Part shown: piece by piece, positions 1-64,000 of the stretch
Position numbering within the stretch: position 1 is the stretch's first letter
How the letters are laid out: each line of letters starts with the position of its first letter
IMG/VR virus record: IMGVR_UViG_3300037140_000174
Coordinates: 29,070 to 93,069 of that record
Source: a virus
Length of the DNA: 64,000 nt
Direction: 5' to 3' (one strand)
Position numbers and translations under genes: made by a program
The notes under the pieces: generated by a model
Seen by the model: the letters and a program-made list of their open reading frames with translations, nothing else
What the model was told of the DNA's origin: nothing
Database searches by the model: none

Positions 1-329
1 TGACACCTGATCAAATTAAGCAGATGCAGACCTATGCCGGCAACTTGACTGCTGGAGGTCAAAGAGATTCTACAATTACGTCCCCTTGGCAGGGCGTTAG
101 GATGCTTGCTGATGCTTTGTCTGGGAGATCAATGAGGAACCAATTTGGACAGGCTCAAAAGCAAGGTATGGGAAGTGCTGCAAATGCAGTTTCCTCACAA
201 CCAGCTCCTGGATCCTTTAATCAACCAGTTCCATACATGGGTTCTCCAATGGGGGCTTCTGCATCAAGCGTGAATCCAATGATGAGCGCCCTTATGTCAC
301 AGCCGCCGTCGACTTACGGCATGGGTTAA
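1..329 (+). CDS. Small internal virion protein (5' end at or beyond window edge), paralogous to the N-terminus of the next gene
   Basis: Frame is open back to the window edge (TPDQIKQM...). Shares GGQRD..ITSPWQGVRMLADALSG with ORF 334..2640. Confidence 0.7.
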   Translation, partial: TPDQIKQMQTYAGNLTAGGQRDSTITSPWQGVRMLADALSGRSMRNQFGQAQKQGMGSAANAVSSQPAPGSFNQPVPYMGSPMGASASSVNPMMSALMSQPPSTYGMG

Positions 330-333
330 GCCA

Positions 334-2640
334 ATGCTCTCTGCTGAGGATTTCCTCAACACCCCGTCCAATTATGCGACGCCGGATCAACTTGCATCCG
401 TGCGTCAATACGCTGATCTTTTGACTAAAGGCGGTCAGAGGGATCAGCAAATTACGTCTCCTTGGCAGGGTGTTCGCATGTTGGCGGATGCTTTGTCTGG
501 AAATGTTTTAAGAAATCAAGCTGGTCAGCAGCAGATGCAGGGGTATGGAAGCGCTGCGGATGCAGTTTCTTCACAGGCCCCCGGTGGCAGTCCTCAACCG
601 CAACAGCAATCTGATTCGTCCTCGACTGGAGCTTCTTCAGGAGCAGCTTCTGTAAGAAATAACAATCCTGGAGCTCAGTGGCCTGGGCCTGTTGCGATGG
701 CTTATGGGGCCACTGGTTCTCAAACCGTAGGCGGCGGAAATAAGATTGCTACTTTTGACGATCCTGTTAAGGGCGCTGCTGCTCAATTGGCCCTGCTTGA
801 TAGCAAGTACACTGGGGTTCCTTTGAGTGCTGCTGTGTCTAAGTGGTCGGGTGGAAATGATTCTTCAGAATACACCAAACACATAATGAACGATACTGGG
901 TTGACCCCAGATACAGTAATAACCCCACAATTGCTTCGTAGCCCTCAGGGCATTGCTTTGGCGAAGTCCATGGCCAATTGGGAAGCTGGTGGTCAATACC
1001 CGTTGCCGGACGAAGGCTGGCAAAAAGGGCAGGCATTGGCTTTCAATGGGACCCCTAGTCAGGGGCCGCTAGCTATGCCGGGCACACCCCAGTCCGCCGC
1101 TATGGCTTTGAGAGGGCAACCGTCCACGGAGCCCCCGGTTTCAAAAGTTGGTGACCCTCAAATGGGTCCTCAATTTGCTCCTTCGCGTCCTCAGGTCACC
1201 CCACAGAAATTGAATGAGATTCTTCGTAACCCTTGGGTTGATCCTGGCCTTAAGCAAGAGTTCTATAAGAACTACATGATGCAGAACCAGCCTACTTCTG
1301 CGGCTGGGCCTGGAGGTAATTGGATATTTGATCACAACGGTAATAAGGTTTGGGTTGGTGATCTTCAGAAAGGGGAACTTAAGGCGGGTGACGTTTCCAC
1401 CCCATACATGGGCACTCTTGGCGAACCTAATGGTGGAAGTGCTGGTCAGTATAATCCAGCAGGGGGAGTTCCTGGGGTTAGGCCTCCAGCTCCGGCTCCA
1501 CAGGGCACGCCCCTTAATGATCTAATGAACGCACCCTCCCCTTGGGTGACCCCTCAAGCCCCTGTCCCTGGTGGTGCTGCTCCAGGCGCTCCTGGCCCAC
1601 AGGGGGCCATTGCTCCGCAAGGAGCCCCGACGGCTGCGGCTGCTGCAATGCCTATGGGGCAGGCTGCTATGGCCGGAGCGCAGGCTTCTGCTGCTCAAGC
1701 CACACCACAAGCTTCACCACAGGTGGCTTCGCAAGGGGCACCGCCTATTCAAACCGCGATGGCTACCCCTGAAGGTGTCAAATCCGATGCCCCACCCATT
1801 GGGGCTGGAATGCTGGGGGCGGTTCCGCCCATTGGCGCGGCCCCCACCGCCATTCCTCCTGCCCCGCAACTGGCACAGGCTGGTGGCGGGCTCCCGACAC
1901 TCAATGATTTGGCTGATTTCGCCAATCAGAATAAGTACAAGCAGGAGCTGAACACCAACAATGCGAAGCACTATGCGGATAATTCGAATGCGGTGCTGGC
2001 GGCTGGTGCTCAGGCTACGCAAAGCTTGCCGATGATTGATATGGCCGCTCAAGCGGTCAAGGATCCAAGATTCTATTCTGGTATCTTCTCAGAAGGTGCT
2101 CTTGACCTTAAGAAGCTACAAGCTGCGTTTGGTGATGACCCGAATGCTGCTGCTGCAATGGAAGTGTTCACCAAAGCTATGGCTGGGGATGTGCTAAGCC
2201 AGCTCCGGTCAAAGCTCCAAGGACTTGGGCAGGTCCGGCTTGCTGAAATCCAGTTGATTAATCAAGCCACTGCGAATATGCACAATACCCCTGCTGCAAA
2301 CTTGGCGGTTCTTAATATTATCCGCCGAAGTTACCAGCAAACATCTGCCCTTTCGCAGATTGCAGATGCTTATAACGGGCAAGCGAACCCACCGACAAAT
2401 GCTGGGTTGGAATCGACGATGCAGAAGTACCTGTTAACGCATCCAACTTTCAGCCCTGATGAGATAAAGAACTTTAGCCACACCCTCTCTCTTGATGGCC
2501 CTGCGAAGCCTGAGGCAACGACTTATTCGAAAGGTACACCACCCCCTGCTGCTCCTCCTGCATCTACGGGCATGGATTTGACACACCCTGACTTGCTCCC
2601 GAATATTCAGCAAGAAAAAGCGAGACGTGGGCTCCAATAA
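334..2640 (+). CDS. Internal virion/DNA-ejection protein with an RNNNPG-type lysozyme-like domain
   Basis: 768 aa, Gln/Pro/Ala-rich; RNNNPG...F.DP..G..A...LL...KW motif; position upstream of tail fibres. Confidence 0.65.
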   Translation: MLSAEDFLNTPSNYATPDQLASVRQYADLLTKGGQRDQQITSPWQGVRMLADALSGNVLRNQAGQQQMQGYGSAADAVSSQAPGGSPQPQQQSDSSSTGASSGAASVRNNNPGAQWPGPVAMAYGATGSQTVGGGNKIATFDDPVKGAAAQLALLDSKYTGVPLSAAVSKWSGGNDSSEYTKHIMNDTGLTPDTVITPQLLRSPQGIALAKSMANWEAGGQYPLPDEGWQKGQALAFNGTPSQGPLAMPGTPQSAAMALRGQPSTEPPVSKVGDPQMGPQFAPSRPQVTPQKLNEILRNPWVDPGLKQEFYKNYMMQNQPTSAAGPGGNWIFDHNGNKVWVGDLQKGELKAGDVSTPYMGTLGEPNGGSAGQYNPAGGVPGVRPPAPAPQGTPLNDLMNAPSPWVTPQAPVPGGAAPGAPGPQGAIAPQGAPTAAAAAMPMGQAAMAGAQASAAQATPQASPQVASQGAPPIQTAMATPEGVKSDAPPIGAGMLGAVPPIGAAPTAIPPAPQLAQAGGGLPTLNDLADFANQNKYKQELNTNNAKHYADNSNAVLAAGAQATQSLPMIDMAAQAVKDPRFYSGIFSEGALDLKKLQAAFGDDPNAAAAMEVFTKAMAGDVLSQLRSKLQGLGQVRLAEIQLINQATANMHNTPAANLAVLNIIRRSYQQTSALSQIADAYNGQANPPTNAGLESTMQKYLLTHPTFSPDEIKNFSHTLSLDGPAKPEATTYSKGTPPPAAPPASTGMDLTHPDLLPNIQQEKARRGLQ

Positions 2641-4508
2641 TGCCTAACATCGACCTCACTGATCTTTCAAACGAGCAATTGCTTGCGCTAGAAGCACAGG
2701 CAAAGGGTGCGCAGTCTACTGCAGCTGATGTCGCACAAACCATTCCCTCATCCCTTGAGAAAATGACTGTTGGGCTCGGGACGTTCCCTCTTGATACCGC
2801 AGCTAATCTTAATAAGATGGGAAGTTGGGCCGCTTCAAAACTGACCCCGGCTAGCCCTCTTGCGGACGCAACTCAAAACACGCCCCCTGGTGGTCAAGTT
2901 AACGTTCCTGGGGTTGAAGGAACGGTGACTAAGGCTGCTTCTGCACCCACTGCGCCTTCTGGTAAGTCTTTCTATGACTCGGCTCAGGATTATCTCCATG
3001 ACAACATGGGGGTAGGGCCGCTCTATCAGCCTCAGGGTCACACGGCCAAGATGGCCGATCAAATGATCCAGGCTCTTCCCATGTTAGGTGGGCCTGAGCT
3101 AGCTACTGGGCGCTTTTCTGAGATTATGCCTAACCTATTGCGAGGGGCTGGGGCTATTGCTGGCGGTGAAGCTGCCAAGACAGCGGCTGATTCGGCTGGC
3201 TTCAGCAATACCGATCCCTACAGTCAGGCATTAGGAATGGCTGCTGGAACCTTTTTGCCAGCCATGCTTCGTAAAGGCATTACACCATTCCCGGCTTCTG
3301 ATGCCAATTTAGCGATGGCTAAAACCCTTAAGGGGGCTAACATTGATGTGCCTGCCGCGTTGAAGACTGGTAGCCCAACCCTCAACAGGTGGCAAACTTC
3401 CTGGGAAGGAAAAGATCCTTCAATTGATCCTCACCAGTTCACTTCTTATGCTTTACAGCAGATGGGTGTTGATCCGACCACTGCCAGTTCTAAGGGAGAC
3501 ATTACCCCAATCATCAATAAGTGGATGGGGCCTGTTGATCCTTCAACAGGTCAAAAGAGCATCCTTGCTACAAAAATGGATGATCTATCAAAGAGTACAC
3601 AATCTAATTATTACGCTCCTGACCCAAGTAACCCTCCCAATGGGGTACTTTCAGACCCCCATGGCAACCCGCTGTTGGAACCACAACTTGCTTCCGATAG
3701 GGATGCCATCTTGAAGAGATACGTTGGGGCTGGTGGCACTTTGACCGGCTCATCCCCTATTGAGCAGGTGATAAATAGTTCTTTGATGAATACCAAGTCC
3801 AATACATTGGCTTCTGGGTTGACGGGAAGCCGATATCAAGATATGCGGCAAAATATAAGTGACCGGGTTGGTGATTTGTACGCCAAGGGTGAACAGAACT
3901 CTGCTCAAGCGGTGTCAGCGTGGGGTGATGCTTTGGATTCCAACATGGCTCGTTCCTCTCCCCGAGGACAGGAGTGGCCTGAGGTATTCAAGCAGTACGA
4001 AGCTGGAAAGATTCTTCAGAATGCGAATAAAGGGTCCAAGGCAATACCGGGCACCCTTAATCCGTCTGATGTATTTAACTCAGCTTCTGGACATCCAAAT
4101 AGCGACCTTTATAAGGTATCTGAAGCGGCCACAAAGATTTCAAACATGCCCACCCCTAAAGCAGGCATGGTCGATGCGGTTGCCCCATTCCTAGGGGCTG
4201 GGCTTGGTTATGCCGGCATGAAGTATGGGGCTGGGCATGTTCCGGCTGGAGCCGATTTGTCCATCCTTGGAGATCTACTGTCTGTCCCCGGGGCCGTTCT
4301 TGGATCCAAGGTGGCTGGCCCCATCTACAATGCTACCGGGCTTCCTGGTAATCAGCTTCTGAGGGGTGGTTCTCAAGCTGCCCAACCGGGCATCCAGGGG
4401 ATGTTGGGAAGGACTGCTAACAATATGTCCTTCAACGGGCCGGCTTCGGTCAGCAACATGGCTCGTTTGCTTGCGCTTAAACAGGCGCAACAAGGCAACA
4501 GTAATTAA
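2640..4508 (+). CDS. Internal virion/DNA-ejection protein
   Basis: 622 aa, Ala/Gly-rich with amphipathic segments; translationally coupled to previous gene; podovirus-like gene order. Confidence 0.6.
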   Translation: MPNIDLTDLSNEQLLALEAQAKGAQSTAADVAQTIPSSLEKMTVGLGTFPLDTAANLNKMGSWAASKLTPASPLADATQNTPPGGQVNVPGVEGTVTKAASAPTAPSGKSFYDSAQDYLHDNMGVGPLYQPQGHTAKMADQMIQALPMLGGPELATGRFSEIMPNLLRGAGAIAGGEAAKTAADSAGFSNTDPYSQALGMAAGTFLPAMLRKGITPFPASDANLAMAKTLKGANIDVPAALKTGSPTLNRWQTSWEGKDPSIDPHQFTSYALQQMGVDPTTASSKGDITPIINKWMGPVDPSTGQKSILATKMDDLSKSTQSNYYAPDPSNPPNGVLSDPHGNPLLEPQLASDRDAILKRYVGAGGTLTGSSPIEQVINSSLMNTKSNTLASGLTGSRYQDMRQNISDRVGDLYAKGEQNSAQAVSAWGDALDSNMARSSPRGQEWPEVFKQYEAGKILQNANKGSKAIPGTLNPSDVFNSASGHPNSDLYKVSEAATKISNMPTPKAGMVDAVAPFLGAGLGYAGMKYGAGHVPAGADLSILGDLLSVPGAVLGSKVAGPIYNATGLPGNQLLRGGSQAAQPGIQGMLGRTANNMSFNGPASVSNMARLLALKQAQQGNSN

Positions 4509-4667
4509 GTGGAACCAACTTGGGATTGATGTTAGAACCCAGGTTACGATGAAGGCGAGTGTGTAACCAAAGGCTATCATCTGCCCATTTGTTTGCCCTG
4601 AAGGTCTTATGTTCTTCAGGAAATAAATGGACCACAGAACGATAGCTATTTGTAAGATGTACCACAT
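4275..4667 (-). CDS. Small membrane protein antisense to the virion operon (superinfection-exclusion-like, unproven)
   Basis: AAGGAG RBS before ATG; two hydrophobic helices in the first ~60 aa; 3' part overlaps the ejection gene. Confidence 0.55.
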   Translation of the reverse strand: MWYILQIAIVLWSIYFLKNIRPSGQTNGQMIAFGYTLAFIVTWVLTSIPSWFHLITVALLRLFKRKQTSHVADRSRPVEGHIVSSPSQHPLDARLGSLRTTPQKLITRKPGSIVDGASHLGSKNGPGDRQ

Positions 4668-4693
4668 GAATTTCTCCTTTCTAGGAGGCTGAT

Positions 4694-5623
4694 ATTCCGC
4701 GCAACGGTTCAGGGACTTACACTCTTCCGCAGTCGCCCTTTGTTCCAGGGACGACGATATCTTCGGCTGCGGTAAATTCTGATTTTTCAGATGTTGCCAA
4801 CGCCTTGACTGGATCAGTTTCTGTTGATGGTCAAACCACCATCACTGGTCAGTTGAAATTCCCAAATGGGTCGGCTGCTGCCCCATCTCATACGTTTGCA
4901 TCAAATCTTACGACGGGGATGTATTATATTGGAACGAAATATTTGGGTTTCACTACGGGTGGAACCCAAATTGTCGCCTTCAATGGTAATAGTCAAGGTT
5001 CTGGTCAAAGTGGAAATGTAATCGAAATTAATACTGCGACTGGAACTATTTATCCTAACCCAGTTGGTTTTATTGGGGATTTTGCAGGACCTACGGCTCC
5101 CGCTGGTTGGCTTCTTTGCTATGGACAAGTTGTCAACACAAGTGATTATCCAGAGCTTTTTGTAGCTCTAGGAAGTACCAACACTTATGGAGGAAATGGA
5201 ACTACTACATTTGGTATCCCTGATTGTCGTGGCCGTGCTTCTTTTGGTAAAGATAATATGGGAGGTTCGGCTGCCAACCGAATTACTTCGGCTGGTGGTA
5301 ATTTTGATGGCACGGTTCTTGGGGGCACAGGCGGTCAGCAGAATTTTACCCTTACGACAACCCAACTGCCGGCCATTAAACCAGCAATAACGATTACTGA
5401 TCCAGGGCATCTTCATATTACGTCTAATCTTGTCGTCAACGGAGGTGGAAGCGATAATATCCTTACGAGTGGGGGTATTATTAATATTACTGCACCTAAC
5501 ACAAACACAGCTGTGACCGGAATAACGGCTGCTTTTACCAGCAATCTTGGTTCTGGGAATGCTACTCCGGTTCTGTCACCTTCAATTATTTTCAATAAGA
5601 TAATCTTTGCAGGGCGTGTATAA
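4694..5623 (+). CDS. Tail fibre / tail-collar domain protein, start extended to an ATT codon
   Basis: Tail collar motif PVG.I..FAG...PAGWLLC.GQ...YPELF...FGIPD.RGR. GGAGG at 4684-4688, then ATT-CCG-CGC-AAC-GGT (PRNGSGTYTLP). In-frame TAG at 4682. Confidence 0.8.
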   Translation: MPRNGSGTYTLPQSPFVPGTTISSAAVNSDFSDVANALTGSVSVDGQTTITGQLKFPNGSAAAPSHTFASNLTTGMYYIGTKYLGFTTGGTQIVAFNGNSQGSGQSGNVIEINTATGTIYPNPVGFIGDFAGPTAPAGWLLCYGQVVNTSDYPELFVALGSTNTYGGNGTTTFGIPDCRGRASFGKDNMGGSAANRITSAGGNFDGTVLGGTGGQQNFTLTTTQLPAIKPAITITDPGHLHITSNLVVNGGGSDNILTSGGIINITAPNTNTAVTGITAAFTSNLGSGNATPVLSPSIIFNKIIFAGRV

Positions 5624-8508
5624 TGGTTTCGTTGCTCAGATATTATAATGAATTGCGGGAGTGGTCGGTTATCTCAGGCAATGATTTAGACATAGGACGT
5701 ACTCCGGTTTCAGATACTAATTACACACAGACGCTAGACAATATTCAAATTGCCTACACTACTCTGACAGTTTCACGGGTTATTTCCCTACTCCCTGCCA
5801 GTAGCTTTGCCCCAGGGCAGCAGATAATAATTCGTGATGATTCTGGCTCTGCTTCATCTACTGTAACGATCAGTGCTAAGCCCAATGGTACTGATAAGAT
5901 AAATGGTAGTAACACTACTCAGATTATGGTCAATGCTCCGTTTGGGGCAGTGTGGCTGGAATCAAATGGAGTCAGTAGTTGGACTACGGGGAATCTGGTT
6001 CAGGCACCCACTCGTGTCAGCTTAGGTATTGACTCTAGGACTCCGGTTTCAAATGTAAACTATACGGTACTGGCTACCGATTATAATATTGCTTACATTA
6101 CTCTGACAGCTTCACGGGTCGTGTCCCTGCCTGCTGCTAGTAGCTACTCATCTGGTCGACTTCTGGCTATTCGTGATGATTCTGGGTCAGCATCAGCTAC
6201 CAAGACCATTAGTGCTAAGCCCAATGGCACCGATGATATTAATGGCAGCAACACTACTCAGGCCATGATTAACTCCCCTTTTGGGGTGGTTATGCTGGAG
6301 TCAGATGGAGTCAGTAATTGGACTGTATATCTGGTTCAGGCACCCACTCGTGTCAGCCTAGGCATTGATTCGCGTACCCCAGTGGCCGATACTAACTATA
6401 CGGTACTGGCCACTGATTATAATATTGCCTATACGTCCTTGACCGCTGCTCGCACGGTGCTTTTGCCTGCTGCTAGCAGTTATTCACCTGGTCGGCTTTT
6501 GGTGGTTCGTGATGATTCTGGGCAATCTACGTCAACTATTACAGTCAGCATCTCTCCTAATTTGAGTGACCTTATTAATGGAGTCAACAGCAGTACAGTT
6601 GTTCTTAATAGCCCTTGGGCGATGGCTTTTATCGAGTCAGATGGTGTATCTAAATGGACCATCAATCCAGATCTGGATGCCAAGCTGACGCCACACGGCG
6701 ACACCAATTTCGTAATGGTGGCGGCCGACACCACTACCAATATCACCGCGACTTATACCGCGCCGAGGACTGGGACGCTGCCGGCTGCAAACGCGGTAGT
6801 GGCCGGTGCCCCATACCTCGTCGGAGATCAAGCTGGCGGGGTTACCAAAGCCTCCCCGCTTACACTCGCTCGAGCTGGGTCTGATACTGTCAACGGTGGC
6901 GTGTCGATCATCGCCATTGACAATCCGAACAATGCCGCGATCGGCTTTTCTGACGGGGTCTCGAAGTGGAGCTTCTTCAGCCTCGTTTCGAGGTTCATTC
7001 AGCCGTTCACCGGGGCCATCAATCGGACGCTGGCCTCGATCTTCTCGGATTGGCCGGTTAGGCCACAGGATTTCAGCACCCTAAGCGGCAACCCGGTCGG
7101 CACCGGATCGGATGACACGCAGGCAATCCAAGCCGCTATAAACACGGGAAAGACCGTTTATCTCCCCAAGACCGCCAGCGGCTATCTGTTGAACAGCACG
7201 GCTCTGAATTGCACGACGGCGGGGCAACTCATCTACGGCGACGGTATCGAGGGCGGGACGATCATCAATGTCGGGACCGGCTTTATCGGTATAGGCGCTG
7301 GTGCCCCAACGGCGGGCACGAACGGGGTATTCAAATTCAATAGCGGCGAGCCTGGCCCGCATATTCGTGGCCTCACAATCACCGGCGCGCAGCCCAACAA
7401 CGTCACGACCTCCGCCTCATCGAACACCATCGGCACAGGAAGCAAGACCTTCACCGTCGGCTCTGGTCTCACGTATTTCGTGGCCGGGTACACAGTCTAT
7501 ATCTACGACACCGCCAACCCGGCCAACACGATGACCGGGTCGGTCAGCAGCTATTCCGGCACGACGCTGGTCGTCAGCATCTCGTCGGTAACGGGTTCCG
7601 GGACCTTCACCACCTGGACCATCCAGTGCGCGGCGCTGGCCAACCAGAACCAATACCCTCCTGCCGTTTGGTGTGCATATTCAAGCACCACAGCCTCTCA
7701 GGCGCGGTTCATTCTTGAGGATATTCTGATCTACGGGTTCCCGACCGGGATCGACATGCGCGGCAACAATGGTGGGGCCTATCTCAGGAATGTTTGGCTC
7801 GGGTGCCTCGGCAACAATATCCTGATTGACGGCTGTCTGGATGTTGTTCAGATCAATTCCCTTAGAGTATGGCCGTTTGGTTTGAAGAACAATGCTGAGT
7901 TGGCCATTTTTTGTGCCGGTGGCACAAACGGAATCTATGTCTACCGTTGTGACGGCTTGTATATTGATAACGCGACGTTCATTTGCAACGACCAACTGCA
8001 AATTGACACCTCAGTGGCGTCTGCCTACAGTCTTGGCGGCGGAATGTTCGGTGTGGCAGCGGCGACCGAGTTTGACAGTTTCAACGGTATCATCATGAAT
8101 GATGCTGCCGGCATTGGCGGATCATCATTTTCGGTGGCTGGCAGTTTTCTATCTATGGGTGGACCGGCCTTCATCAGCACCAATATAGCGGCCGGACACC
8201 TGAATATCTCGACTTCCATTTTCAACTGTCAGTTTGACCAGACCGCACTTGCTTGCGGTGGCGGCTTGCTTAACGCGACCGGCAATACGTTCGTCTGCGG
8301 GAACTTCGCTCGCAGCAATACCGTCATCAACGTCACCTCCGGAACCGTTATCCTCATCGGGAACACACCGGATGGCCCGACCGTTTCTGGAAATTTCATA
8401 ACCACAGCGGCAGGATCGCAATTCCATCGAGTGATTGGTAACGGCAAAAATACTGGATGGACCAACTCTCTTGGGGCAAATACAAACGCCATCTACGCTA
8501 ATAACTAA
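5623..8508 (+). CDS. Tailspike/receptor-binding protein: four ~110 aa N-terminal repeats plus pectate-lyase-like beta-helix
   Basis: RTPV.DTNY...LP.AS...G....IRDDSG repeats; DDTQAIQAAINTGKTVYLP beta-helix entry motif. Confidence 0.8.
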   Translation: MVSLLRYYNELREWSVISGNDLDIGRTPVSDTNYTQTLDNIQIAYTTLTVSRVISLLPASSFAPGQQIIIRDDSGSASSTVTISAKPNGTDKINGSNTTQIMVNAPFGAVWLESNGVSSWTTGNLVQAPTRVSLGIDSRTPVSNVNYTVLATDYNIAYITLTASRVVSLPAASSYSSGRLLAIRDDSGSASATKTISAKPNGTDDINGSNTTQAMINSPFGVVMLESDGVSNWTVYLVQAPTRVSLGIDSRTPVADTNYTVLATDYNIAYTSLTAARTVLLPAASSYSPGRLLVVRDDSGQSTSTITVSISPNLSDLINGVNSSTVVLNSPWAMAFIESDGVSKWTINPDLDAKLTPHGDTNFVMVAADTTTNITATYTAPRTGTLPAANAVVAGAPYLVGDQAGGVTKASPLTLARAGSDTVNGGVSIIAIDNPNNAAIGFSDGVSKWSFFSLVSRFIQPFTGAINRTLASIFSDWPVRPQDFSTLSGNPVGTGSDDTQAIQAAINTGKTVYLPKTASGYLLNSTALNCTTAGQLIYGDGIEGGTIINVGTGFIGIGAGAPTAGTNGVFKFNSGEPGPHIRGLTITGAQPNNVTTSASSNTIGTGSKTFTVGSGLTYFVAGYTVYIYDTANPANTMTGSVSSYSGTTLVVSISSVTGSGTFTTWTIQCAALANQNQYPPAVWCAYSSTTASQARFILEDILIYGFPTGIDMRGNNGGAYLRNVWLGCLGNNILIDGCLDVVQINSLRVWPFGLKNNAELAIFCAGGTNGIYVYRCDGLYIDNATFICNDQLQIDTSVASAYSLGGGMFGVAAATEFDSFNGIIMNDAAGIGGSSFSVAGSFLSMGGPAFISTNIAAGHLNISTSIFNCQFDQTALACGGGLLNATGNTFVCGNFARSNTVINVTSGTVILIGNTPDGPTVSGNFITTAAGSQFHRVIGNGKNTGWTNSLGANTNAIYANN
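5695..6980 (+). repeat. Four tandem ~310-340 bp coding repeats in the tailspike N-terminus
   Basis: CTGGTTCAGGCACCCACTCGTGTCAGC at 5995 and 6331; ATTCGTGATGATTCTGG and AGTGCTAAGCCCAATGG recur. Confidence 0.85.
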
Positions 8509-8555
8509 AGTTGCTATATATTGTAGTCGCAACATATCAAAATCAGGAAAAGTAG

Positions 8556-9158
8556 ATGAGTTTCACCAACGGTGTATATACACCCCCATCTGGAGCTGAA
8601 AATGCCTTCCCTGGGCAAGTCATTGCTTCAGCGACGTGGAATGCTATCTTCACCGATATTGCAAACAACGGCCTAACCGTTGTCGGCACATCTGGTGCCA
8701 ACACCATTAAAGGGAACAATACTAACGCGACAGCCACTGTTGCTGATCTGACCGTGCCTCAAGCACAGTCAATGTTGGGGATGAGTATTTTTACGGTAAA
8801 GTTAACTGGAGTTAACTTTAATGCTGCAAATACAGATAATCCAATTAGCATAACTTTGCCGAGTGGGTTTACTCGTTACTCTGTGGCTTCATGTGTTTTG
8901 TCTGGAGCCAGTGGTTCTTTGAGCACAGCTACTTGTGCGATGTATACGAATGCTTCAGCAGGCGGTGTTGTTGTGTTTGGAAGTACTGCAATTACAGTTA
9001 CTTCGTCTGCTGAGAATACAATCAATAATACCCAAATTATCACTCCTTCTGCTTTAATAACTGAGAGTTTTAATGTTGCCACTCTTTATTTTAGGACACT
9101 CACAGCAGAAGGTATAGCACAAACCGGAAATGTAACTCTTTATATTCGTCCAATATAG
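8556..9158 (+). CDS. Small tail-fibre-associated protein
   Basis: N-terminus NGVYTPP....PGQVIASATWNAIFTDIA resembles the extended N-terminus of 4694..5623. Confidence 0.65.
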   Translation: MSFTNGVYTPPSGAENAFPGQVIASATWNAIFTDIANNGLTVVGTSGANTIKGNNTNATATVADLTVPQAQSMLGMSIFTVKLTGVNFNAANTDNPISITLPSGFTRYSVASCVLSGASGSLSTATCAMYTNASAGGVVVFGSTAITVTSSAENTINNTQIITPSALITESFNVATLYFRTLTAEGIAQTGNVTLYIRPI

Positions 9159-9173
9159 CTTAAGGAAGTGAAC

Positions 9174-9980
9174 ATGGTGTTTAAGCCTGTTTGTATCGAC
9201 TTGTATCAGCACGACGCTGTTGAAGATTTCAACAAAGTTAAAGCTCAAGGCATCCCCTTCTTGATCCACAAAGCAAGTGAGGGAATGACTGAAGTTGATA
9301 AGCAATATAAAGCCCGACGAACTGAATGGCTTAAAGGGGATGCTATCAAAGTTACTGACATTGATGGTCAAATTCTTCTTTTGAAGCCTCGTATTGCAGC
9401 TTATCACTTTTTTGATGGGGGAGACCCAGTAGCGGAAGCCAACCACTTCTTAAATACCGCTGATATTCAACCAGGAGAAGATGCAGTAATTGATTGGGAA
9501 CAAGTTGGGGCTAGTGGTCACCAACCGAATGCCGAATCAGCAGATATTTTCTGCAAAGTGCTCGAAGCAAAACTTGGGTTCAGCGTTATTGTATATTCTG
9601 GGAATGTTGCTAAAGAACAATTGAAAGGAATTGATCAAAGGTTCCGTGGCAGGCGCTTGTGGTTGGCGAGCTATGGGAAAACATTCACCGTGCAGCAGAG
9701 CTGGGCTCAATCTGGTCCTTGGCTTTGGCAAGATGATGGAGATAAATACGGCCCTGGTCCCACCAAAATTCCGGGGGTAAACAACTATTGTGATAACTCA
9801 ACAATCTCTTCTTCAATGACTGTGAAGAAGCTCTATTCAGATTGGGGTGGGCCGGCTGTTGTTACTACCCCGATAGTTCTGAACGAAGCCAAACTTGTTC
9901 CTGATCCTGAAAGCATGATTATCCAAGGATTGGAAGGAGAATTGAATGAGTTGGGAGGGTGGATTAAAAGCCGCCTATAG
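9174..9980 (+). CDS. Endolysin, GH25 muramidase
   Basis: IDLYQHD, HKASEG, AYHFF, DWE catalytic motif, LWLASY, WLWQ. Confidence 0.85.
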   Translation: MVFKPVCIDLYQHDAVEDFNKVKAQGIPFLIHKASEGMTEVDKQYKARRTEWLKGDAIKVTDIDGQILLLKPRIAAYHFFDGGDPVAEANHFLNTADIQPGEDAVIDWEQVGASGHQPNAESADIFCKVLEAKLGFSVIVYSGNVAKEQLKGIDQRFRGRRLWLASYGKTFTVQQSWAQSGPWLWQDDGDKYGPGPTKIPGVNNYCDNSTISSSMTVKKLYSDWGGPAVVTTPIVLNEAKLVPDPESMIIQGLEGELNELGGWIKSRL

Positions 9981-10056
9981 TGTAGGGCTGTGGGGGTTAT
10001 TCATCTTCACAGTTATGGTTCTTTTGGCCAAAGTGTGAAACAAAACGGAGTGTGTA

Positions 10057-10239
10057 ATGAAAGGTTATCGAACTTACGTTGTAGGCTTCTTTATGGCAGT
10101 GGGGCCGGCTGCGATCACTTACCTGCTTGGCCTCGATTGGACCAAGTTGATCGGCCCAAATGGAGCACTGCTCGTTGCAGGCATACTTACCATTGCAATG
10201 AGATCAATAACCACGACACCCCCTAGACAAGGATCTTAA
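10057..10239 (+). CDS. Small two-TM holin-like protein
   Basis: MKGYRTY start, two TM helices, R..TTTP tail; follows endolysin. Confidence 0.6.
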   Translation: MKGYRTYVVGFFMAVGPAAITYLLGLDWTKLIGPNGALLVAGILTIAMRSITTTPPRQGS

Positions 10240-10242
10240 CCC

Positions 10243-10614
10243 ATGCTGAAAAAGATCGTTGCACTTACCTTGGCACTTTCCCTCGGTGGATGTGCTGGAT
10301 TCCAAACGTTCCTCACGAATTTGAACACGAATGCCAACCAATACAGCCAACTGGTTGGTAAAGATCTGATCCTGGTCGCGAACATTCTTGTTCAGGCCGA
10401 ATGTGCCCCGGCCACTCAGACTGGTGGGCAGGTTGTGACAAACATTCTTAAGATTGTTGCCCCTAACTCCAAAGCGGCAGCGAGCGTACAGAATGTACTG
10501 GCAACGAATGCTCAGGTAGCTGGCATTTTGTGCCCGTTTGCTTCGGCTATCCAGGCTAGTGTTGGGACGGTGCCCTCTGGTACGCCTACACAAATCATAC
10601 CAGCAACTTCGTGA
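10243..10614 (+). CDS. Lipoprotein (possible spanin component)
   Basis: Signal peptide with LSLGGC lipobox; lysis region. Confidence 0.6.
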   Translation: MLKKIVALTLALSLGGCAGFQTFLTNLNTNANQYSQLVGKDLILVANILVQAECAPATQTGGQVVTNILKIVAPNSKAAASVQNVLATNAQVAGILCPFASAIQASVGTVPSGTPTQIIPATS

Positions 10615-10621
10615 GGGTCAA

Positions 10622-10795
10622 ATGGCAACAGCTAATCAAACCACCACTGTCAAAGCAGCAGTCGTTGCTGTTTTGAATAAGCACTTCGTCTCAAAGCTAG
10701 CCGCTTCTTGGCTGTCTGGGGTAGCAGATGAAATCACTCAGGCTGCTATCAGTGCTTACGAAAACAATGCCTCAACCTCACCAGTCGGAAATTGA
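10622..10795 (+). CDS. Hypothetical protein (57 aa)
   Basis: GAGGG RBS before ATG 10622. Confidence 0.5.
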   Translation: MATANQTTTVKAAVVAVLNKHFVSKLAASWLSGVADEITQAAISAYENNASTSPVGN

Positions 10796-11144
10796 GGAAC
10801 TCAAAGAACGGATTGCTCAGCTAGAGGCTACGCTTTTAGCTGGGCAATCTGATTGGCTTGAATTCGGGCTTAGCACTACAGAGTCACGTTTGTTCGCATC
10901 ACTCATGAACCTGACTTTACTGCATCGTGGATCATTGCAGCTTCTAATGAGGGATACCCATAAGGAAGCAGTAAGTGAAAATGCCGAAACGGTAGCCATG
11001 TATCGTATAAGGAAAAAACTTAAGAAATATGGCATTGAGATAAAATCAAAGACAAGAACTGGCTACTATTTGACCCCACATGACAAAGCGAAAGCGAGAG
11101 CCCTTTTCGGAACAAGACATGGAAACATTGCTAAAGTGGCTTGA
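10767..11144 (+). CDS. Coiled-coil plus OmpR/CtrA-type winged-helix DNA-binding protein (no receiver domain)
   Basis: LS.TE.RLF..L ... RIRKKLKKYGIEIKS....GYYL matches Trans_reg_C pattern. Confidence 0.7.
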   Translation: MPQPHQSEIEELKERIAQLEATLLAGQSDWLEFGLSTTESRLFASLMNLTLLHRGSLQLLMRDTHKEAVSENAETVAMYRIRKKLKKYGIEIKSKTRTGYYLTPHDKAKARALFGTRHGNIAKVA

Positions 11145-11244
11145 TGAGCACGTAACAAAGGATTGGCAGATCGGTCCTGTTCAGTTCGTAGTGTATGTGG
11201 CAGCCATTTTGTTCGTCATAACTGAAATAATCCGGAGAATCTGA
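11119..11244 (+). CDS. 41 aa single-TM peptide (not in ORF track)
   Basis: METLLKWLDEH...FVVYVAAILFVITEIIRRI fills the gap between genes. Confidence 0.45.
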   Translation: METLLKWLDEHVTKDWQIGPVQFVVYVAAILFVITEIIRRI

Positions 11245-11246
11245 TC

Positions 11247-11495
11247 ATGCGTGCATTCGTAGCTTTGTTGCTCTTGACGTCCACTGCTTTCGCGCAGGAG
11301 CGTTCGGCTCCCCTAAGCTTGGCGCAAGCTAGGCAGCTATTGTCCGCCGTTGGCGTGAGCGTAGGTAAGGTTTTTGCGGTCGACCCTACCCCCGGTGCCC
11401 GTTCAGATCGCTACGCCCTTACCCGCTTAGACAGCCACCAAAAGCGCCCCAATGTCTTTCAGCTTGAGATTGAAATAACTCCTCTAGCAAAATAG
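11247..11495 (+). CDS. Secreted hypothetical protein
   Basis: Signal peptide ending AFA; GGAG RBS. Confidence 0.55.
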   Translation: MRAFVALLLLTSTAFAQERSAPLSLAQARQLLSAVGVSVGKVFAVDPTPGARSDRYALTRLDSHQKRPNVFQLEIEITPLAK

Positions 11496-11502
11496 GATCA
11501 AA

Positions 11503-11763
11503 ATGCCCCTGATCTCAATCATAATCGCACTTGTCGGCGGTCAATCTATTGGGGCAATAGCGGCAGGGCTTTCCATAGCTGATTGGATTGGTATCGCAGG
11601 TACGCTAATCTCAGCCGAACCAACTTTGGTCAAAGCCTTTTCAGAACTTCACCCGGCTTTTGATATTCTAGCAAAACACCTAGGTAACGGGGCTGAAGCA
11701 GCGGGGGGAGCTGCCTACCAATCCCTCGGTCCACACTATCACGGAGGCCCTAAAAGCCCATAA
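11503..11763 (+). CDS. Membrane hypothetical protein
   Basis: Hydrophobic N-half; AGGA RBS. Confidence 0.55.
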   Translation: MPLISIIIALVGGQSIGAIAAGLSIADWIGIAGTLISAEPTLVKAFSELHPAFDILAKHLGNGAEAAGGAAYQSLGPHYHGGPKSP

Positions 11764-11787
11764 CGGCGCAAATGCTAGGGGTTAAAA

Positions 11788-12105
11788 ATGAACGATTTTC
11801 TATCTTCTTTATCCCTTGATCCCAGTGCGTTAGTAGCCGGTGCTTTAGGTGGGGTGGTTGCAATCTTTGCGTTGAGGCAAACGAAACCGTTCGATGCAGT
11901 GGGTAGTGTACTCATCGGAGCTATTCTAGGCAACTATTTATGGGGTCTGACGTTTAAGTGGTTAGCATGGGTGCCTGTAACCCCTTCTCTCGCTCAAGCA
12001 TTGACGGGGATGGGCGGTATGGGTTTTGCCCAAGCGATCATAACCCTAATGAAGAATGCACCAGCAATGTTACAGCAGCGAAAGGACACAAACAATGAGC
12101 CCTGA
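11788..12105 (+). CDS. Holin-like three-TM protein
   Basis: AG.LGG.V, GA..GNYL and GMGG pattern typical of phage holins. Confidence 0.6.
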   Translation: MNDFLSSLSLDPSALVAGALGGVVAIFALRQTKPFDAVGSVLIGAILGNYLWGLTFKWLAWVPVTPSLAQALTGMGGMGFAQAIITLMKNAPAMLQQRKDTNNEP

Positions 12106-12448
12106 TCTTGCTGCTCAATTGAGCGGTTCTCTCCCTTACGTGTTCTCAATTTTGGGGGTAGTGGTTTTCGTACTTAGTTTGATGGTATCTCAGCAAATAG
12201 GACTGGATCCTAATCGGATACCCCCTTGGTGCCACTTGAAGCGAGCTGGGGTCCTCTTGTTAGGAATAATTTGCTTAGCAGATGCTTTTCAGCTAAGCAC
12301 AGTGCCAACTTGGCACCGATTTTGGGGAATGCTATCCGTAGTTATGATATTAACTGGATCAGCATTTTCAAGAAGTACAGATGGTAAGATAAGAAGCAAA
12401 TTCAGAATACGTTCTGAAACCGAAGTAATAAAGAAAGCGATTTTCTAA
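12095..12448 (+). CDS. Three-TM membrane protein
   Basis: AAGGA RBS, hydrophobic helices, basic tail. Confidence 0.55.
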   Translation: MSPDLAAQLSGSLPYVFSILGVVVFVLSLMVSQQIGLDPNRIPPWCHLKRAGVLLLGIICLADAFQLSTVPTWHRFWGMLSVVMILTGSAFSRSTDGKIRSKFRIRSETEVIKKAIF

Positions 12449-12470
12449 GCTCGGTCTCCTCCCACCAACT

Positions 12471-12503
12471 GCCCTCGTCATTAATTTGACGGGGGCTTTT
12501 TTA
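12471..12503 (+). terminator. Rho-independent terminator ending the late/lysis operon
   Basis: GCCCTCGTCA...TGACGGGGGC followed by a T-tract. Confidence 0.85.
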
Positions 12504-12551
12504 TTCCTGGCGTATTTAGGGGGTGTGCCCTAGTTTTTTAGGCATGACTAA

Positions 12552-13199
12552 ATGGAGAAAAGCATGAAACTAAAACCTAACCAAAAATGGACTCAAGACG
12601 TGGTTGATGAAGTCAGGGCTTGTGCAGCTAGAACCCTGTCTTCTGGGGAAACTGCAAAATACATTAGCGATAAACTTGGAAAGTATCTTTCACGAAACAC
12701 TATTATTGGGATTGCTATGCGAGCAAAACCAGTAATCACTTTTGGTGCTCGTCCGCCTCGTGGTGGTAAGAAACGGCAAAAAGTAATTACGCTAACGGCA
12801 CCCAAGAAAATTGAACTTAAAAAGGAGACCGTTAACAACTCTGGTATGAAAGCCATCAACATCAGGCGTAAGCGTGCCAAACTTCTTGAAGAATTACCTG
12901 CTGAGATAGTTGTTGCACCGGAGCCTATTGTTGTTGATGAAGATAAAGCTTGCACAGTATTGGATCTTACATCCAAAAATTGTCATTACCCGATGTGGGG
13001 TGAAACCGCAGGACCTTATGTGTTCTGTGGGTTGCCAACGGCAAAGAAGCCTTACTGTGCTGTTCACAGGCGAATCGCTGGACGTCAATACAATACTTCT
13101 AAACGTGACCCATCAGCGTCCTTGACGGCAGTAATAGTGCCTGAGAAGCCGCCAAAGTCCAAGGACGAATGGTCAACCATGAATACCCGCTTACGCTGA
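12552..13199 (+). CDS. gcrA: GcrA cell-cycle regulator homologue
   Basis: WT.....L...G/LS...IA.....SRN.IIG N-terminus; L.DL....C.YP.....FCG......PYC..H C-terminus. Confidence 0.85.
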   Translation: MEKSMKLKPNQKWTQDVVDEVRACAARTLSSGETAKYISDKLGKYLSRNTIIGIAMRAKPVITFGARPPRGGKKRQKVITLTAPKKIELKKETVNNSGMKAINIRRKRAKLLEELPAEIVVAPEPIVVDEDKACTVLDLTSKNCHYPMWGETAGPYVFCGLPTAKKPYCAVHRRIAGRQYNTSKRDPSASLTAVIVPEKPPKSKDEWSTMNTRLR

Positions 13200-14671
13200 T
13201 CTGAAGCACGTTCGGCTAGCGTTTCAGCTAGATCAAGAACGCCTGTTGGGCTTAAATGTGCGCTGGGTTCATCAAAAAATTCTATGGAGTTGATGAGCCC
13301 AGCCTTTTCCATGATTAGATTCGCTAACCCCAAATCACCGGCTAGGCTCAACCGCTGAATCTCACCCCCGGACCAGGCTTCAAACTTAACTGGTTCTGCG
13401 TGCCCTGGGGAACGGATCAGGACTACAAAGCCTTTGGTGATGCCACCCGACTTGTTTTCCCGCTCAATGTCAAATTCTACAGCCCAATCAGTGAGCCCAA
13501 GATTGGCTAGATTGTTGTTTACCTCGATTTCAAGCTGACGAAGTGATTCCTCAACAATAATAAGCCGAATACGCTTGAACCCAGTGACCCAGAAGCTGAC
13601 AGCTACGTGCTCTTCCTCAACTTTAGTTATCTGCTGGGCTATAGATTCAATTTTATCTTTTACAGCCTTTAAGCTGGAACGCTTCTCAGCTATCAGTGTT
13701 GAGAAGTGATTCTCACGTTTCATCTCTTTTGAAATTGAAGACTTCAAGTCACTGATTTGGGATTCACGGTCTTGTTCCCAGCGTGTAAGCCTGCGAAGCT
13801 TATCCTCAAAATCGGATTTGTTTTGCTGAATTGCTTTTAAGTCGGGATTTGGTACTTTCTGATTGCAGGTCGGGCACAAGCCTTTGCCAGCGTGCTTTGC
13901 AATCCTAGCCTCTAAGCTAATTAGAACTTTTTTGACGTCCTTAATCTCTTTTTCTTGGTTATCCTTTATGATTAAGGATAACTGCCGCTCAAGATCCTTG
14001 ATTGCAGCATTTTGGTTCTCAGTGAAATTGGCTTCCTTATCCTTAAGGATTGAGATATCGTCCTTGATCGTTTCAATCTGACCCTTATGCTTGGCTAAGA
14101 TCAGTTGGAATTGTGACTTCTCAGCAGCTAGTTCCTTTGCTTTGTCATCTGCAAGCTTGCTCTTATCCAGCCAATAATCAAGTTCCAGGATTTCTGAGAA
14201 CAGGGTCAGCTTATCAGCAGGTTTGAGATCAAAAAATGAATCCCCGAACTGTGGCAGGATAACTGAATGGACAAAAGCTTCAGGAGTCAGCCTGAGGTAC
14301 TTTTGTAGCCCGTCCTGCTCAATAGGGCGGTCACTGGCTGCGTCTGCTTCGAGCGTCAGCCCATTAGGGCTTTGGCTTCGGCGCACCCTGAGCCTTTTGT
14401 GGCCTATTGTGAGGGTGACGGTTACGGAACAGCTTTTGGCCCCCCAAGAAACTACATCACCAGCCTTAAGGCCTCTTAGTGTCCGGCCGTATAGGCACCA
14501 AAAAATAGCATCTAACAGTGATGATTTCCCACACCCATTGGTTTCTAGCCGTGGGTTATCTTCATTGCGCCCGGTGAGGCTATATAAGCCACTTCGTTTT
14601 GGCACTTTAAAGACATGTTCCCCAACATATGATCGAAAATTATCCAATATTACTTCATGGATATCAAACAA
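13085..14671 (-). CDS. sbcC: SbcC/Rad50-like recombination ATPase
   Basis: NFRSY, NGCGKSS Walker A, CPTC zinc hook, SGGE signature, FFDEP. Confidence 0.9.
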   Translation of the reverse strand: MFDIHEVILDNFRSYVGEHVFKVPKRSGLYSLTGRNEDNPRLETNGCGKSSLLDAIFWCLYGRTLRGLKAGDVVSWGAKSCSVTVTLTIGHKRLRVRRSQSPNGLTLEADAASDRPIEQDGLQKYLRLTPEAFVHSVILPQFGDSFFDLKPADKLTLFSEILELDYWLDKSKLADDKAKELAAEKSQFQLILAKHKGQIETIKDDISILKDKEANFTENQNAAIKDLERQLSLIIKDNQEKEIKDVKKVLISLEARIAKHAGKGLCPTCNQKVPNPDLKAIQQNKSDFEDKLRRLTRWEQDRESQISDLKSSISKEMKRENHFSTLIAEKRSSLKAVKDKIESIAQQITKVEEEHVAVSFWVTGFKRIRLIIVEESLRQLEIEVNNNLANLGLTDWAVEFDIERENKSGGITKGFVVLIRSPGHAEPVKFEAWSGGEIQRLSLAGDLGLANLIMEKAGLINSIEFFDEPSAHLSPTGVLDLAETLAERASDQRKRVFMVDHSSLDFGGFSGTITAVKDADGSRLEVLY

Positions 14672-15650
14672 GCAGTTTACTTCCAGCTTTTTTGATGTTA
14701 TTCGCTACTTTCTCGGCTTTACAGAAGTCAGTAAACACTTCCTCACGGGTTCGTGAAGTGCCCGGCTCAAGCTTCGTTCGTTCTTTGCGCTTTGAAGGGG
14801 CTACTTTCAGATCAACCCCATATACGTCCACACCCATTTCCGCACAAGCTTCTAAAGCACGCCGTTTGTGAGCAGCCCATTCAACGACTTCTTCTCGTGC
14901 TAATTCAATCATGACCTTGACTTGATCCCCTTCACGCAGGTCTTCGTTATCAAGTATCTCATCTGCGTCATGAATTTGCAGCACCCATTTATGAGGCGCT
15001 GGAAAGTACAGGTTCTGTTCCTTGCCATTTTTAATGATCAATACTCTTGGAGAAAAATCATCTCCGAATCTTACATGGTAGGGAGCCCCCACATAAGTTA
15101 TGCCGCCCACCCGTTGTGGTCGGTGTATGTCCCCTGCCCAGGCACCTAGGGGTCGTTTTGTCTCAATAGCTGCTGCGCTCAAGCCCGACAAACGGGCTCC
15201 TGTTTCAGCAATGGCCCCGTCTAACGCCTGATGAAGAACTACTCCTGGAGCTTTATCAGGAATTATGCTGGCAGTCTTATCCAAAGCTTGTTGGTTCGGT
15301 TGATGTGGAATCATAGCCATTCCATGCTCTTTAAGGAATGTGGGCTCAACTACGAACTCAACCCCTTCGATGCAATTCAAGAACTTAAAATAAGGATTGT
15401 CTGGGTCGATAAAGTCATGATTACCCTTGAGGATGTAGATTGGTGGCTTCAGCCCAATCAGTTCGTCAATTATCCTGTTTACTAGCTTTGACGAATGTTT
15501 ATCCTTTTTCTCCGTAATGTCACCAAGTATAAAGGTAGCCGTGGTGTTGTATTTCTGTTGCTGCTTCGCGAGCCACTGGAATAGTTCAAATCGGTGCTCA
15601 TCCCGAGCACGATCGCTTAAATGCAAATCTGAAGTTATCAGCCAAGTCAC
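14664..15650 (-). CDS. sbcD: SbcD/Mre11-like metallophosphoesterase nuclease
   Basis: DLH, GD, GNHD and GDIH motifs; coupled to sbcC. Confidence 0.9.
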   Translation of the reverse strand: MTWLITSDLHLSDRARDEHRFELFQWLAKQQQKYNTTATFILGDITEKKDKHSSKLVNRIIDELIGLKPPIYILKGNHDFIDPDNPYFKFLNCIEGVEFVVEPTFLKEHGMAMIPHQPNQQALDKTASIIPDKAPGVVLHQALDGAIAETGARLSGLSAAAIETKRPLGAWAGDIHRPQRVGGITYVGAPYHVRFGDDFSPRVLIIKNGKEQNLYFPAPHKWVLQIHDADEILDNEDLREGDQVKVMIELAREEVVEWAAHKRRALEACAEMGVDVYGVDLKVAPSKRKERTKLEPGTSRTREEVFTDFCKAEKVANNIKKAGSKLLV

Positions 15651-16114
15651 TTCTTGGTCATCCTCAAAAGCATGGCGTTACTTCTAGCTAGGTTTTGAGA
15701 CAATTGACCTGTTCTGTTTCTCATGGTTGTGCTTATGATCTCACCCATCATTCCAGCCCCTTGTTTGACTGGTTTCCAAATTTTTAGGTTCTTACCAGAG
15801 GTAAGATAACCCAATCCTGATGGTTTATATAAACACTTATCCGGCCATTCGGGTTCAAGCTTATTGAGTGAATAACTTTCATATTCAGGAACTGATCGCA
15901 TCCTGATGAATTGATCGTCAGCAATTAGGGCCTGCATAGGTTTACCCATATGAAGGCCAACACGCATCCTGATTAGGATTGTCTCTCGAAAACCTTTTAA
16001 CCTAAGCGGTATTTCACCCCTATTGTTAGACTCAAAGTGAGCCCATGTCATGCCCTTTGATCGGCGCATTTCCCTTTCAATTTCTTCAGCGGTTCTCATC
16101 TCTTTGGTTTCCAT
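15647..16114 (-). CDS. Hypothetical protein, paralogue of 16096..16470
   Basis: W.HFE...RGEI ... MRVGL..G.P.QA.I shared. Confidence 0.6.
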   Translation of the reverse strand: METKEMRTAEEIEREMRRSKGMTWAHFESNNRGEIPLRLKGFRETILIRMRVGLHMGKPMQALIADDQFIRMRSVPEYESYSLNKLEPEWPDKCLYKPSGLGYLTSGKNLKIWKPVKQGAGMMGEIISTTMRNRTGQLSQNLARSNAMLLRMTKK

Positions 16115-16470
16115 AGGGCAGTGAAGTGTTTCGGTGATTTGGGTGATTGTTTCCAGTCGTTAGGATATAAATTGTCATTGGGACAATTTGGGTTCAATTT
16201 AGTCAGCACACACTTATCGTCAATATAGTGTTGTGCTGATTTAGTTCGGATTATGTGCCCCCGAAATATAATGGCCTGTACTGGCCTTCCAAGGAACAAC
16301 CCAACTCTCATATAGAAGGTATAACCGCGTGTGTGAATCTCACCCCTATGAGTGTTCTCAAAATGATCCCAGCTAAAATACTGACCAAGAATTGTCTCGA
16401 TAGCTTCGATAAGATTCTTCTCATGCTCCTCTTTTGCGGCTTCCCAGTAGGCTAAGGCGGAATCGCGCAT
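16096..16470 (-). CDS. Hypothetical protein, paralogue of 15647..16114
   Basis: Shared motifs as above. Confidence 0.6.
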   Translation of the reverse strand: MRDSALAYWEAAKEEHEKNLIEAIETILGQYFSWDHFENTHRGEIHTRGYTFYMRVGLFLGRPVQAIIFRGHIIRTKSAQHYIDDKCVLTKLNPNCPNDNLYPNDWKQSPKSPKHFTALWKPKR

Positions 16471-16958
16471 TTTAGAAAATCCTCGAAAAGCACTACCCTC
16501 AGGTTCATTTTTGGTACGATGATGATTGAGTACTTCGGTAGCTGAAGCGCCTCAATGCCGGCCAAGGTTAAACAGGCTACGGTTGGCTGTCTATTTTGTT
16601 TTGCGATAAGCAGTGGTAATTTGCCATATCGCTTAGCCTGCATCTTAGCTTCGTTCCAGAAGTCAACTAAGTGTCCTCGGTTACTCAACAAACCAACATA
16701 GTCTAGGTTCGCGTATGCCTTTACCTCTACCATGAATTTAGAGATGAAAATGTGGCCAGCAGGATGGATACAGGATATATCCCCAGCCTGTGCCGCCATA
16801 CGCTTCCCTTTGGCGTGAGCCACTGTGGAGCGCCCACCACTAGTTGCGCTTCTCCAAAACACATCCTCCTGTTTGCCATCAGTTATCCACATAGATAATT
16901 TTGTGCATATTAATCTTTCAAATGAAGAACCCTTCCTTTTTCCTCCTCCAGAAATCAT
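16452..16958 (-). CDS. Holliday junction resolvase, PD-(D/E)xK (Hjc/T5 D14-like)
   Basis: KRKGSSFER, RS..SGG, GDI, VEVK. Confidence 0.8.
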   Translation of the reverse strand: MISGGGKRKGSSFERLICTKLSMWITDGKQEDVFWRSATSGGRSTVAHAKGKRMAAQAGDISCIHPAGHIFISKFMVEVKAYANLDYVGLLSNRGHLVDFWNEAKMQAKRYGKLPLLIAKQNRQPTVACLTLAGIEALQLPKYSIIIVPKMNLRVVLFEDFLKCAIPP

Positions 16959-17482
16959 AATACGTGCTTCCAATGATTTCCTTTTAATATGCTTCTTAAG
17001 GTTCCTCTAGAAATTTCAAATTTAGCAGCCAAATTCTCCTGACTTATCCAAATCCCACTATCCCGTATTTTTCTTATTTCGCGTACTTTCTCAGGGTTCA
17101 GCTTCGTCTTATGATTCTCAAACCATTTAACTCCAGGCGGATTTTTATTCGTCCCATTTCTGACACTATCTTCATGATTGTGAGTCTGGGTCCCCCATTT
17201 CAGATTTATTTCTGAATTATTCTCTCTATTGTCATCCTTATGAAGGACGTATGGGTAACCATATTTATTTGGAACAAAATGTATCCCAACGAGGCGATGA
17301 ACCATTATTTTTGTGCCTACGTTGTTCTTGTATAGTGTTACATACCTATATCTGCACCTCGTTCCAGGACCTCCTGATTGTTTCTTAGGTTTATGGGTAC
17401 CAACACATCTAACATTTCCAATGTTCGAAACTTCATACAGCTTCACATAACCTTGAATTGGTACCCATCTTTCTTTGATCAT
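16955..17482 (-). CDS. NUMOD4-HNH homing endonuclease
   Basis: E.W..I.GY...YEVSN.G.VR; VHRLV..HF; H.DD...NN...NL.W. Confidence 0.9.
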   Translation of the reverse strand: MIKERWVPIQGYVKLYEVSNIGNVRCVGTHKPKKQSGGPGTRCRYRYVTLYKNNVGTKIMVHRLVGIHFVPNKYGYPYVLHKDDNRENNSEINLKWGTQTHNHEDSVRNGTNKNPPGVKWFENHKTKLNPEKVREIRKIRDSGIWISQENLAAKFEISRGTLRSILKGNHWKHVL

Positions 17483-17488
17483 TTAAGG

Positions 17489-17917
17489 CTATCCCTCCCG
17501 CCAAGCAATGACCCCGGACGTAGAACGCGGCCTAGTTCGTACCGCGTGACTGTCATTGCCAGATATGGCTAGGACTACTCCAGGTTTGATCACTGCAATG
17601 ACTTTGAAGACATGGTGGGGCATTACCCCAATAACCCCAGGAGCTGGCCCAGGGGCTGCATGACCCCAATGTTCCCAATTGCGGGCGAGATTATACTCAA
17701 CCCCAGGATCGCTGCCAACAAGTCTACGCATTTCCCAGCCACACCAAGCGGAAGGCCGACCATCACGGCTTGCCACGGCAACTTGTGAAGAGTGATGTAC
17801 AAGTAACTTGTAGTGAGCGTGGGCTACAACAAAACTCTTACCGTGATGGTGGTACTTATGAGCTTGTGCTCCTGAGCTAATGAAAAGCGCGAATAGGATC
17901 AAAACTACGGTCCGCAT
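17489..17917 (-). CDS. Secreted CHAP/NlpC-like cysteine hydrolase of Rhizobiales type
   Basis: Signal peptide, His-rich linker, AWCG...A..W..WG, HHV, SGN. Confidence 0.6.
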   Translation of the reverse strand: MRTVVLILFALFISSGAQAHKYHHHGKSFVVAHAHYKLLVHHSSQVAVASRDGRPSAWCGWEMRRLVGSDPGVEYNLARNWEHWGHAAPGPAPGVIGVMPHHVFKVIAVIKPGVVLAISGNDSHAVRTRPRSTSGVIAWREG

Positions 17918-18047
17918 TCGTGTCTCCTTTTTAATGGTAACGGCCTGCCCCGGCAGCTTACGAGATGCCTAGTGATACTCTCTACGAGACGCCTAGATCG
18001 TAAAGTGACCGTGAGCGGGGCCGGTCCAGGGCGTCTACCGTTTCGGT

Positions 18048-19070
18048 TTAACCATACTTTTTTCTTGTAGGCAAGAACGTGACTTCAATCTCAGACCAAG
18101 CCTTCTTAACCGCCTTTGACACCGAAGCTTGTTCTTTCCTGTAGTCAGTATTACTCAATTTATCAAGTTCTTTGAGGTAGTCCTTTACCTGTGCCTCAGA
18201 AAGGTCGATATCAGCTAATCGGCCCACTTTCTTCAGCCAATCAACTGATGCCCCCATATCGTCAATACCATAACCGAATATAAAATCGAATTCAGCTTCT
18301 CGGAATGGGAGCCCCACTTTGTTCTTCTTTACCTTACCCTTTATCCCAACCCCGTAAGGACGCTCAACCTTCTTAATTGTGCGTTTGATTTGCCCCATAT
18401 TGGCAAGCCACAGGATCTGACTTGCGTAGAAATCCAATGCACGGCCACCTGAGCGTTTGTGCTTTTCCCCCATCATAGCTCCAATATTATCCCTGACCTG
18501 GGATATGATTAGGAGCAGCACTTTTGCCCGTTTAAGCTTTTCAGTAGTGGTTCTGAAGAACTGGCTTAGAGCCTTAGCCTTGGCTGTGCCATAGGTGCCC
18601 TTGCCAATGTCAGTTTCCATTTCAGTTTCATCTGAAAGGGAATCAAGGCTATCAAGGATGTATATCCCAGGTTCACCACTTTTGATTTGTTTATCTAGGA
18701 ACCTGTTTACGTCCCTGGCGAACTCTTCAACCGTGACAAACGGATTATCAATATTGCCGAAATCAATCTTCTCTAACGGCAGGCCCATCGCAGCGGCATA
18801 GTCATGCTCAAAGGCAGCCTCAGCGTCGCGGTAAGCTGCAGCTCCACTGGGGTATGCCTGGACAAAATTGATCAATGCTTCAGTACCTAAGGCGGTTTTC
18901 GCGGTGCTCCGGTCACCCACAATGTTGGTGACTTTCCCGAGAGCATATCCTCCTCCCAAGGCGCAATCAAGAACTGTGCAGCCAGATGGGATAAAGCTGA
19001 TAGCTTCCTTATCTTCTGCGAAATAGGAGGTTTTCTCAGCTTTAAGTGTTGCCCTGGTTCTTTTGGCCAT
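18048..19070 (-). CDS. recA: RecA-like recombinase
   Basis: LD.ALGGG, GDRSTAKT variant Walker A, DAE, LDS, SQVRD, GG.AL.FYAS, KNKV..PF. Confidence 0.9.
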   Translation of the reverse strand: MAKRTRATLKAEKTSYFAEDKEAISFIPSGCTVLDCALGGGYALGKVTNIVGDRSTAKTALGTEALINFVQAYPSGAAAYRDAEAAFEHDYAAAMGLPLEKIDFGNIDNPFVTVEEFARDVNRFLDKQIKSGEPGIYILDSLDSLSDETEMETDIGKGTYGTAKAKALSQFFRTTTEKLKRAKVLLLIISQVRDNIGAMMGEKHKRSGGRALDFYASQILWLANMGQIKRTIKKVERPYGVGIKGKVKKNKVGLPFREAEFDFIFGYGIDDMGASVDWLKKVGRLADIDLSEAQVKDYLKELDKLSNTDYRKEQASVSKAVKKAWSEIEVTFLPTRKKYG

Positions 19071-19071
19071 T

Positions 19072-19320
19072 TTATCCGAACTTTGGTGCTTTATCGTAAG
19101 CAACCTTGAATGTTTCAGTACACACTTTGACTAACTGTTCTTCTGTCATCAATGAATCTACGGCAAGCACTGAGGCTACATCAAGCATGGCGATTGTGAA
19201 TAAGCGTTGAAATTGCACACCATCCAAAGTGTTCCCATTTTGCAATTTCATGAAAAGAGCTTTTAACTCTTCGACCAATTCACAATGCACGTTGTATAGC
19301 TCACTTTCTTTCATCGTCAC
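19072..19320 (-). CDS. Hypothetical protein
   Basis: Operon-packed ORF. Confidence 0.55.
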   Translation of the reverse strand: MTMKESELYNVHCELVEELKALFMKLQNGNTLDGVQFQRLFTIAMLDVASVLAVDSLMTEEQLVKVCTETFKVAYDKAPKFG

Positions 19321-19504
19321 GCCTTTTCAATAATTCAACCCAAGAAGTGAACCCAGCCCGTTCAATAAGCGCCGCTTGCTTTTCCCAACGCGCATAAGGA
19401 ATCTCGTCATTCATGACTTCGTTGAGGGGGCGTTTGTCAGCCCATTCAGGGGTTCTCCCCGCCCTCCTCAACTGTTCTGTTCTGCGGTTAGTCGTCATCC
19501 TCAC
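19301..19504 (-). CDS. Hypothetical protein
   Basis: Operon-packed ORF. Confidence 0.45.
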   Translation of the reverse strand: MRMTTNRRTEQLRRAGRTPEWADKRPLNEVMNDEIPYARWEKQAALIERAGFTSWVELLKRRDDERK

Positions 19505-20618
19505 TTTTAGATGACACCGCAGCGCGGCGTTGCTTCAGCTTATCCCTGATGCTTTGCTTCGGTTTCTCCTCAGGCTCATCTTCATCCTCAGGGTCAGCTA
19601 CTGCCCTACGGCGCTTCGGCTTCTCCTCAGGCTCATCCTCAGCATCATCTTCAGGCTCAGGCTTTGCAGCCGCACGCCGTCGTGGCTTCTCTTCAGGCTC
19701 GTCATCATCAGGATCAGGCCGCCTACGCTTCGTCTTTTCCTCAGGCTCATCTTCATCTTCAGGATCCGGCTTCAGTGCGGCCCTACGGCGGGGCTTAGGT
19801 TCATCCTCGTCATCATCAGCCGCACGGTCACGCTTCCCACGTGCAGGTTTTTCGTCATCATCATCCTTGTCAACCCTGACATGCCCATCAAACACTTCAG
19901 AAATGTGGGCATAGTCGTGGTATTCAAGGCAATCCGGAACTGGATTCTCAGCTACAAATTCCAACCAATCATCCTGAAGCTTCTCGTCGTCATGAATAGG
20001 TGACTTGGCCTGAAGCTTCATTTTTGAGGCTGGGTACTTTGTGGTCATTCCGGTTCCTTCCTTATAGAACCGGATATCACATCCCTCTTCAGGGTCATCC
20101 ACAAAGATTGCTTCTTTCGTATCCTCGTCAAGCGATAGATTACAAAAATCCTTATCCAAGGTGAAAGGTGCGTCCCAAAGCTGAGGACCTTCATCTTCAT
20201 CAAGGCGGTCAATGACCCACATCAAAATGCGGTGCCTAGGCTGAAGCGCCTTAGCCGTCTTTTCATCTCCGTCAGCTTCAGCTTCCCTACGGGCCTCAGC
20301 AATTGGATCTTTGGCACTCTCAAGCTGCTTCAGGTCAGGGTACAATTGTTTCATCTTTGAAATGCTGAGATAGCTCTGGTTATCAACGCCAATGCCGTAA
20401 TTGACGTGGATATCAAAGCCGTAATGCTTCGCACCTTCCCAGGTGGGGGGCAGGATGCGGATCAAGTTCTTACCGTCACGCACCTTATACCGCTTGAATT
20501 TTGACTTGATGTAGCTGTCGAAGCTACCCCCGCGCATGTTGGCACGTTCACGTACATCTTCACGCGAACGCTCAGTATAACGGAACGACCTTTTAGCTTC
20601 CTTTGCCATCACCGGCAC
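19488..20618 (-). CDS. Single-stranded DNA-binding protein (gp32-like) with repetitive acidic/basic tail
   Basis: IRILPP, DP.EG.DI...K.G.G..TKY; EDEPEEKPKRRR repeats; acidic C-terminus; next to recA. Confidence 0.7.
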   Translation of the reverse strand: MPVMAKEAKRSFRYTERSREDVRERANMRGGSFDSYIKSKFKRYKVRDGKNLIRILPPTWEGAKHYGFDIHVNYGIGVDNQSYLSISKMKQLYPDLKQLESAKDPIAEARREAEADGDEKTAKALQPRHRILMWVIDRLDEDEGPQLWDAPFTLDKDFCNLSLDEDTKEAIFVDDPEEGCDIRFYKEGTGMTTKYPASKMKLQAKSPIHDDEKLQDDWLEFVAENPVPDCLEYHDYAHISEVFDGHVRVDKDDDDEKPARGKRDRAADDDEDEPKPRRRAALKPDPEDEDEPEEKTKRRRPDPDDDEPEEKPRRRAAAKPEPEDDAEDEPEEKPKRRRAVADPEDEDEPEEKPKQSIRDKLKQRRAAVSSKSEDDD

Positions 20619-20754
20619 CTTTCGATTTGTTTACGAGACGATCCACGAAGTTTTCCTTTTCACGATAAAAGGAAGCAAATATGGCATTAAACATGAGCCA
20701 CACAATGCCTGCCAGCAAGCAGGCAAATCCAAGCCATTCCGGAATACTCCTCAT
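20593..20754 (-). CDS. 53 aa single-TM peptide (not in ORF track)
   Basis: MRSIPEWLGFACLLAGIVWLMF...; ATG overlaps the upstream stop. Confidence 0.45.
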   Translation of the reverse strand: MRSIPEWLGFACLLAGIVWLMFNAIFASFYREKENFVDRLVNKSKGAGDGKGS

Positions 20755-21230
20755 CCCTTATTCTCTCTATTCAATGCTAGCCGCTTACGACGCTGTTGGT
20801 AAGTGAAAGTATCAGTCTCATTGGTTCCTTTCACTGAGCTTTCCTGAAAATACCCCGTTACGTGAAGCTGCACCAAATCCCTCAGCATATACGAACGTTG
20901 AGAAAATGCATCCTTCAAAGCTGAGAGCAATGCTGCTTCCTGAACTGCCTTAAGGTAAGCTTCCTGCGCCTTTTTGTGCTTTGTATTCGTCTGTATTTGA
21001 CCCTTTATAAGGGCTTCAGTGATCTTTTCATCCTTGAACTGATTGCGTACAACGCCATCAAGTTCTGCATCAACTACCCCAAGGGCCTCCTTGAGTGAAT
21101 CCCGCTGAGCAGCCGCTTGCACATAAGCTTCGGATACGCGCCACAGAAGCATTGGCTGTTGCATGAGTTCGTCATCAAGCGATGACTTATCAATCCTCAG
21201 AAGGCTCTTAAGTTCGTCTATGTCGGTCAT
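20751..21230 (-). CDS. UvsY-like recombination mediator
   Basis: L.ID...LD.EL..QP helical protein ending AF.QR..ML; context next to SSB and RecA. Confidence 0.55.
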   Translation of the reverse strand: MTDIDELKSLLRIDKSSLDDELMQQPMLLWRVSEAYVQAAAQRDSLKEALGVVDAELDGVVRNQFKDEKITEALIKGQIQTNTKHKKAQEAYLKAVQEAALLSALKDAFSQRSYMLRDLVQLHVTGYFQESSVKGTNETDTFTYQQRRKRLALNRENKG

Positions 21231-21245
21231 GTTTATTAATACGTC

Positions 21246-22196
21246 TTAGCGGTCCAAATCCAACGCCATGGCCACTGAATGAAGCAGCGGTGCGAAGCGA
21301 TCAGAAGCTGCGTAGGGTGTTAGAAACGGCTCAAGAACTGCAAGCAGGGGCTTCACTTTTTGTTCGCTGTTGGTATTCAGTAGAACCACCATCAGGTAAT
21401 TGACGATGTTTATCCTGATGCTTTCAGCATCCAACCTACCATCCAGGTCCTTGATAATTTTGATGGCTGCCCCCCATGAGCGTCCTTTGTTGCCTATCAA
21501 CATGCGACACAGGTCAATGACTTCCTTATTTTGACCACCACTTTTGATTACTTCCCGTGCCTCAGAAGCAGTTTCACAGAACGTGCAAGCTTCAAGGAAT
21601 ACTAGGGCCTGTCGTGGGCTCCCACCACAGCCCTCAGCTATGGCTTCCAGCACTTCATCAGATTGGTCAATTTTCTCTTGGTCAGCTACTTTGGTTAGTA
21701 GTTCGAGAATTTCCTCTTCAGGAACTGGCTTTAATGCGAACTCAACACATCTGGTTTTTATTGTCTTGGGAATTTTGCCCGGCTCAGTAGAGCACAGAAC
21801 CCAGTAAACGTGATTTGGTGGTTCTTCAATTGGCTTTAAGAGGATGGTCCAAGCCGCAGCACTAAGACGGTGGCACTCGTCAACGATAATAACTTTAACA
21901 GGTGAGGAACCAATTGCACGGAACCTAGTATGTTCCACAATTTTGCGCATGTCATCAGCGCCAGAATTGGCTGCTGCGTCTATCTCTTCAACATTTTGTT
22001 GAGTAGCTTCACCCCCACACCAGACGTTAGCCAAAACACGGGCCAGGGTGGTCTTTCCGGTCCCAGATGGGCCGGTGAATATGAAGGATTTGGCACGTTT
22101 ATCCTTCACTATGCGCTTGAGTGAAGCGACAACGTCGTCCTGCCCAATTACTTCTGTGAAGGTCTTGGGCCTATAAACCGTGTGAAGGGATGTCAT
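21246..22196 (-). CDS. dnaX: Clamp loader, DnaX (gamma/tau)-like AAA+
   Basis: YRP.TF.EVIGQ, GPSGTGKTT, EIDAA, DECH.LS, LLK.IEEPP, TRC. Confidence 0.9.
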   Translation of the reverse strand: MTSLHTVYRPKTFTEVIGQDDVVASLKRIVKDKRAKSFIFTGPSGTGKTTLARVLANVWCGGEATQQNVEEIDAAANSGADDMRKIVEHTRFRAIGSSPVKVIIVDECHRLSAAAWTILLKPIEEPPNHVYWVLCSTEPGKIPKTIKTRCVEFALKPVPEEEILELLTKVADQEKIDQSDEVLEAIAEGCGGSPRQALVFLEACTFCETASEAREVIKSGGQNKEVIDLCRMLIGNKGRSWGAAIKIIKDLDGRLDAESIRINIVNYLMVVLLNTNSEQKVKPLLAVLEPFLTPYAASDRFAPLLHSVAMALDLDR

Positions 22197-22202
22197 TAAA
22201 GC

Positions 22203-24809
22203 CTATACGTCCCGGTGTGACCAAAATTTCCCTAATGGCTCTAATTCAGCCCAGTTCTTGCCAAGAGAAATTTCGATAGATAATGGGACGTTAATCCATT
22301 TATAATCGAACTTTAGCATCTGTTTCATGATAATTTCTAATGCAGGCTCAAGAAGCTTTTCATCTTCAGGAATGAAAAAGCTTAAATCGTCATGCACGTT
22401 CAAAACTGGGTGCATGTACCAGTTTCCAGATTCTGACGCTATTATGGATAGCCTATTCATGGCGTCACACACCAATTCAGCCTCCGCACCTTGAATCGGC
22501 ATATTCACTGCTTGATTCCTGGTCAGTGGGTAGTTGTGCCGCCTTCCAGTGAGTGTCGTAACATATCCCTCATCATAGTAGCGTCTCATGGTCTCATCTT
22601 GCCAAGAGTGGACGCCGGCAAATATTTTCCAGAATTCATCCATTAGGTCGTCCACATCACCTTGATCTACGTCATACTCAGTGGCTGCCGTCAGATACCT
22701 TTTGACTGATGTGGAAGCAGCACCAAAGAAAGCGGGGAAAACTAACTTATTTTTTATTAGAGATCTAAAACCCTTCATTATTTTTGCGTCTTTAATGTTT
22801 TCTTTGCCCCCTATGAGCCCAGGGGCTTTGTGGGCTGCTTTTAGAGCCCATTCCATATGGATGTCGTAGTCCTCCCAAAGAGCTTTCACCAAGTATTTGT
22901 CGCGTGAGCACATAGCCCCGGTGCAAGCTTCTAGCTGCCCATAGTCCACAGCCACCATCAAGTGCCCTTTAGGTGGAACAATTGACTTCCGTACCCAAGA
23001 ATCATTTCTTTTTGGAAAGTTCTGAAGGTTTGGCGAACTACTACTCAGCCTGCCGGTCTCCGTAAATGTGGTGTTGAATGAAGTGTGGAGCTTACCGTCA
23101 GGATAAATAATATCTCCAACCCCAAGCTCAAGCCCATCAACGTAGGTGGATTTGAGTTTGGATTTGTTCCTAAGTTCGACAATCAGCTTAGCCAAAGGGT
23201 GGTCAATTTTATCCAACACATTTTTGTCAACGGAATAGCGAGTGTTATTTTCTTCAACAATTGTCACTTCCTTACGCTTAAGATAATCTCTGAAAAGCTT
23301 GATTGCATCTTCACCCAGTGGGTTGAATTCTTTATTATCCAGTACATACTTTTTGACCACCTTAAGATCATGGATCTTGGCCATGATCAGATTCACTTCA
23401 CCCTCAAGCTTTTTCTGTGAACTCTTTATCTCGTCTTGATTTACAATCACACCTAGGCTTTGCATGATTGCAACAGTGCATTGCCTAGGGAGTGCTTCTA
23501 TGTAGGCATCATAAACCTGAAGCTCTCGCATTATCTCATTTTGAGTAACCCAGAGCTGAAGCGTAATCTTAGTATCTACCCCATTGTAGATCAGTATTTC
23601 ACCTAGGTCAGATTTTGACATATCCTTCTTATCAAGCTTGAAGAAGCTTTTGTAGGAAGTGCCAAAATACTGCTTACATAGGAAATCTAGTTTTTGATAT
23701 GGAGAAGCGTGATCTTCTTCACTGTTGCCTTGTTTGCCTTTACGCTCATCAATGAAATGAGCCTGCATCATGGTGTCTTCCCAGACATCATGCCTGACTA
23801 CATCTTTAGCGTAGAGCCAGATGAACCACTCTAATTCAAAGGGAGCATTGTGAGCTATCTTTATAGTGTCATCACGAAGTATTCTCTGAAACTCAGCACC
23901 AATTTTCAGCTTCTGCTGATCTGTCCATTTTGACTTAGGGTGATCCCAAGCGAAGGCTACGTGGGTAGCCTGAAAACTAATTGCCATCGACATGATGGCG
24001 GCCCCTTTGCTGTACGGCCTCAGCCCTTTGGTCTCAATATCTACGGCTTTGACCTCCGCTTTCTTTGCCTGCTGAAGCAGACCCATCAGTAACGCGAAGT
24101 GCCCAGGTTCAGAACCGTCAAAGCACTGAATCCCAGCTCGCATCTGATCTTCAGTCGGGATGGCAGTAGCAGCACGAAGTTTTGGGGCCAATTCAAAAGC
24201 CCGCTTCAAATCCATTTTGAAGCAATGACCCAACCTTGATCGTAATGGCTTCTTTTTGTCATAAGCCATTTTAATCAAGTCAGTAGGATCATAGGTGGGC
24301 ATGAAATACCCCACCCACTCACCTATTTTGACTTTGAAGATGCGTCCACGCATCCCTACGAGGTCATTTGACCCCAAAACCTGGGATAAGGCACCGTGGC
24401 CTAGACCGATTATTAGCTTTGGATTTGCTGTTTCAATACTCTTTGTGACTAGTGGACGGCAACACTCAGTTTCCTGCCATGATGGCTTCTTAGTGTAGTC
24501 ACGCACTACGTTGTCAAAGGAGCAGAATTTAAGTGTCTCTTCAGGTATTTCTGCAATGTGCAGATTGCCAAACGGTTCCCCAGATTTATCGTCAGCTTCA
24601 GTAGGCCCGCTCCCTAGGAAGTAGACGAGTGTATTTTTAGCCAAAATAGGGGCCATTTTAGGCGTGGTTACGTCCGCCTTGTTAAGCGGGCAGGCGGCAC
24701 AGCCAATGCGTGACAGCGTCTGGGCGCTGGCCTTACCCCCCGACGTTGGACCCCTACCAGTGGCCTTTGCAATGGGTTTACGGGCCGGTTTGGTGAAGAA
24801 AAATGAAAT
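22203..24809 (-). CDS. polA: Family A DNA polymerase with N-terminal UDG-like domain and 3'-5' exonuclease; start extended to ATT
   Basis: DIET and AHN exonuclease motifs; TGRLSS..PNLQN, DYGQLE, N.PIQG, VHD. 51-codon upstream extension carries CAACPL after a GGAGG RBS. Confidence 0.9.
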   Translation of the reverse strand: MSFFFTKPARKPIAKATGRGPTSGGKASAQTLSRIGCAACPLNKADVTTPKMAPILAKNTLVYFLGSGPTEADDKSGEPFGNLHIAEIPEETLKFCSFDNVVRDYTKKPSWQETECCRPLVTKSIETANPKLIIGLGHGALSQVLGSNDLVGMRGRIFKVKIGEWVGYFMPTYDPTDLIKMAYDKKKPLRSRLGHCFKMDLKRAFELAPKLRAATAIPTEDQMRAGIQCFDGSEPGHFALLMGLLQQAKKAEVKAVDIETKGLRPYSKGAAIMSMAISFQATHVAFAWDHPKSKWTDQQKLKIGAEFQRILRDDTIKIAHNAPFELEWFIWLYAKDVVRHDVWEDTMMQAHFIDERKGKQGNSEEDHASPYQKLDFLCKQYFGTSYKSFFKLDKKDMSKSDLGEILIYNGVDTKITLQLWVTQNEIMRELQVYDAYIEALPRQCTVAIMQSLGVIVNQDEIKSSQKKLEGEVNLIMAKIHDLKVVKKYVLDNKEFNPLGEDAIKLFRDYLKRKEVTIVEENNTRYSVDKNVLDKIDHPLAKLIVELRNKSKLKSTYVDGLELGVGDIIYPDGKLHTSFNTTFTETGRLSSSSPNLQNFPKRNDSWVRKSIVPPKGHLMVAVDYGQLEACTGAMCSRDKYLVKALWEDYDIHMEWALKAAHKAPGLIGGKENIKDAKIMKGFRSLIKNKLVFPAFFGAASTSVKRYLTAATEYDVDQGDVDDLMDEFWKIFAGVHSWQDETMRRYYDEGYVTTLTGRRHNYPLTRNQAVNMPIQGAEAELVCDAMNRLSIIASESGNWYMHPVLNVHDDLSFFIPEDEKLLEPALEIIMKQMLKFDYKWINVPLSIEISLGKNWAELEPLGKFWSHRDV

Positions 24810-24812
24810 GTC

Positions 24813-25118
24813 TTAGCCTCCAATTCTGGCTTTGACTTTTTCTACATCATCCCCAGTTTTGAGTGGCTTGCCGTCAATCAGCATTTGAGATACTTTATTT
24901 ATCGCGTAGTAGACAGACGAGTGGTCACGCTTCCCAAACCTCATGCTGATATCCCGCAATGATCGGAAGGTTAGCTTACACATGCAGTACATGGCGATGT
25001 GCCGCCAATAAGTGACGCTGAGTGTCTGTACGTCTGGAGCCACCAACACATCTATCGGAATTTCAGCGATTTCCGATACTGCATTTAACACGTCATCAAT
25101 TGTGACGGTTTTGATCAT
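24813..25118 (-). CDS. Stand-alone DnaA C-terminal (domain IV) HTH protein
   Basis: RHIAMY...LT..SL.DI...FG.RDHSSV.YA..KV DnaA signature. Confidence 0.85.
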   Translation of the reverse strand: MIKTVTIDDVLNAVSEIAEIPIDVLVAPDVQTLSVTYWRHIAMYCMCKLTFRSLRDISMRFGKRDHSSVYYAINKVSQMLIDGKPLKTGDDVEKVKARIGG

Positions 25119-26140
25119 CCCATATTGCTTATCAGTTGAAAGAAGTTGCTCCCCGATGTGCATACACAACACTCCTCCGTAATTGCTATCTTTTCAGAAA
25201 TACTCAGTGAGCGTTGCAGGAGCTGAGCACTCACACCAGCTTCCACATCAGGGTGCTTGAAAGGTAACACGTCCCTGACAATGCCCATCGAGGCATCAGT
25301 GACTACTGTTACCTTTCCACCCTTCACAGTCAGGATGGTTTTTGCAGATTCAGGGTCAGCTACAATGCGTGCTCGTGAAAGCGCATTGTCTAATAGCTTC
25401 GGCACGTCTACCATTTGTGGAGTTGTACTTATCTTTTTCTTTATCTGACCGGCAAAATCAAGAGGACGATCATTTTGAATTATCCTACCATAAACGGTTA
25501 CCTCACCAATTGAGGCAATTGCCCAATCCTTGCTCAGTGAAAGTGTGGCATCCTCAACTTCTGGGATTTTAAGCACAGTTTCACAAAAAGAAGTTGGAAT
25601 CATGTAATCAGGGAGTTTTGGGTTTCCCTTTATTGTAGTGATATATCGCGTCAATGTATCCCCATCACAGGAATACATAGTTATGGCTTTATCTTTCTGA
25701 GTAATTGAAACCCCTTTCAGGGCAGGCATAGCCTCACTCTTAGCCACAGTCATTAAGCAACGATCAAGGCCATTTAGGAAGTCACTGTCAATTTTGACCG
25801 TAATATCCGGTGCTTCTTCAGGCTCAGTAAATAGAAATTCATCGTCAGGATGAAACGGAAGCTTGAAAGTACTCTTACCAGCCTTGATGACTAGATCATG
25901 CCCTTCAAAATCAATCTCAACTTCCTCAGAATAGCTATTCTTGAGTAGCCCAAGCAGTGTCTTGCCATCAACCCCGAATGATTGCTCAGTTTCACACTTG
26001 GTTACAATCCCAAGCACGTCATTGTAGGCTGCTACTTCACTGCCATTGAATGTGAAGCATTTGAAGATTGGGACTAGGTCACCATCAGCTAATGCACGGC
26101 CAACTAGCTCCAAAGTATCAACCAGTTCTTTTCTATTCAT
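25115..26140 (-). CDS. dnaN: Sliding clamp, Pol III beta-like
   Basis: 341 aa, MNRKEL..L start, three-domain pattern (L.GV ... DG..L); near DnaX. Confidence 0.75.
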   Translation of the reverse strand: MNRKELVDTLELVGRALADGDLVPIFKCFTFNGSEVAAYNDVLGIVTKCETEQSFGVDGKTLLGLLKNSYSEEVEIDFEGHDLVIKAGKSTFKLPFHPDDEFLFTEPEEAPDITVKIDSDFLNGLDRCLMTVAKSEAMPALKGVSITQKDKAITMYSCDGDTLTRYITTIKGNPKLPDYMIPTSFCETVLKIPEVEDATLSLSKDWAIASIGEVTVYGRIIQNDRPLDFAGQIKKKISTTPQMVDVPKLLDNALSRARIVADPESAKTILTVKGGKVTVVTDASMGIVRDVLPFKHPDVEAGVSAQLLQRSLSISEKIAITEECCVCTSGSNFFQLISNMG

Positions 26141-26781
26141 ACTAACCCCTTTGATCTTAAGCGAAGGCTGATAGCTCGAATTGCTTTTTTCGATGTTTCA
26201 AACAAACCGAGATAAAATCTTTCTCCCTTTATTGAAACATCTGCTCTAAATTTATTGTGGTGAGCACGCACATTTACACTCTTAGTTCTTCTCCTATTAT
26301 TGTTTTGAGTATCCCAATCTGCCCAGCAACAATTCCATTTAGCGTAAGGCCCGTCATTATCAATTCTCTCAATAGTTAATCCCTCAGGGGCTTCTCCCAT
26401 ATCAGATAAGAAGTTTTCAAAAACAAGCCATCTAGTACACACCACAATCCCTCTGCCACCATATCGATTATAGGACTTAGCTTTTTTATTTGTGCAGCGT
26501 TGCACCATTGCGTTCCAGACTTGGTTTGTTTTAGATTTTGAAAAATGAGTGGTGTGCCCATGTTTGAAATTTCGTTCACGCCGGTAACACCCACAGCTCC
26601 TTGTGCTCCCGTACCTCAGTTCACCTGACCTAACCAAACAAACGGTTCCACAATCACACTTACACTTCCACCTAAATTGTCCCTTCTTGTTCCCCTTAGC
26701 CCCAATTTCTACTGTATCCCTTGATAATACAATCAACTTTCCAAAACGCTCACCAGTCAAATCTATCAGTTTCTTATTCAT
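26137..26781 (-). CDS. HNH-like homing endonuclease with AP2-like tail
   Basis: DLTG.RFG.L, W.C.CDCG, SCGC, YGGRGI.VC.RW, TIERIDND..Y...NC.W. Confidence 0.85.
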   Translation of the reverse strand: MNKKLIDLTGERFGKLIVLSRDTVEIGAKGNKKGQFRWKCKCDCGTVCLVRSGELRYGSTRSCGCYRRERNFKHGHTTHFSKSKTNQVWNAMVQRCTNKKAKSYNRYGGRGIVVCTRWLVFENFLSDMGEAPEGLTIERIDNDGPYAKWNCCWADWDTQNNNRRRTKSVNVRAHHNKFRADVSIKGERFYLGLFETSKKAIRAISLRLRSKGLV

Positions 26782-27670
26782 TTAATGGTTGCCTGAAAAC
26801 CAATAGGAATTCGTGGGAAGGTACGAGTTTGGTTCCTTTCCAGGCGTTACTAGCACGAGTCGCCGCAGACGCAAAATTCTTACTCAACACCACTTGTTGC
26901 CAGTAAATGAAACCAGCTTCTCGAAAGTTATCTATGGTATGGCCAGGAAAATCAATTAACTCACCTGTTTTTTTATTGCGGAATGGCCCTACGACAATAC
27001 ATACGAAAGCACCCGGCTTCATTAACTTAGCATGAGCTAGAGCACTCAGGAACATGGCCCCATTGAATTCGTCATAGGACGACATGTTGCTTAAGTCATC
27101 AGATTGATCACTGTACTTCTCAAGATCATGGTAGGGCGGGCATGTTAGGGCGAAATCAAACTTGGGTAGTTCAGGATCCAGGAAACGCCCATCACCAAGA
27201 ATATAACTAGCACCAGTGAGGCCAAGAGAATTGAGAACTGCCACGTTTTCATCTATTTGCTCTTGCCTGATGTCAAAGCCGGTGTATTTGTATCCCATGA
27301 TACTAGATACGAGTCCTCTTGGGGGACCCCCCGCAAATGCATCCAAGACGGTGGACCCAGTCGGACCCCCATAACGCAGTAGTATCCATTCGACCAATGG
27401 AGCAGGAAAGACTGATACTGTGCCAGTGTAGACGGAGTCATGATCCTTCCTCATAGTTTCAGCGCGGGAACCGTCATGCCCGGTTTCCCCGGTCAGCCTG
27501 CGCCAATCACGCACGCTGCGGCGGATCAATTCATCAACCCGCCAAACAGTTGTAGTAGTCTGGAACCACAGCTTTCCAGGCCCAGGTCGGACATAACCCT
27601 GCTGAGCACTTAAAAGAAGGGGGCGCTCTGTGTATAAAGTGCGCCCCCCTGAAGTTCGTTTAATTAGCAT
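26774..27670 (-). CDS. DNA amino-methyltransferase (m6A/m4C)
   Basis: Motif I DAFAGG, motif IV TCPPY, S.F...L.E, HE..LVF. Confidence 0.75.
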   Translation of the reverse strand: MLIKRTSGGRTLYTERPLLLSAQQGYVRPGPGKLWFQTTTTVWRVDELIRRSVRDWRRLTGETGHDGSRAETMRKDHDSVYTGTVSVFPAPLVEWILLRYGGPTGSTVLDAFAGGPPRGLVSSIMGYKYTGFDIRQEQIDENVAVLNSLGLTGASYILGDGRFLDPELPKFDFALTCPPYHDLEKYSDQSDDLSNMSSYDEFNGAMFLSALAHAKLMKPGAFVCIVVGPFRNKKTGELIDFPGHTIDNFREAGFIYWQQVVLSKNFASAATRASNAWKGTKLVPSHEFLLVFRQPLNE

Positions 27671-27890
27671 TTTCTCTTGTTTCGCCAGCCATCATCATGC
27701 TTGAAATCTTCTCCAGCATTCCCTGAAGATTCTTCAGGACCTGAAAAGGTAGATGAATTGCTGAGTGGTACGTGGCAGTTTCGTCATTCCCATCAAGAGA
27801 AGTTCCAAATGAAATTGTCACTGAGTTATCCCGATATGACGTGACAGACATATGGTTGACAAAGATGGCAGGCACTTCGTTCTGCTTCAT
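27660..27890 (-). CDS. Small hypothetical protein (DUF3467-like)
   Basis: P.IFVN...V.....V.ISFG pattern. Confidence 0.5.
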   Translation of the reverse strand: MKQNEVPAIFVNHMSVTSYRDNSVTISFGTSLDGNDETATYHSAIHLPFQVLKNLQGMLEKISSMMMAGETRENAN

Positions 27891-27891
27891 T

Positions 27892-28653
27892 TCACTTCCC
27901 TTTCCTGGAAGGCTTCACAACATCGTCCTTATGAGTGAGCCTGAAAACGCCACCAGGAAGCTTTTCAAGCTTGTGGCCCTCACTGGTGAGCTTCGTCAGA
28001 ACATTGTAGAACTTACCTCCAGTAGCCTCCTTGATGTCCTTTGATGTCGCCCCCTTTTCATAGAGTTCTACCGCCTTAGCGGTTTTTGTCCCAATGATAA
28101 TGCCGAATTTATCCTTCGCTCCGGTGATATTAGCGTAACTGGAGGGCTCACGCTTTTTCTTTGGCTGTTTTGCAGCAGGTTTGGCCACCTTGCCACCTCC
28201 CGCAGGCTTCTTGCTCTTTGCTTTTTTGGCGGCTTGAGCTTCAGCTTCTTCATTTTCGGATTCGGCTTCAGCTTCCTCAGAAGCTGAGAGCTCTTCATCA
28301 GACTCAGCGGCTTCCTCAGGTTCATCAGCCGGCTCATCATCAGCTTCTTCAGTGTCATCAGCTTCTTCAACTTCAGCCTCATCTTCAGGCTCATCCTCAG
28401 CCTCTTCAGCGACCTCAGCCTCAAGATCAGGGAACTCCTCAATCTCATTCTTTTTGTTTCTGGCTTCAGTAGCTGCATTAAACCAATCAGCAGCTTCCTG
28501 GGATATGGTATCAAACAGGTCATCGTCCTTGCTGCACGCAATGTCAAAACCACGGATCAATGCCACCAAGTAATCCTGGCGACTGTCAAAATCTTCCTCC
28601 TTTTTACGCATCTTCCATGCTTTACGCAGTTCTTGCTCAATTTCAGACATCAC
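27892..28653 (-). CDS. Acidic/basic protein with C-terminal winged helix
   Basis: Glu-rich linker; DKFG...GTK...A...Y.KGAT..DIKEA.G. Confidence 0.65.
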   Translation of the reverse strand: MMSEIEQELRKAWKMRKKEEDFDSRQDYLVALIRGFDIACSKDDDLFDTISQEAADWFNAATEARNKKNEIEEFPDLEAEVAEEAEDEPEDEAEVEEADDTEEADDEPADEPEEAAESDEELSASEEAEAESENEEAEAQAAKKAKSKKPAGGGKVAKPAAKQPKKKREPSSYANITGAKDKFGIIIGTKTAKAVELYEKGATSKDIKEATGGKFYNVLTKLTSEGHKLEKLPGGVFRLTHKDDVVKPSRKGK

Positions 28654-29225
28654 GCTTGCTCCTGAAGAAGGGACTTGAGCGTCCCAGTGAAGTCATAGTT
28701 ACGGAGTTCATTTAGGCGGGCTGTGTCAAAGCCAAGGATACGCCTTAACCGCATATTGAGGTTTTGGCGCTTTCTTTTGACTTTGGGCTTACCCCTTAGA
28801 GCTTCTGGGTTATTCTCAATAATGTCAAGAGCCATTTGTAGCTCTTCCGGAGCCTCAGCCAACAAGGCTGAGACGTAACCATTGTTCGTCACTTCCCCTA
28901 TACGTCCGGTAGCCAGTTCTGGTGCATCCACCGATGTTTCTTCGTGGACTACACGCTTACGTTTAACGTAGCGTGCGTTATCGTGCATATTGTTGGTCAT
29001 GGCCATTTTGAAGAGGCCCATGAAAATCTGGGGTTCTGTAATTGAGGGGTAGGATTCAACTATCTTCAGGTAAATCAAATAGGCGTCTTGGAGCAGGTCT
29101 TCGAAGTCATTTATCGGATCACAGCGCCATTTATTTCTGCTTATGAAATTACAGGACCATGCTCGTATTGGGCCTTCCCACTTTGGCGTCCAGTTAAGCT
29201 TCGAGCGTAAACGCTTCTGCTGCAT
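28650..29225 (-). CDS. Sigma70 region-2-like phage transcription factor
   Basis: DFEDLLQDAYL.YLK; GGAGG RBS before ATG 29225. Confidence 0.6.
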   Translation of the reverse strand: MQQKRLRSKLNWTPKWEGPIRAWSCNFISRNKWRCDPINDFEDLLQDAYLIYLKIVESYPSITEPQIFMGLFKMAMTNNMHDNARYVKRKRVVHEETSVDAPELATGRIGEVTNNGYVSALLAEAPEELQMALDIIENNPEALRGKPKVKRKRQNLNMRLRRILGFDTARLNELRNYDFTGTLKSLLQEQA

Positions 29226-29255
29226 CGGCCAAGCCTCCAATTAGTGAAGGTGCCG

Positions 29256-38473: not shown

Positions 38474-38476
38474 ATC

Positions 38477-38950
38477 TCAGTGCAGTATTTTCACCTGTTT
38501 CAGAACCGGCACTACATAATTTTTGTTGCATTTTGCATCATCAGGGAAGTGCCCTTCCGGGTCAGGGAGTACCAACTGCTGCACCGTGTATTCGTCAGTG
38601 CCGAAATACTCACCAGCTTGAATAGTAAATCTGATTTTTGCTTCAGGTTGAGTATCCCAAGCCATAAGTGACATTGCACCGCCTAGGTTCACGCTGGAAC
38701 CATTGTCAAATGGTTTACCACGTTCAATCAGCATTTCTGAAAGTTTATTGAGAGCTTGACCCATCATATGTGGATTGAAATTGCCAATGATCAAAAGCTC
38801 AGGAAGCCCCTTGATGTGATTGCCTATGGTGTAGGAGAACCCTGTTTTTCGTGGCTCAGGGGTAACCCCTATGATTTGCCTGCCATGTATCGCTATGTTG
38901 CTGGCTATATGAAACTGGATCTCATCAATGGTTTTTCTAACCTTTTTCAC
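38477..38950 (-). CDS. DUF4262-like protein
   Basis: I..HG..I.GV, FSYTIG, LPEL.I.G, Q.V.PD..G.FP. Confidence 0.75.
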   Translation of the reverse strand: MKKVRKTIDEIQFHIASNIAIHGRQIIGVTPEPRKTGFSYTIGNHIKGLPELLIIGNFNPHMMGQALNKLSEMLIERGKPFDNGSSVNLGGAMSLMAWDTQPEAKIRFTIQAGEYFGTDEYTVQQLVLPDPEGHFPDDAKCNKNYVVPVLKQVKILH

Positions 38951-38964
38951 CTTTAGCCCCTTCC

Positions 38965-39102
38965 TTTGAGTTGACCGTCTTGCAAGGTTTCACCGGCTTT
39001 CAACTGATCCCCGCAAGAGTTCCGGAACCTTGCCTTGTTGCGCCTACACGCTCGCCCGTTGACGGCCACGGATGCGGGGGCAATGCCAACCCTTGCGGTA
39101 AC
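38965..39102 (-). ncRNA. Structured 5' leader upstream of the DUF4262 gene
   Basis: CCGCAAGGGUU/AACUCUUGCGG closing helix; AGUUGA..CCG/CGG.UCAACU second domain. Confidence 0.4.
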
Positions 39103-39207
39103 AAAAACTAGCCTATTTAGCGCCCTAAGCGCAGCCTGCTGGCAAGCTTTTTGAGGCATGGGGTACCCCCTTTGCCCTAAATGGCCTAGGCTACTGTACA
39201 GGGCTTG

Positions 39208-39423
39208 CTAAGCCATGAGTTTGGTTCGCACCCTTTTGGGTGTAGGCGGTTCTGGTTCTATAACTTTGAGTGCGTGGGTTCTGCACATATTGATGAGTTT
39301 TGTGTGATCGACAAGGAGCCGACCAAGCACATCACGATCAACTTTAACTGTTCGTTTCAACCCATCAACAAGGTCATGGAGGGTTTCAAAGTCATCCTTA
39401 GTGGTGAGGAGGGTTACGGGCAT
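39208..39423 (-). CDS. Hypothetical protein
   Basis: Operon-packed ORF. Confidence 0.55.
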   Translation of the reverse strand: MPVTLLTTKDDFETLHDLVDGLKRTVKVDRDVLGRLLVDHTKLINMCRTHALKVIEPEPPTPKRVRTKLMA

Positions 39424-39654
39424 TTAATAGTCATCATGTTCGAACGCCTCCTGGCAAGCAGTTTTACATTCAGTGGCGGAACCATATGGCCCCATCAGTT
39501 CGCTAATTGGGCGCTCAAATGTATCTATGATCTGCCAGTAGTAACCAAGCATCACATCCCCATCAGGGTCCTTTGTTGACCCGTCAAAGTTATAGATCAT
39601 TGCTTCTTGTGGCATTTTGACTCCCCATACTGACGGTTTCAAGGTAAGTGTCAT
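39424..39654 (-). CDS. Hypothetical protein
   Basis: GYYW...GPY.S..E phage pattern; start uncertain. Confidence 0.5.
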   Translation of the reverse strand: MTLTLKPSVWGVKMPQEAMIYNFDGSTKDPDGDVMLGYYWQIIDTFERPISELMGPYGSATECKTACQEAFEHDDY

Positions 39655-39862
39655 GGACCCCGGCTACTGCGTAGATGAGTATGCTTTTGTGTGGGCCTTC
39701 AGTGACGAGCTGCTGGGCCATTGCCCGGGCCTGTGGTAGAGTTGGATACTCATACCGTTCATTCTGCATGTTTTTGCGTCGAATAACGGTGTAGTAGTCA
39801 GCATGGGATATTACCCATGCTCTCCAAGCAGCAGGGCTTTCATATTGAGCTTCACGTTCCAT
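39590..39862 (-). CDS. Hypothetical protein
   Basis: GGAGG RBS; A...A......IYAV. Confidence 0.55.
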   Translation of the reverse strand: MEREAQYESPAAWRAWVISHADYYTVIRRKNMQNERYEYPTLPQARAMAQQLVTEGPHKSILIYAVAGVHDTYLETVSMGSQNATRSNDL

Positions 39863-40472
39863 GGTCTTCTACCTCCGCGTCAATAACCCAATGTGAGGCT
39901 TGTCTTCCATCTCCGGTCATGCCGAACCATTGCTTGGCTGTGAGGGAATAACCTTTGAACAGCTCCCAAATGTCATCGTTGTGGGTCAGCTTCATGAAGC
40001 TGGTTCGGTTGATGGTAGGGTCAAACGGTTCGCAGGCCATTTTAGCAAAAAAGCGACCCCCCGGCTTTAGCCATTTGCGAGCTTTTTGGACAATGCCCCA
40101 TTGTTCTTTGAATGGTATCATCTGCAATGTGCAAACATCGATGACACAATCAATGGATGAGGGGTCAAGTTCGAGAGTGGTTATGTCAGCGACAATAAGT
40201 TCTAGATTAGGCGCAGGTTTGTTTTTGTAATGGTTTAAGAGACGTGAAATAGCTGCTGAGGAACCATCAACAGCGGTGACTGTAAATCCTCTCCCCACGA
40301 GGGGGATTGTTTGCGCTCCAGTTCCACACCCCAAATCAAGGAATGTTACGGATGAGGAAGGGACCGGGGTGGCCCCATAGTGCTGCATGACAAGGGACAT
40401 TATGAGTTCGTCTGGAAATGTGTGCCAAACGAACTCACGATGGATTTTATCCCATTCAGGATTGAACGGCAT
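39852..40472 (-). CDS. Class I SAM-dependent methyltransferase
   Basis: FLDLGCGTG, VTAVD.S, ADI, LKPGG. Confidence 0.85.
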   Translation of the reverse strand: MPFNPEWDKIHREFVWHTFPDELIMSLVMQHYGATPVPSSSVTFLDLGCGTGAQTIPLVGRGFTVTAVDGSSAAISRLLNHYKNKPAPNLELIVADITTLELDPSSIDCVIDVCTLQMIPFKEQWGIVQKARKWLKPGGRFFAKMACEPFDPTINRTSFMKLTHNDDIWELFKGYSLTAKQWFGMTGDGRQASHWVIDAEVEDHGT

Positions 40473-40771
40473 TAGTTTATCTCAGATGGGTTAACTAATG
40501 TTTTGTTTTTGAAACCGCTGTTTGCGGCATCCTGAACTATTTCTGCAAAAGCCTGAACATTGTGTTCGAGTGAGACAAGATCAGGTGACTTAACCGCGAG
40601 GCTGACCCCAATCAGCCCGGCCAATGTGATGTCGACTGACAATGGGGAAAGCTCGTGTTCCATAGCGTACTTGCTAATGAGCTTCGTTAGGTCGAAGTCA
40701 ACTAGCTTTTTGACTTCGTTCATTGTGAGCACAGTTTTCTCAACATCGTCATCCATGTTAATGACCCTCAT
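40472..40771 (-). CDS. Hypothetical protein
   Basis: Coupled ORF. Confidence 0.55.
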   Translation of the reverse strand: MRVINMDDDVEKTVLTMNEVKKLVDFDLTKLISKYAMEHELSPLSVDITLAGLIGVSLAVKSPDLVSLEHNVQAFAEIVQDAANSGFKNKTLVNPSEIN

Positions 40772-40831
40772 TTGTGGAAGATGAAAAAGGGCCAGATCAT
40801 TACGACCTGGCCCTCTGTACTCTACGCTACC

Positions 40832-41083
40832 TTACCAGAAGTAGCGGTGTGGTTTTTTGTGAACGGGCCACGCCGCATTATCTGCTTCAACTTTCCCAAG
40901 GAAAACTGCTCGGGTTAGTTTGTCTGCTTTGCGACGATGTGGGCGTCTATGAAAAACAATATCCCACCAAGCAGGCCAATTATTCAACCAGCGGTATTCG
41001 TCACCAAGCTTTTTTGCTTTCCATCGATCAAAACGCCCACCCCTTGTGTTGCTTCGTGGACGTTTGCGTTTGTGGTTCGCCAT
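40832..41083 (-). CDS. Basic hypothetical protein
   Basis: MANHKRKRPR; P.WW...FH.RP.R ... KPH.Y.W. Confidence 0.55.
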   Translation of the reverse strand: MANHKRKRPRSNTRGGRFDRWKAKKLGDEYRWLNNWPAWWDIVFHRRPHRRKADKLTRAVFLGKVEADNAAWPVHKKPHRYFW

Positions 41084-41312
41084 GACTTTTAGCTCCATTT
41101 TTGGTGCTAATTTGTCATGTTCAATCTCCTTTGGTTGTTGGAAGCTGTTTGGCTGACCCCTCATGTCGCGGAACCGCTTCAGGCGGATCCCCACACCCTT
41201 TAGACAGCCTAATCTAATCCATTTTAAAGTGAGGAGGGGAAGTGAGGACTAGTCACACCCATTGGCTCACCATTTTCGGTGAGTCACACCGATTCTGGAT
41301 CAGAGGTAGATT

Positions 41313-41867
41313 TTACTCCGCAGTTTTGGCGGTGATCTTATACCGCGTAACTTTTCGGTTACCTTCACCGTCAACTGACGTTTTCTGGACAGTGTGACCG
41401 CGCGCCTCAACCTCAGTCAGGAGGTTGAATTGGTTGCTGCCAACTGCTTCCTTCACCTCGGCAAGGGTTGCCCCTTTGCCTTTGGCGTAGATAGCTGCCG
41501 CGTTGGACTTGATGCTTCCCTTGCGAAAGCCGAACTTGTCCAGCTTTGCAGGGTCAACAGTGCGTTCCTTGCGTTCAGCCTTGGCTTCCTTGGGAGCCTT
41601 GGCAGGCTTCTCAGCCTTAGCCGCCTTCGCAGGCTTGGCTACCTTCGCGGGCTTACCAACCTTGGAGGGCTTGGCTTCCTTGGCATGACCATTTGCCTTG
41701 GCTTTAACGGGCTTACGAGCCGGGGCATCAGCTTCGTCAGCAGCGAGGGCCGAATCGGGGGCCCTCGCTACTTCAACCTTTCCTTTAGCCATCTTAGTCA
41801 ACTCACTTTCATTGTTCTTGTCACGCACCAGAGCTTTAGGGAGGTCTGGGATGATCGAGGTTGTCAT
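41313..41867 (-). CDS. Histone-H1-like Lys/Ala/Pro-rich protein with C-terminal winged helix
   Basis: KPAK repeats; DKFG...GS......Y....GATL.EVKEA.G. Confidence 0.7.
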   Translation of the reverse strand: MTTSIIPDLPKALVRDKNNESELTKMAKGKVEVARAPDSALAADEADAPARKPVKAKANGHAKEAKPSKVGKPAKVAKPAKAAKAEKPAKAPKEAKAERKERTVDPAKLDKFGFRKGSIKSNAAAIYAKGKGATLAEVKEAVGSNQFNLLTEVEARGHTVQKTSVDGEGNRKVTRYKITAKTAE

Positions 41868-41876
41868 GATGGCACC

Positions 41877-41905
41877 GATATGAAACCGTTTCTCTAAACT
41901 GTCAA
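41877..41905 (-). promoter_or_regulatory. Sigma70-type promoter
   Basis: TTGACA-N17-CATATC. Confidence 0.65.
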
Positions 41906-41911
41906 GGAGTT

Positions 41912-42184
41912 TTAATCGGTCAATTTGGCTTTGCCGTTGGCGAGCGAAACATTACGCTTTCCGCAAGCCAAAGCAACCGCAGCGACGGTGGTGAATTGGG
42001 GGCGTCTTGTCTTGCCCGTGAACCATCCACGGATAGCCGCCACACTGACTCCAGAGTCAGTGTGAAGTTCCGTGTATGATTTCTGCGAATCTGATACTGC
42101 GGTTCGCAGTGCATCAATGATCGGGTCCTTATCCACAAACGAATAGGACTTGTACTTGATGAAGCCACGTACTTTCTTAGCCAT
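41912..42184 (-). CDS. XRE-family HTH protein
   Basis: SGVS...I..W..G.TRRPQ..TV.AV. Confidence 0.7.
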   Translation of the reverse strand: MAKKVRGFIKYKSYSFVDKDPIIDALRTAVSDSQKSYTELHTDSGVSVAAIRGWFTGKTRRPQFTTVAAVALACGKRNVSLANGKAKLTD

Positions 42185-42208
42185 AGTTCTTTCTCCTGGT
42201 TGGTTTGG

Positions 42209-43297
42209 TTACTCAGAAATTGTGTCAGCAGACTCAACATCCGCAGGCAGTTCCTCAACAAAGCGCGGTTGGAGCCGCTTGGTTCGCTTCCCTGAGTTTA
42301 GATGTTTGACCATCAAGCCATAGAGGATGTTTTGTGAAGCCCCGGCAGAGGACGTCAATGGTGAAATGCCGGGGTCGTTTAGAGGGAAGCTTGAAAGCTT
42401 CCGCCTAATATCAATGTTCACTGAGAACTTGTGACCATTGAAACTCCAAAAATCAAGATGATTGGAAAATATCCCAGCCATCATATAAAGGAAACCCGCG
42501 TTCAGATGAGGGGATAGTTCCCTATACTGAACTGTACGAATACCCCACACTTCGTCAATCACATCAAAGAATAATCTGACGTTATCACGAAGCTGACTGA
42601 GCGTGACTTTCTCAGCCAAGTTGTCCAGTTGGGTACCCAGTTCGCCGATGAGGATCGCTTTGCCAGCACCAACATGTCCGTGGAGCCGGGCGCTGATTTT
42701 CAGCACGTTTAGTGCTGTGATCAGCTTTCCGCGTTTCATGTTTTGATCCCATGAAACCTTGCCACCAAGGGCGAACGAAGTATTGCCTTCGTCCGTCATA
42801 TTGAAGATGGCGGCAATCGTCCGGTGGTTCTCCCGCATATTGCGCAGGAGAATGTTTGGCGAAACTTTCACCCGGTCTGAGTTGAGCACTCGAAACCGCT
42901 CACGTTCCCAGACCACGTTAGTTTTGAAATGAATAGCAGCTCCTAAAAACACAGGGGTTCCCGGATACATTGCCATGGCGTTCATGCAGGCGTTGACTCG
43001 CTGCTGGCCATCAATGATGTAGCAGGGGTCTTGAAGGAACCAGTCGTCTTTGACGCTACGCACTTTGTCACCCCGCATCCCAATTTCAATGTCGGGGAGA
43101 GATACACCGCCCTTCACGGCGAGTGTGAGCTTTGAAAGCTTGCCCAAGGGCAATGCCTCCCTTTGGTACTCATCGATCAAAAGGTGTCTGAGGCTTGCAG
43201 AATCAATTACCCCTCTGAGGATGACAGTGCCACCACGCAATGGGCTTTCTTGTAGAGCCCCGCTGGTTACTTTGATGGACTTCAAGTCCGTTGCCAT
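42209..43297 (-). CDS. ParB-like/DGQHR-superfamily protein
   Basis: YQRE, IIDGQQR, E...F..LN. Confidence 0.65.
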   Translation of the reverse strand: MATDLKSIKVTSGALQESPLRGGTVILRGVIDSASLRHLLIDEYQREALPLGKLSKLTLAVKGGVSLPDIEIGMRGDKVRSVKDDWFLQDPCYIIDGQQRVNACMNAMAMYPGTPVFLGAAIHFKTNVVWERERFRVLNSDRVKVSPNILLRNMRENHRTIAAIFNMTDEGNTSFALGGKVSWDQNMKRGKLITALNVLKISARLHGHVGAGKAILIGELGTQLDNLAEKVTLSQLRDNVRLFFDVIDEVWGIRTVQYRELSPHLNAGFLYMMAGIFSNHLDFWSFNGHKFSVNIDIRRKLSSFPLNDPGISPLTSSAGASQNILYGLMVKHLNSGKRTKRLQPRFVEELPADVESADTISE

Positions 43298-43333
43298 TTG
43301 GATCTCCTTTGGAGTTGGAATGGCGGTTGAGGA

Positions 43334-43705
43334 TTATTTGCTGATGACGACGTACTTTGTGCCTTTGCCAGTGGTTCCTTTCTTTTTTCTGAGGAATTTT
43401 GCTTTTTGCAGTTTGTAGGTGGAGTTTGATGTGCTCTTTGGGGAGCCTCCTAAAGCAACAACAATTTTTCTTATGTCAGCAGCGTTTACTTCCTTCAAGT
43501 GGTGTGTGGAAATATACGCGGCGACCTGTTCGTGCATAGCCGAACCATCGTTCGTTGTGGTGGCTTTTACTTTGCCACCAGAAGCTTTGGCCCCTTTGAC
43601 GGGGACGAAAGTTGGACGGCCCAACGTCATACCTTCTAAAGCCCAGGCCACTTTGCCGAGCTTTTTCTCCTCAACGTAAAGCTCTTCTATCTTGAAGATA
43701 CTCAT
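43334..43705 (-). CDS. Basic protein with probable C-terminal winged helix
   Basis: S...YKL.K..FL......KG..Y. Confidence 0.55.
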   Translation of the reverse strand: MSIFKIEELYVEEKKLGKVAWALEGMTLGRPTFVPVKGAKASGGKVKATTTNDGSAMHEQVAAYISTHHLKEVNAADIRKIVVALGGSPKSTSNSTYKLQKAKFLRKKKGTTGKGTKYVVISK

Positions 43706-43872
43706 GATTCCTGTTTCTCCTTCTTGTTAAGTTCGTCCATGAATCCAGCACGCCATTGTTCCCAATTGTAGGAGTAGCGTGGGTGTGGATTAGATAAGAA
43801 AAGGGCGCGAGCTTTATGAGCTTCGAGCCCCTGTTCGTAGGCAACACTGCTTGTTGCTGGGTAATCCTCCAA
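43702..43872 (-). CDS. 56 aa Rmf/CrpP-like peptide (not in ORF track)
   Basis: TTG start after conserved leader; AYEQG..A......NP.......W.AGF; stop overlaps next ATG. Confidence 0.6.
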   Translation of the reverse strand: MEDYPATSSVAYEQGLEAHKARALFLSNPHPRYSYNWEQWRAGFMDELNKKEKQES

Positions 43873-43943
43873 TTTTCTCCTCCTGTTAGCTGGAACGTAA
43901 GTGTTCCCTGAGTGGCACCTGTGAAGATGCCACCTAGTAACAC

Positions 43944-45110
43944 TTAGAAGGCTGATTCTATTTTGATGACGTCGCCGAATGGCGGTACATATTGCGCGAG
44001 GGTGCTGTCAGTGGCGTAGGCAGCCCAAAGCGTTGGAATGCCCAAGTCCTCACCCCATGAAGTAGTCATCATGTCAGTGAGGTAAACGATGCACGACGCG
44101 TCACAGGCATGTTCCTTTATCCACCTGAACGAGTCATCAAAATCAGTGCCACCACCGCCTGCTGGGTTTGGGATTACCAAATCACCAGCATGGAATTCAT
44201 CCACACGTTCAACGGCAGCATCTGCGTAAATGATCGTGAGCTTGTCAGCGACACCCTGGTTGAGTGCCCCAGCCATTTCACTGATCATGGCTCGCATCAG
44301 GTCGTCTTGAATTGAGCCTGATGTGTCAATCACTCCGACCAAGTGATGTAACGCATCCGGGATGTGACCCGGCAAGATCAAGCCGGAGCTGATATAGCGC
44401 CGGTTTGGCCGTGACCAAGAATGGTCCTTGGTCATGCTTTGGTCGATGAATTGCTGTGTCAGGTCACGCCAAGATACTTTGGGTTCTTCAAGCTGTTGGG
44501 CTAGCCGTGCCAAGTGAGCAGGCAGCCTTCCAGCATTCTGTGATTTGGCTACGTTTATGGCAAGCCGAACGTTGGCTTCCCATTCAGCGGCCACTTCTTC
44601 AGGCACAGCCGCACCATCAATGTCGATGGAAATGCCGCACCCCCCGCCATCCAAATCACCCGGTGTCAGAGTGATTGTCATGGTAGGTATTTTCGGCAGT
44701 CGTTCGTAGATCTCTTCAGTGCTCATGCCGTCATATTTGGGATCATGCAGTCGTGACTTTGGCAGTACAAACGGCACCTTGAGCAGGTCGGAATTGATCA
44801 CGTAGTCACCAGCAAAGTTCCAACGAAGTGGATCCCGCTGGCCGCGCCTACTGAAGTGTTTGTAAGCGCAGTGTAATATCTCATGTGCAATGACACCAAC
44901 CAGTTTGTCCTCAGTAAGTTTGAGGACGAAGTCAGGCCAGTAGTACATATGCACACCATCAACTGCCATCGTTTCACAGTGTTGACCCCGGATGTTTTTA
45001 TCCTGGATCTCCAATGTTTCAAGGTGCAGCGCCAAGCATCCGAAAAATGGTTGGCTGACGATTAACTGCGATCTCGCCTTTACAATGGCTTTGTGAGCCT
45101 GCTTATTCAT
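43944..45110 (-). CDS. DUF2201-type HExxH metallopeptidase plus VWA protein
   Basis: T.AVDG, HEILH, WN.A.D..IN, DTSGS, GGGGTDF, YLTD. Confidence 0.85.
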   Translation of the reverse strand: MNKQAHKAIVKARSQLIVSQPFFGCLALHLETLEIQDKNIRGQHCETMAVDGVHMYYWPDFVLKLTEDKLVGVIAHEILHCAYKHFSRRGQRDPLRWNFAGDYVINSDLLKVPFVLPKSRLHDPKYDGMSTEEIYERLPKIPTMTITLTPGDLDGGGCGISIDIDGAAVPEEVAAEWEANVRLAINVAKSQNAGRLPAHLARLAQQLEEPKVSWRDLTQQFIDQSMTKDHSWSRPNRRYISSGLILPGHIPDALHHLVGVIDTSGSIQDDLMRAMISEMAGALNQGVADKLTIIYADAAVERVDEFHAGDLVIPNPAGGGGTDFDDSFRWIKEHACDASCIVYLTDMMTTSWGEDLGIPTLWAAYATDSTLAQYVPPFGDVIKIESAF

Positions 45111-45136
45111 TTTCTCCTCCTGTTTGGTTAAAGTAA

Positions 45137-45862
45137 CTAATTGAAATCTTTTGGTGGATTATCACTCAGCCACAAGATAAGTCTTTCAAGTTGCCATTTT
45201 TCTTCAGCGTCCCTAGCAGCGTCCCCAACAGCGGTCCTAGCAGCGGCCCTAGCAGCGGTCCTAGCAGCGTCCCCAACAGCGGTCCTAGCAGCGTCCCAAG
45301 CAGCGGCCCTAGCAGCGTCCCCAACAGCGGTCCTAGCAGCGGCCCTAGCAGCGGCCCTAGCAGCGGTCCTAGCAGCGGCCCTAGCAGCGGTCCTAGCAGC
45401 GCCCCCAACAGCGTCCCAAGCAGCGTCCCTAGCAGCGTCCCAAGCAGCGTCCTCAGCAGCGTCCCAAGCAGCGGCCCTATAAGCGGCCCCAGCAGCGTCC
45501 CCAACAGCGTCCCAAGCAGCGTCCCTAACAGCGTCCCAAGCAGCGTCCCCAGCAGCGTCCCAAGCAGCGTCCCTATAAAATTTTCTTGATATGGATATTG
45601 TATTCCTTGGTCTGTTATCTTTTGGTCTTTCTATTTCGAATAAATGAAGGACATGGGCAGCACAATCACAACCCCATAGTCCTATTCTTTTTTCTATTTG
45701 TTTGTCTTTTATTGCTAATTTTATGGCGGCTTCGTAAACTTCATTTAGTGAGAGTTGGAGGCTTTGTGCTTTAATCCAAGTTCCACCTCCAAAAAGGATG
45801 GACAACTCTACTAATTTTTCTGGTTTTGGATCAAGTTTTGAGAGTTGTGAGAATGTAATCAT
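45137..45862 (-). CDS. Protein with Ala-rich AAW/RDA tetrapeptide repeats
   Basis: DCA.HVL..FE.....D.RPR domain followed by repeats. Confidence 0.7.
   Translation of the reverse strand: MITFSQLSKLDPKPEKLVELSILFGGGTWIKAQSLQLSLNEVYEAAIKLAIKDKQIEKRIGLWGCDCAAHVLHLFEIERPKDNRPRNTISISRKFYRDAAWDAAGDAAWDAVRDAAWDAVGDAAGAAYRAAAWDAAEDAAWDAARDAAWDAVGGAARTAARAAARTAARAAARAAARTAVGDAARAAAWDAARTAVGDAARTAARAAARTAVGDAARDAEEKWQLERLILWLSDNPPKDFN
45204..45574. repeat. Degenerate 12 bp tandem repeat (~30 units)
   Basis: GCAGCGTCCCAA / GCAGCGGCCCTA / GCAGCGGTCCTA variants. Confidence 0.9.
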
Positions 45863-45921
45863 TTAGGTTATCCTTTAAGTGTACCCTGAGAAGCCTCATT
45901 ACTGAGGCTTCCTAGCTACAC

Positions 45922-46266
45922 TCAGCGGGTCTCAAACGTGATCCGCTCTTCATTATTCTCCTTCAGGTACTGCTCATAGGTTCGGTAGTCGGCTTCCTTG
46001 AAGGCTTTTTGATCGAAGCGGGTGGTGGGTATGAGTGAAAGCTTGGCTTTGAAGAGCTCACCAAGTATGAAGCCTTCCTTGCCCTTGCGTTGCTTCTTTA
46101 TGTCGGTTTTCACTGCATCATCAATGATTTCGCAATTTTTGGTGACCGCTTTTAGACGAGCAGCCACGTCAATTTGCTCTTCACGGGGCATTTTTGGAAG
46201 CAGTCTGACAAGCATTTCAAGAGCGTCAGATGCTTCTAGAAGTGAAGTTTTTACTGACTTCTGCAT
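45922..46266 (-). CDS. Hypothetical protein
   Basis: Conserved leader; T.RFD.KAFK...Y..Y tail seen in YqaJ-associated proteins. Confidence 0.65.
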   Translation of the reverse strand: MQKSVKTSLLEASDALEMLVRLLPKMPREEQIDVAARLKAVTKNCEIIDDAVKTDIKKQRKGKEGFILGELFKAKLSLIPTTRFDQKAFKEADYRTYEQYLKENNEERITFETR

Positions 46267-46420
46267 TTTCTCCTCCTGTTAGGTTTGGCCGGAACTGTTT
46301 TTCAGTTTCTGAGTTTGTGAAGTAGCAGGTCGCCGTTTTCAGTATCTTCATTTTCTCCTCCTGTTTGCAAATCAGCAAAACTTAAATAGGTGGGAAGTTG
46401 CCTTCCCACCAAAACACACC

Positions 46421-47473
46421 CTAAAGTTGCAAGTCTTTGTTTCGATTCGCAAAATCGCAGAAGGCTTGCGTTTCTGTTAGGCTTGCGTCTCGTTTGCAAC
46501 CATCAAGCGTCAGGCAGATCTCGAACTCACGGCCAAAGTCAGGCCGTGAGGCATATTGCAGTATTTTCCCCAGGTTGTTCCTGGTGGCCCCACGAGCCAG
46601 CATTGCCACCAGCGCATATCGCGATGACGGCTGCTTGGGGATGGGGCAGGTTTTTGGAGCTTTCAAAACGTCCTCCAGTGAAGGGAGGTCCAGCGTTTTG
46701 ATAAAGTTGCTGAACTCGATGCCTGCACCTTCACCGACGCAAGCAATGGTGCTTTTTGTCAGCGTGATTGGGTCGGTGTGCAGTTTGCAGATGCGTGACA
46801 CCATCTCCCAAGTACGCGGGCAGGGGAAGGCTTTTTCAGCCGCCCTCGCCGTTGCTACTACTTTGTTATCCTTACCCTTTTTCTCGGTGTCAGTGGTGTC
46901 AAACATCGAGTGGATGAGGGTGGGCCGGAACTTGATGAAGCCCAGCACATACTCATGGTAGCCCTGTTGAAGTCCGTAGCTGTAGAATTCCTCAGGGCTT
47001 GGCTCCACTTCAAGCCAAGCGAACCGGCTGGCTAAAGCGGTTGAGATGGTTTGTGCGCCAGCCCGATGCTTCTGGTTGTTGCCAGCCGCACAGCGGTACC
47101 AACCGGGCGGGATGACATGTGGCCCAGCCCGGCCATTGAGTACGATCTGGTACATGGCGGATTGCATCGCTTTGCTGCAATCAGCGGCCTCATCAAACAG
47201 AATGATGCCACGTTCGCCGTCACGCTCAACTGTGGGCCAGAAGTCAGGCCGTGCCCACGTTGAAAGATCACCACTGACTTTTGGTAAACCACGAAGGTCG
47301 ATAGGGTCCATCTGTGCGAGCCGCACGTCAATGAGTTTGATCTTTTCCTCATTGGCAATTTGCTGCCACGCGTCGGACTTGCCCACTCCAGGCGGCCCCT
47401 CCATGAATACGGGGATGCCCGCACGCATGAAGACTTTGCATAGGGCTTTGGCACTTCCTATTGTTTCGGTCAT
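46421..47473 (-). CDS. MoxR-like AAA+ ATPase
   Basis: GPPGVGKS, D.IDLRGLP, LFDE, AAGN, ALASRF, CPRTW. Confidence 0.9.
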   Translation of the reverse strand: MTETIGSAKALCKVFMRAGIPVFMEGPPGVGKSDAWQQIANEEKIKLIDVRLAQMDPIDLRGLPKVSGDLSTWARPDFWPTVERDGERGIILFDEAADCSKAMQSAMYQIVLNGRAGPHVIPPGWYRCAAGNNQKHRAGAQTISTALASRFAWLEVEPSPEEFYSYGLQQGYHEYVLGFIKFRPTLIHSMFDTTDTEKKGKDNKVVATARAAEKAFPCPRTWEMVSRICKLHTDPITLTKSTIACVGEGAGIEFSNFIKTLDLPSLEDVLKAPKTCPIPKQPSSRYALVAMLARGATRNNLGKILQYASRPDFGREFEICLTLDGCKRDASLTETQAFCDFANRNKDLQL

Positions 47474-47538
47474 TTTCTCCTCCTGTTTGAAGCAAAGTGC
47501 TTCTCACAGCCACCCTAAAAGGTGGCTGGAAGCAACAC

Positions 47539-47778
47539 TTAGAGATCAAGTGAGCCGTCACCCACAGCTTCAAGTGGATCATAATCAGGGTCAATTTCGC
47601 AAGGTTGCCCCATGCCGTAAGTAGATGCGTAAACGTCGGCTTGTTGACGTTTGAGTTTGTCAGGCTCACGCCGGATGTAATCGTTGACGGCTTCAAAACG
47701 CCACGCATCCTTTCCGTAGCTTCCTTCCCACCCAAGATTGATTACATCTTCAGGTGAGTTGACTTGTTTTCTTTCCAT
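47539..47778 (-). CDS. Hypothetical early protein
   Basis: ATG after conserved leader. Confidence 0.6.
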   Translation of the reverse strand: MERKQVNSPEDVINLGWEGSYGKDAWRFEAVNDYIRREPDKLKRQQADVYASTYGMGQPCEIDPDYDPLEAVGDGSLDL

Positions 47779-47848
47779 AGTTCTCCTCCTGTTTGTGCTA
47801 CACAGTAGCGTTGAGCGCACCACTGAGGATGCGCTCCGTCGCTGCTGT

Positions 47849-48565
47849 TCAGTCGAAGTCATCAATGCTGTTGAACTGTTCAAACAGTTCGTTCAGTTCG
47901 CCGCCTCGTTTGGCTTCCAGGAACTGTTCCGTCATTGTGGTGATTCTTTTGTTGTAGTCATCAGTGCCCTGCTGGATGTATGCTTCCAGCGAAGGAGGAT
48001 CGATGTCCTCCTTATAGGTTTTCTCGAGCCATTCACTTTGATTGGCCGGAAGTTGCGCCAGCACCTTCAGCATTAAGGGTCCCTGCCCCTTGTACGCTTT
48101 GCGTTCGTAGGGCATTAGTTCGCTGTCCAAGCCAGCCATCCGTGCCAGCTTGGCAATTTTGTTGTTGATCGGCTTGCCGGCGTAGGACATTTTGTCCTTT
48201 TCACTGTCGTGGACGAGGAGCCCGTGAGCAAGGTCACTCACATGGATCATCTCATGGCAAAACGACAGCATGATTTTTGCCGGGTTTTCGAGAGCCATTG
48301 TGACGTAGAATTTGTCAGTTTTGATGCTGTCGGTTTTGCCCTGGACGGTTGGCTCACCAGGGAAGGACTTGACGAAGCTGAGGCACAGGGATCGTTCATC
48401 GGTAGCTATGTCAAGCTCTTTGGTGATGATGCCGAAGGCACTGTTGATGGTATTGAGCCAAATGCCGTTGGGCTCGTAGCTGTGTAACTGTTCGCTGAGA
48501 ACGGCTTCCAAGGCTCCAATCAAGCCCAGCGAAGTTGCTGATGGCTTGCAAAATTCGAGCTTCAT
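47849..48565 (-). CDS. HExxH zinc metallopeptidase-like protein
   Basis: HEMIH ... PYE..AY. Confidence 0.7.
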   Translation of the reverse strand: MKLEFCKPSATSLGLIGALEAVLSEQLHSYEPNGIWLNTINSAFGIITKELDIATDERSLCLSFVKSFPGEPTVQGKTDSIKTDKFYVTMALENPAKIMLSFCHEMIHVSDLAHGLLVHDSEKDKMSYAGKPINNKIAKLARMAGLDSELMPYERKAYKGQGPLMLKVLAQLPANQSEWLEKTYKEDIDPPSLEAYIQQGTDDYNKRITTMTEQFLEAKRGGELNELFEQFNSIDDFD

Positions 48566-48647
48566 AGTTTTCTCCTCCTGTTTGTGGGAATGATGTTGCT
48601 GGTAACAACATCGTAGGAGAGCACCGAAATGCTCTTCGTCGTTGTTG

Positions 48648-48863
48648 TCAGGCAACATCGTCACCAACGGTGACGATGATAACCAGAATCAGAGCGACGC
48701 AGCCTGAAGCTGCGGCCTCAAGTTCGTGAATACCAACGGAGACGCTGGCAAGAACTAAAATATTGCCAAGTTGTTCTGCACGGTGAAAGAGCATCTGGTG
48801 CGTTTTACACAGGGCTATCCATTTGGCAATCAGTTCGCGGAGGTGTGGAACCTTGATCCGCAT
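48648..48863 (-). CDS. Small membrane protein
   Basis: AAGGG RBS, two C-terminal hydrophobic segments. Confidence 0.5.
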   Translation of the reverse strand: MRIKVPHLRELIAKWIALCKTHQMLFHRAEQLGNILVLASVSVGIHELEAAASGCVALILVIIVTVGDDVA

Positions 48864-48900
48864 GTCATTTCCCTTTTGAGGTTGGGGTGAGGTTCCCGGC

Positions 48901-49023
48901 CTACCACCAATCGAGGTTGTTGTAGGTGGCGTTTTTGTCGGGGTATTTCCAGTTGAGGTAACCAGCCCCAACGAGCGGAACTACCAAGAGGGCCAGCATT
49001 CCCAGCCCCTGTAAAAGGTTCAT
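48901..49023 (-). CDS. 40 aa single-TM peptide (not in ORF track)
   Basis: ATG after conserved leader; MNLLQGLGMLALLVVPLVGAGYLNW... Confidence 0.6.
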   Translation of the reverse strand: MNLLQGLGMLALLVVPLVGAGYLNWKYPDKNATYNNLDWW

Positions 49024-49087
49024 GTTCTCCTCCTGTTGATGCATGATTGCATCCTGAGTAGCACTCGTAAGTGCTACCTAGATGAAA

Positions 49088-49555
49088 TCAAAAGCCCAAA
49101 GCCCACATTAGGAAGTGGTCAATGCTGAGCGGCCCCGAACCGGCTGCTATGACCGGCAGGAGCAACAACATCAACAGAACTTCAGGCAAGTAGAGAACGC
49201 AATCAGCGTAATCTACTTCGTCAACTGGCCCCCACGCGGGGATGCGTTTGAGCCCGTCAGTGCAGGTAGCTACTGCAAGGATACCCATGAGCCCAATGGC
49301 TGCCAGTACAGTCAGGAAGCCAAAGGCAACGCCTAGGCCGCCGAATAGCTCAACACCAGGCACGAACCATTGCATGTACTTGATGCAAGGAATGCCACAG
49401 CTTTTCAGCGTCGTGACCAGCGCAGCGTGACGCGCCGGAACGAACATTTTATGGTAGCCGCTTGAGATGAAGAAAAAGCCAATCAGCACCCGGTTGAGTG
49501 TCCAGATGAGTTGGTAGCCACCGATACCCGATAGACACACATCAATTAATTTCAT
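49088..49555 (-). CDS. DoxX-family membrane protein
   Basis: RV.IG.FF..SG..K, EL.GG.....G.LT, G.G.LSID. Confidence 0.85.
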   Translation of the reverse strand: MKLIDVCLSGIGGYQLIWTLNRVLIGFFFISSGYHKMFVPARHAALVTTLKSCGIPCIKYMQWFVPGVELFGGLGVAFGFLTVLAAIGLMGILAVATCTDGLKRIPAWGPVDEVDYADCVLYLPEVLLMLLLLPVIAAGSGPLSIDHFLMWALGF

Positions 49556-49616
49556 TTTTCTCCTCCTGTTTAGTGCTTGGCGCACCCTGAGTGGGAGGCC
49601 GAAGCCTCCCACCTAG

Positions 49617-50492
49617 CTACGCCATGAAGGATTTGACTTTCTTCAGGATTGCTTCAGCGTCACGGGCAGTGGCACTGCGAACCTTTGGGTCCACCCGCAA
49701 CACTTCGGGGCTGTGCTCAAGCAGCTTGGCTTCCAACTGCTGCTGGAGGTCAACCAGCCGTTGATCCTCCATGATGTTCAGGGAGGGCAGTAAGTCAGCC
49801 AGGGTCTTGATGTTGAACACCAACGAATCACGGAAGGTGTTTTTGGCGTTTTCGCCGCCAACGGCCGGCTCATAGGAGCGCAGCTTTTCCACCATTTTGC
49901 CGGTGGCGTCTGCGATCCGCAGGAACACGTCGTTGGTGGCCTGCTTCAACCGCTCTTCGGTGCGCCGCTCAATGTCCTTGGCAATTGCCTTGACTGATGC
50001 ATCCGTGAGCTTGGCACGGAAGTCACCAGCTTCGGCAATGGCTGAAATTTCACTGTCGAGATAGAAGCGGTTCTTGAGCGTGCTGGGCTCAGGGTAATCC
50101 TCAACATTGAACATGGTTTTCAGCCGGTCCCGCGCTTCGTCAATCACTGACTGGAAGTTGGTGATGAACTCATCGCGGGATGCCTCAAACTTGAGACGAG
50201 CGGTACGCATGGATTGCGTGTAGTGAGCATGGCCAGCAGTTGCCAGGATGCGTGTGCCGTCATCAGTCCATGGCAGCGTGAGCATCTTGTGGGTGGCTGA
50301 AGCCATTGAAGCGGCTCCACGAACCTTGGTCAGGAACTTAGGTGCTACGAGTGATTTGGTGTAGCGCCCTGATTCCTTGCGATCTGAATTGTGGCGCTCA
50401 GCCACTTCTTCAGTCACTTCACGATCAACGAGTTGGCCCGTCCAAAGTCCGATATGCACTGTGGCCAACATGGCACGTTCTGATAGTTTCAT
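49617..50492 (-). CDS. Conserved helical phage protein (DUF3150-like), typical MoxR/VWA partner
   Basis: TLPW...G.R.L, F...DYP. Confidence 0.6.
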   Translation of the reverse strand: MKLSERAMLATVHIGLWTGQLVDREVTEEVAERHNSDRKESGRYTKSLVAPKFLTKVRGAASMASATHKMLTLPWTDDGTRILATAGHAHYTQSMRTARLKFEASRDEFITNFQSVIDEARDRLKTMFNVEDYPEPSTLKNRFYLDSEISAIAEAGDFRAKLTDASVKAIAKDIERRTEERLKQATNDVFLRIADATGKMVEKLRSYEPAVGGENAKNTFRDSLVFNIKTLADLLPSLNIMEDQRLVDLQQQLEAKLLEHSPEVLRVDPKVRSATARDAEAILKKVKSFMA

Positions 50493-50568
50493 TTTCTCCT
50501 CCTGTTTGGCAGATGAAGCAAAGTGCTTCATCTAGGGCACCAATTAAGATGCCCTAGGGGCTGCACTC

Positions 50569-51159
50569 TTAGGCGTCGTCAACTTCCACGACCATTGGTT
50601 CGTGAATCTCACCTTCAAGTGGTTCCCAATCAACTTGGCCCTTACGGGCTTTTTCGAGAGCCACTGCCTCAGCATCGTCGGTATCATGAGCTTGAAGCGT
50701 CACCCTGGTTACGACAGTTTGCCTTGCACTGAGTCGGACCTGAAACTCACGCAGCCTTTCTGGTGTTTCAAATACACCACCAACCTCAACCATCTTTCTG
50801 ATGGCAGCCGCCGCTTCTTTTGGCGTGGCATCACCAATGATAGAATCTTGATAACTTTTGGCCGCCCAATACCCATGAAAGAGGAATCTTGATTCTCCAG
50901 GTGACAATTCAAGCCATCTCCTGGCTGTACCTTGGATGTCATAGTGACGTAGCCAGTTGACACGGGCTGCTTTGAATGGGATGGCAACTACTGCGGCCCA
51001 TCCAGCTACACAGCCGGTGGTTCCACACTCACCGGCTCGGTCCCATTTGTTGATGTCTTCATGAGTAGCTTTGTCAGCCAGCCAAGCCCGCATGTAGAAC
51101 TTGTCGTCGGGCAGCGTGTCGAGAAAGCTGGCAAGTGCCAGCATGTTCGCTTTATTCAT
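50569..51159 (-). CDS. Hypothetical early protein
   Basis: F.M..W, CGT.GC.AGWA, L.L......LF. Confidence 0.65.
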   Translation of the reverse strand: MNKANMLALASFLDTLPDDKFYMRAWLADKATHEDINKWDRAGECGTTGCVAGWAAVVAIPFKAARVNWLRHYDIQGTARRWLELSPGESRFLFHGYWAAKSYQDSIIGDATPKEAAAAIRKMVEVGGVFETPERLREFQVRLSARQTVVTRVTLQAHDTDDAEAVALEKARKGQVDWEPLEGEIHEPMVVEVDDA

Positions 51160-51335
51160 ATTCTCCTCCTGTTTTGTGCCTTTAGGGTTAAAGACACGTC
51201 AAAGCCCGGCAGGGAAACCGGGCTTTAGCTTGCCTTTTTAAATAGCCTGTAACCGGCTAGCGGTGCCCTAGGGTTAGTTTTTTGGGCTTAACCCTAGCCC
51301 GGTAGCCTCATTTTGAAAGCTTACCAATGATCGCC

Positions 51336-51869
51336 CTAGCGGCAGTGGTCTAGAAGATACAGTTCAACGGCAACCTGCCATCGTTCAGGTGTTTGGTATT
51401 TCCATACCCCAGGGGCTATGCATCTCAGGCTAACTGTTGGGCTGCCTGAGATGCTTGTTAACTGCTTCCCGCGTTCGGGATGAAGCCCGAACCAACGAGC
51501 TACTTTGCCGTCATCAAGGTAAATTGTTCTGTGGGTGTTCATTTTGCTGCCCATCTCAGGGCAAACGCTTAAAAGTGTATCTAGTATCTTCAAGTATCGG
51601 TAATGTAGCTTTGTAGGGTCGGCTTTTATTTTTTGCCTGACACATTCCAATGCAATTGGCACTGGAACAAAAGGCAGTGTGGCTGGATGAATGTTCATCT
51701 CTTCATACTTCTTGGTCATGGTATTCAGGCAACCACAGATAACGATTTTGTCAGTGGTTGACAGTTTATCCCAAGCTATGATCATGTTTGGTGATTGGGA
51801 TGTTATCTTTACTGGGTACGAAGTGCCACCAAAACGCTTTCTTTTTCTTATTACCCACTCAATTTTCAT
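51336..51869 (-). CDS. Hypothetical early protein
   Basis: ATG after conserved leader. Confidence 0.6.
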   Translation of the reverse strand: MKIEWVIRKRKRFGGTSYPVKITSQSPNMIIAWDKLSTTDKIVICGCLNTMTKKYEEMNIHPATLPFVPVPIALECVRQKIKADPTKLHYRYLKILDTLLSVCPEMGSKMNTHRTIYLDDGKVARWFGLHPERGKQLTSISGSPTVSLRCIAPGVWKYQTPERWQVAVELYLLDHCR

Positions 51870-51934
51870 GTTCTCCTCCTGTTGGTGCCTATTGCACCCT
51901 GACAAGCATTGAGATGCTTGCTAGCTACAATTGG

Positions 51935-52660
51935 CGATGAGGGGCGGTCAGTGACTTTGGATCACCAACCGCCCTCACCAATAATTCAGGAGAAGAGGAG
52001 AAATAACGCCTTATGCTGCGGTGTTTTTTGGGTTCGACTGAAGCTGCTTTGCGAGTTGGGGTAGTGGCGTTGGTGACGCTGAGGGATGCCTAAGTATAAC
52101 TAAATTGCCCTTTAGGGGTTTCGCCCCGATTGTGGAGGCCGGGTATTTTTACGTATAGGCCATTTCAAGCGGCACCATGCTTTGTGGGGTTGTGGATTTT
52201 GCTAGCTGGCTTACAGGAATGCCAAAAACTCACGCGGCGCAGTATTTGCGGCGTGACTACGGGGGGCGTGGCATTACTGAAACGAGGACTTGAAACCCCG
52301 CATCAGGCGCTATTCTTTACTACTGTTCACCGCCTTAGTGACGTGGGGCTTTTGGATTGCTATCACTTGCCCCGTCATATCGCGGGTGCGCTTACGTAAC
52401 GGTGTAAGCGATACCTGCAACGCGGGTACAATGTGACCATCCTTTTTGGCTGATTTGTGCCAAAGCTTTAGCTTCATGCTTTGCACACCCTGCGGTGCTT
52501 TATAGTGCACCGCATTTGTAGCCATTGCGCTTGCCACAGCCCGGCTATACTGGCCTACAGCGGCTTTGCCGGGCCTATCACTACGCGGCAACGCATTGAC
52601 CGGCAGGGCCGTATTGCTGGCCCTACGCTTGCCCTTGCTATGCCCGTATTGTGGCGCACG
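51935..52660 (-). ncRNA. Long structured leader of the early operon
   Basis: Dense hairpins (GCCCGGC/GCCGGGC, UGCGGUGC/GCACCGCA, CGCUUAC/GUAAGCG); only a weak ORF (52310..52690). Confidence 0.45.
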
Positions 52661-52664
52661 CATT

Positions 52665-52695
52665 CTTTTAGCCCAAAGTTGTAATAGCACGTCAA
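52665..52695 (-). promoter_or_regulatory. Early sigma70-type promoter
   Basis: TTGACG-N17-GCTAAAAG, Caulobacter-like consensus. Confidence 0.7.
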
Positions 52696-52936
52696 TTGCA
52701 GTAACCGTTAACCGGCTTTTTCACAGCGTTTGAAGTGACCCCAGTTTTTTCGTAGGCCCCGCATTTTGCCGCATGGGCTGGCTACACGTACAGCGTGGCC
52801 AATTCAAACCGGGGCACGAATCACAAATAGCTTTTGGCCCCGGTAACGGGCACACTGGGCAATTGTGCGCCACCAATACCGAAGTCACAACGAGTATCTA
52901 GGAATACTTCCTAATGAGTTATCAACAGTTCTTTCG

Positions 52937-53380
52937 TTATTTTTTGAGACTAATTCCTAATAGTGAGGAAGCGTTTTTCCACACTTCGCTCATCCTGTTC
53001 CAGGAGTAATCTTCAGTTTGGTTCCTGATGAAAACAGCTTTGTTCCGTTGTCTCTGATGATAAATTTTAGCAGCCAATGACATTGATCTATTGGCTCCAA
53101 GGTCTGCATCTAAGTAGTGAACGTGTTTTGTTTCTTCCACCGCTAAAGCTTCGACAGCAGCACGAACTGTTGGGATTGTATTAAAAAGCCATTTCCTTTG
53201 AGCAGGTGCAAGATCGCTTCCTGGTGACCCTATAGGAGAACCAACATTCGTGTGTAATCCAGGTGTCCTAATTCCTGAGAGCTGCATCGCTTCGCGCTCA
53301 GCTAATTGCTTGGCAAGAAGAGGACCAGCAATAGGAATACCACCAAGAAGTGCTAGAGCTTTACGTCGTGTTGTTTTCAT
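52937..53380 (-). CDS. Hypothetical protein with twin-arginine-like N-terminus
   Basis: TRRKALALLGG. Confidence 0.55.
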   Translation of the reverse strand: MKTTRRKALALLGGIPIAGPLLAKQLAEREAMQLSGIRTPGLHTNVGSPIGSPGSDLAPAQRKWLFNTIPTVRAAVEALAVEETKHVHYLDADLGANRSMSLAAKIYHQRQRNKAVFIRNQTEDYSWNRMSEVWKNASSLLGISLKK

Positions 53381-53394
53381 GAGAACTAAGTACG

Positions 53395-53433
53395 AAAAGG
53401 GGCTAAGGAACCTGACTTCCCTTAGCCCCTTCT
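53395..53433 (-). terminator. Rho-independent terminator
   Basis: AAGGGGCUAAGG...CCUUAGCCCCUUUU. Confidence 0.7.
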
Positions 53434-53479
53434 AGTTATTGGTCCTCGTGGCTCAGGGCCGTAGATTTGGCATCACCTC

Positions 53480-53833
53480 CTAGGCAGCAACATGCTGCTC
53501 GTTGTGTTGAGGAACTGACCTGTGCTTGATCAGCTCGATCTTATATACGGTGTAGCCGTTCACAGGTTCTATTGGAACCCGCTTCGCTACGCCATGAGCT
53601 ACAAGGGAAGCTATTTTGTTGCGGTGAGCACCGCCCAAAGCAGCCTTTATCTGTGCCTGGGTAGCACCTCGGGGCCGCAAAGCCATTGCAACAGCGAACG
53701 TATCTTTTGATCCAATGCGGCCAGTTGAATTGGCCTCATTGATCTCATGTGCTGATGGCTTCGGCCCAAAAAGCTTGGTAATCCAGTTATCAACGACCGG
53801 CGTGTATTCACTGTATGCTGACATGATATGCAC
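53480..53833 (-). CDS. DUF3489-like winged-helix protein, paralogue of 56299..56808
   Basis: W..K.FGPKP ... AMALR..GAT.AQI. Confidence 0.65.
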   Translation of the reverse strand: MHIMSAYSEYTPVVDNWITKLFGPKPSAHEINEANSTGRIGSKDTFAVAMALRPRGATQAQIKAALGGAHRNKIASLVAHGVAKRVPIEPVNGYTVYKIELIKHRSVPQHNEQHVAA

Positions 53834-53974
53834 TCACTCTGTTTTGGGTTGCAACAATGTTCGTGACGAGCTAGCCTATATGCCCGCTAGCGCACATATA
53901 AGCGTCTAAACTGAATAACTGATATCTACTGTTCAAAGTTGCACACTTTGTGCAAAAACTTAGGAGTACACAAA

Positions 53975-54211
53975 ATGCCAAGAGGTAAAGCTGCACAAGT
54001 CATGGGGATATGGCTAAAGAGGGAAGGAGATCAAATGGTAGTCACGGCTGAAGACATTTATGGCCGTGACGTAGAATTAATCAGAACTCATGTTGAGGGG
54101 CCAATCAGCCATAATATCAGCGAACACGGTATTCAACGCCTCTTTGACAAAGCATATTGGGATGCGTGCAACAAGAAGGTTGAAGAATACAACGCAAGGA
54201 AGCAAAAATGA
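53975..54211 (+). CDS. Hypothetical protein
   Basis: AGGAG RBS, ATG 53975. Confidence 0.55.
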   Translation: MPRGKAAQVMGIWLKREGDQMVVTAEDIYGRDVELIRTHVEGPISHNISEHGIQRLFDKAYWDACNKKVEEYNARKQK

Positions 54212-54348
54212 GCTATTCAATTATCCCACTGTTGATCAGGCTGGCTCTATTTGCAGGGGGTATCATGTTCCTAATCATGCAGCAGCCAATCCCAGCAATA
54301 ATCACGCTTCTGGCAACACTTCTAATATATAAAGGAGAAGAAAGATGA
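54208..54348 (+). CDS. 46 aa membrane peptide (not in ORF track)
   Basis: ATGA coupling at both ends; hydrophobic. Confidence 0.45.
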   Translation: MSYSIIPLLIRLALFAGGIMFLIMQQPIPAIITLLATLLIYKGEER

Positions 54349-54515
54349 GATTGGAGCTAGGAATTATGTTGAAACCTGCACTAGAGGTTAATTGGTTTGA
54401 GGCAACAACAGCAGAAGCTGCAATGCTTGCAATCAAGAATCAGTTGGAAGCAGCCCAGGTGATTTGGCCAGAACTAAGGGTGTTTGAAATCAAGGAGAAG
54501 AAAGATGATTTGTGA
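54345..54515 (+). CDS. 56 aa hypothetical protein (not in ORF track)
   Basis: AAGGAG RBS, ATGA coupling. Confidence 0.45.
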   Translation: MRLELGIMLKPALEVNWFEATTAEAAMLAIKNQLEAAQVIWPELRVFEIKEKKDDL

Positions 54516-54942
54516 GAAGTGCAAAGGTACGAATTGGGTAACTGTTAAAGATCCTCCTTGGTCACGCAACATCAAGAAGCAGCCATGCCCGGATTGCACG
54601 GGTGGGTTAGCGCATTGCTGTGATGGGATACAAGAACAACCAGAACTGGTAATCGCGCTGATGGAGTTATTTGGGCAGGGTAAAGTAAGTGAAGATACAG
54701 AAGCAGCGATTAGACTTAAGTGGGTAGAAGATTGGTTCCAAGCGCACAGGAAGTATAGGGAAGCAAGTGAGGAGTATAATAAAAGACTTGAATTGGTTAG
54801 AGCTGAAAGGGAACTGGGGAATTGGACGATGAATTTACATCAGGAATATAGGAAGCTGAATGAAGCACAATCCAACGCACTAAAAGCAGACAACATATTG
54901 TATGAGAAGCTTCTTGTAGTTGATCCATTATCAGGAGAATAA
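54505..54942 (+). CDS. Protein with DnaJ-like CxxCxG zinc motif plus coiled coil
   Basis: CEKCKG...CPDCTG; AAGGAG RBS. Confidence 0.6.
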   Translation: MICEKCKGTNWVTVKDPPWSRNIKKQPCPDCTGGLAHCCDGIQEQPELVIALMELFGQGKVSEDTEAAIRLKWVEDWFQAHRKYREASEEYNKRLELVRAERELGNWTMNLHQEYRKLNEAQSNALKADNILYEKLLVVDPLSGE

Positions 54943-54945
54943 GCA

Positions 54946-55104
54946 ATGAACCAAGAGGAAAGACTTTGTCCTGTATGTGAGATAAGAACTAAGGAACCAG
55001 GGAATTATATGTGTGAGGATTGCTATAGATCAATTCAATGGGACGAAGCTAAGATTCACGAATGGGGTATTGAAAGGGTAGGAACTGTGAAGAAGCGTAG
55101 ATGA
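54946..55104 (+). CDS. 52 aa zinc-finger peptide (not in ORF track)
   Basis: AGGAG RBS; CPVC...CEDC. Confidence 0.5.
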   Translation: MNQEERLCPVCEIRTKEPGNYMCEDCYRSIQWDEAKIHEWGIERVGTVKKRR

Positions 55105-55416
55105 GGCTATGTTTTCATATATTAAGGTATATGAATGGTTCTTGATATCGTAGTTCCTAATATCGTATCCTAAGGATACGATATTATGGCTGGATGAGGC
55201 AGGATTAGCCTATATATGAGCAGGATTAGGCCCCATATGAGCACGACGACATCAGCGACGATTTACCAGACGACACCGACTAAGACGACGATGGAATGTA
55301 TCCTACGAAGCTTCTTATGCATCCTAGGAAGCTTCTTCATCCTGTTCTTTGTCTTCGTGGGCTTGACAAACTCAATGGACTAGACAAATTAAATTATTTG
55401 TGTTGAACATGTTTTT

Positions 55417-55899
55417 ATGAAAAATGCAAGGGATGCAGCTTTTATCGTGAGATTCATGCGTGGTCAAACTTTAGCTGAGATTGGGACGTCTTATGGGGTG
55501 ACACGTGAACGTGTTCGTCAGATTTTGTCAAGGCATGGGATTACACGCAATCAAGGTGGGGCTTCATTAAAAAAGACTAAGAAGCAAGAACTTAAGAACC
55601 AATTGAAGAACCAAAAGACGAAGATGAATAAGGGGTGCTCTTGGGATCAATACAAAGGGCTCAGAAGTGATAGGATCACAAGGTTCTTCAACCAACAGAA
55701 GAATAATTCTAAGCGGCGTGGGATAAAATGGAAGCTTACCTTGTGGCAATGGTGGTCTATCTGGGAAGAATCAGAGCATTGGGATGAACGCGGACGTGGG
55801 AAGCTAAAATATTGCATGTGCAGGAAGGGGGATGTTGGAGCTTATGAAGTTGGCAATGTGTTTATTGAAACTAACCTCTTTAATCTTCAAAGCAGATGA
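55417..55899 (+). CDS. HTH (sigma region-4-like) fused to HNH-like endonuclease
   Basis: TLAEIG..YGVTRERVRQI; RGI.W.LT..QW...W, M.R..D.G.Y..GNV. Confidence 0.75.
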   Translation: MKNARDAAFIVRFMRGQTLAEIGTSYGVTRERVRQILSRHGITRNQGGASLKKTKKQELKNQLKNQKTKMNKGCSWDQYKGLRSDRITRFFNQQKNNSKRRGIKWKLTLWQWWSIWEESEHWDERGRGKLKYCMCRKGDVGAYEVGNVFIETNLFNLQSR

Positions 55900-55974
55900 G
55901 GTTGGATGAGGCTTCGCCTAGATGAGGCGAAGATAAAGAACAGTGAGATGAGCCAGATGAGGGAGCGGGATGAG
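55895..55974 (+). repeat. Six GATGAG direct repeats
   Basis: Positions 55895, 55905, 55921, 55947, 55956, 55969. Confidence 0.8.
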
Positions 55975-56255
55975 CCCTGTTTATTATTCTTAGGATTTAT
56001 CTTCTGGTTCGTATCCCTCTTAGTGTTCTTCATCTTCGTGTGGTTCTAGGTCTTAGTCTTCTTCCAAACAAATTCCAAACAAATAAAAAGGGCCGCGAAG
56101 CTGGATGCTGCGCGACCCTGGATGTCAGTGGAGCTTGTGAGAACGCGATTTGCGTTTGCGCTTTGGCGAACCATAGTTCAAGGCGAACCATAGCAAGCCA
56201 CCGATAACCGGGCCAATGAAGCTAAGCCACATTTACGACCTTTCATGCTGAAATG

Positions 56256-56289
56256 AAAACGGGCCAGCCCGGTTAAGGGCCAGCCCGTC
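56256..56289 (-). terminator. Rho-independent terminator
   Basis: GACGGGCUGGCCC...GGGCUGGCCCGUUUU. Confidence 0.75.
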
Positions 56290-56298
56290 AATGTGGCA

Positions 56299-56808
56299 TT
56301 ACGCGGTAGCTTGAGCGGGTTCACCTTGCGCAGGCTCATTGACCGGCGCGGGCGGGTTGACCGTAGCAGGCACCGCCTTGGGCTTGCGCGCCTTACCCGT
56401 AGCCTTTTTGACTTTGGGCTTGGCCGGCAAGTCACCCGTTAAAGCGGCGTTGGCGGCCGCCTCACTGGTGCGCTTGACGCGCTCTTCACCTTTGGGTGTC
56501 AAGGTCACCTTGTAAACCGTGTGACCTTGCTCATTGGGGGCTACCATGGCGCGCTTGAAGTCACCTGCCGCAATCAAGCCACGCATGCGGTTGAGTTGAG
56601 GCGCGCCGGTAGCCATCACAATTTGAGCACCGGTTACCCCGTCAACTCGCAAAGCCATGGCATTGGCCAAAGCCTGCTTACCGGGGCGCAAGCCCAACGC
56701 ATGAACGGTTGAAAGCAATTCAGCGGTTGGCTTAGGGCCAAGCTGCTTATCATGCCAGCCCTTGAGCAAGGTTGCGTAGGGCTTCAAGTGGGTTTGAATG
56801 TCAGTCAT
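56299..56808 (-). CDS. DUF3489-like winged-helix early protein with basic Pro/Ala tail
   Basis: LGPKP...GKQALA.AMALR.DG.T.AQI. Confidence 0.7.
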   Translation of the reverse strand: MTDIQTHLKPYATLLKGWHDKQLGPKPTAELLSTVHALGLRPGKQALANAMALRVDGVTGAQIVMATGAPQLNRMRGLIAAGDFKRAMVAPNEQGHTVYKVTLTPKGEERVKRTSEAAANAALTGDLPAKPKVKKATGKARKPKAVPATVNPPAPVNEPAQGEPAQATA

Positions 56809-57004
56809 AGCACATTGCCTTTAAATGCGGTCACCGCTTGTGGCGGCGGGTGACCTGTTGGCCGCATTGCGTAGCACTAGCCCAATGAAGGGCTTTGGCT
56901 AGGGCGCAGCAAGGTTGCTAGGGCTTTTTGAGCCGCACCCTACGTTTGGGCTGTAGGGCCTTGCCGGTGAACCAAGTGGCCTATATGGCCGCTTCAACAC
57001 GCCT

Positions 57005-57033
57005 AACATGGCGCATATGTGCGCCACTGTCAA
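57005..57033 (-). promoter_or_regulatory. Early sigma70-type promoter
   Basis: TTGACA-N17-CATGTT with AT-rich upstream sequence. Confidence 0.7.
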
Positions 57034-57409
57034 TTGCTATACTCACAATTATTTATGCACTCGCAACTAGCCTGCCATGCACCCAAAGCATAGCTTAGGA
57101 GTTGACGCGAGGATACGAACCATTGCAGCCGAGGAACCATACGAACCTGTAGCCTAGGCTACACTTGAGAACCAATAGGAACCAAATGTTGTTGTAGGAT
57201 AAAGAACTAGACGATCAAACAAACAAGGATACACTTGTGCATCAGGCGGACGTTTGTTTGTTTGGAGCTGGACGAACCAGTGGTAGGTAGGTAGGAAGCA
57301 ACGATAAAACAAATAGATACCGACGATGAAAATGGTCCCCCTCCCCCTCCGAGCTCGTGCCTCGTGCGCGGTCGTTGCTGAGATAGAATTCGGAATTTAT
57401 AATTTTGAT

Positions 57410-57640
57410 TTACGTTTTGGTTGATTTTAACTGTGTTAAAAGGGTTCCTGTGAATGAGGGAACAATGGTCAGCTTCCAGCGTTTCCTAGCGGCATACTGC
57501 TCAAACCAGTCAATATGCTTCCCAATGGCCCACCTAAGAATTAGCGCAGCATCAATGATTTTGTAATTGACTAGGAATATTCCTGCACAGAAGTATCCTG
57601 AATCCACTTGAATAATGTCTTCATCATGGTTCTTCATCAA
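57410..57640 (-). CDS. Hypothetical protein
   Basis: YFCAG...AA.IL.W.IGK phage pattern. Confidence 0.55.
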   Translation of the reverse strand: MMKNHDEDIIQVDSGYFCAGIFLVNYKIIDAALILRWAIGKHIDWFEQYAARKRWKLTIVPSFTGTLLTQLKSTKT

Positions 57641-57990
57641 AATGGTATCCTAGCCTCATGACGCACATTGATTATCAAGTTGTAGCGAAGCGCGAACCAA
57701 TAGTTCGTGAATAGAAACTGTATGGCGAAACTTCGCTTGGTATCAATATTTAATGCATCTAAGGATAAGTCTTCCCAGCTCTTGACCGGCTTTAATTGAA
57801 GAACACTTGATAATATGTATCCTGGCTCCTTATAGTGCTTAAATATCTCAGTGTGATCATTGATCATGAACTTTGTTGGTTCGTCATAATATATCCCTGC
57901 TGCATATAGAAACACTTCTTCATGCTTCGCCTTATCTATCAGTTCTTGTAGTTCTTGTCTCGTAGCTATTGCTCCTGTCGGTCTTTTCAT
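57637..57990 (-). CDS. NYW-motif paralogue 5
   Basis: PTGAIATRQEL ... FLFTNYWFALRY. Confidence 0.7.
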   Translation of the reverse strand: MKRPTGAIATRQELQELIDKAKHEEVFLYAAGIYYDEPTKFMINDHTEIFKHYKEPGYILSSVLQLKPVKSWEDLSLDALNIDTKRSFAIQFLFTNYWFALRYNLIINVRHEARIPF

Positions 57991-58316
57991 TTTTGCTTCC
58001 TGCGTTCTGCGTAGGCCATTGCGAACCAATAGTTCGTGAAGATCCAACAACGCTTCTCATTTTGGTTCTTACCCATATTGATATCCTCGAAGTTAAGTGA
58101 AAATGTTCTGTATCCATAGTGCTTGGTTTTCAGGAGCAACTTCGTTATCCTGGGGCTACGCTCCCAAAGTTGAGCTTTGTTGACGAACTTGGTTTCTCTT
58201 GTAGTTCGCATCTTCATTATGGTATTTGAAGGAACCAATAGATAAAGAACCGTATCTGGGATACTTGCCAGTTCCTTAATTTCCTTGAAAGTTGTGATCA
58301 CTCCTACTGGTTTCAT
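57987..58316 (-). CDS. NYW-motif paralogue 6
   Basis: PVGVITTFKEI ... WIFTNYWFAMAY. Confidence 0.7.
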   Translation of the reverse strand: MKPVGVITTFKEIKELASIPDTVLYLLVPSNTIMKMRTTRETKFVNKAQLWERSPRITKLLLKTKHYGYRTFSLNFEDINMGKNQNEKRCWIFTNYWFAMAYAERRKQK

Positions 58317-58669
58317 GTCGGATACGTCAAGATAAGAGCTGCATAGTGCAGAAGCTGGTCGAAGCCGATCAATACAAAGAACCAATGCCTTTCATTGTTC
58401 TTGAAGAGCCATGCAGTCCCCCTGGAAGTGATCGCATCTGTCACGAAGTGAAGAGCTGCATTGATCGCTACCCATTTAAAGAACCATTGTGGTTCGCCAA
58501 TTATCTCAAGAAGCATTACAAGAACTAAAAGTGTGACTGAGTAGATAAGAACATGTTCTGAGAGCCAGATCCATGAACTGCTCTTGTTCTTGGCCATTTC
58601 ATCTGACTGTAGGAGAAAGTCTCCTACGAAGTGCGCTATCAAGATCAATAGTAGGATATGTATCTGCAT
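58313..58669 (-). CDS. DUF3307-like membrane protein
   Basis: HFVGDF.LQ...MA..K, HV.IY, HF.TD, DQ.LH. Confidence 0.8.
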   Translation of the reverse strand: MQIHILLLILIAHFVGDFLLQSDEMAKNKSSSWIWLSEHVLIYSVTLLVLVMLLEIIGEPQWFFKWVAINAALHFVTDAITSRGTAWLFKNNERHWFFVLIGFDQLLHYAALILTYPT

Positions 58670-58794
58670 CTTGAATCTTTCTTGGGGATAGGTTGGTGCT
58701 TTAGATTGCCCAGAATTTTTTTTAGAAATCATACGTCATATTAGCATTTTGGTTGCTGCGGCGTATAACTACTTCAGACAATCAAGGAGTGCTC

Positions 58795-59046
58795 ATGCCG
58801 AAGTTCAGAAAGAAGCCAGTAGTCATTGAAGCTGTGCAGTGGTTCAAGGAGGGCGATCATCCCAATGTCGTGTTAATGAAGAGCATGGGTGGTCAATCCT
58901 GGCTATCAGATAAGTGGGTTATTCAGACTTTGGAAGGATATCATGTGGTCACTCCTGGGGATTGGATAATCACTGGAGTCTTGAATGAACAATACCCTTG
59001 TAAGCCCGACATTTTCGAAAAGACTTATGAGCCGGTAAATGAATAA
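58795..59046 (+). CDS. Conserved phage protein (PGDYG-like)
   Basis: KFRKKPVVIEA, TLEG....PGDWII, YPCKPDIFEKTY. Confidence 0.8.
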   Translation: MPKFRKKPVVIEAVQWFKEGDHPNVVLMKSMGGQSWLSDKWVIQTLEGYHVVTPGDWIITGVLNEQYPCKPDIFEKTYEPVNE

Positions 59047-59233
59047 GAGGCCGATCCGGAACATTAGGATTCCAAAGAAATACTGGACCAAAGCAGAGTG
59101 TATTCCAAATGAGGGATACATAATTCCTAGGCTTAAGGAAAAGCAAAAAGATATACAAGCCATTGGCTTCCCACTTACGAAGCAAATCTATGATGAGGAG
59201 GAATTACCACTTATATTGACAGTTAAACGCTAA
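59039..59233 (+). CDS. Hypothetical protein
   Basis: Coupled ORF. Confidence 0.45.
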   Translation: MNKRPIRNIRIPKKYWTKAECIPNEGYIIPRLKEKQKDIQAIGFPLTKQIYDEEELPLILTVKR

Positions 59234-59286
59234 TACGTTAATCCTCACATCTGCTTAGTCTTTTGACTGTGAGGGGTACTGGCTCT

Positions 59287-59763
59287 TTGTCTTGGATAGT
59301 GGCCATGTGCAAAGCCAACCAAGAAAGCATTGCCGAATATAACCTTACTCGGCAGGGCTATGAGCATTACTGTCCCCGGTTCCAGCAAAAAGTTCCAAAT
59401 AAGCCTACCCTCATTAAGCCACTTTTTCCGCGATACATCTTTATCCTGATCGATAAGATGTGGCATTCCATCAGGGGAACACGCGGGATCAGTCATGTTT
59501 TGCTGAGTGATAATGGCCCACAATCAATTCCAACATCTATAATTAAAGAAATTCGTAGCCGAGAACAAAATGGGTTTATTAATTTGAGTGTCGAACCAAA
59601 ATTCAAGCCTGGGGAACAGGTCAAGACTGATGAAGGCCCGCTTGCTGGCCTTCTTTTGATCTATGAAGGAATGAGCTCCAATGATAGGGTAAAGGTGTTG
59701 GCCAGCATCCTTGGTCGCAAGGTTGTGGTCACCCTTCCTGAAAAATCTCTAGCTGCTGCTTAA
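59287..59763 (+). CDS. nusG: NusG/RfaH-like transcription antiterminator
   Basis: W......NQE..A..NL..QG, PLFPRYIF, I..TRG, KOW F..GE.V....GPL.G. Confidence 0.85.
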   Translation: MSWIVAMCKANQESIAEYNLTRQGYEHYCPRFQQKVPNKPTLIKPLFPRYIFILIDKMWHSIRGTRGISHVLLSDNGPQSIPTSIIKEIRSREQNGFINLSVEPKFKPGEQVKTDEGPLAGLLLIYEGMSSNDRVKVLASILGRKVVVTLPEKSLAAA

Positions 59764-59832
59764 AAGTGTGTGTACCAACCCAGCTTTTGGCGAGCAGTTT
59801 TCCCGCAATCGAGAAAACTGGACGGTGGTAAC

Positions 59833-60060
59833 GTGGTGATTTCAGGCACAGGAATAATCAAGTGGTTCGATTCAATTAAGGGATTTGGATTCATCACGCC
59901 CGCAATAGGCGGTCTTGATATTTTCATTCACGCAAGTGAATTGCGGAAGTCAGGGATAGATAAAGTGAATGAGGGGGATAAAGTTTCTTTTGAAGTTAAG
60001 AAAGGGCCTAAGGGATCAGCGGCAACTAACATCAGTTTGACTTCCACGCAAGATGTGTGA
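59833..60060 (+). CDS. cspA: Cold-shock domain protein
   Basis: KWF...KGFGFI, DIFIH.S, G.KG..A.N. Confidence 0.9.
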   Translation: MVISGTGIIKWFDSIKGFGFITPAIGGLDIFIHASELRKSGIDKVNEGDKVSFEVKKGPKGSAATNISLTSTQDV

Positions 60061-60268
60061 CATGAGTAATATTCCAATTCTGCCTGTTAGTGAAGTTATT
60101 GCTAAATGTGGAAAGTGTGAAGCCAGTTTTCATTTTGACGCTAGCCTTCTTTCTTGCCCGGTTTATCAGCCACATGATTGTCCTTTGCGTGGAGGAGAGT
60201 GGGTTGCTTTGAAAAAGAAACTCGTATCTGACTATTTGTTAACTCTTTCAAAAGCAGGGTTAAGCTGA
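60053..60268 (+). CDS. Small Cys-rich protein
   Basis: CGKC...C......CP. Confidence 0.5.
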   Translation: MCDMSNIPILPVSEVIAKCGKCEASFHFDASLLSCPVYQPHDCPLRGGEWVALKKKLVSDYLLTLSKAGLS

Positions 60269-60573
60269 TGCCTAAACTCTACATTACTGTATATTCTCGT
60301 TCTGCGCGGGATGCTTCAAATCTTATTGTGCCCGCACCACAAGTTCCTCCGATTGCTGAATATGCAGTTGAGATTGAATTGGGAAAATCTAATCAAAGTG
60401 AAGCTTTTGCACAAAACGCAACTTTTGTCATGGTTAAACCAGATATTGCATGTTGCCTTGGATTTGGTGAGAACCCAAAAGCAATCGATGGGGTACATTC
60501 TTTAGACGCTGGAGAAATTCGCTGGTATGGTGTGTACCCGAGGCACAAAATTGCCGTCATTGAAAACAGCTAA
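60268..60573 (+). CDS. Putative minor virion/decoration protein
   Basis: LYI..Y, S.AF, C...FG.NP.A beta-rich pattern. Confidence 0.5.
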   Translation: MPKLYITVYSRSARDASNLIVPAPQVPPIAEYAVEIELGKSNQSEAFAQNATFVMVKPDIACCLGFGENPKAIDGVHSLDAGEIRWYGVYPRHKIAVIENS

Positions 60574-60585
60574 GGAATTAATTTT

Positions 60586-61176
60586 ATGATGGGTTCACAG
60601 AGGGAGGCTGACGCTCTAACATCTTTGCTCGCATTAGCTGCTGATCCCGAAAAGGTAAAAGATCAGCTTGCTAAGTTGCAGGGCGCTATAGCAAGACATA
60701 AACAAGTCAAGGAAGAGGCAGCCAAGATAAAGGCCGAGGCCGAGGCTGCCATTATACGTTCTGAGAACCGCATCGTCGAAGTGAACAATTATGCTGCAAA
60801 TACTAGGAAAGAACTGGATGTTGAGTTGAATAAATTAAGTGCTGAACGTAGTAAGTTTGAGTCTGAAAAGGCTATTCAGGATGTAAATGTAAGGGCCACA
60901 TTGGATAAAGCGTCAGCTAATGCAGCCAATACTAAACAATTAGCAGATTCTGTAAAAGCGGCACAAGAAGCACACGATACTTCTGTAAAAGAACATTCTA
61001 ACTGGGTTGCTCAGGTAAAAGCCTCCTTCCTTGAAAAGGAAAAAGGATTGATGGCTCGAGAGCAACAGCTTTCTGAAAAGGAAATGTTCATCAAAGAACG
61101 TGAGGGTAAGGTTGCTGCTTCTGAGCATAGCTTGGCTCAGCGGATTCAAAAAATGCGTGATTTGGTAGAGGGTTAA
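60586..61176 (+). CDS. Coiled-coil protein
   Basis: Heptad-rich Glu/Lys/Ala. Confidence 0.6.
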   Translation: MMGSQREADALTSLLALAADPEKVKDQLAKLQGAIARHKQVKEEAAKIKAEAEAAIIRSENRIVEVNNYAANTRKELDVELNKLSAERSKFESEKAIQDVNVRATLDKASANAANTKQLADSVKAAQEAHDTSVKEHSNWVAQVKASFLEKEKGLMAREQQLSEKEMFIKEREGKVAASEHSLAQRIQKMRDLVEG

Positions 61177-61177
61177 A

Positions 61178-61543
61178 ATGTCGGCTCTCGGTACAGCCCT
61201 TGCTTTTGTTACTCATGCCTCAGCTAATTCTGTATTGATTGAGTCGGCCATTGATTTTGCTAATACTGGGGATAATATAATTGTTCCGGCAGTTAGTGGA
61301 CAAGGAATATACGTTTTCAAATATTTTTTGGTGGTAGGGGCGGCTGTAGATCTTACATTTTGGGATGGGCCATCGGTGTCAGGGAATAAATTGACTGGGG
61401 TTATTAGTTTGGCCACTAACGAAGCTATGGTGTTTACTTTCGATACTCGCCCCTGGTATTCAACTACGTTGGGAAATGCTTTTATAATTAATGCTAGCAA
61501 TTCTTCTCAAGTTAGTGGTAGAGCTTATTACCTTCAAGGATGA
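61178..61543 (+). CDS. Putative virion decoration protein
   Basis: Beta-rich, AV.G..IYV pattern. Confidence 0.5.
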   Translation: MSALGTALAFVTHASANSVLIESAIDFANTGDNIIVPAVSGQGIYVFKYFLVVGAAVDLTFWDGPSVSGNKLTGVISLATNEAMVFTFDTRPWYSTTLGNAFIINASNSSQVSGRAYYLQG

Positions 61544-61602
61544 TCTTTTAATTAGTGACGTGACATGACCATAGAACTCGTCCTGAAGAGGAGCGCGCCT
61601 GA

Positions 61603-62724
61603 ATGTCTGTGACCCCGAACCAGATAGTGATCTACGGATCAGCAAACATGCCGGAGGCTGATGGCGTGACCATCGGCGGCGCTGTGGACTTCACCAAGCG
61701 CGTGACATTCTACGACATCCCAGCTACGGGTGCGCTCGACGTCGTCTCGTCATCCGCCTCCGATACCGCCGTCAAGGTCCAGGTCACCGGCCGCGATTCC
61801 AGCGGCACGATCCAGACCCCGGCGGCGGTCACGCTCACCGGCACCACCCTCATCGCCAGCACGTTCGGCGGCCAGACATTCCAGCGCATCAACGCCGGCG
61901 TCATCACTGGCGGCGCCATCAACACCCTGACCAACCCCGGCGGCACCGCTGCGGTCGGCGACGTCGCCGTCATGGCGCACACGCGCGCGATCTCGGCCCA
62001 CACCGCTCAGGTCGGCTCGGCGAACACGTCCGGCATCACGCCCCCGATCTTCAAGCTGCAGGCCGGCGACGGCGCCACCATCGGGGCGCTCACCTACGCG
62101 GGCCTCGGGCTCATCATCAGGATCACCGGCGGCACCGGCGCCAGCCAGCTCCGCTACATCAGCGCCCAGTACGCGGCCGGCGCCTACGGCACCGACGTCG
62201 TGGCGGTCAACCGCGACTGGGGCGTGATCCCGGACGCGACCTCCACCTACGACATCGCCTACGGCATGCTCTTCGACATCCTGCCCAACGCGGTGCTCGC
62301 CATCACCCGCATCTTCGCGACCGCCACCGCCGACGTGCCCGGCGGCTCCTCGCGCACGTTCTACGAGAAGGCGTTCGTGGTGAACCAGAACGGCACCACG
62401 GCGCTCACGCCGGCCGCCATCCAGGTCCTGAGCGAGACGCCGTCGCTGCCGGCCGGCGCGCTGCTCGACCTCGCGCTGACCAAGGTCCTCAACGACACGG
62501 CGACCGACGCCAACCGGCAGACGCTGCCGACCAACGGCGACTCCTCGTCGCTGACCTTCGTCACGCAGCCGTCCGCGATCAGCGTCATCGCCTCGCCGGG
62601 CTCGCTGCCGGCGGGCGGCCTCGCGGCGGAGGCGCAGGGCGTCTGGTGGAGGCTCACGCTGCCGGCGGGCACCTCGGTCTATGACGGTGCCTCGCTCTTG
62701 AGGACTACTGGTTCGACCACGTAA
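61603..62724 (+). CDS. Putative virion structural protein (GC-rich gene)
   Basis: 373 aa Thr/Gly/Ala-rich; GGTG..Q.R.I...W...PD.TS.Y module; GVW.RL. Confidence 0.65.
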   Translation: MSVTPNQIVIYGSANMPEADGVTIGGAVDFTKRVTFYDIPATGALDVVSSSASDTAVKVQVTGRDSSGTIQTPAAVTLTGTTLIASTFGGQTFQRINAGVITGGAINTLTNPGGTAAVGDVAVMAHTRAISAHTAQVGSANTSGITPPIFKLQAGDGATIGALTYAGLGLIIRITGGTGASQLRYISAQYAAGAYGTDVVAVNRDWGVIPDATSTYDIAYGMLFDILPNAVLAITRIFATATADVPGGSSRTFYEKAFVVNQNGTTALTPAAIQVLSETPSLPAGALLDLALTKVLNDTATDANRQTLPTNGDSSSLTFVTQPSAISVIASPGSLPAGGLAAEAQGVWWRLTLPAGTSVYDGASLLRTTGSTT

Positions 62725-62747
62725 GCCTTCGGCTCGGCTCGACCGCA

Positions 62748-63821
62748 ATGGCTGTCTCCCACCACCACACGCTGACCCAGGCCGATTTTACCGGCACGGT
62801 GACGGTGCTCAACTCGGCCGGCGTCACCGCCACCGTCAACGGCAGCGACCTCTGGCACCCCTCCGACGCCAACAGCGTCCACGATGAGTTCTTCACGCTC
62901 GGCGGCAACACGCTGGTCAACTCGACGGCCTCCGGCGCCGGCATCAACTGGGCCGCGTCCGGCGGCATCTCGCTCGCCGGCTCGAGCAACACCATCGTCA
63001 TCAGCTCGCCGGTGGTCCCGGCCTTCGCCACCATCAACCAGTTCGAGCCGTACCAGCTCGCCGGCACGTCCGCCGCCTCGATCGGCCAGTCTTCGATATA
63101 CTTTGAGCACGTCGTCATCCCAGGGGCGATGTCGATCAACTGCCTGCAGCGGCTCGGCAGCGTCTCGGTGCCTAACTTCACGGGGTCCTCGAACCACGTC
63201 GGGGGGTGGACGAATCAGTGGGGGTACACCGAGACGGTTGGCGTCTACACGCGGCAGAACGGAGCCAGCAGCGGATCGTTCTCGCTGCTCACGTCCTCGA
63301 CCTGGTCGATGGGCATGTCGGCCACCGGAACGGTCAGCAGCGATGGCGCCACCACCGTCCGGTTCTCCCAGAGCATCCAGTTCGGCTTCCCGAGCGCCTT
63401 CAACACCGCCGGCGACTACACCAGCGGCACGTTCTCCTCGACCGGCAACACGTCGAGCGCTGCCACGTCGGTCACGATGGCGAACATCCTCTCCAACGTC
63501 ACCGGCCCGGTGATCATGCAGATACCGCTCGGGATGACGCTCTCGGCCGACGAGTACGTGTTCGCGTTCCTGGGCGCGAGCAACAACGCCTCGACCGGCA
63601 CCGCGACCACCGCGATGTCGATCTCGGAGTTCATCCTGAGCGGCTACACGTCCGGGCTCAAGAGCATGGGGCAGACCGCGACCGCGACCGGCGCAAGGCT
63701 GGTCATGGGCAACGGCGTCTACAGCGTGCAGAGCGGGGCGCTCCCAAACACCTTCGCCAGGGGCGACGTGAACAATAACTCCAACCTGACAAAATACTTC
63801 GTGATGGGATATGACATCTGA
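62748..63821 (+). CDS. Putative virion structural/decoration protein (GC-rich gene)
   Basis: 357 aa Ser/Thr/Gly-rich, few charged residues. Confidence 0.6.
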   Translation: MAVSHHHTLTQADFTGTVTVLNSAGVTATVNGSDLWHPSDANSVHDEFFTLGGNTLVNSTASGAGINWAASGGISLAGSSNTIVISSPVVPAFATINQFEPYQLAGTSAASIGQSSIYFEHVVIPGAMSINCLQRLGSVSVPNFTGSSNHVGGWTNQWGYTETVGVYTRQNGASSGSFSLLTSSTWSMGMSATGTVSSDGATTVRFSQSIQFGFPSAFNTAGDYTSGTFSSTGNTSSAATSVTMANILSNVTGPVIMQIPLGMTLSADEYVFAFLGASNNASTGTATTAMSISEFILSGYTSGLKSMGQTATATGARLVMGNGVYSVQSGALPNTFARGDVNNNSNLTKYFVMGYDI

Positions 63822-64000
63822 TGAAAAGAGCCGTCATCCACAATGAGGCTGTCCGGTTCTCTCAGAGCATGGCTGAGGTTCCATTGAGGGATTTCAATTC
63901 GCCCATCATGAGCACCGCTGCCGGCTTCCACAACGACACGCTCGATCTATCGACCGCCCGCATCATCGAGGGCGCGACCTGGACGCGTCAGCGCATCGTG
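63821..64000 (+). CDS. Partial ORF running off the window
   Basis: ATG overlaps previous stop; open to the window end. Confidence 0.45.
   Translation, partial: MKRAVIHNEAVRFSQSMAEVPLRDFNSPIMSTAAGFHNDTLDLSTARIIEGATWTRQRIV

What the first reader, a model, noticed from the sequence alone, without database searches (positions are those of the whole stretch)
24657..24822. DNA polymerase appears to start at AUU
Seen: GGAGG-ctaagac-ATT TCA TTT TTC TTC. The 51 codons before the called ATG are open, bounded by an in-frame TAA at 24813, contain no ATG/GTG/TTG, and encode CAACPL, the N-terminal Cys motif of family-4 UDG domains. Known: AUU starts (infC, pcnB) give low, IF3-sensitive expression. Inference: deliberate translational throttling of the polymerase. 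A second AUU case at 4694 argues against a sequencing error.
Basis: partly seen in the sequence, partly recalled or inferred. Interest (0 to 1): 0.7.

Follow-up and report, generated by a model that had tools for sequence, protein, structure and literature searches.

The report
Phage DNA polymerase starting at AUU
The DNA polymerase gene of this uncultured 93-kb phage almost certainly begins at the rare start codon ATT, 51 codons upstream of where gene finders place it; related phages made the same switch several times, each time with an unusually strong ribosome-binding site.

Summary
On the minus strand, GGAGG (24821-24817), a 7-nt spacer and ATT (24809-24807) lie 3 nt after the TAA of the upstream gene. 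They open 51 in-frame codons with no ATG, GTG or TTG before the called ATG (24656).

The ATT aligns codon-for-codon with the ATG, GTG or TTG of homologues, whose N-terminus is M-[S/G]-F-F-F. Cys37 and Cys40 are invariant in 44 relatives and match the KCTACPL iron-sulfur motif of Thermotoga family-4 UDG. The called Met52 is a conserved internal residue (TPKMxPT).

Among 53 distinct family members, 7 start at ATT and 1 at ATC, in at least four separate lineages and at least 10 independent assemblies. These eight hold 8 of the 9 strongest Shine-Dalgarno sites (-9.3 to -11.9 kcal/mol; ATG median -3.1). Between ATT lineages the N-terminal codons show the same pN/pS (0.1-0.2) as the rest of the gene.

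The tail-fibre ATT at 4694 is also real and also recurs in relatives.

"Deliberate throttling" is not shown. The pattern looks like a compensated design: weak codon plus strong SD in place of strong codon plus no SD. This scan has noted AUU-started phage genes on other DNA before. I class it as a new member of a known kind (infC/pcnB-type AUU starts).

The parts
24817..24821 (-). Shine-Dalgarno GGAGG, 7 nt upstream of the ATT; formed by the Gly-Gly codons at the end of the upstream gene
   Evidence: sequence; duplex energy with ACCUCCUUA is -9.3 kcal/mol, rank 9 of 53 family members.
24813..24815 (-). TAA stop of the upstream DnaA_C-like gene. It is in frame with the polymerase and 3 nt before the ATT, giving a UAA-NNN-AUU layout.
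   Evidence: The same layout is described for the thrS-infC junction of E. coli in PMC3592434.
24807..24809 (-). ATT (AUU) initiation codon of the polymerase
   Evidence: It aligns with the ATG, GTG or TTG of homologues. ATT or ATC is at the same column in 7 further distinct relatives.
24657..24806 (-). Codons 2-51, missed by gene callers. They comprise the conserved SFFF peptide, a basic low-confidence linker, and the first helix of the UDG-like fold.
   Evidence: pN/pS of this segment between ATT-bearing relatives is 0.11-0.23, the same as the rest of the gene.
24690..24701 (-). Cys37-x-x-Cys40, the first two cluster-ligand cysteines of the family-4 UDG type
   Evidence: Invariant in 44 sequences. 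Aligns with KCTACPL of T. maritima UDG 1L9G/1VK2. Lies in helix 29-39 of the model, where the 10-residue blocks from residue 31 on average pLDDT 94.
24654..24656 (-). ATG of Met52, the start chosen by gene callers. It is actually a nearly invariant internal Met of the TPKMxPT motif.
   Evidence: SD energy there is only -4.8 kcal/mol.
22203..24809 (-). Full polymerase CDS, 868 codons plus stop: UDG-like domain (about residues 30-216), 3'-5' exonuclease (244-420), family A polymerase (493-855)
   Evidence: Pfam PF03167, PF01612 and PF00476. The fold of residues 1-240 matches family-4 UDG/UdgX at Z 20-21.
24813..25118 (-). Upstream gene, 101 codons, DnaA C-terminal HTH-like. Its ATG overlaps the clamp gene's TGA (ATGA).
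   Evidence: Pfam PF08299 E 3e-15; sequence.
25115..26140 (-). Beta-clamp-like gene, first member of the tightly coupled clamp / DnaA_C-like / polymerase chain
   Evidence: Pfam PF00712. Clamp genes precede the polymerase in many relatives.
4683..4696 (+). Second AUU start: AGGAGG, spacer ctgat, ATT of the tail-fibre gene (CDS 4694-5623)
   Evidence: The ATT aligns with ATT (L139-141, L143, L144) or ATG (L142, L145, L146) of relatives, all followed by PRNGSG. SD energy is -10.2 kcal/mol.

Best explanation
The polymerase (UDG-like, exonuclease and PolA domains fused) is translated from AUU at 24809-24807, presumably decoded by initiator tRNA as fMet. This gives an 868-residue protein that begins M-S-F-F-F.

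Initiation is made possible by a strong GGAGG Shine-Dalgarno site at optimal spacing. It is probably helped by ribosomes terminating at the upstream gene's UAA only 3 nt away, which allows termination-reinitiation. The gene is the last link of a coupled chain: clamp, DnaA_C-like gene, polymerase.

Across the family there are two interchangeable start designs. One is a canonical codon with little or no SD, usually overlapping or abutting the upstream stop. The other is AUU or AUC with a very strong SD. The window uses the second design. It most likely keeps polymerase output modest and makes it more dependent on IF3 level and host physiology than an AUG start would be.

Shown: the position of the start, its recurrence, the SD association, and that the extension is coding.
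Inferred: fMet decoding, reinitiation, the expression level, and IF3 sensitivity.
For: - Codon-for-codon alignment of the ATT with homologue start codons. The family N-terminus x[SG]FF[FY] is conserved with synonymous variation.
- Start codons in 53 distinct members: ATG 33, GTG 8, TTG 3, ATT 7, ATC 1, GTT 1.
- The tree needs at least 5 changes for ATT, even when only well-supported branches are counted. The window, L035, L014 and a 7-member clade are separate lineages.
- Near-identical proteins differ only in start design: L009 ATT versus L010 GTG, and L035 ATT versus L033 GTG.
- All 8 ATT/ATC sites have SD energies of -9.3 to -11.9 kcal/mol, which is 8 of the top 9. ATG median is -3.1. Mann-Whitney p = 5e-6, or 2e-4 using 5 independent contexts.
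- Of 6 phylogenetically independent pairs, 5 go the same way, 0 go the other way and 1 does not differ.
- Neighbouring ORF starts in the same loci have a median SD energy of about -3 kcal/mol.
- The extension is under the same purifying selection as the rest of the gene.
- It holds the invariant Cys37 and Cys40, which align to the Thermotoga UDG motif, and the first helix of a fold matching family-4 UDG at Z 21 from about residue 30.
- Met52 is a conserved internal residue with a weak SD.
- Relatives at about 90-94% identity from other assemblies (P0002, P0046, P0047) were also called from Met52, as expected if they too lack a canonical start upstream.
- The tail-fibre gene shows the same pattern.
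- Literature: the infC junction is UAA-GGU-AUU, with reinitiation and de novo initiation contributing about equally (PMC3592434). In an optimised initiation region AUU gives 0.5-0.7 of AUG and is the start codon most depressed by added IF3 (PMC5499595).
Against: - There is no protein, Ribo-seq or read-level evidence.
- The host is unknown, so its anti-SD sequence and IF3 behaviour are assumed to be canonical.
Conservation of ATT within the window's own clade is therefore indirect.
- The independent-pairs test cannot reach p < 0.05 with only 5 informative pairs (p = 0.06).
- A minor isoform from Met52 cannot be excluded.
- Nothing measures expression, so low or modest output is an inference from E. 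coli data, where estimates for AUU range from 1-2% of AUG (bioRxiv 10.1101/063800) to 12-75% depending on context.
Confidence: 0.87

Rival explanations
1. The AUU start is genuine, but it is a dedicated regulatory sensor. With a strong SD holding the 30S subunit, initiation is gated by IF3 proofreading. Polymerase and tail-fibre synthesis then rise or fall with the host IF3-to-ribosome ratio, temperature or ppGpp, tying replication to host state or to the stage of infection.
For: - In E. coli extracts, AUU is the start codon most depressed by added IF3. It also competes poorly at low temperature and under nutrient limitation or ppGpp (PMC5499595).
- infC uses exactly this layout for autoregulation.
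- ATT persists over substantial divergence in a 7-member clade.
- Two genes in one phage use it.
Against: - ATT is readily exchanged for GTG or ATG between near-identical polymerases (L009/L010, L033/L035, L068/L106).
- It sits in different genes in different relatives.
- Both points fit a roughly neutral, compensated alternative better than an indispensable sensor.
- No data exist on the host's IF3.
Confidence: 0.2
2. Translation really starts at the called ATG (Met52). On this view the upstream 51 codons are an untranslated relic of a start codon lost by mutation, and the UDG-like domain is decaying.
For: - The window's UDG motif A is degenerate (GSGPT instead of GEAPG).
- Gene callers chose Met52 in four assemblies.
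- The ATG is the first canonical codon.
Against: - Met52 is a nearly invariant internal residue in proteins that start 50 residues earlier.
- Its SD is weak at -4.8 kcal/mol, against -9.3 for the ATT.
- The extension is open, conserved and under purifying selection in ATT lineages.
- It carries two invariant Cys and the first helix of the fold.
- A dead start would not be accompanied by one of the strongest SD sites in the family, repeatedly.
Confidence: 0.06
3. The ATT is a sequencing or assembly error for ATG.
For: ATT differs from ATG by a single base, and the window comes from a metagenome assembly.
Against: - The same ATT (or ATC) with its own strong SD is present in at least 10 independently assembled contigs from different samples and four lineages.
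- A second gene in the same genome shows it, and so do that gene's relatives.
- Close relatives from other assemblies were also called from Met52.
Confidence: 0.02
4. The N-terminal extension is reached by recoding rather than by initiation. This would mean either readthrough of the in-frame TAA of the upstream gene, giving a DnaA_C-polymerase fusion, or a frameshift from the overlapping TTG-started frame (24823).
For: - The upstream TAA is in frame with the polymerase.
- A 51-codon TTG ORF overlaps the extension in another frame.
Against: - In the other ATT loci the upstream stop is out of frame, at -5 or -14.
- The upstream genes differ between loci (clamp, DnaA_C-like, others).
- The genome encodes no tRNA, so no suppressor.
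- I saw no canonical slippery heptamer in the sequence, and there is no significant RNA structure (z = -1.05).
- The conserved element is the ATT itself, at the column of the start codon.
Confidence: 0.02

Closest known systems
E. coli infC (IF3) AUU start at the thrS-infC junction
   Same: An AUU start codon preceded by an SD lies 3 nt after the UAA of the upstream cistron: UAA-GGU-AUU in infC, UAA-GAC-AUU here. Translation there is the sum of reinitiation and de novo initiation, and is lower than with AUG (PMC3592434).
   Different: infC is autoregulated by its own product. Here the gene is a phage polymerase, no feedback loop is evident, and IF3 sensitivity is untested. This family also alternates freely between the AUU-plus-SD design and the AUG-without-SD design.
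E. coli pcnB (poly(A) polymerase) AUU start
   Same: A nucleic-acid polymerase whose expression is limited by an inefficient AUU start (Binns and Masters 2002, cited in PMC3592434 and bioRxiv 10.1101/063800).
   Different: pcnB is a chromosomal bacterial gene with no homology to this one. No family-wide association between AUU and a strong SD is known to me for pcnB.
Family-4 (Fe-S) uracil-DNA glycosylases and UdgX; UDG-like N-domains of phage family A polymerases (e.g. PDB 9QHS, phiLo polymerase)
   Same: The N-terminal domain folds like 1UI0, 1VK2 and 6IOD (Z 20-21, rmsd about 2.1-2.8 over 164-177 residues). It keeps the CxxC motif aligned to KCTACPL.
   Different: Motif A is GSGPT rather than GEAPG in the window, so glycosylase activity is doubtful. 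The domain is fused to exonuclease and polymerase domains.
Other AUU-started phage genes noted earlier in this scan (T4-like soil phage DNA polymerase, phiEco32-like amidotransferase, late sigma factor)
   Same: In each, a rare ATT start sits behind a strong ribosome-binding site, is missed by gene finders, and recurs in relatives (AI notes I did not re-test).
   Different: Those are different gene families and phage groups. Here the ATT-versus-SD compensation is quantified on a tree, and two genes in one genome are affected.

Membership tests
AUU-initiated genes of the infC/pcnB type | AUU occupies the position where the protein's conserved N-terminus begins, with no canonical start available in frame upstream | tested here: met
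   Aligned to the start codons of 44 homologues. An in-frame TAA lies two codons upstream.
AUU-initiated genes of the infC/pcnB type | Shine-Dalgarno sequence at functional spacing from the AUU | tested here: met
   GGAGG with a 7-nt spacer, -9.3 kcal/mol.
AUU-initiated genes of the infC/pcnB type | The protein N-terminus (fMet/Met) maps to the AUU | not testable with these tools
   Needs N-terminal proteomics or Edman sequencing. Indirect support comes from purifying selection on codons 2-45 in ATT lineages.
AUU-initiated genes of the infC/pcnB type | Expression is reduced relative to AUG and repressed by IF3 | not testable with these tools
   Known only from E. coli literature.
Translationally coupled cistrons (termination-reinitiation) | Stop of the upstream gene overlaps the start or lies within a few nt of it | tested here: met
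   The TAA ends 3 nt before the ATT. The clamp and DnaA_C-like genes overlap by ATGA. Most family members have the stop between -14 and +1.
Translationally coupled cistrons (termination-reinitiation) | Downstream translation depends on upstream translation | not testable with these tools
   Needs a premature-stop construct in the upstream gene.
Family-4 uracil-DNA glycosylase domain | N-terminal CxxC cluster-ligand motif | tested here: met
   C37 and C40 are invariant and align with KCTACPL of 1L9G/1VK2.
Family-4 uracil-DNA glycosylase domain | UDG alpha/beta fold | tested here: met
   Model pLDDT 89. Z 21.2 to 1UI0 and 20.4 to 1VK2, model residues about 30-216.
Family-4 uracil-DNA glycosylase domain | Catalytic motif A GE[AG]PG (as I recall it for this family) | tested here: not met
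   The window has GSGPT, while most relatives have AEAPG or GEAPG. I therefore call the domain UDG-like, not an active UDG.
Family A DNA polymerase with 3'-5' exonuclease | Pfam DNA_pol_A and DNA_pol_A_exo1 above gathering score | tested here: met
   PF00476 at 196.7 bits and PF01612 at 37.6 bits.

The most novel reading that the evidence does not exclude
The pairing of AUU with a very strong Shine-Dalgarno site is a selected IF3- and physiology-sensing switch. A group of soil phages would use it, in the polymerase, the tail fibre or both, to couple replication and virion completion to the host's translational state. On this reading the repeated switches between this design and an AUG start without SD reflect adaptation to different hosts or lifestyles.
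Probability: 0.2. Interest if true: 0.7.

Novelty: new member of a known kind. Interest (0 to 1): 0.45.

Why it matters
Standard gene finders do not consider ATT as a start codon. As a result this polymerase, and at least five related database proteins (P0002, P0003, P0008, P0046, P0047), are recorded 20 to 51 residues short. In the window's own lineage the missing part includes two invariant cysteines and the first helix of the N-terminal domain.

The family also offers a natural experiment in how initiation signals trade off against each other. The same protein is started either by ATG, GTG or TTG with almost no SD, or by ATT or ATC with a near-perfect SD, and the switch happened repeatedly between close relatives. 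That makes it a clean system for measuring how start codon, SD strength and stop-start coupling compensate for one another, and for asking whether AUU starts give phages an IF3-dependent control point.

Tried and rejected
- A megablast of the region against cultured phages found nothing.
- The metagenome and genome-contig scans and a 20-mer pattern scan of IMG/VR returned no member of the window's own clade. The four new pattern hits were unrelated T-rich sequence.
- I looked for a phage tRNA that could explain AUU decoding or stop suppression. There is none in the 93-kb genome.
- I looked for an RNA structure around the start. The fold is not better than shuffles (z = -1.05).
- I considered a frameshift from the overlapping TTG frame and readthrough of the TAA, and rejected both (see rivals).
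- Scans for further ATT starts found none beyond the polymerase and fibre. One scan covered the whole genome. The other covered 724 long ORFs of all fetched loci. The simple SD-then-ATT scan is dominated by sites inside genes, so general ATT usage in this phage group remains unmeasured.
- The phylogenetically independent-pairs test of ATT/ATC against strong SD went 5 to 0 with 1 pair not differing, but it cannot reach significance with so few pairs.
Full report
**What is in the sequence**

The gene lies on the minus strand. Reading 5' to 3': GGAGG at 24821-24817, the spacer ctaagac, then ATT at 24809-24807 followed by TCA TTT TTC TTC. The TAA at 24815-24813 is in frame, and it is the stop of the upstream gene. 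The frame stays open for 868 codons down to the stop at 22203-22205. The first in-frame ATG, GTG or TTG is the ATG at 24656, which is codon 52. Codons 37-42 spell CAACPL.

**What the protein is**

- Pfam finds a UDG-superfamily domain (residues 58-186), a 3'-5' exonuclease (244-420) and a family A polymerase (493-855).
- The gene directly upstream (25118-24813) is a 101-codon DnaA C-terminal-like HTH protein. Its ATG overlaps the TGA of a beta-clamp-like gene as ATGA.
- The three genes therefore form a tightly packed chain: clamp, DnaA_C-like gene, polymerase.

**Does translation start at the ATT? Homologue N-termini**

- Cultured relatives start about 50 residues before the window's Met52. 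Vibrio phage SSP002 begins MGFFHTK from an ATG. Edwardsiella phage ZHS begins with SFFYNETK after a GTG.
- The window's ISFFFTK aligns with these codon for codon.
- In a search of 5.8 billion proteins, most of the 45 relatives begin M or V, then S or G, then FFF.
- I fetched about 130 related loci from IMG/VR, JGI/ENA metagenomes and GTDB genomes. I read the codon at the aligned start in 53 distinct proteins. The counts were ATG 33, GTG 8, TTG 3, ATT 7, ATC 1 and GTT 1; the GTT member has a GTG three codons upstream.
- In a 44-sequence alignment of the N-terminal domain, Cys37 and Cys40 are invariant. Phe3, Phe4 and Met52 are nearly invariant.
- The "called" ATG therefore encodes a conserved internal methionine of the TPKMxPT motif. 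It is not a start.

**Is the extension translated and needed?**

- Between ATT-bearing relatives, codons 2-45 have pN/pS of 0.21 (L003/L067), 0.23 (L009/L067) and 0.11 (L067/L068). The rest of the gene gives 0.19, 0.21 and 0.16 for the same pairs. The segment is coding in lineages that have the ATT.
- phmmer against the PDB aligns G36-C-A-A-C-P-L with KCTACPL of Thermotoga maritima family-4 UDG, 1L9G/1VK2.
- An AlphaFold model of residues 1-240 has mean pLDDT 89.3. Residues 1-28 are not structured and have pLDDT about 60-70. Helix 29-39, which carries the CxxC, lies where confidence rises to about 94 (block averages).
- The model matches family-4 UDG and UdgX structures at Z 20-21, from about model residue 30 onward.
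- Starting at Met52 would remove about 22 residues of the fold and two of the cluster-ligand cysteines.
- In the window, L035 and L014 the first canonical codon lies after the CxxC. In the other ATT loci it lies before the CxxC but has no SD.

**Recurrence and independence**

- On a maximum-likelihood tree of the 53 proteins, with the first residue masked, the ATT rows need at least 5 changes, even when only well-supported branches are counted.
- The separate lineages are:
  - the window, alone on a deep branch;
  - L035, whose sister L033 starts at GTG;
  - a 7-member clade in which five members have ATT, L010 has GTG and L106 has ATG;
  - L014, which has ATC.
- L009 (ATT) and L010 (GTG) encode almost identical polymerases.
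- The sequences just upstream of the ATT differ between lineages: ggaggctaagac, caggaggtagcc, tagggggttagtc and gagggagggggcc. A shared transferred module is therefore unlikely.
- ATT or ATC is seen in at least 10 contigs from different samples, which excludes a sequencing error.
- Three further database proteins at about 90-94% identity to the window, from other assemblies, were also called from MAPILAK. That is expected if they too lack a canonical start upstream.

**The compensation pattern**

- I computed the duplex energy between positions -22 to -3 and the 16S 3' end sequence ACCUCCUUA for each of the 53 starts.
- The eight ATT/ATC sites score -9.3 to -11.9 kcal/mol and occupy 8 of the top 9 ranks. 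ATG starts have a median of -3.1 and GTG/TTG starts a median of -5.6.
- The Mann-Whitney test gives p = 5e-6. Using only five independent upstream contexts it gives 2e-4.
- Crude ORF starts elsewhere in the same loci have a median of about -3, and few reach -8. The strong SD is therefore specific to the ATT site.
- Of six phylogenetically independent pairs, five go in this direction, none go the other way and one does not differ. That gives p = 0.06, the best attainable with five informative pairs.
- Canonical-start members typically abut or overlap the upstream stop (TAATG, GTGA, TAAATG) and have no SD.
- The L033/L035 pair shows the switch directly. L033 has a GTGA overlap. L035 has the TGA, then an inserted G-rich SD, then the ATT.

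**The second gene**

- The tail-fibre gene has AGGAGG, the spacer ctgat and ATT at 4694. An in-frame TAG lies four codons upstream (4682), and the first canonical codon (TTG) is 37 codons downstream.
- Relatives encode the same PRNGSGxY[ST]LP N-terminus. It follows ATT with a GAGGGAG SD in L139-141, L143 and L144, and ATG in L142, L145 and L146.
- SD energies are -10.2 and -8.5 for the ATT forms and about -6 for the ATG forms.
- L143 lies on the same contig as L084, whose polymerase starts at ATG. L142 and L146 lie on contigs whose polymerase starts at ATT.
- The ATT design is therefore not tied to the polymerase. It moves between genes within this phage group.

**Mechanism**

*Shown.* The start maps to the ATT. 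It has a strong, well-spaced SD. It lies 3 nt after the upstream stop.

*Inferred from E. coli work.*
- AUU is decoded by initiator tRNA.
- The infC junction UAA-GGU-AUU is translated by reinitiation plus de novo initiation in about equal parts, at about a quarter of the AUG level (PMC3592434).
- AUU gives 1-2% of AUG in one reporter series (bioRxiv 10.1101/063800). It gives 0.5-0.7 of AUG in an optimised initiation region, where it is the codon most depressed by extra IF3, low temperature and nutrient limitation (PMC5499595).

*My reading.* Polymerase initiation is kept weak to moderate throughout this family, and AUU plus a strong SD is one of two equivalent ways to achieve that. Whether it also adds IF3-dependent control is open.

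**Rivals**

- An internal start at Met52 fails for the reasons set out above.
- A sequencing error fails for the reasons set out above.
- Stop-codon readthrough fails because the upstream stop is out of frame in the other ATT loci and the genome has no tRNA gene.
- A frameshift fails because I saw no slippery site in the sequence and there is no significant RNA structure.

**Comparison and novelty**

The closest known case is infC, which has the same stop, 3-nt gap, AUU layout. The next closest is pcnB. I found no paper describing AUU-started phage polymerases in four full-text searches aimed at that question; the library lacks most papers from subscription journals. Earlier notes of this scan report AUU-started phage genes on other DNA, including another phage DNA polymerase; I did not re-test those.

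I class this as a new member of a known kind. It comes with a useful family-wide demonstration of compensation between start codon and SD, and with a practical annotation consequence.

Noticed in passing
window 24795-24809 (-), and the same column in L003-L138: The extreme N-terminus M-[S/G]-F-F-[F/Y] is nearly invariant. It is followed by a basic linker of about 25 residues that is not structured in the model (pLDDT 60-70). The polymerase gene usually sits next to a beta-clamp gene. This looks like a candidate clamp-binding peptide.
   Followed up: no
window about 24590-24610 (-), residues 67-73: Motif A of the UDG-like domain reads GSGPTEADD in the window. Most relatives read [AG]EAPGxxED, though several others are also degenerate (L015, L040, L056, L089). 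The domain may bind rather than excise uracil.
   Followed up: partly
L011, L018, L035, L100, L104; proteins P0016, P0030, P0033: Several family members are 1130-1340 residues long because of insertions. Pfam marks intein or homing-endonuclease domains (PF14890, PF03161) in P0016 and P0030. The polymerase appears to be a frequent intein host.
   Followed up: no
L009 versus L010 (IMG/VR contigs 3300047322_000121 and 3300047471_000676): The polymerases are almost identical (branch lengths 0.004 and 0.001). However, the upstream gene, the start codon (ATT versus GTG) and the synonymous codons of the first residues all differ. This points to a recombination breakpoint at the gene start.
   Followed up: partly
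L033 versus L035: The junction has been remodelled. L033 has a GTGA start/stop overlap with no SD. Its sister L035 has the TGA, then an inserted G-rich SD (gggagggggcc), then the ATT. This is a direct snapshot of the switch between the two start designs.
   Followed up: partly
window 25115-25118 (-): The clamp-like gene and the DnaA_C-like gene overlap by ATGA. Clamp, DnaA_C-like gene and polymerase therefore form one translationally coupled chain. In most relatives the DnaA_C-like gene is absent and the clamp abuts the polymerase.
   Followed up: partly
proteins P0001, P0002, P0003, P0008, P0046, P0047: Database entries for ATT-started members are truncated to the first internal Met. P0003 corresponds to L009 and P0008 to L067. 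Other short calls (P0010, P0015, P0033, P0034, P0038, P0040) may hide further non-canonical starts.
   Followed up: partly
L056 (contig DASTCT010000326.1, 92,176 bp, binned as Candidatus Angelobacter sp., Acidobacteriota): This contig, of nearly the same length as the window's 93-kb genome, carries a family member that starts at ATG. It is probably a phage genome binned into a MAG, and so only a weak hint about the host.
   Followed up: no
PDB 9QHS chain A: This is a solved phage family A polymerase (phiLo, 1122 residues). Its N-terminal residues 34-205 match the window's UDG-like domain at Z 14.2. It could serve as a structural reference for this fusion architecture.
   Followed up: no

What the first reader, a model, noticed from the sequence alone, without database searches (positions are those of the whole stretch)
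56239..57060. Early promoter island free of [ACG]GA / TC[CGT]: footprint of a sequence-specific DNA modification
Seen (hand count): in these 822 bp, AGA, CGA, GGA, TCC, TCG and TCT together occur twice (56483, 56647). A uniform model gives about 75. TGA/TCA occur about 40 times. The rule holds inside the CDS: Asp/Glu codons are preceded by T, one exception is a forced Glu-Glu pair, and the RBS is AAAGG rather than GGAG. Both exceptions are VGAG, so the avoided motif may be VGAH. The island surrounds the TTGACA promoter at 57005-57033 and ends near 57095. Known: some phages hypermodify short motifs (coliphage CAjan carries preQ0 at GA). Inference: virion DNA is modified or protein-bound at VGA(H), and first-transcribed regions are kept clear for host RNA polymerase.
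Basis: partly seen in the sequence, partly recalled or inferred. Interest (0 to 1): 0.85.

Follow-up and report, generated by a model that had tools for sequence, protein, structure and literature searches.

The report
Phage early gene lacking VGA/TCB words
One complete early gene unit of an uncultured 93-kb soil phage, and of at least 43 diverged relatives, has been cleared by selection of the three-letter DNA word VGA/TCB on both strands, and other patterns in the same genomes suggest that this word carries a protective mark everywhere else on the phage DNA.

Summary
Window 56237-57060 holds 2 VGA/TCB words against about 62 expected. Codon shuffles of the gene never give fewer than 11, and the protein allows a minimum of 1.

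The island is one minus-strand transcription unit: a sigma70-type promoter, a conserved structured leader, a 169-aa winged-helix-like gene with a basic tail, and a terminator. Forty-three non-redundant relatives carry the same unit, 34 kb in all, with no VGA/TCB inside the defined gaps. Second copies of the gene outside the island use the word freely.

Three results are new here:
- Asp/Glu almost never follows M, W, K, Q or E in island proteins (1 of 534, against 24 of 82 in outside copies).
- VGA/TCB is mildly depleted genome-wide, more in early genes (O/E 0.78) than late ones (0.90).
- The palindromes GANTC, GAATTC, GACGTC and GAGCTC are purged only when flanked T...A, the one context with no VGA.

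The last result points to a genome-wide protective mark or shield at VGA. A conserved orphan amino-methyltransferase is the only candidate writer. DpdA, QueC, ThyA and ThyX are absent. Why the unit must stay word-free is inferred, not shown.

The scan noted the same island earlier in related genomes.

The parts
56237..57060 (.). VGA/TCB-free island (2 exceptions: 56483 and 56647, both VGAG on the gene strand)
57005..57033 (-). sigma70-type promoter: TTGACA (57033-57028), 17-nt spacer, CATGTT (57010-57005). The -35 and a yATGTT/CATATT -10 are kept in relatives
   Evidence: read; alignment; the consensus scan did not list it. Inferred, not mapped
56809..56998 (-). conserved structured 5' leader RNA (about 135 nt core plus a variable hairpin before the AAAGG ribosome site); no Rfam family
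   Evidence: 39 pairs, 24 with compensatory double changes in 10 sequences; no Rfam match
56299..56808 (-). 169-aa gene: winged-helix-like domain (residues 1-125) plus a Lys/Ala/Pro-rich basic tail; no Pfam, PHROG or NCBIfam family; more than 318 metagenomic homologues
56258..56289 (-). intrinsic terminator (13-bp stem, then T-rich tail); the island ends about 20 bp beyond it
57117..57190 (+). five direct VGAACCA-type repeats just upstream of the promoter; the block 57100-57300 has 18 VGA and 0 TCB on the + strand
56166..56195 (+). two more copies of the same repeat just beyond the terminator, so the repeat brackets the island
55900..56100 (-). array of GAAGAAGAC-like and CTCATCY repeats downstream of the unit, kept in W, L001, L002, L003, L006 and L007; possible iterons, operator array or injection-stop-like element (function unknown)
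57332..57347 (-). G-rich 16-mer kept 210-280 bp upstream of the island in W, L001, L002 and G1, and present in the L007 contig; function unknown (terminus, cos-like site or terminator not resolved)
52130..52880 (.). second, weaker VGA/TCB-poor island without a clear ORF, upstream of the minus-strand early operon; its position (+3.2 to +4.8 kb) is kept in relatives
53480..53833 (-). second, diverged copy of the winged-helix gene outside the island (about 35% identical in tblastn to the relatives' island genes), with ordinary VGA/TCB content (18 observed, 22.6 in shuffles)
26774..27670 (-). orphan DNA amino-methyltransferase (motif I DAFAGG, motif IV TCPPY, little room for a target-recognition domain); 65-69% identical in two related genomes; only candidate writer of a mark
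12552..13199 (+). GcrA homologue (sigma70 cofactor that reads N6-methyladenine in Alphaproteobacteria); also present in genome G1
   Evidence: role of GcrA from PMC4647560 and PMC3667746

Best explanation
The phage family marks its own DNA at the 3-bp word VGA/TCB. The most likely mark is amino-methylation, probably of the A, written by the conserved orphan methyltransferase at 26774-27670. The mark shields restriction sites that overlap the word.

One self-contained, first-expressed unit is kept free of the word by selection. It runs from a host-type promoter through a structured leader and a winged-helix/basic-tail DNA-binding gene to a terminator. It therefore enters each new cell as ordinary unmarked DNA. 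The region of the main early promoter is kept largely free as well.

The word carries a cost for gene expression that does not depend on strand. The cost is largest where the unmodified host transcription machinery must work first. That gives a gradient: total purge in the immediate-early unit, partial depletion in early genes, weak depletion in late genes.

Shown: the purge, its conservation, its unit-wide boundaries, the gradient, and the flank-dependent survival of palindromes.
Inferred: that the protection is a covalent mark, that this methyltransferase writes it, that the base is A, and that the mark (or a protein that reads it) hinders early transcription.
For: (1) The purge is under selection. 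The CDS has 2 words against 21.7 +/- 3.1 in shuffles, with a possible minimum of 1.

(2) It is conserved. Forty-three non-redundant relatives carry a gap of at least 380 bp, 34 kb in all.

(3) Outside copies of the same gene in the same phages are not purged.

(4) The protein sequence is bent by the rule. Asp/Glu follows M/W/K/Q/E in 1 of 534 cases in island proteins, against 24 of 82 in outside copies.

(5) The boundaries match what RNA polymerase touches. Where a -35 TTGAC is found, most islands start 17-59 bp upstream of it. The island ends a median 69 bp after the stop codon.

(6) A protective effect of the word is visible in 363 kb of family DNA:
- GANTC flanked T...A: 11 observed, 72 expected. 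The other palindromic flanks are not depleted (47/46.6, 17/18.7, 25/31).
- GAATTC, GACGTC and GAGCTC flanked T...A: 2 observed, 19.3 expected.
- Palindromic GANNTC in the T...A context: 7 of 257, against 124 of 892 for non-palindromic cores (p = 4e-8).
- TGA-N-TCA has O/E 0.06, and only at spacing 1.
- 343 kb of unrelated viral DNA shows no such effect.

(7) The family is under strong restriction pressure. GGGCCC, CCCGGG, CCGCGG, GGCGCC, CGTACG, ACCGGT and CTGCAG have pooled O/E of 0.05-0.20. No palindrome with an internal VGA falls below 0.54.

(8) The word has a cost. Against codon shuffles, O/E is 0.78 in early and 0.90 in late genes of this genome, equal for both orientations. In G1 it is 0.77 and 0.83, in G2 0.80 and 0.89. 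Unrelated viral ORFs give 1.04.

(9) A candidate writer is conserved with intact catalytic motifs in three genomes. A GcrA-type methyl-adenine reader is present in both complete genomes.
Against: - No modification was observed.
- The specificity of the methyltransferase is unknown. Its relatives in cultured phages are only 30-38% identical. It is equally intact in genome G1, whose island is only partly purged.
- Simple N6-methyladenine or N4-methylcytosine is not known to block bacterial RNA polymerase (own knowledge). The equal purge of both orientations does not fit a modified template base being misread. It needs a duplex-level obstacle such as a reader protein.
- The plain test of palindromes with an internal word gives only a weak trend: pooled O/E 0.82 against 0.74, Mann-Whitney p = 0.19. 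An earlier check of this scan on a relative counted the same test against the mark.
- GANTC with VGA on both strands is kept less well (O/E 0.49) than with VGA on one strand (about 0.76, my estimate from the counts). The shield model does not predict this.
- The known hypermodification routes are absent.
Confidence: 0.42

Rival explanations
1. Pre-early immune cassette in the manner of T5. VGA/TCB is the recognition word of a DNA-cutting, nicking or base-damaging activity that works in the first minutes of infection. This could be the phage's own host-DNA-destroying enzyme, paired with the methyltransferase as in chlorovirus short-word systems, or a factor conserved across hosts. The unit that must work at that time survives because it has no sites. 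Its product, or later entry of the rest of the genome, then protects the remainder.
For: - The purge is unit-wide, strand-symmetric and sensitive to single sites.
- Depletion is graded: early genes more than late genes.
- The island is flanked by dense repeat arrays, which recalls the T5 injection-stop region. DnaA-box-like nonamers lie upstream of the island in L006 (T5 in 10.1101/866236).
- There is precedent that only the leading region decides restriction sensitivity (PMC12455610).
- The word is the same across relatives with GC from 0.45 to 0.61, which argues for a factor carried by the phage rather than a sporadic host defence.
Against: - Without a protective mark it does not explain why GA...TC palindromes are purged only in the T...A context.
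- The 270 bp between the conserved G-rich element and the island, and the DNA just past the terminator, are unusually rich in the word. The island is therefore not a clean word-free leading end.
- No terminus could be mapped. The contig closes on itself with a 143-bp overlap.
- No candidate nuclease co-varies with island strictness.
- No nuclease with a 3-bp degenerate site is known from bacteria or phages (own knowledge).
Confidence: 0.2
2. Self-avoidance by a DNA-coating protein. The island's own product, a winged helix with a linker-histone-like basic tail, or another early protein, binds duplex DNA at VGA cores. It coats host and phage DNA, blocking polymerase and shielding overlapping restriction sites. 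Its gene and the early promoter patches lack the word so that they stay accessible, like nucleosome-free regions.
For: - The conserved cargo of every island is a DNA-binding-type protein, not an enzyme.
- The cost of the word does not depend on orientation, as expected for a roadblock on the duplex.
- The repeats that bracket the island all have VGA cores.
- A NusG-like antiterminator heads the late operon, which fits the weaker depletion of late genes.
- Excluding T before GA is the kind of rule a clash with the thymine methyl group gives (inference).
Against: - A shield made after entry cannot protect incoming DNA from restriction, yet the palindrome pattern implies protection at that stage. 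Co-injection or two-step entry would have to be added.
- A single winged helix rarely reads only 3 bp.
- The fold matches are weak: Foldseek E about 4e-3, VIA Z at most 5.4.
- The outside copies keep the same putative recognition helix in L070, which makes no distinction.
Confidence: 0.15
3. A by-product of composition, codon usage, recent horizontal transfer of a GC-rich gene, or a context-specific mutation process such as a TC-directed deaminase.
For: The island is richer in G+C than its flanks: 0.575 in this phage, and 0.563 against 0.491 pooled over relatives. CAA/TTG and AAG/CTT are enriched in this island, as a TCB-to-TTB process would leave.
Against: - Shuffles that keep composition and the gene's own codons never come near the observed count.
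- The rule holds in non-coding DNA and on both strands.
- It is kept in relatives at 47-88% protein identity while outside copies ignore it.
- A C-to-T process would lower G+C, not raise it.
- TGA/TCA are not depleted.
Confidence: 0.02

Closest known systems
First-step-transfer (pre-early) DNA of phage T5/BF23, and the leading region of T7-like phages (10.1101/866236; PMC12455610)
   Same: A small first-used part of the genome is the only part where recognition sites decide survival. It is kept free of them and lies next to complex repeat arrays. Its products free the rest of the genome.
   Different: - Here the banned word is a 3-bp degenerate, non-palindromic word, not a 5-8-bp restriction site.
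- The purge covers exactly one transcription unit rather than several kb.
- Position at a physical end, and two-step entry, are not shown.
- No A1, A2 or Ocr homologues were noticed among the proteins scanned.
Motif-specific guanine replacement by DpdA (dPreQ0 at GA in phage iggy, at GA and GGC in CAjan; PMC10484667, PMC7544227)
   Same: A 2-3-nt word centred on GA is marked genome-wide and protects restriction sites that contain it.
   Different: - The genome has no DpdA/TGT or QueC gene.
- TGA is exempt here, whereas iggy modifies about 97% of all GA.
- No word-free island has been reported for those phages.
Short-word methyltransferases and nickases of chloroviruses (for example CCD, RGCY, GpC words) and Mom of phage Mu (about 15% of adenines in a degenerate word); own knowledge
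   Same: Very short degenerate words are marked densely on viral DNA. A word of two fixed bases plus one three-fold degenerate base has a precedent in CCD.
   Different: No cognate nuclease and no Mom-type enzyme was identified here. Those systems are not known to keep an unmarked early unit.
GcrA/CcrM epigenetic transcription control of Alphaproteobacteria (PMC4647560, PMC3667746)
   Same: The phage carries a GcrA homologue and a DNA amino-methyltransferase. GANTC is under-represented and shows a special flank rule.
   Different: CcrM reads GANTC, not VGA. GcrA activates rather than blocks transcription. Any link between the phage GcrA and the word is untested.

Membership tests
DpdA-type 7-deazaguanine DNA modification | DpdA (tRNA-guanine transglycosylase family, PF01702) encoded by the phage | tested here: not met
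   no match at E <= 1 in the genome, which CheckV estimates as 100% complete. The positive controls matched.
DpdA-type 7-deazaguanine DNA modification | preQ0 synthesis genes (QueC, PF06508) | tested here: not met
   no match
DpdA-type 7-deazaguanine DNA modification | modified base detected at the motif | not testable with these tools
No signal-level data were available.
5-hydroxymethyl-pyrimidine based hypermodification | ThyA-like hydroxymethylase (PF00303), or ThyX | tested here: not met
   no match. Only a dCTP deaminase is present.
T5-like first-step-transfer region | lies at the first-entering physical end or in a terminal repeat | not testable with these tools
   The contig is circularly closed with a 143-bp overlap. 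No reads could be obtained.
T5-like first-step-transfer region | free of the sites that are attacked, while the rest of the genome has them | tested here: met
T5-like first-step-transfer region | adjacent injection-stop region of repeats, palindromes and DnaA boxes | tested here: inconclusive
   Repeat arrays flank the island in all relatives. DnaA-box-like nonamers were seen only in L006.
DarT-type ssDNA ADP-ribosylation target (TNTC and relatives) | four-base motif with a specific T two bases before the target T | tested here: not met
   T at position -2 of the surviving TCA is not depleted (0.222 against 0.218). The motif definition comes from PMC11543638.
DNA amino-methyltransferase (N6_N4_Mtase) | SAM-binding motif I and catalytic (D/N/S)PPY-type motif IV | tested here: met
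   DAFAGG and TCPPY are invariant in three genomes. Pfam E = 1.7e-11.
DNA amino-methyltransferase (N6_N4_Mtase) | specificity for VGA or TCB | not testable with these tools
   No characterised close relative exists.
MarR-like / winged-helix DNA-binding proteins | winged helix-turn-helix fold | tested here: inconclusive
   The model has pLDDT 75 overall and 85-90 for residues 11-110. Foldseek matches MarR proteins at E about 4e-3, probability 0.96-1.0. VIA gives Z 4-5.4 to assorted winged helices. There is no Pfam hit.

The most novel reading that the evidence does not exclude
These phages run a simple chromatin-like code. Their own methyltransferase writes a mark on every VGA, about one site per 13 bp. 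A phage protein reads the marked word on the duplex; the island's winged-helix/linker-histone-like product and the GcrA homologue are the candidates. Binding both shields restriction sites and closes the DNA to naive host polymerase. Word-free patches (one whole immediate-early unit and the early promoter region) are the only open DNA on arrival, so transcription timing is written into the distribution of a 3-bp word.
Probability: 0.15. Interest if true: 0.92.

Novelty: new variant of a known kind. Interest (0 to 1): 0.8.

Why it matters
If the reading holds, a 3-bp word is enough to tell self from non-self on phage DNA, and its absence defines the first gene to be used. Three things would follow.
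- A DNA mark and its sequence rule could be predicted from sequence alone: look for a word-free early unit together with flank-dependent survival of restriction palindromes.
- A new family of early DNA-binding proteins and a new structured leader RNA would be open to study.
- Early notes of this scan, unchecked by me, report other phage families that ban other short words (CCW, AC/GT, CA/TG, ATG) in an early unit. The same principle may explain them.

It also shows selection on a DNA word strong enough to forbid certain dipeptides in a protein.

Tried and rejected
As a result no depth, termini or read-level signs of modification could be examined, and read laying was not used.
- No related record was found in the cultured-phage collection by DNA or with the island protein. 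The best polymerase relatives are only about 32% identical.
- Rfam: no family at gathering threshold or at permissive E-values. No tRNA genes.
- Gene-content comparison of this genome and G2 (strict islands) with G1 (partly decayed island) gave only weak candidates: a DoxX membrane protein, two homing-endonuclease-like ORFs, and a weak ECF-sigma-like ORF. None is a nuclease or writer. The methyltransferase is intact in all three.
- The nonulosonic-acid gene cassette noted earlier has no counterpart in G1, so it is not part of the conserved system.
- In relatives whose island gene was not purged, no alternative trinucleotide was banned. Several of these (L070, L078, L086, L108) turned out to be outside second copies.
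- Palindromes that end in VG are not rescued by a following A. This is a weak hint that the marked base is the A. It was not used as evidence for the mark itself.
- The conserved G-rich 16-mer was searched in viral contigs. Most of the 42 hits were chance matches in high-GC contigs, which were reused as negative controls. Contig ends did not coincide with it in family members.
- The ESM Atlas lookup was uninformative.
Full report
THE OBSERVATION

In window 56239-57060 the six trinucleotides AGA, CGA, GGA, TCC, TCG and TCT occur twice (TCT at 56483, TCG at 56647). TGA and TCA occur 43 times. The window's own frequencies predict 61.6.

The window is part of a 93,069-bp viral contig that closes on itself with a 143-bp overlap. 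CheckV estimates it as complete. Genome-wide the word occurs once per 12.9 bp, and the three gaps of this island (414, 247, 164 bp) rank 1st, 2nd and 4th longest. In 38 unrelated viral loci (343 kb) the longest gap is 85 bp.

For the coding part, shuffling the gene's own synonymous codons gives 21.7 +/- 3.1 words, never fewer than 11 in 5000 trials. Genome codon usage gives 31.6 +/- 4.3. The lowest number this protein allows is 1, and 2 are observed. The 252-bp non-coding part has none against 23.9 +/- 4.3 for mononucleotide shuffles. A model keeping its own dinucleotides gives 5.4 +/- 2.3, with about 0.5% of simulations at zero.

No other k-mer is banned. TGAT, and GATC as TGATCA, are present. 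The rule is exactly "GA only after T, TC only before A", on both strands.

WHAT THE ISLAND IS

It is one minus-strand transcription unit with four parts:
- a sigma70-type promoter: TTGACA at 57033-57028, a 17-nt spacer, then CATGTT;
- a leader of about 190 nt;
- a 169-aa ORF at 56808-56299;
- a strong intrinsic terminator at 56289-56258.

The leader is a conserved structured RNA. In ten phages, 24 of 39 predicted pairs show compensatory double changes. Rfam has no match.

The protein has no Pfam, PHROG or NCBIfam family but more than 318 metagenomic homologues. Its model (pLDDT 85-90 over residues 11-110) has helices, a beta wing and a long helix, followed by a disordered Lys/Ala/Pro-rich tail. 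Matches to MarR-type and other winged-helix proteins are weak. I read it as a DNA-binding protein with a basic tail like that of linker histones. This is an inference.

CONSERVATION AND INTERNAL CONTROLS

Seven IMG/VR loci and 59 metagenome loci encode relatives. Forty-three non-redundant loci carry a VGA/TCB-free gap of 380-1619 bp around the gene, 34 kb in all. By construction the gaps contain none of the words.

Where extra small genes follow the main gene, the island extends over them. In L003 it spans three genes and 1412 bp.

Where a -35 TTGAC is found, most islands begin 17-59 bp upstream of it. They begin a median 184 bp before the ATG and end a median 69 bp after the stop codon. In other words, the island covers the DNA that RNA polymerase must bind and traverse to make the protein.

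A few lineages (G1/L005, L007, L077, L067) are only 2-4-fold depleted.

Several phages, including this one (53480-53833), carry a second copy of the gene outside the island. Those copies use the word freely.

The DNA rule has reshaped the protein. Asp or Glu follows M, W, K, Q or E (residues with no T-ending codon) in 1 of 534 cases in 38 island proteins. The composition-based expectation is 22%, and six outside copies show 24 of 82.

Isolated exceptions inside islands are mostly VGAG (6 of 10, against a 17% background) and never VGAA. The harmful word is therefore closer to VGAH.

SURROUNDINGS

The bins next to the island are unusually rich in the word, and the word is polarised by strand.
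- Seven VGAACCA-type direct repeats bracket the unit: two at 56166-56195 and five at 57117-57190.
- Arrays of two other repeats lie downstream and are shared by relatives.
- A G-rich 16-mer sits 210-280 bp upstream in W, L001, L002 and G1, and is present in the L007 contig.
- A second, weaker island (about 52130-52880, no clear ORF) lies upstream of the early operon and keeps its position in relatives.

The phage encodes:
- a PolA with a UDG-like domain, an intein-bearing DnaB, a RecA, a sliding clamp and clamp loader, a primase and a dCTP deaminase;
- a NusG-like antiterminator at the head of the late operon;
- an orphan amino-methyltransferase;
- a GcrA homologue.

GcrA is a methyl-adenine-reading sigma70 cofactor of Alphaproteobacteria (PMC4647560, PMC3667746). 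It points to an alphaproteobacterial host. G1 has one too.

WHAT READS THE WORD?

Known hypermodification routes are absent. There is no TGT/DpdA, QueC, ThyA or ThyX. Known DarT motifs do not fit: T two bases before the surviving TCA is not depleted (motif from PMC11543638).

Two genome-wide patterns bear on the question.

First, the word has a cost everywhere.
- Against synonymous-codon shuffles, every tested gene has fewer VGA/TCB than expected.
- O/E is 0.78 in early and replication genes and 0.90 in late genes, the same for both orientations.
- G1 gives 0.77 and 0.83, G2 gives 0.80 and 0.89.
- 176 ORFs of unrelated viral contigs give 1.04.

Second, the word protects.
- The family avoids many 6-bp palindromes very strongly: GGGCCC, CCCGGG, CCGCGG, GGCGCC, CGTACG, ACCGGT and CTGCAG have pooled O/E of 0.05-0.20. 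None of these contains the word. The ten palindromes with an internal VGA/TCB all have O/E of at least 0.54. Taken alone this is not significant (p = 0.19).
- Palindromes that begin GA and end TC become "wordless" only when flanked T...A. Exactly that context is purged in 363 kb of family DNA. GANTC has 11 observed against 72 expected, while A...T, C...G and G...C flanks are at expectation. GAATTC, GACGTC and GAGCTC have 2 against 19.3.
- Palindromic GANNTC cores sit in the T...A context in 7 of 257 cases, against 124 of 892 for non-palindromic cores (p = 4e-8).
- The effect occurs only at the spacings that make restriction-type sites and is absent from unrelated viral DNA.
- The simplest reading is that restriction-type selection removes these sites unless a VGA overlaps them. 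That means VGA on this DNA is modified or shielded when restriction enzymes meet it.
- Palindromes that only share the V and G with the word are not rescued. This hints that the A is the marked base.

The only conserved candidate writer is the methyltransferase at 26774-27670. Its motifs are DAFAGG and TCPPY, it has little room for a recognition domain, and it is 65-69% identical in G1 and G2.

MOST LIKELY MECHANISM

Confidence is about 0.4 for the whole chain. My estimate for a protective mark or shield at VGA on its own is about 0.6.

The phage marks VGA genome-wide. The mark protects overlapping restriction sites but costs expression in a strand-independent way, most where naive host polymerase acts first. 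The immediate-early unit is therefore kept word-free and arrives unmarked. Its DNA-binding product then acts on the rest of the genome.

The weak links are these:
- No mark has been seen.
- Methyl groups are not known to stop bacterial polymerase, so a reader protein is probably needed.
- The writer is also intact in G1, whose island is only partly purged.
- GANTC with VGA on both strands is kept less well than with VGA on one strand.

RIVALS

- A T5-like pre-early cassette immune to a VGA-reading nuclease (0.2). It fits the unit-wide purge, the gradient and the repeat arrays. Without a mark it does not explain the flank rule. Word-rich DNA abuts both ends of the island.
- Self-avoidance of a VGA-binding coat protein (0.15). 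It fits the cargo and the orientation-independent cost. It cannot shield incoming DNA unless the protein is co-injected or entry is in two steps.
- Composition, gene transfer or a mutation process (0.02). The controls contradict it.

RELATION TO EARLIER NOTES OF THIS SCAN

The same VGA/TCB-free unit was noted before in related genomes (e1-3409407, e1-5906962, e1-5906973, e1-5980795, e1-5975944). One later check priced the covalent-mark reading at 26/100 because palindromes holding the word were kept no better than others. I repeated that test and also find only a weak trend. The sharper flank-dependent test does separate the classes, and it moves my odds for a mark or shield upward.

Notes on other phage families that ban other short words in an early unit suggest a general principle. 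I did not test them.

NOVELTY

I searched the paper library and found no published description of a promoter-to-terminator purge of a 3-bp word, or of flank-dependent survival of restriction palindromes. The nearest known cases are leading-region site avoidance (T5, T7-like phages) and GA-directed deazaguanine marks. I file this as a new variant of those kinds, with a real chance that it is a new kind of mark-and-reader system.

Noticed in passing
window 56809-56998 (-); L006:9805-9966, L050:786-977, L082:275-462 and others: The 5' leader of the island gene is a conserved multi-helix RNA with invariant unpaired stretches and many compensatory pair changes. It has no Rfam family. It may be a protein-binding or riboswitch-like regulator of the first gene.
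   Followed up: partly
whole genome; also G1 and G2: The 7-bp palindrome TGANTCA is almost absent: 1, 4 and 3 copies, where about 16-23 are expected from the flank margins. Other GANTC contexts are present. Overall GANTC is at about half of expectation.
   Followed up: yes
whole genome; also G1 and G2: Several GC-rich 6-bp palindromes are very strongly avoided (CCGCGG 0 of 12.4 expected, GGGCCC 1 of 20.4, CAGCTG 2 of 30.6 in this genome). This shows heavy Type II restriction pressure on the family.
   Followed up: partly
window 57332-57347 (-): A G-rich 16-mer is kept 210-280 bp upstream of the island in W, L001, L002 and G1, and is present in the L007 contig. It could be a terminus or cos-like site, a terminator, or a G-quadruplex element.
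   Followed up: partly
window 55900-56100 and 57100-57300: Strand-polarised repeat arrays flank the island. One 200-bp block has 18 VGA and no TCB on the + strand. The neighbouring block on the other side is the reverse (1 against 14).
   Followed up: partly
L006:9600-9760: Three DnaA-box-like nonamers lie just upstream of the island promoter in one relative. This recalls the DnaA boxes of the T5 injection-stop region.
   Followed up: no
window 32864-35332 (-): The DnaB-like helicase gene is interrupted by an intein with a LAGLIDADG homing-endonuclease domain.
   Followed up: no
window 22203-24656 (-): The family A DNA polymerase carries an N-terminal UDG-like domain. Together with a bona fide dCTP deaminase (30455-30958) this may bear on uracil handling.
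   Followed up: no
window 28650-29240 (-): A 196-aa ORF has weak ECF-sigma similarity (E = 0.003). It is present in this genome and G2, but tblastn does not find it in G1, the genome with the decayed island.
   Followed up: no
It is therefore an accessory of this phage, not of the family.
   Followed up: partly
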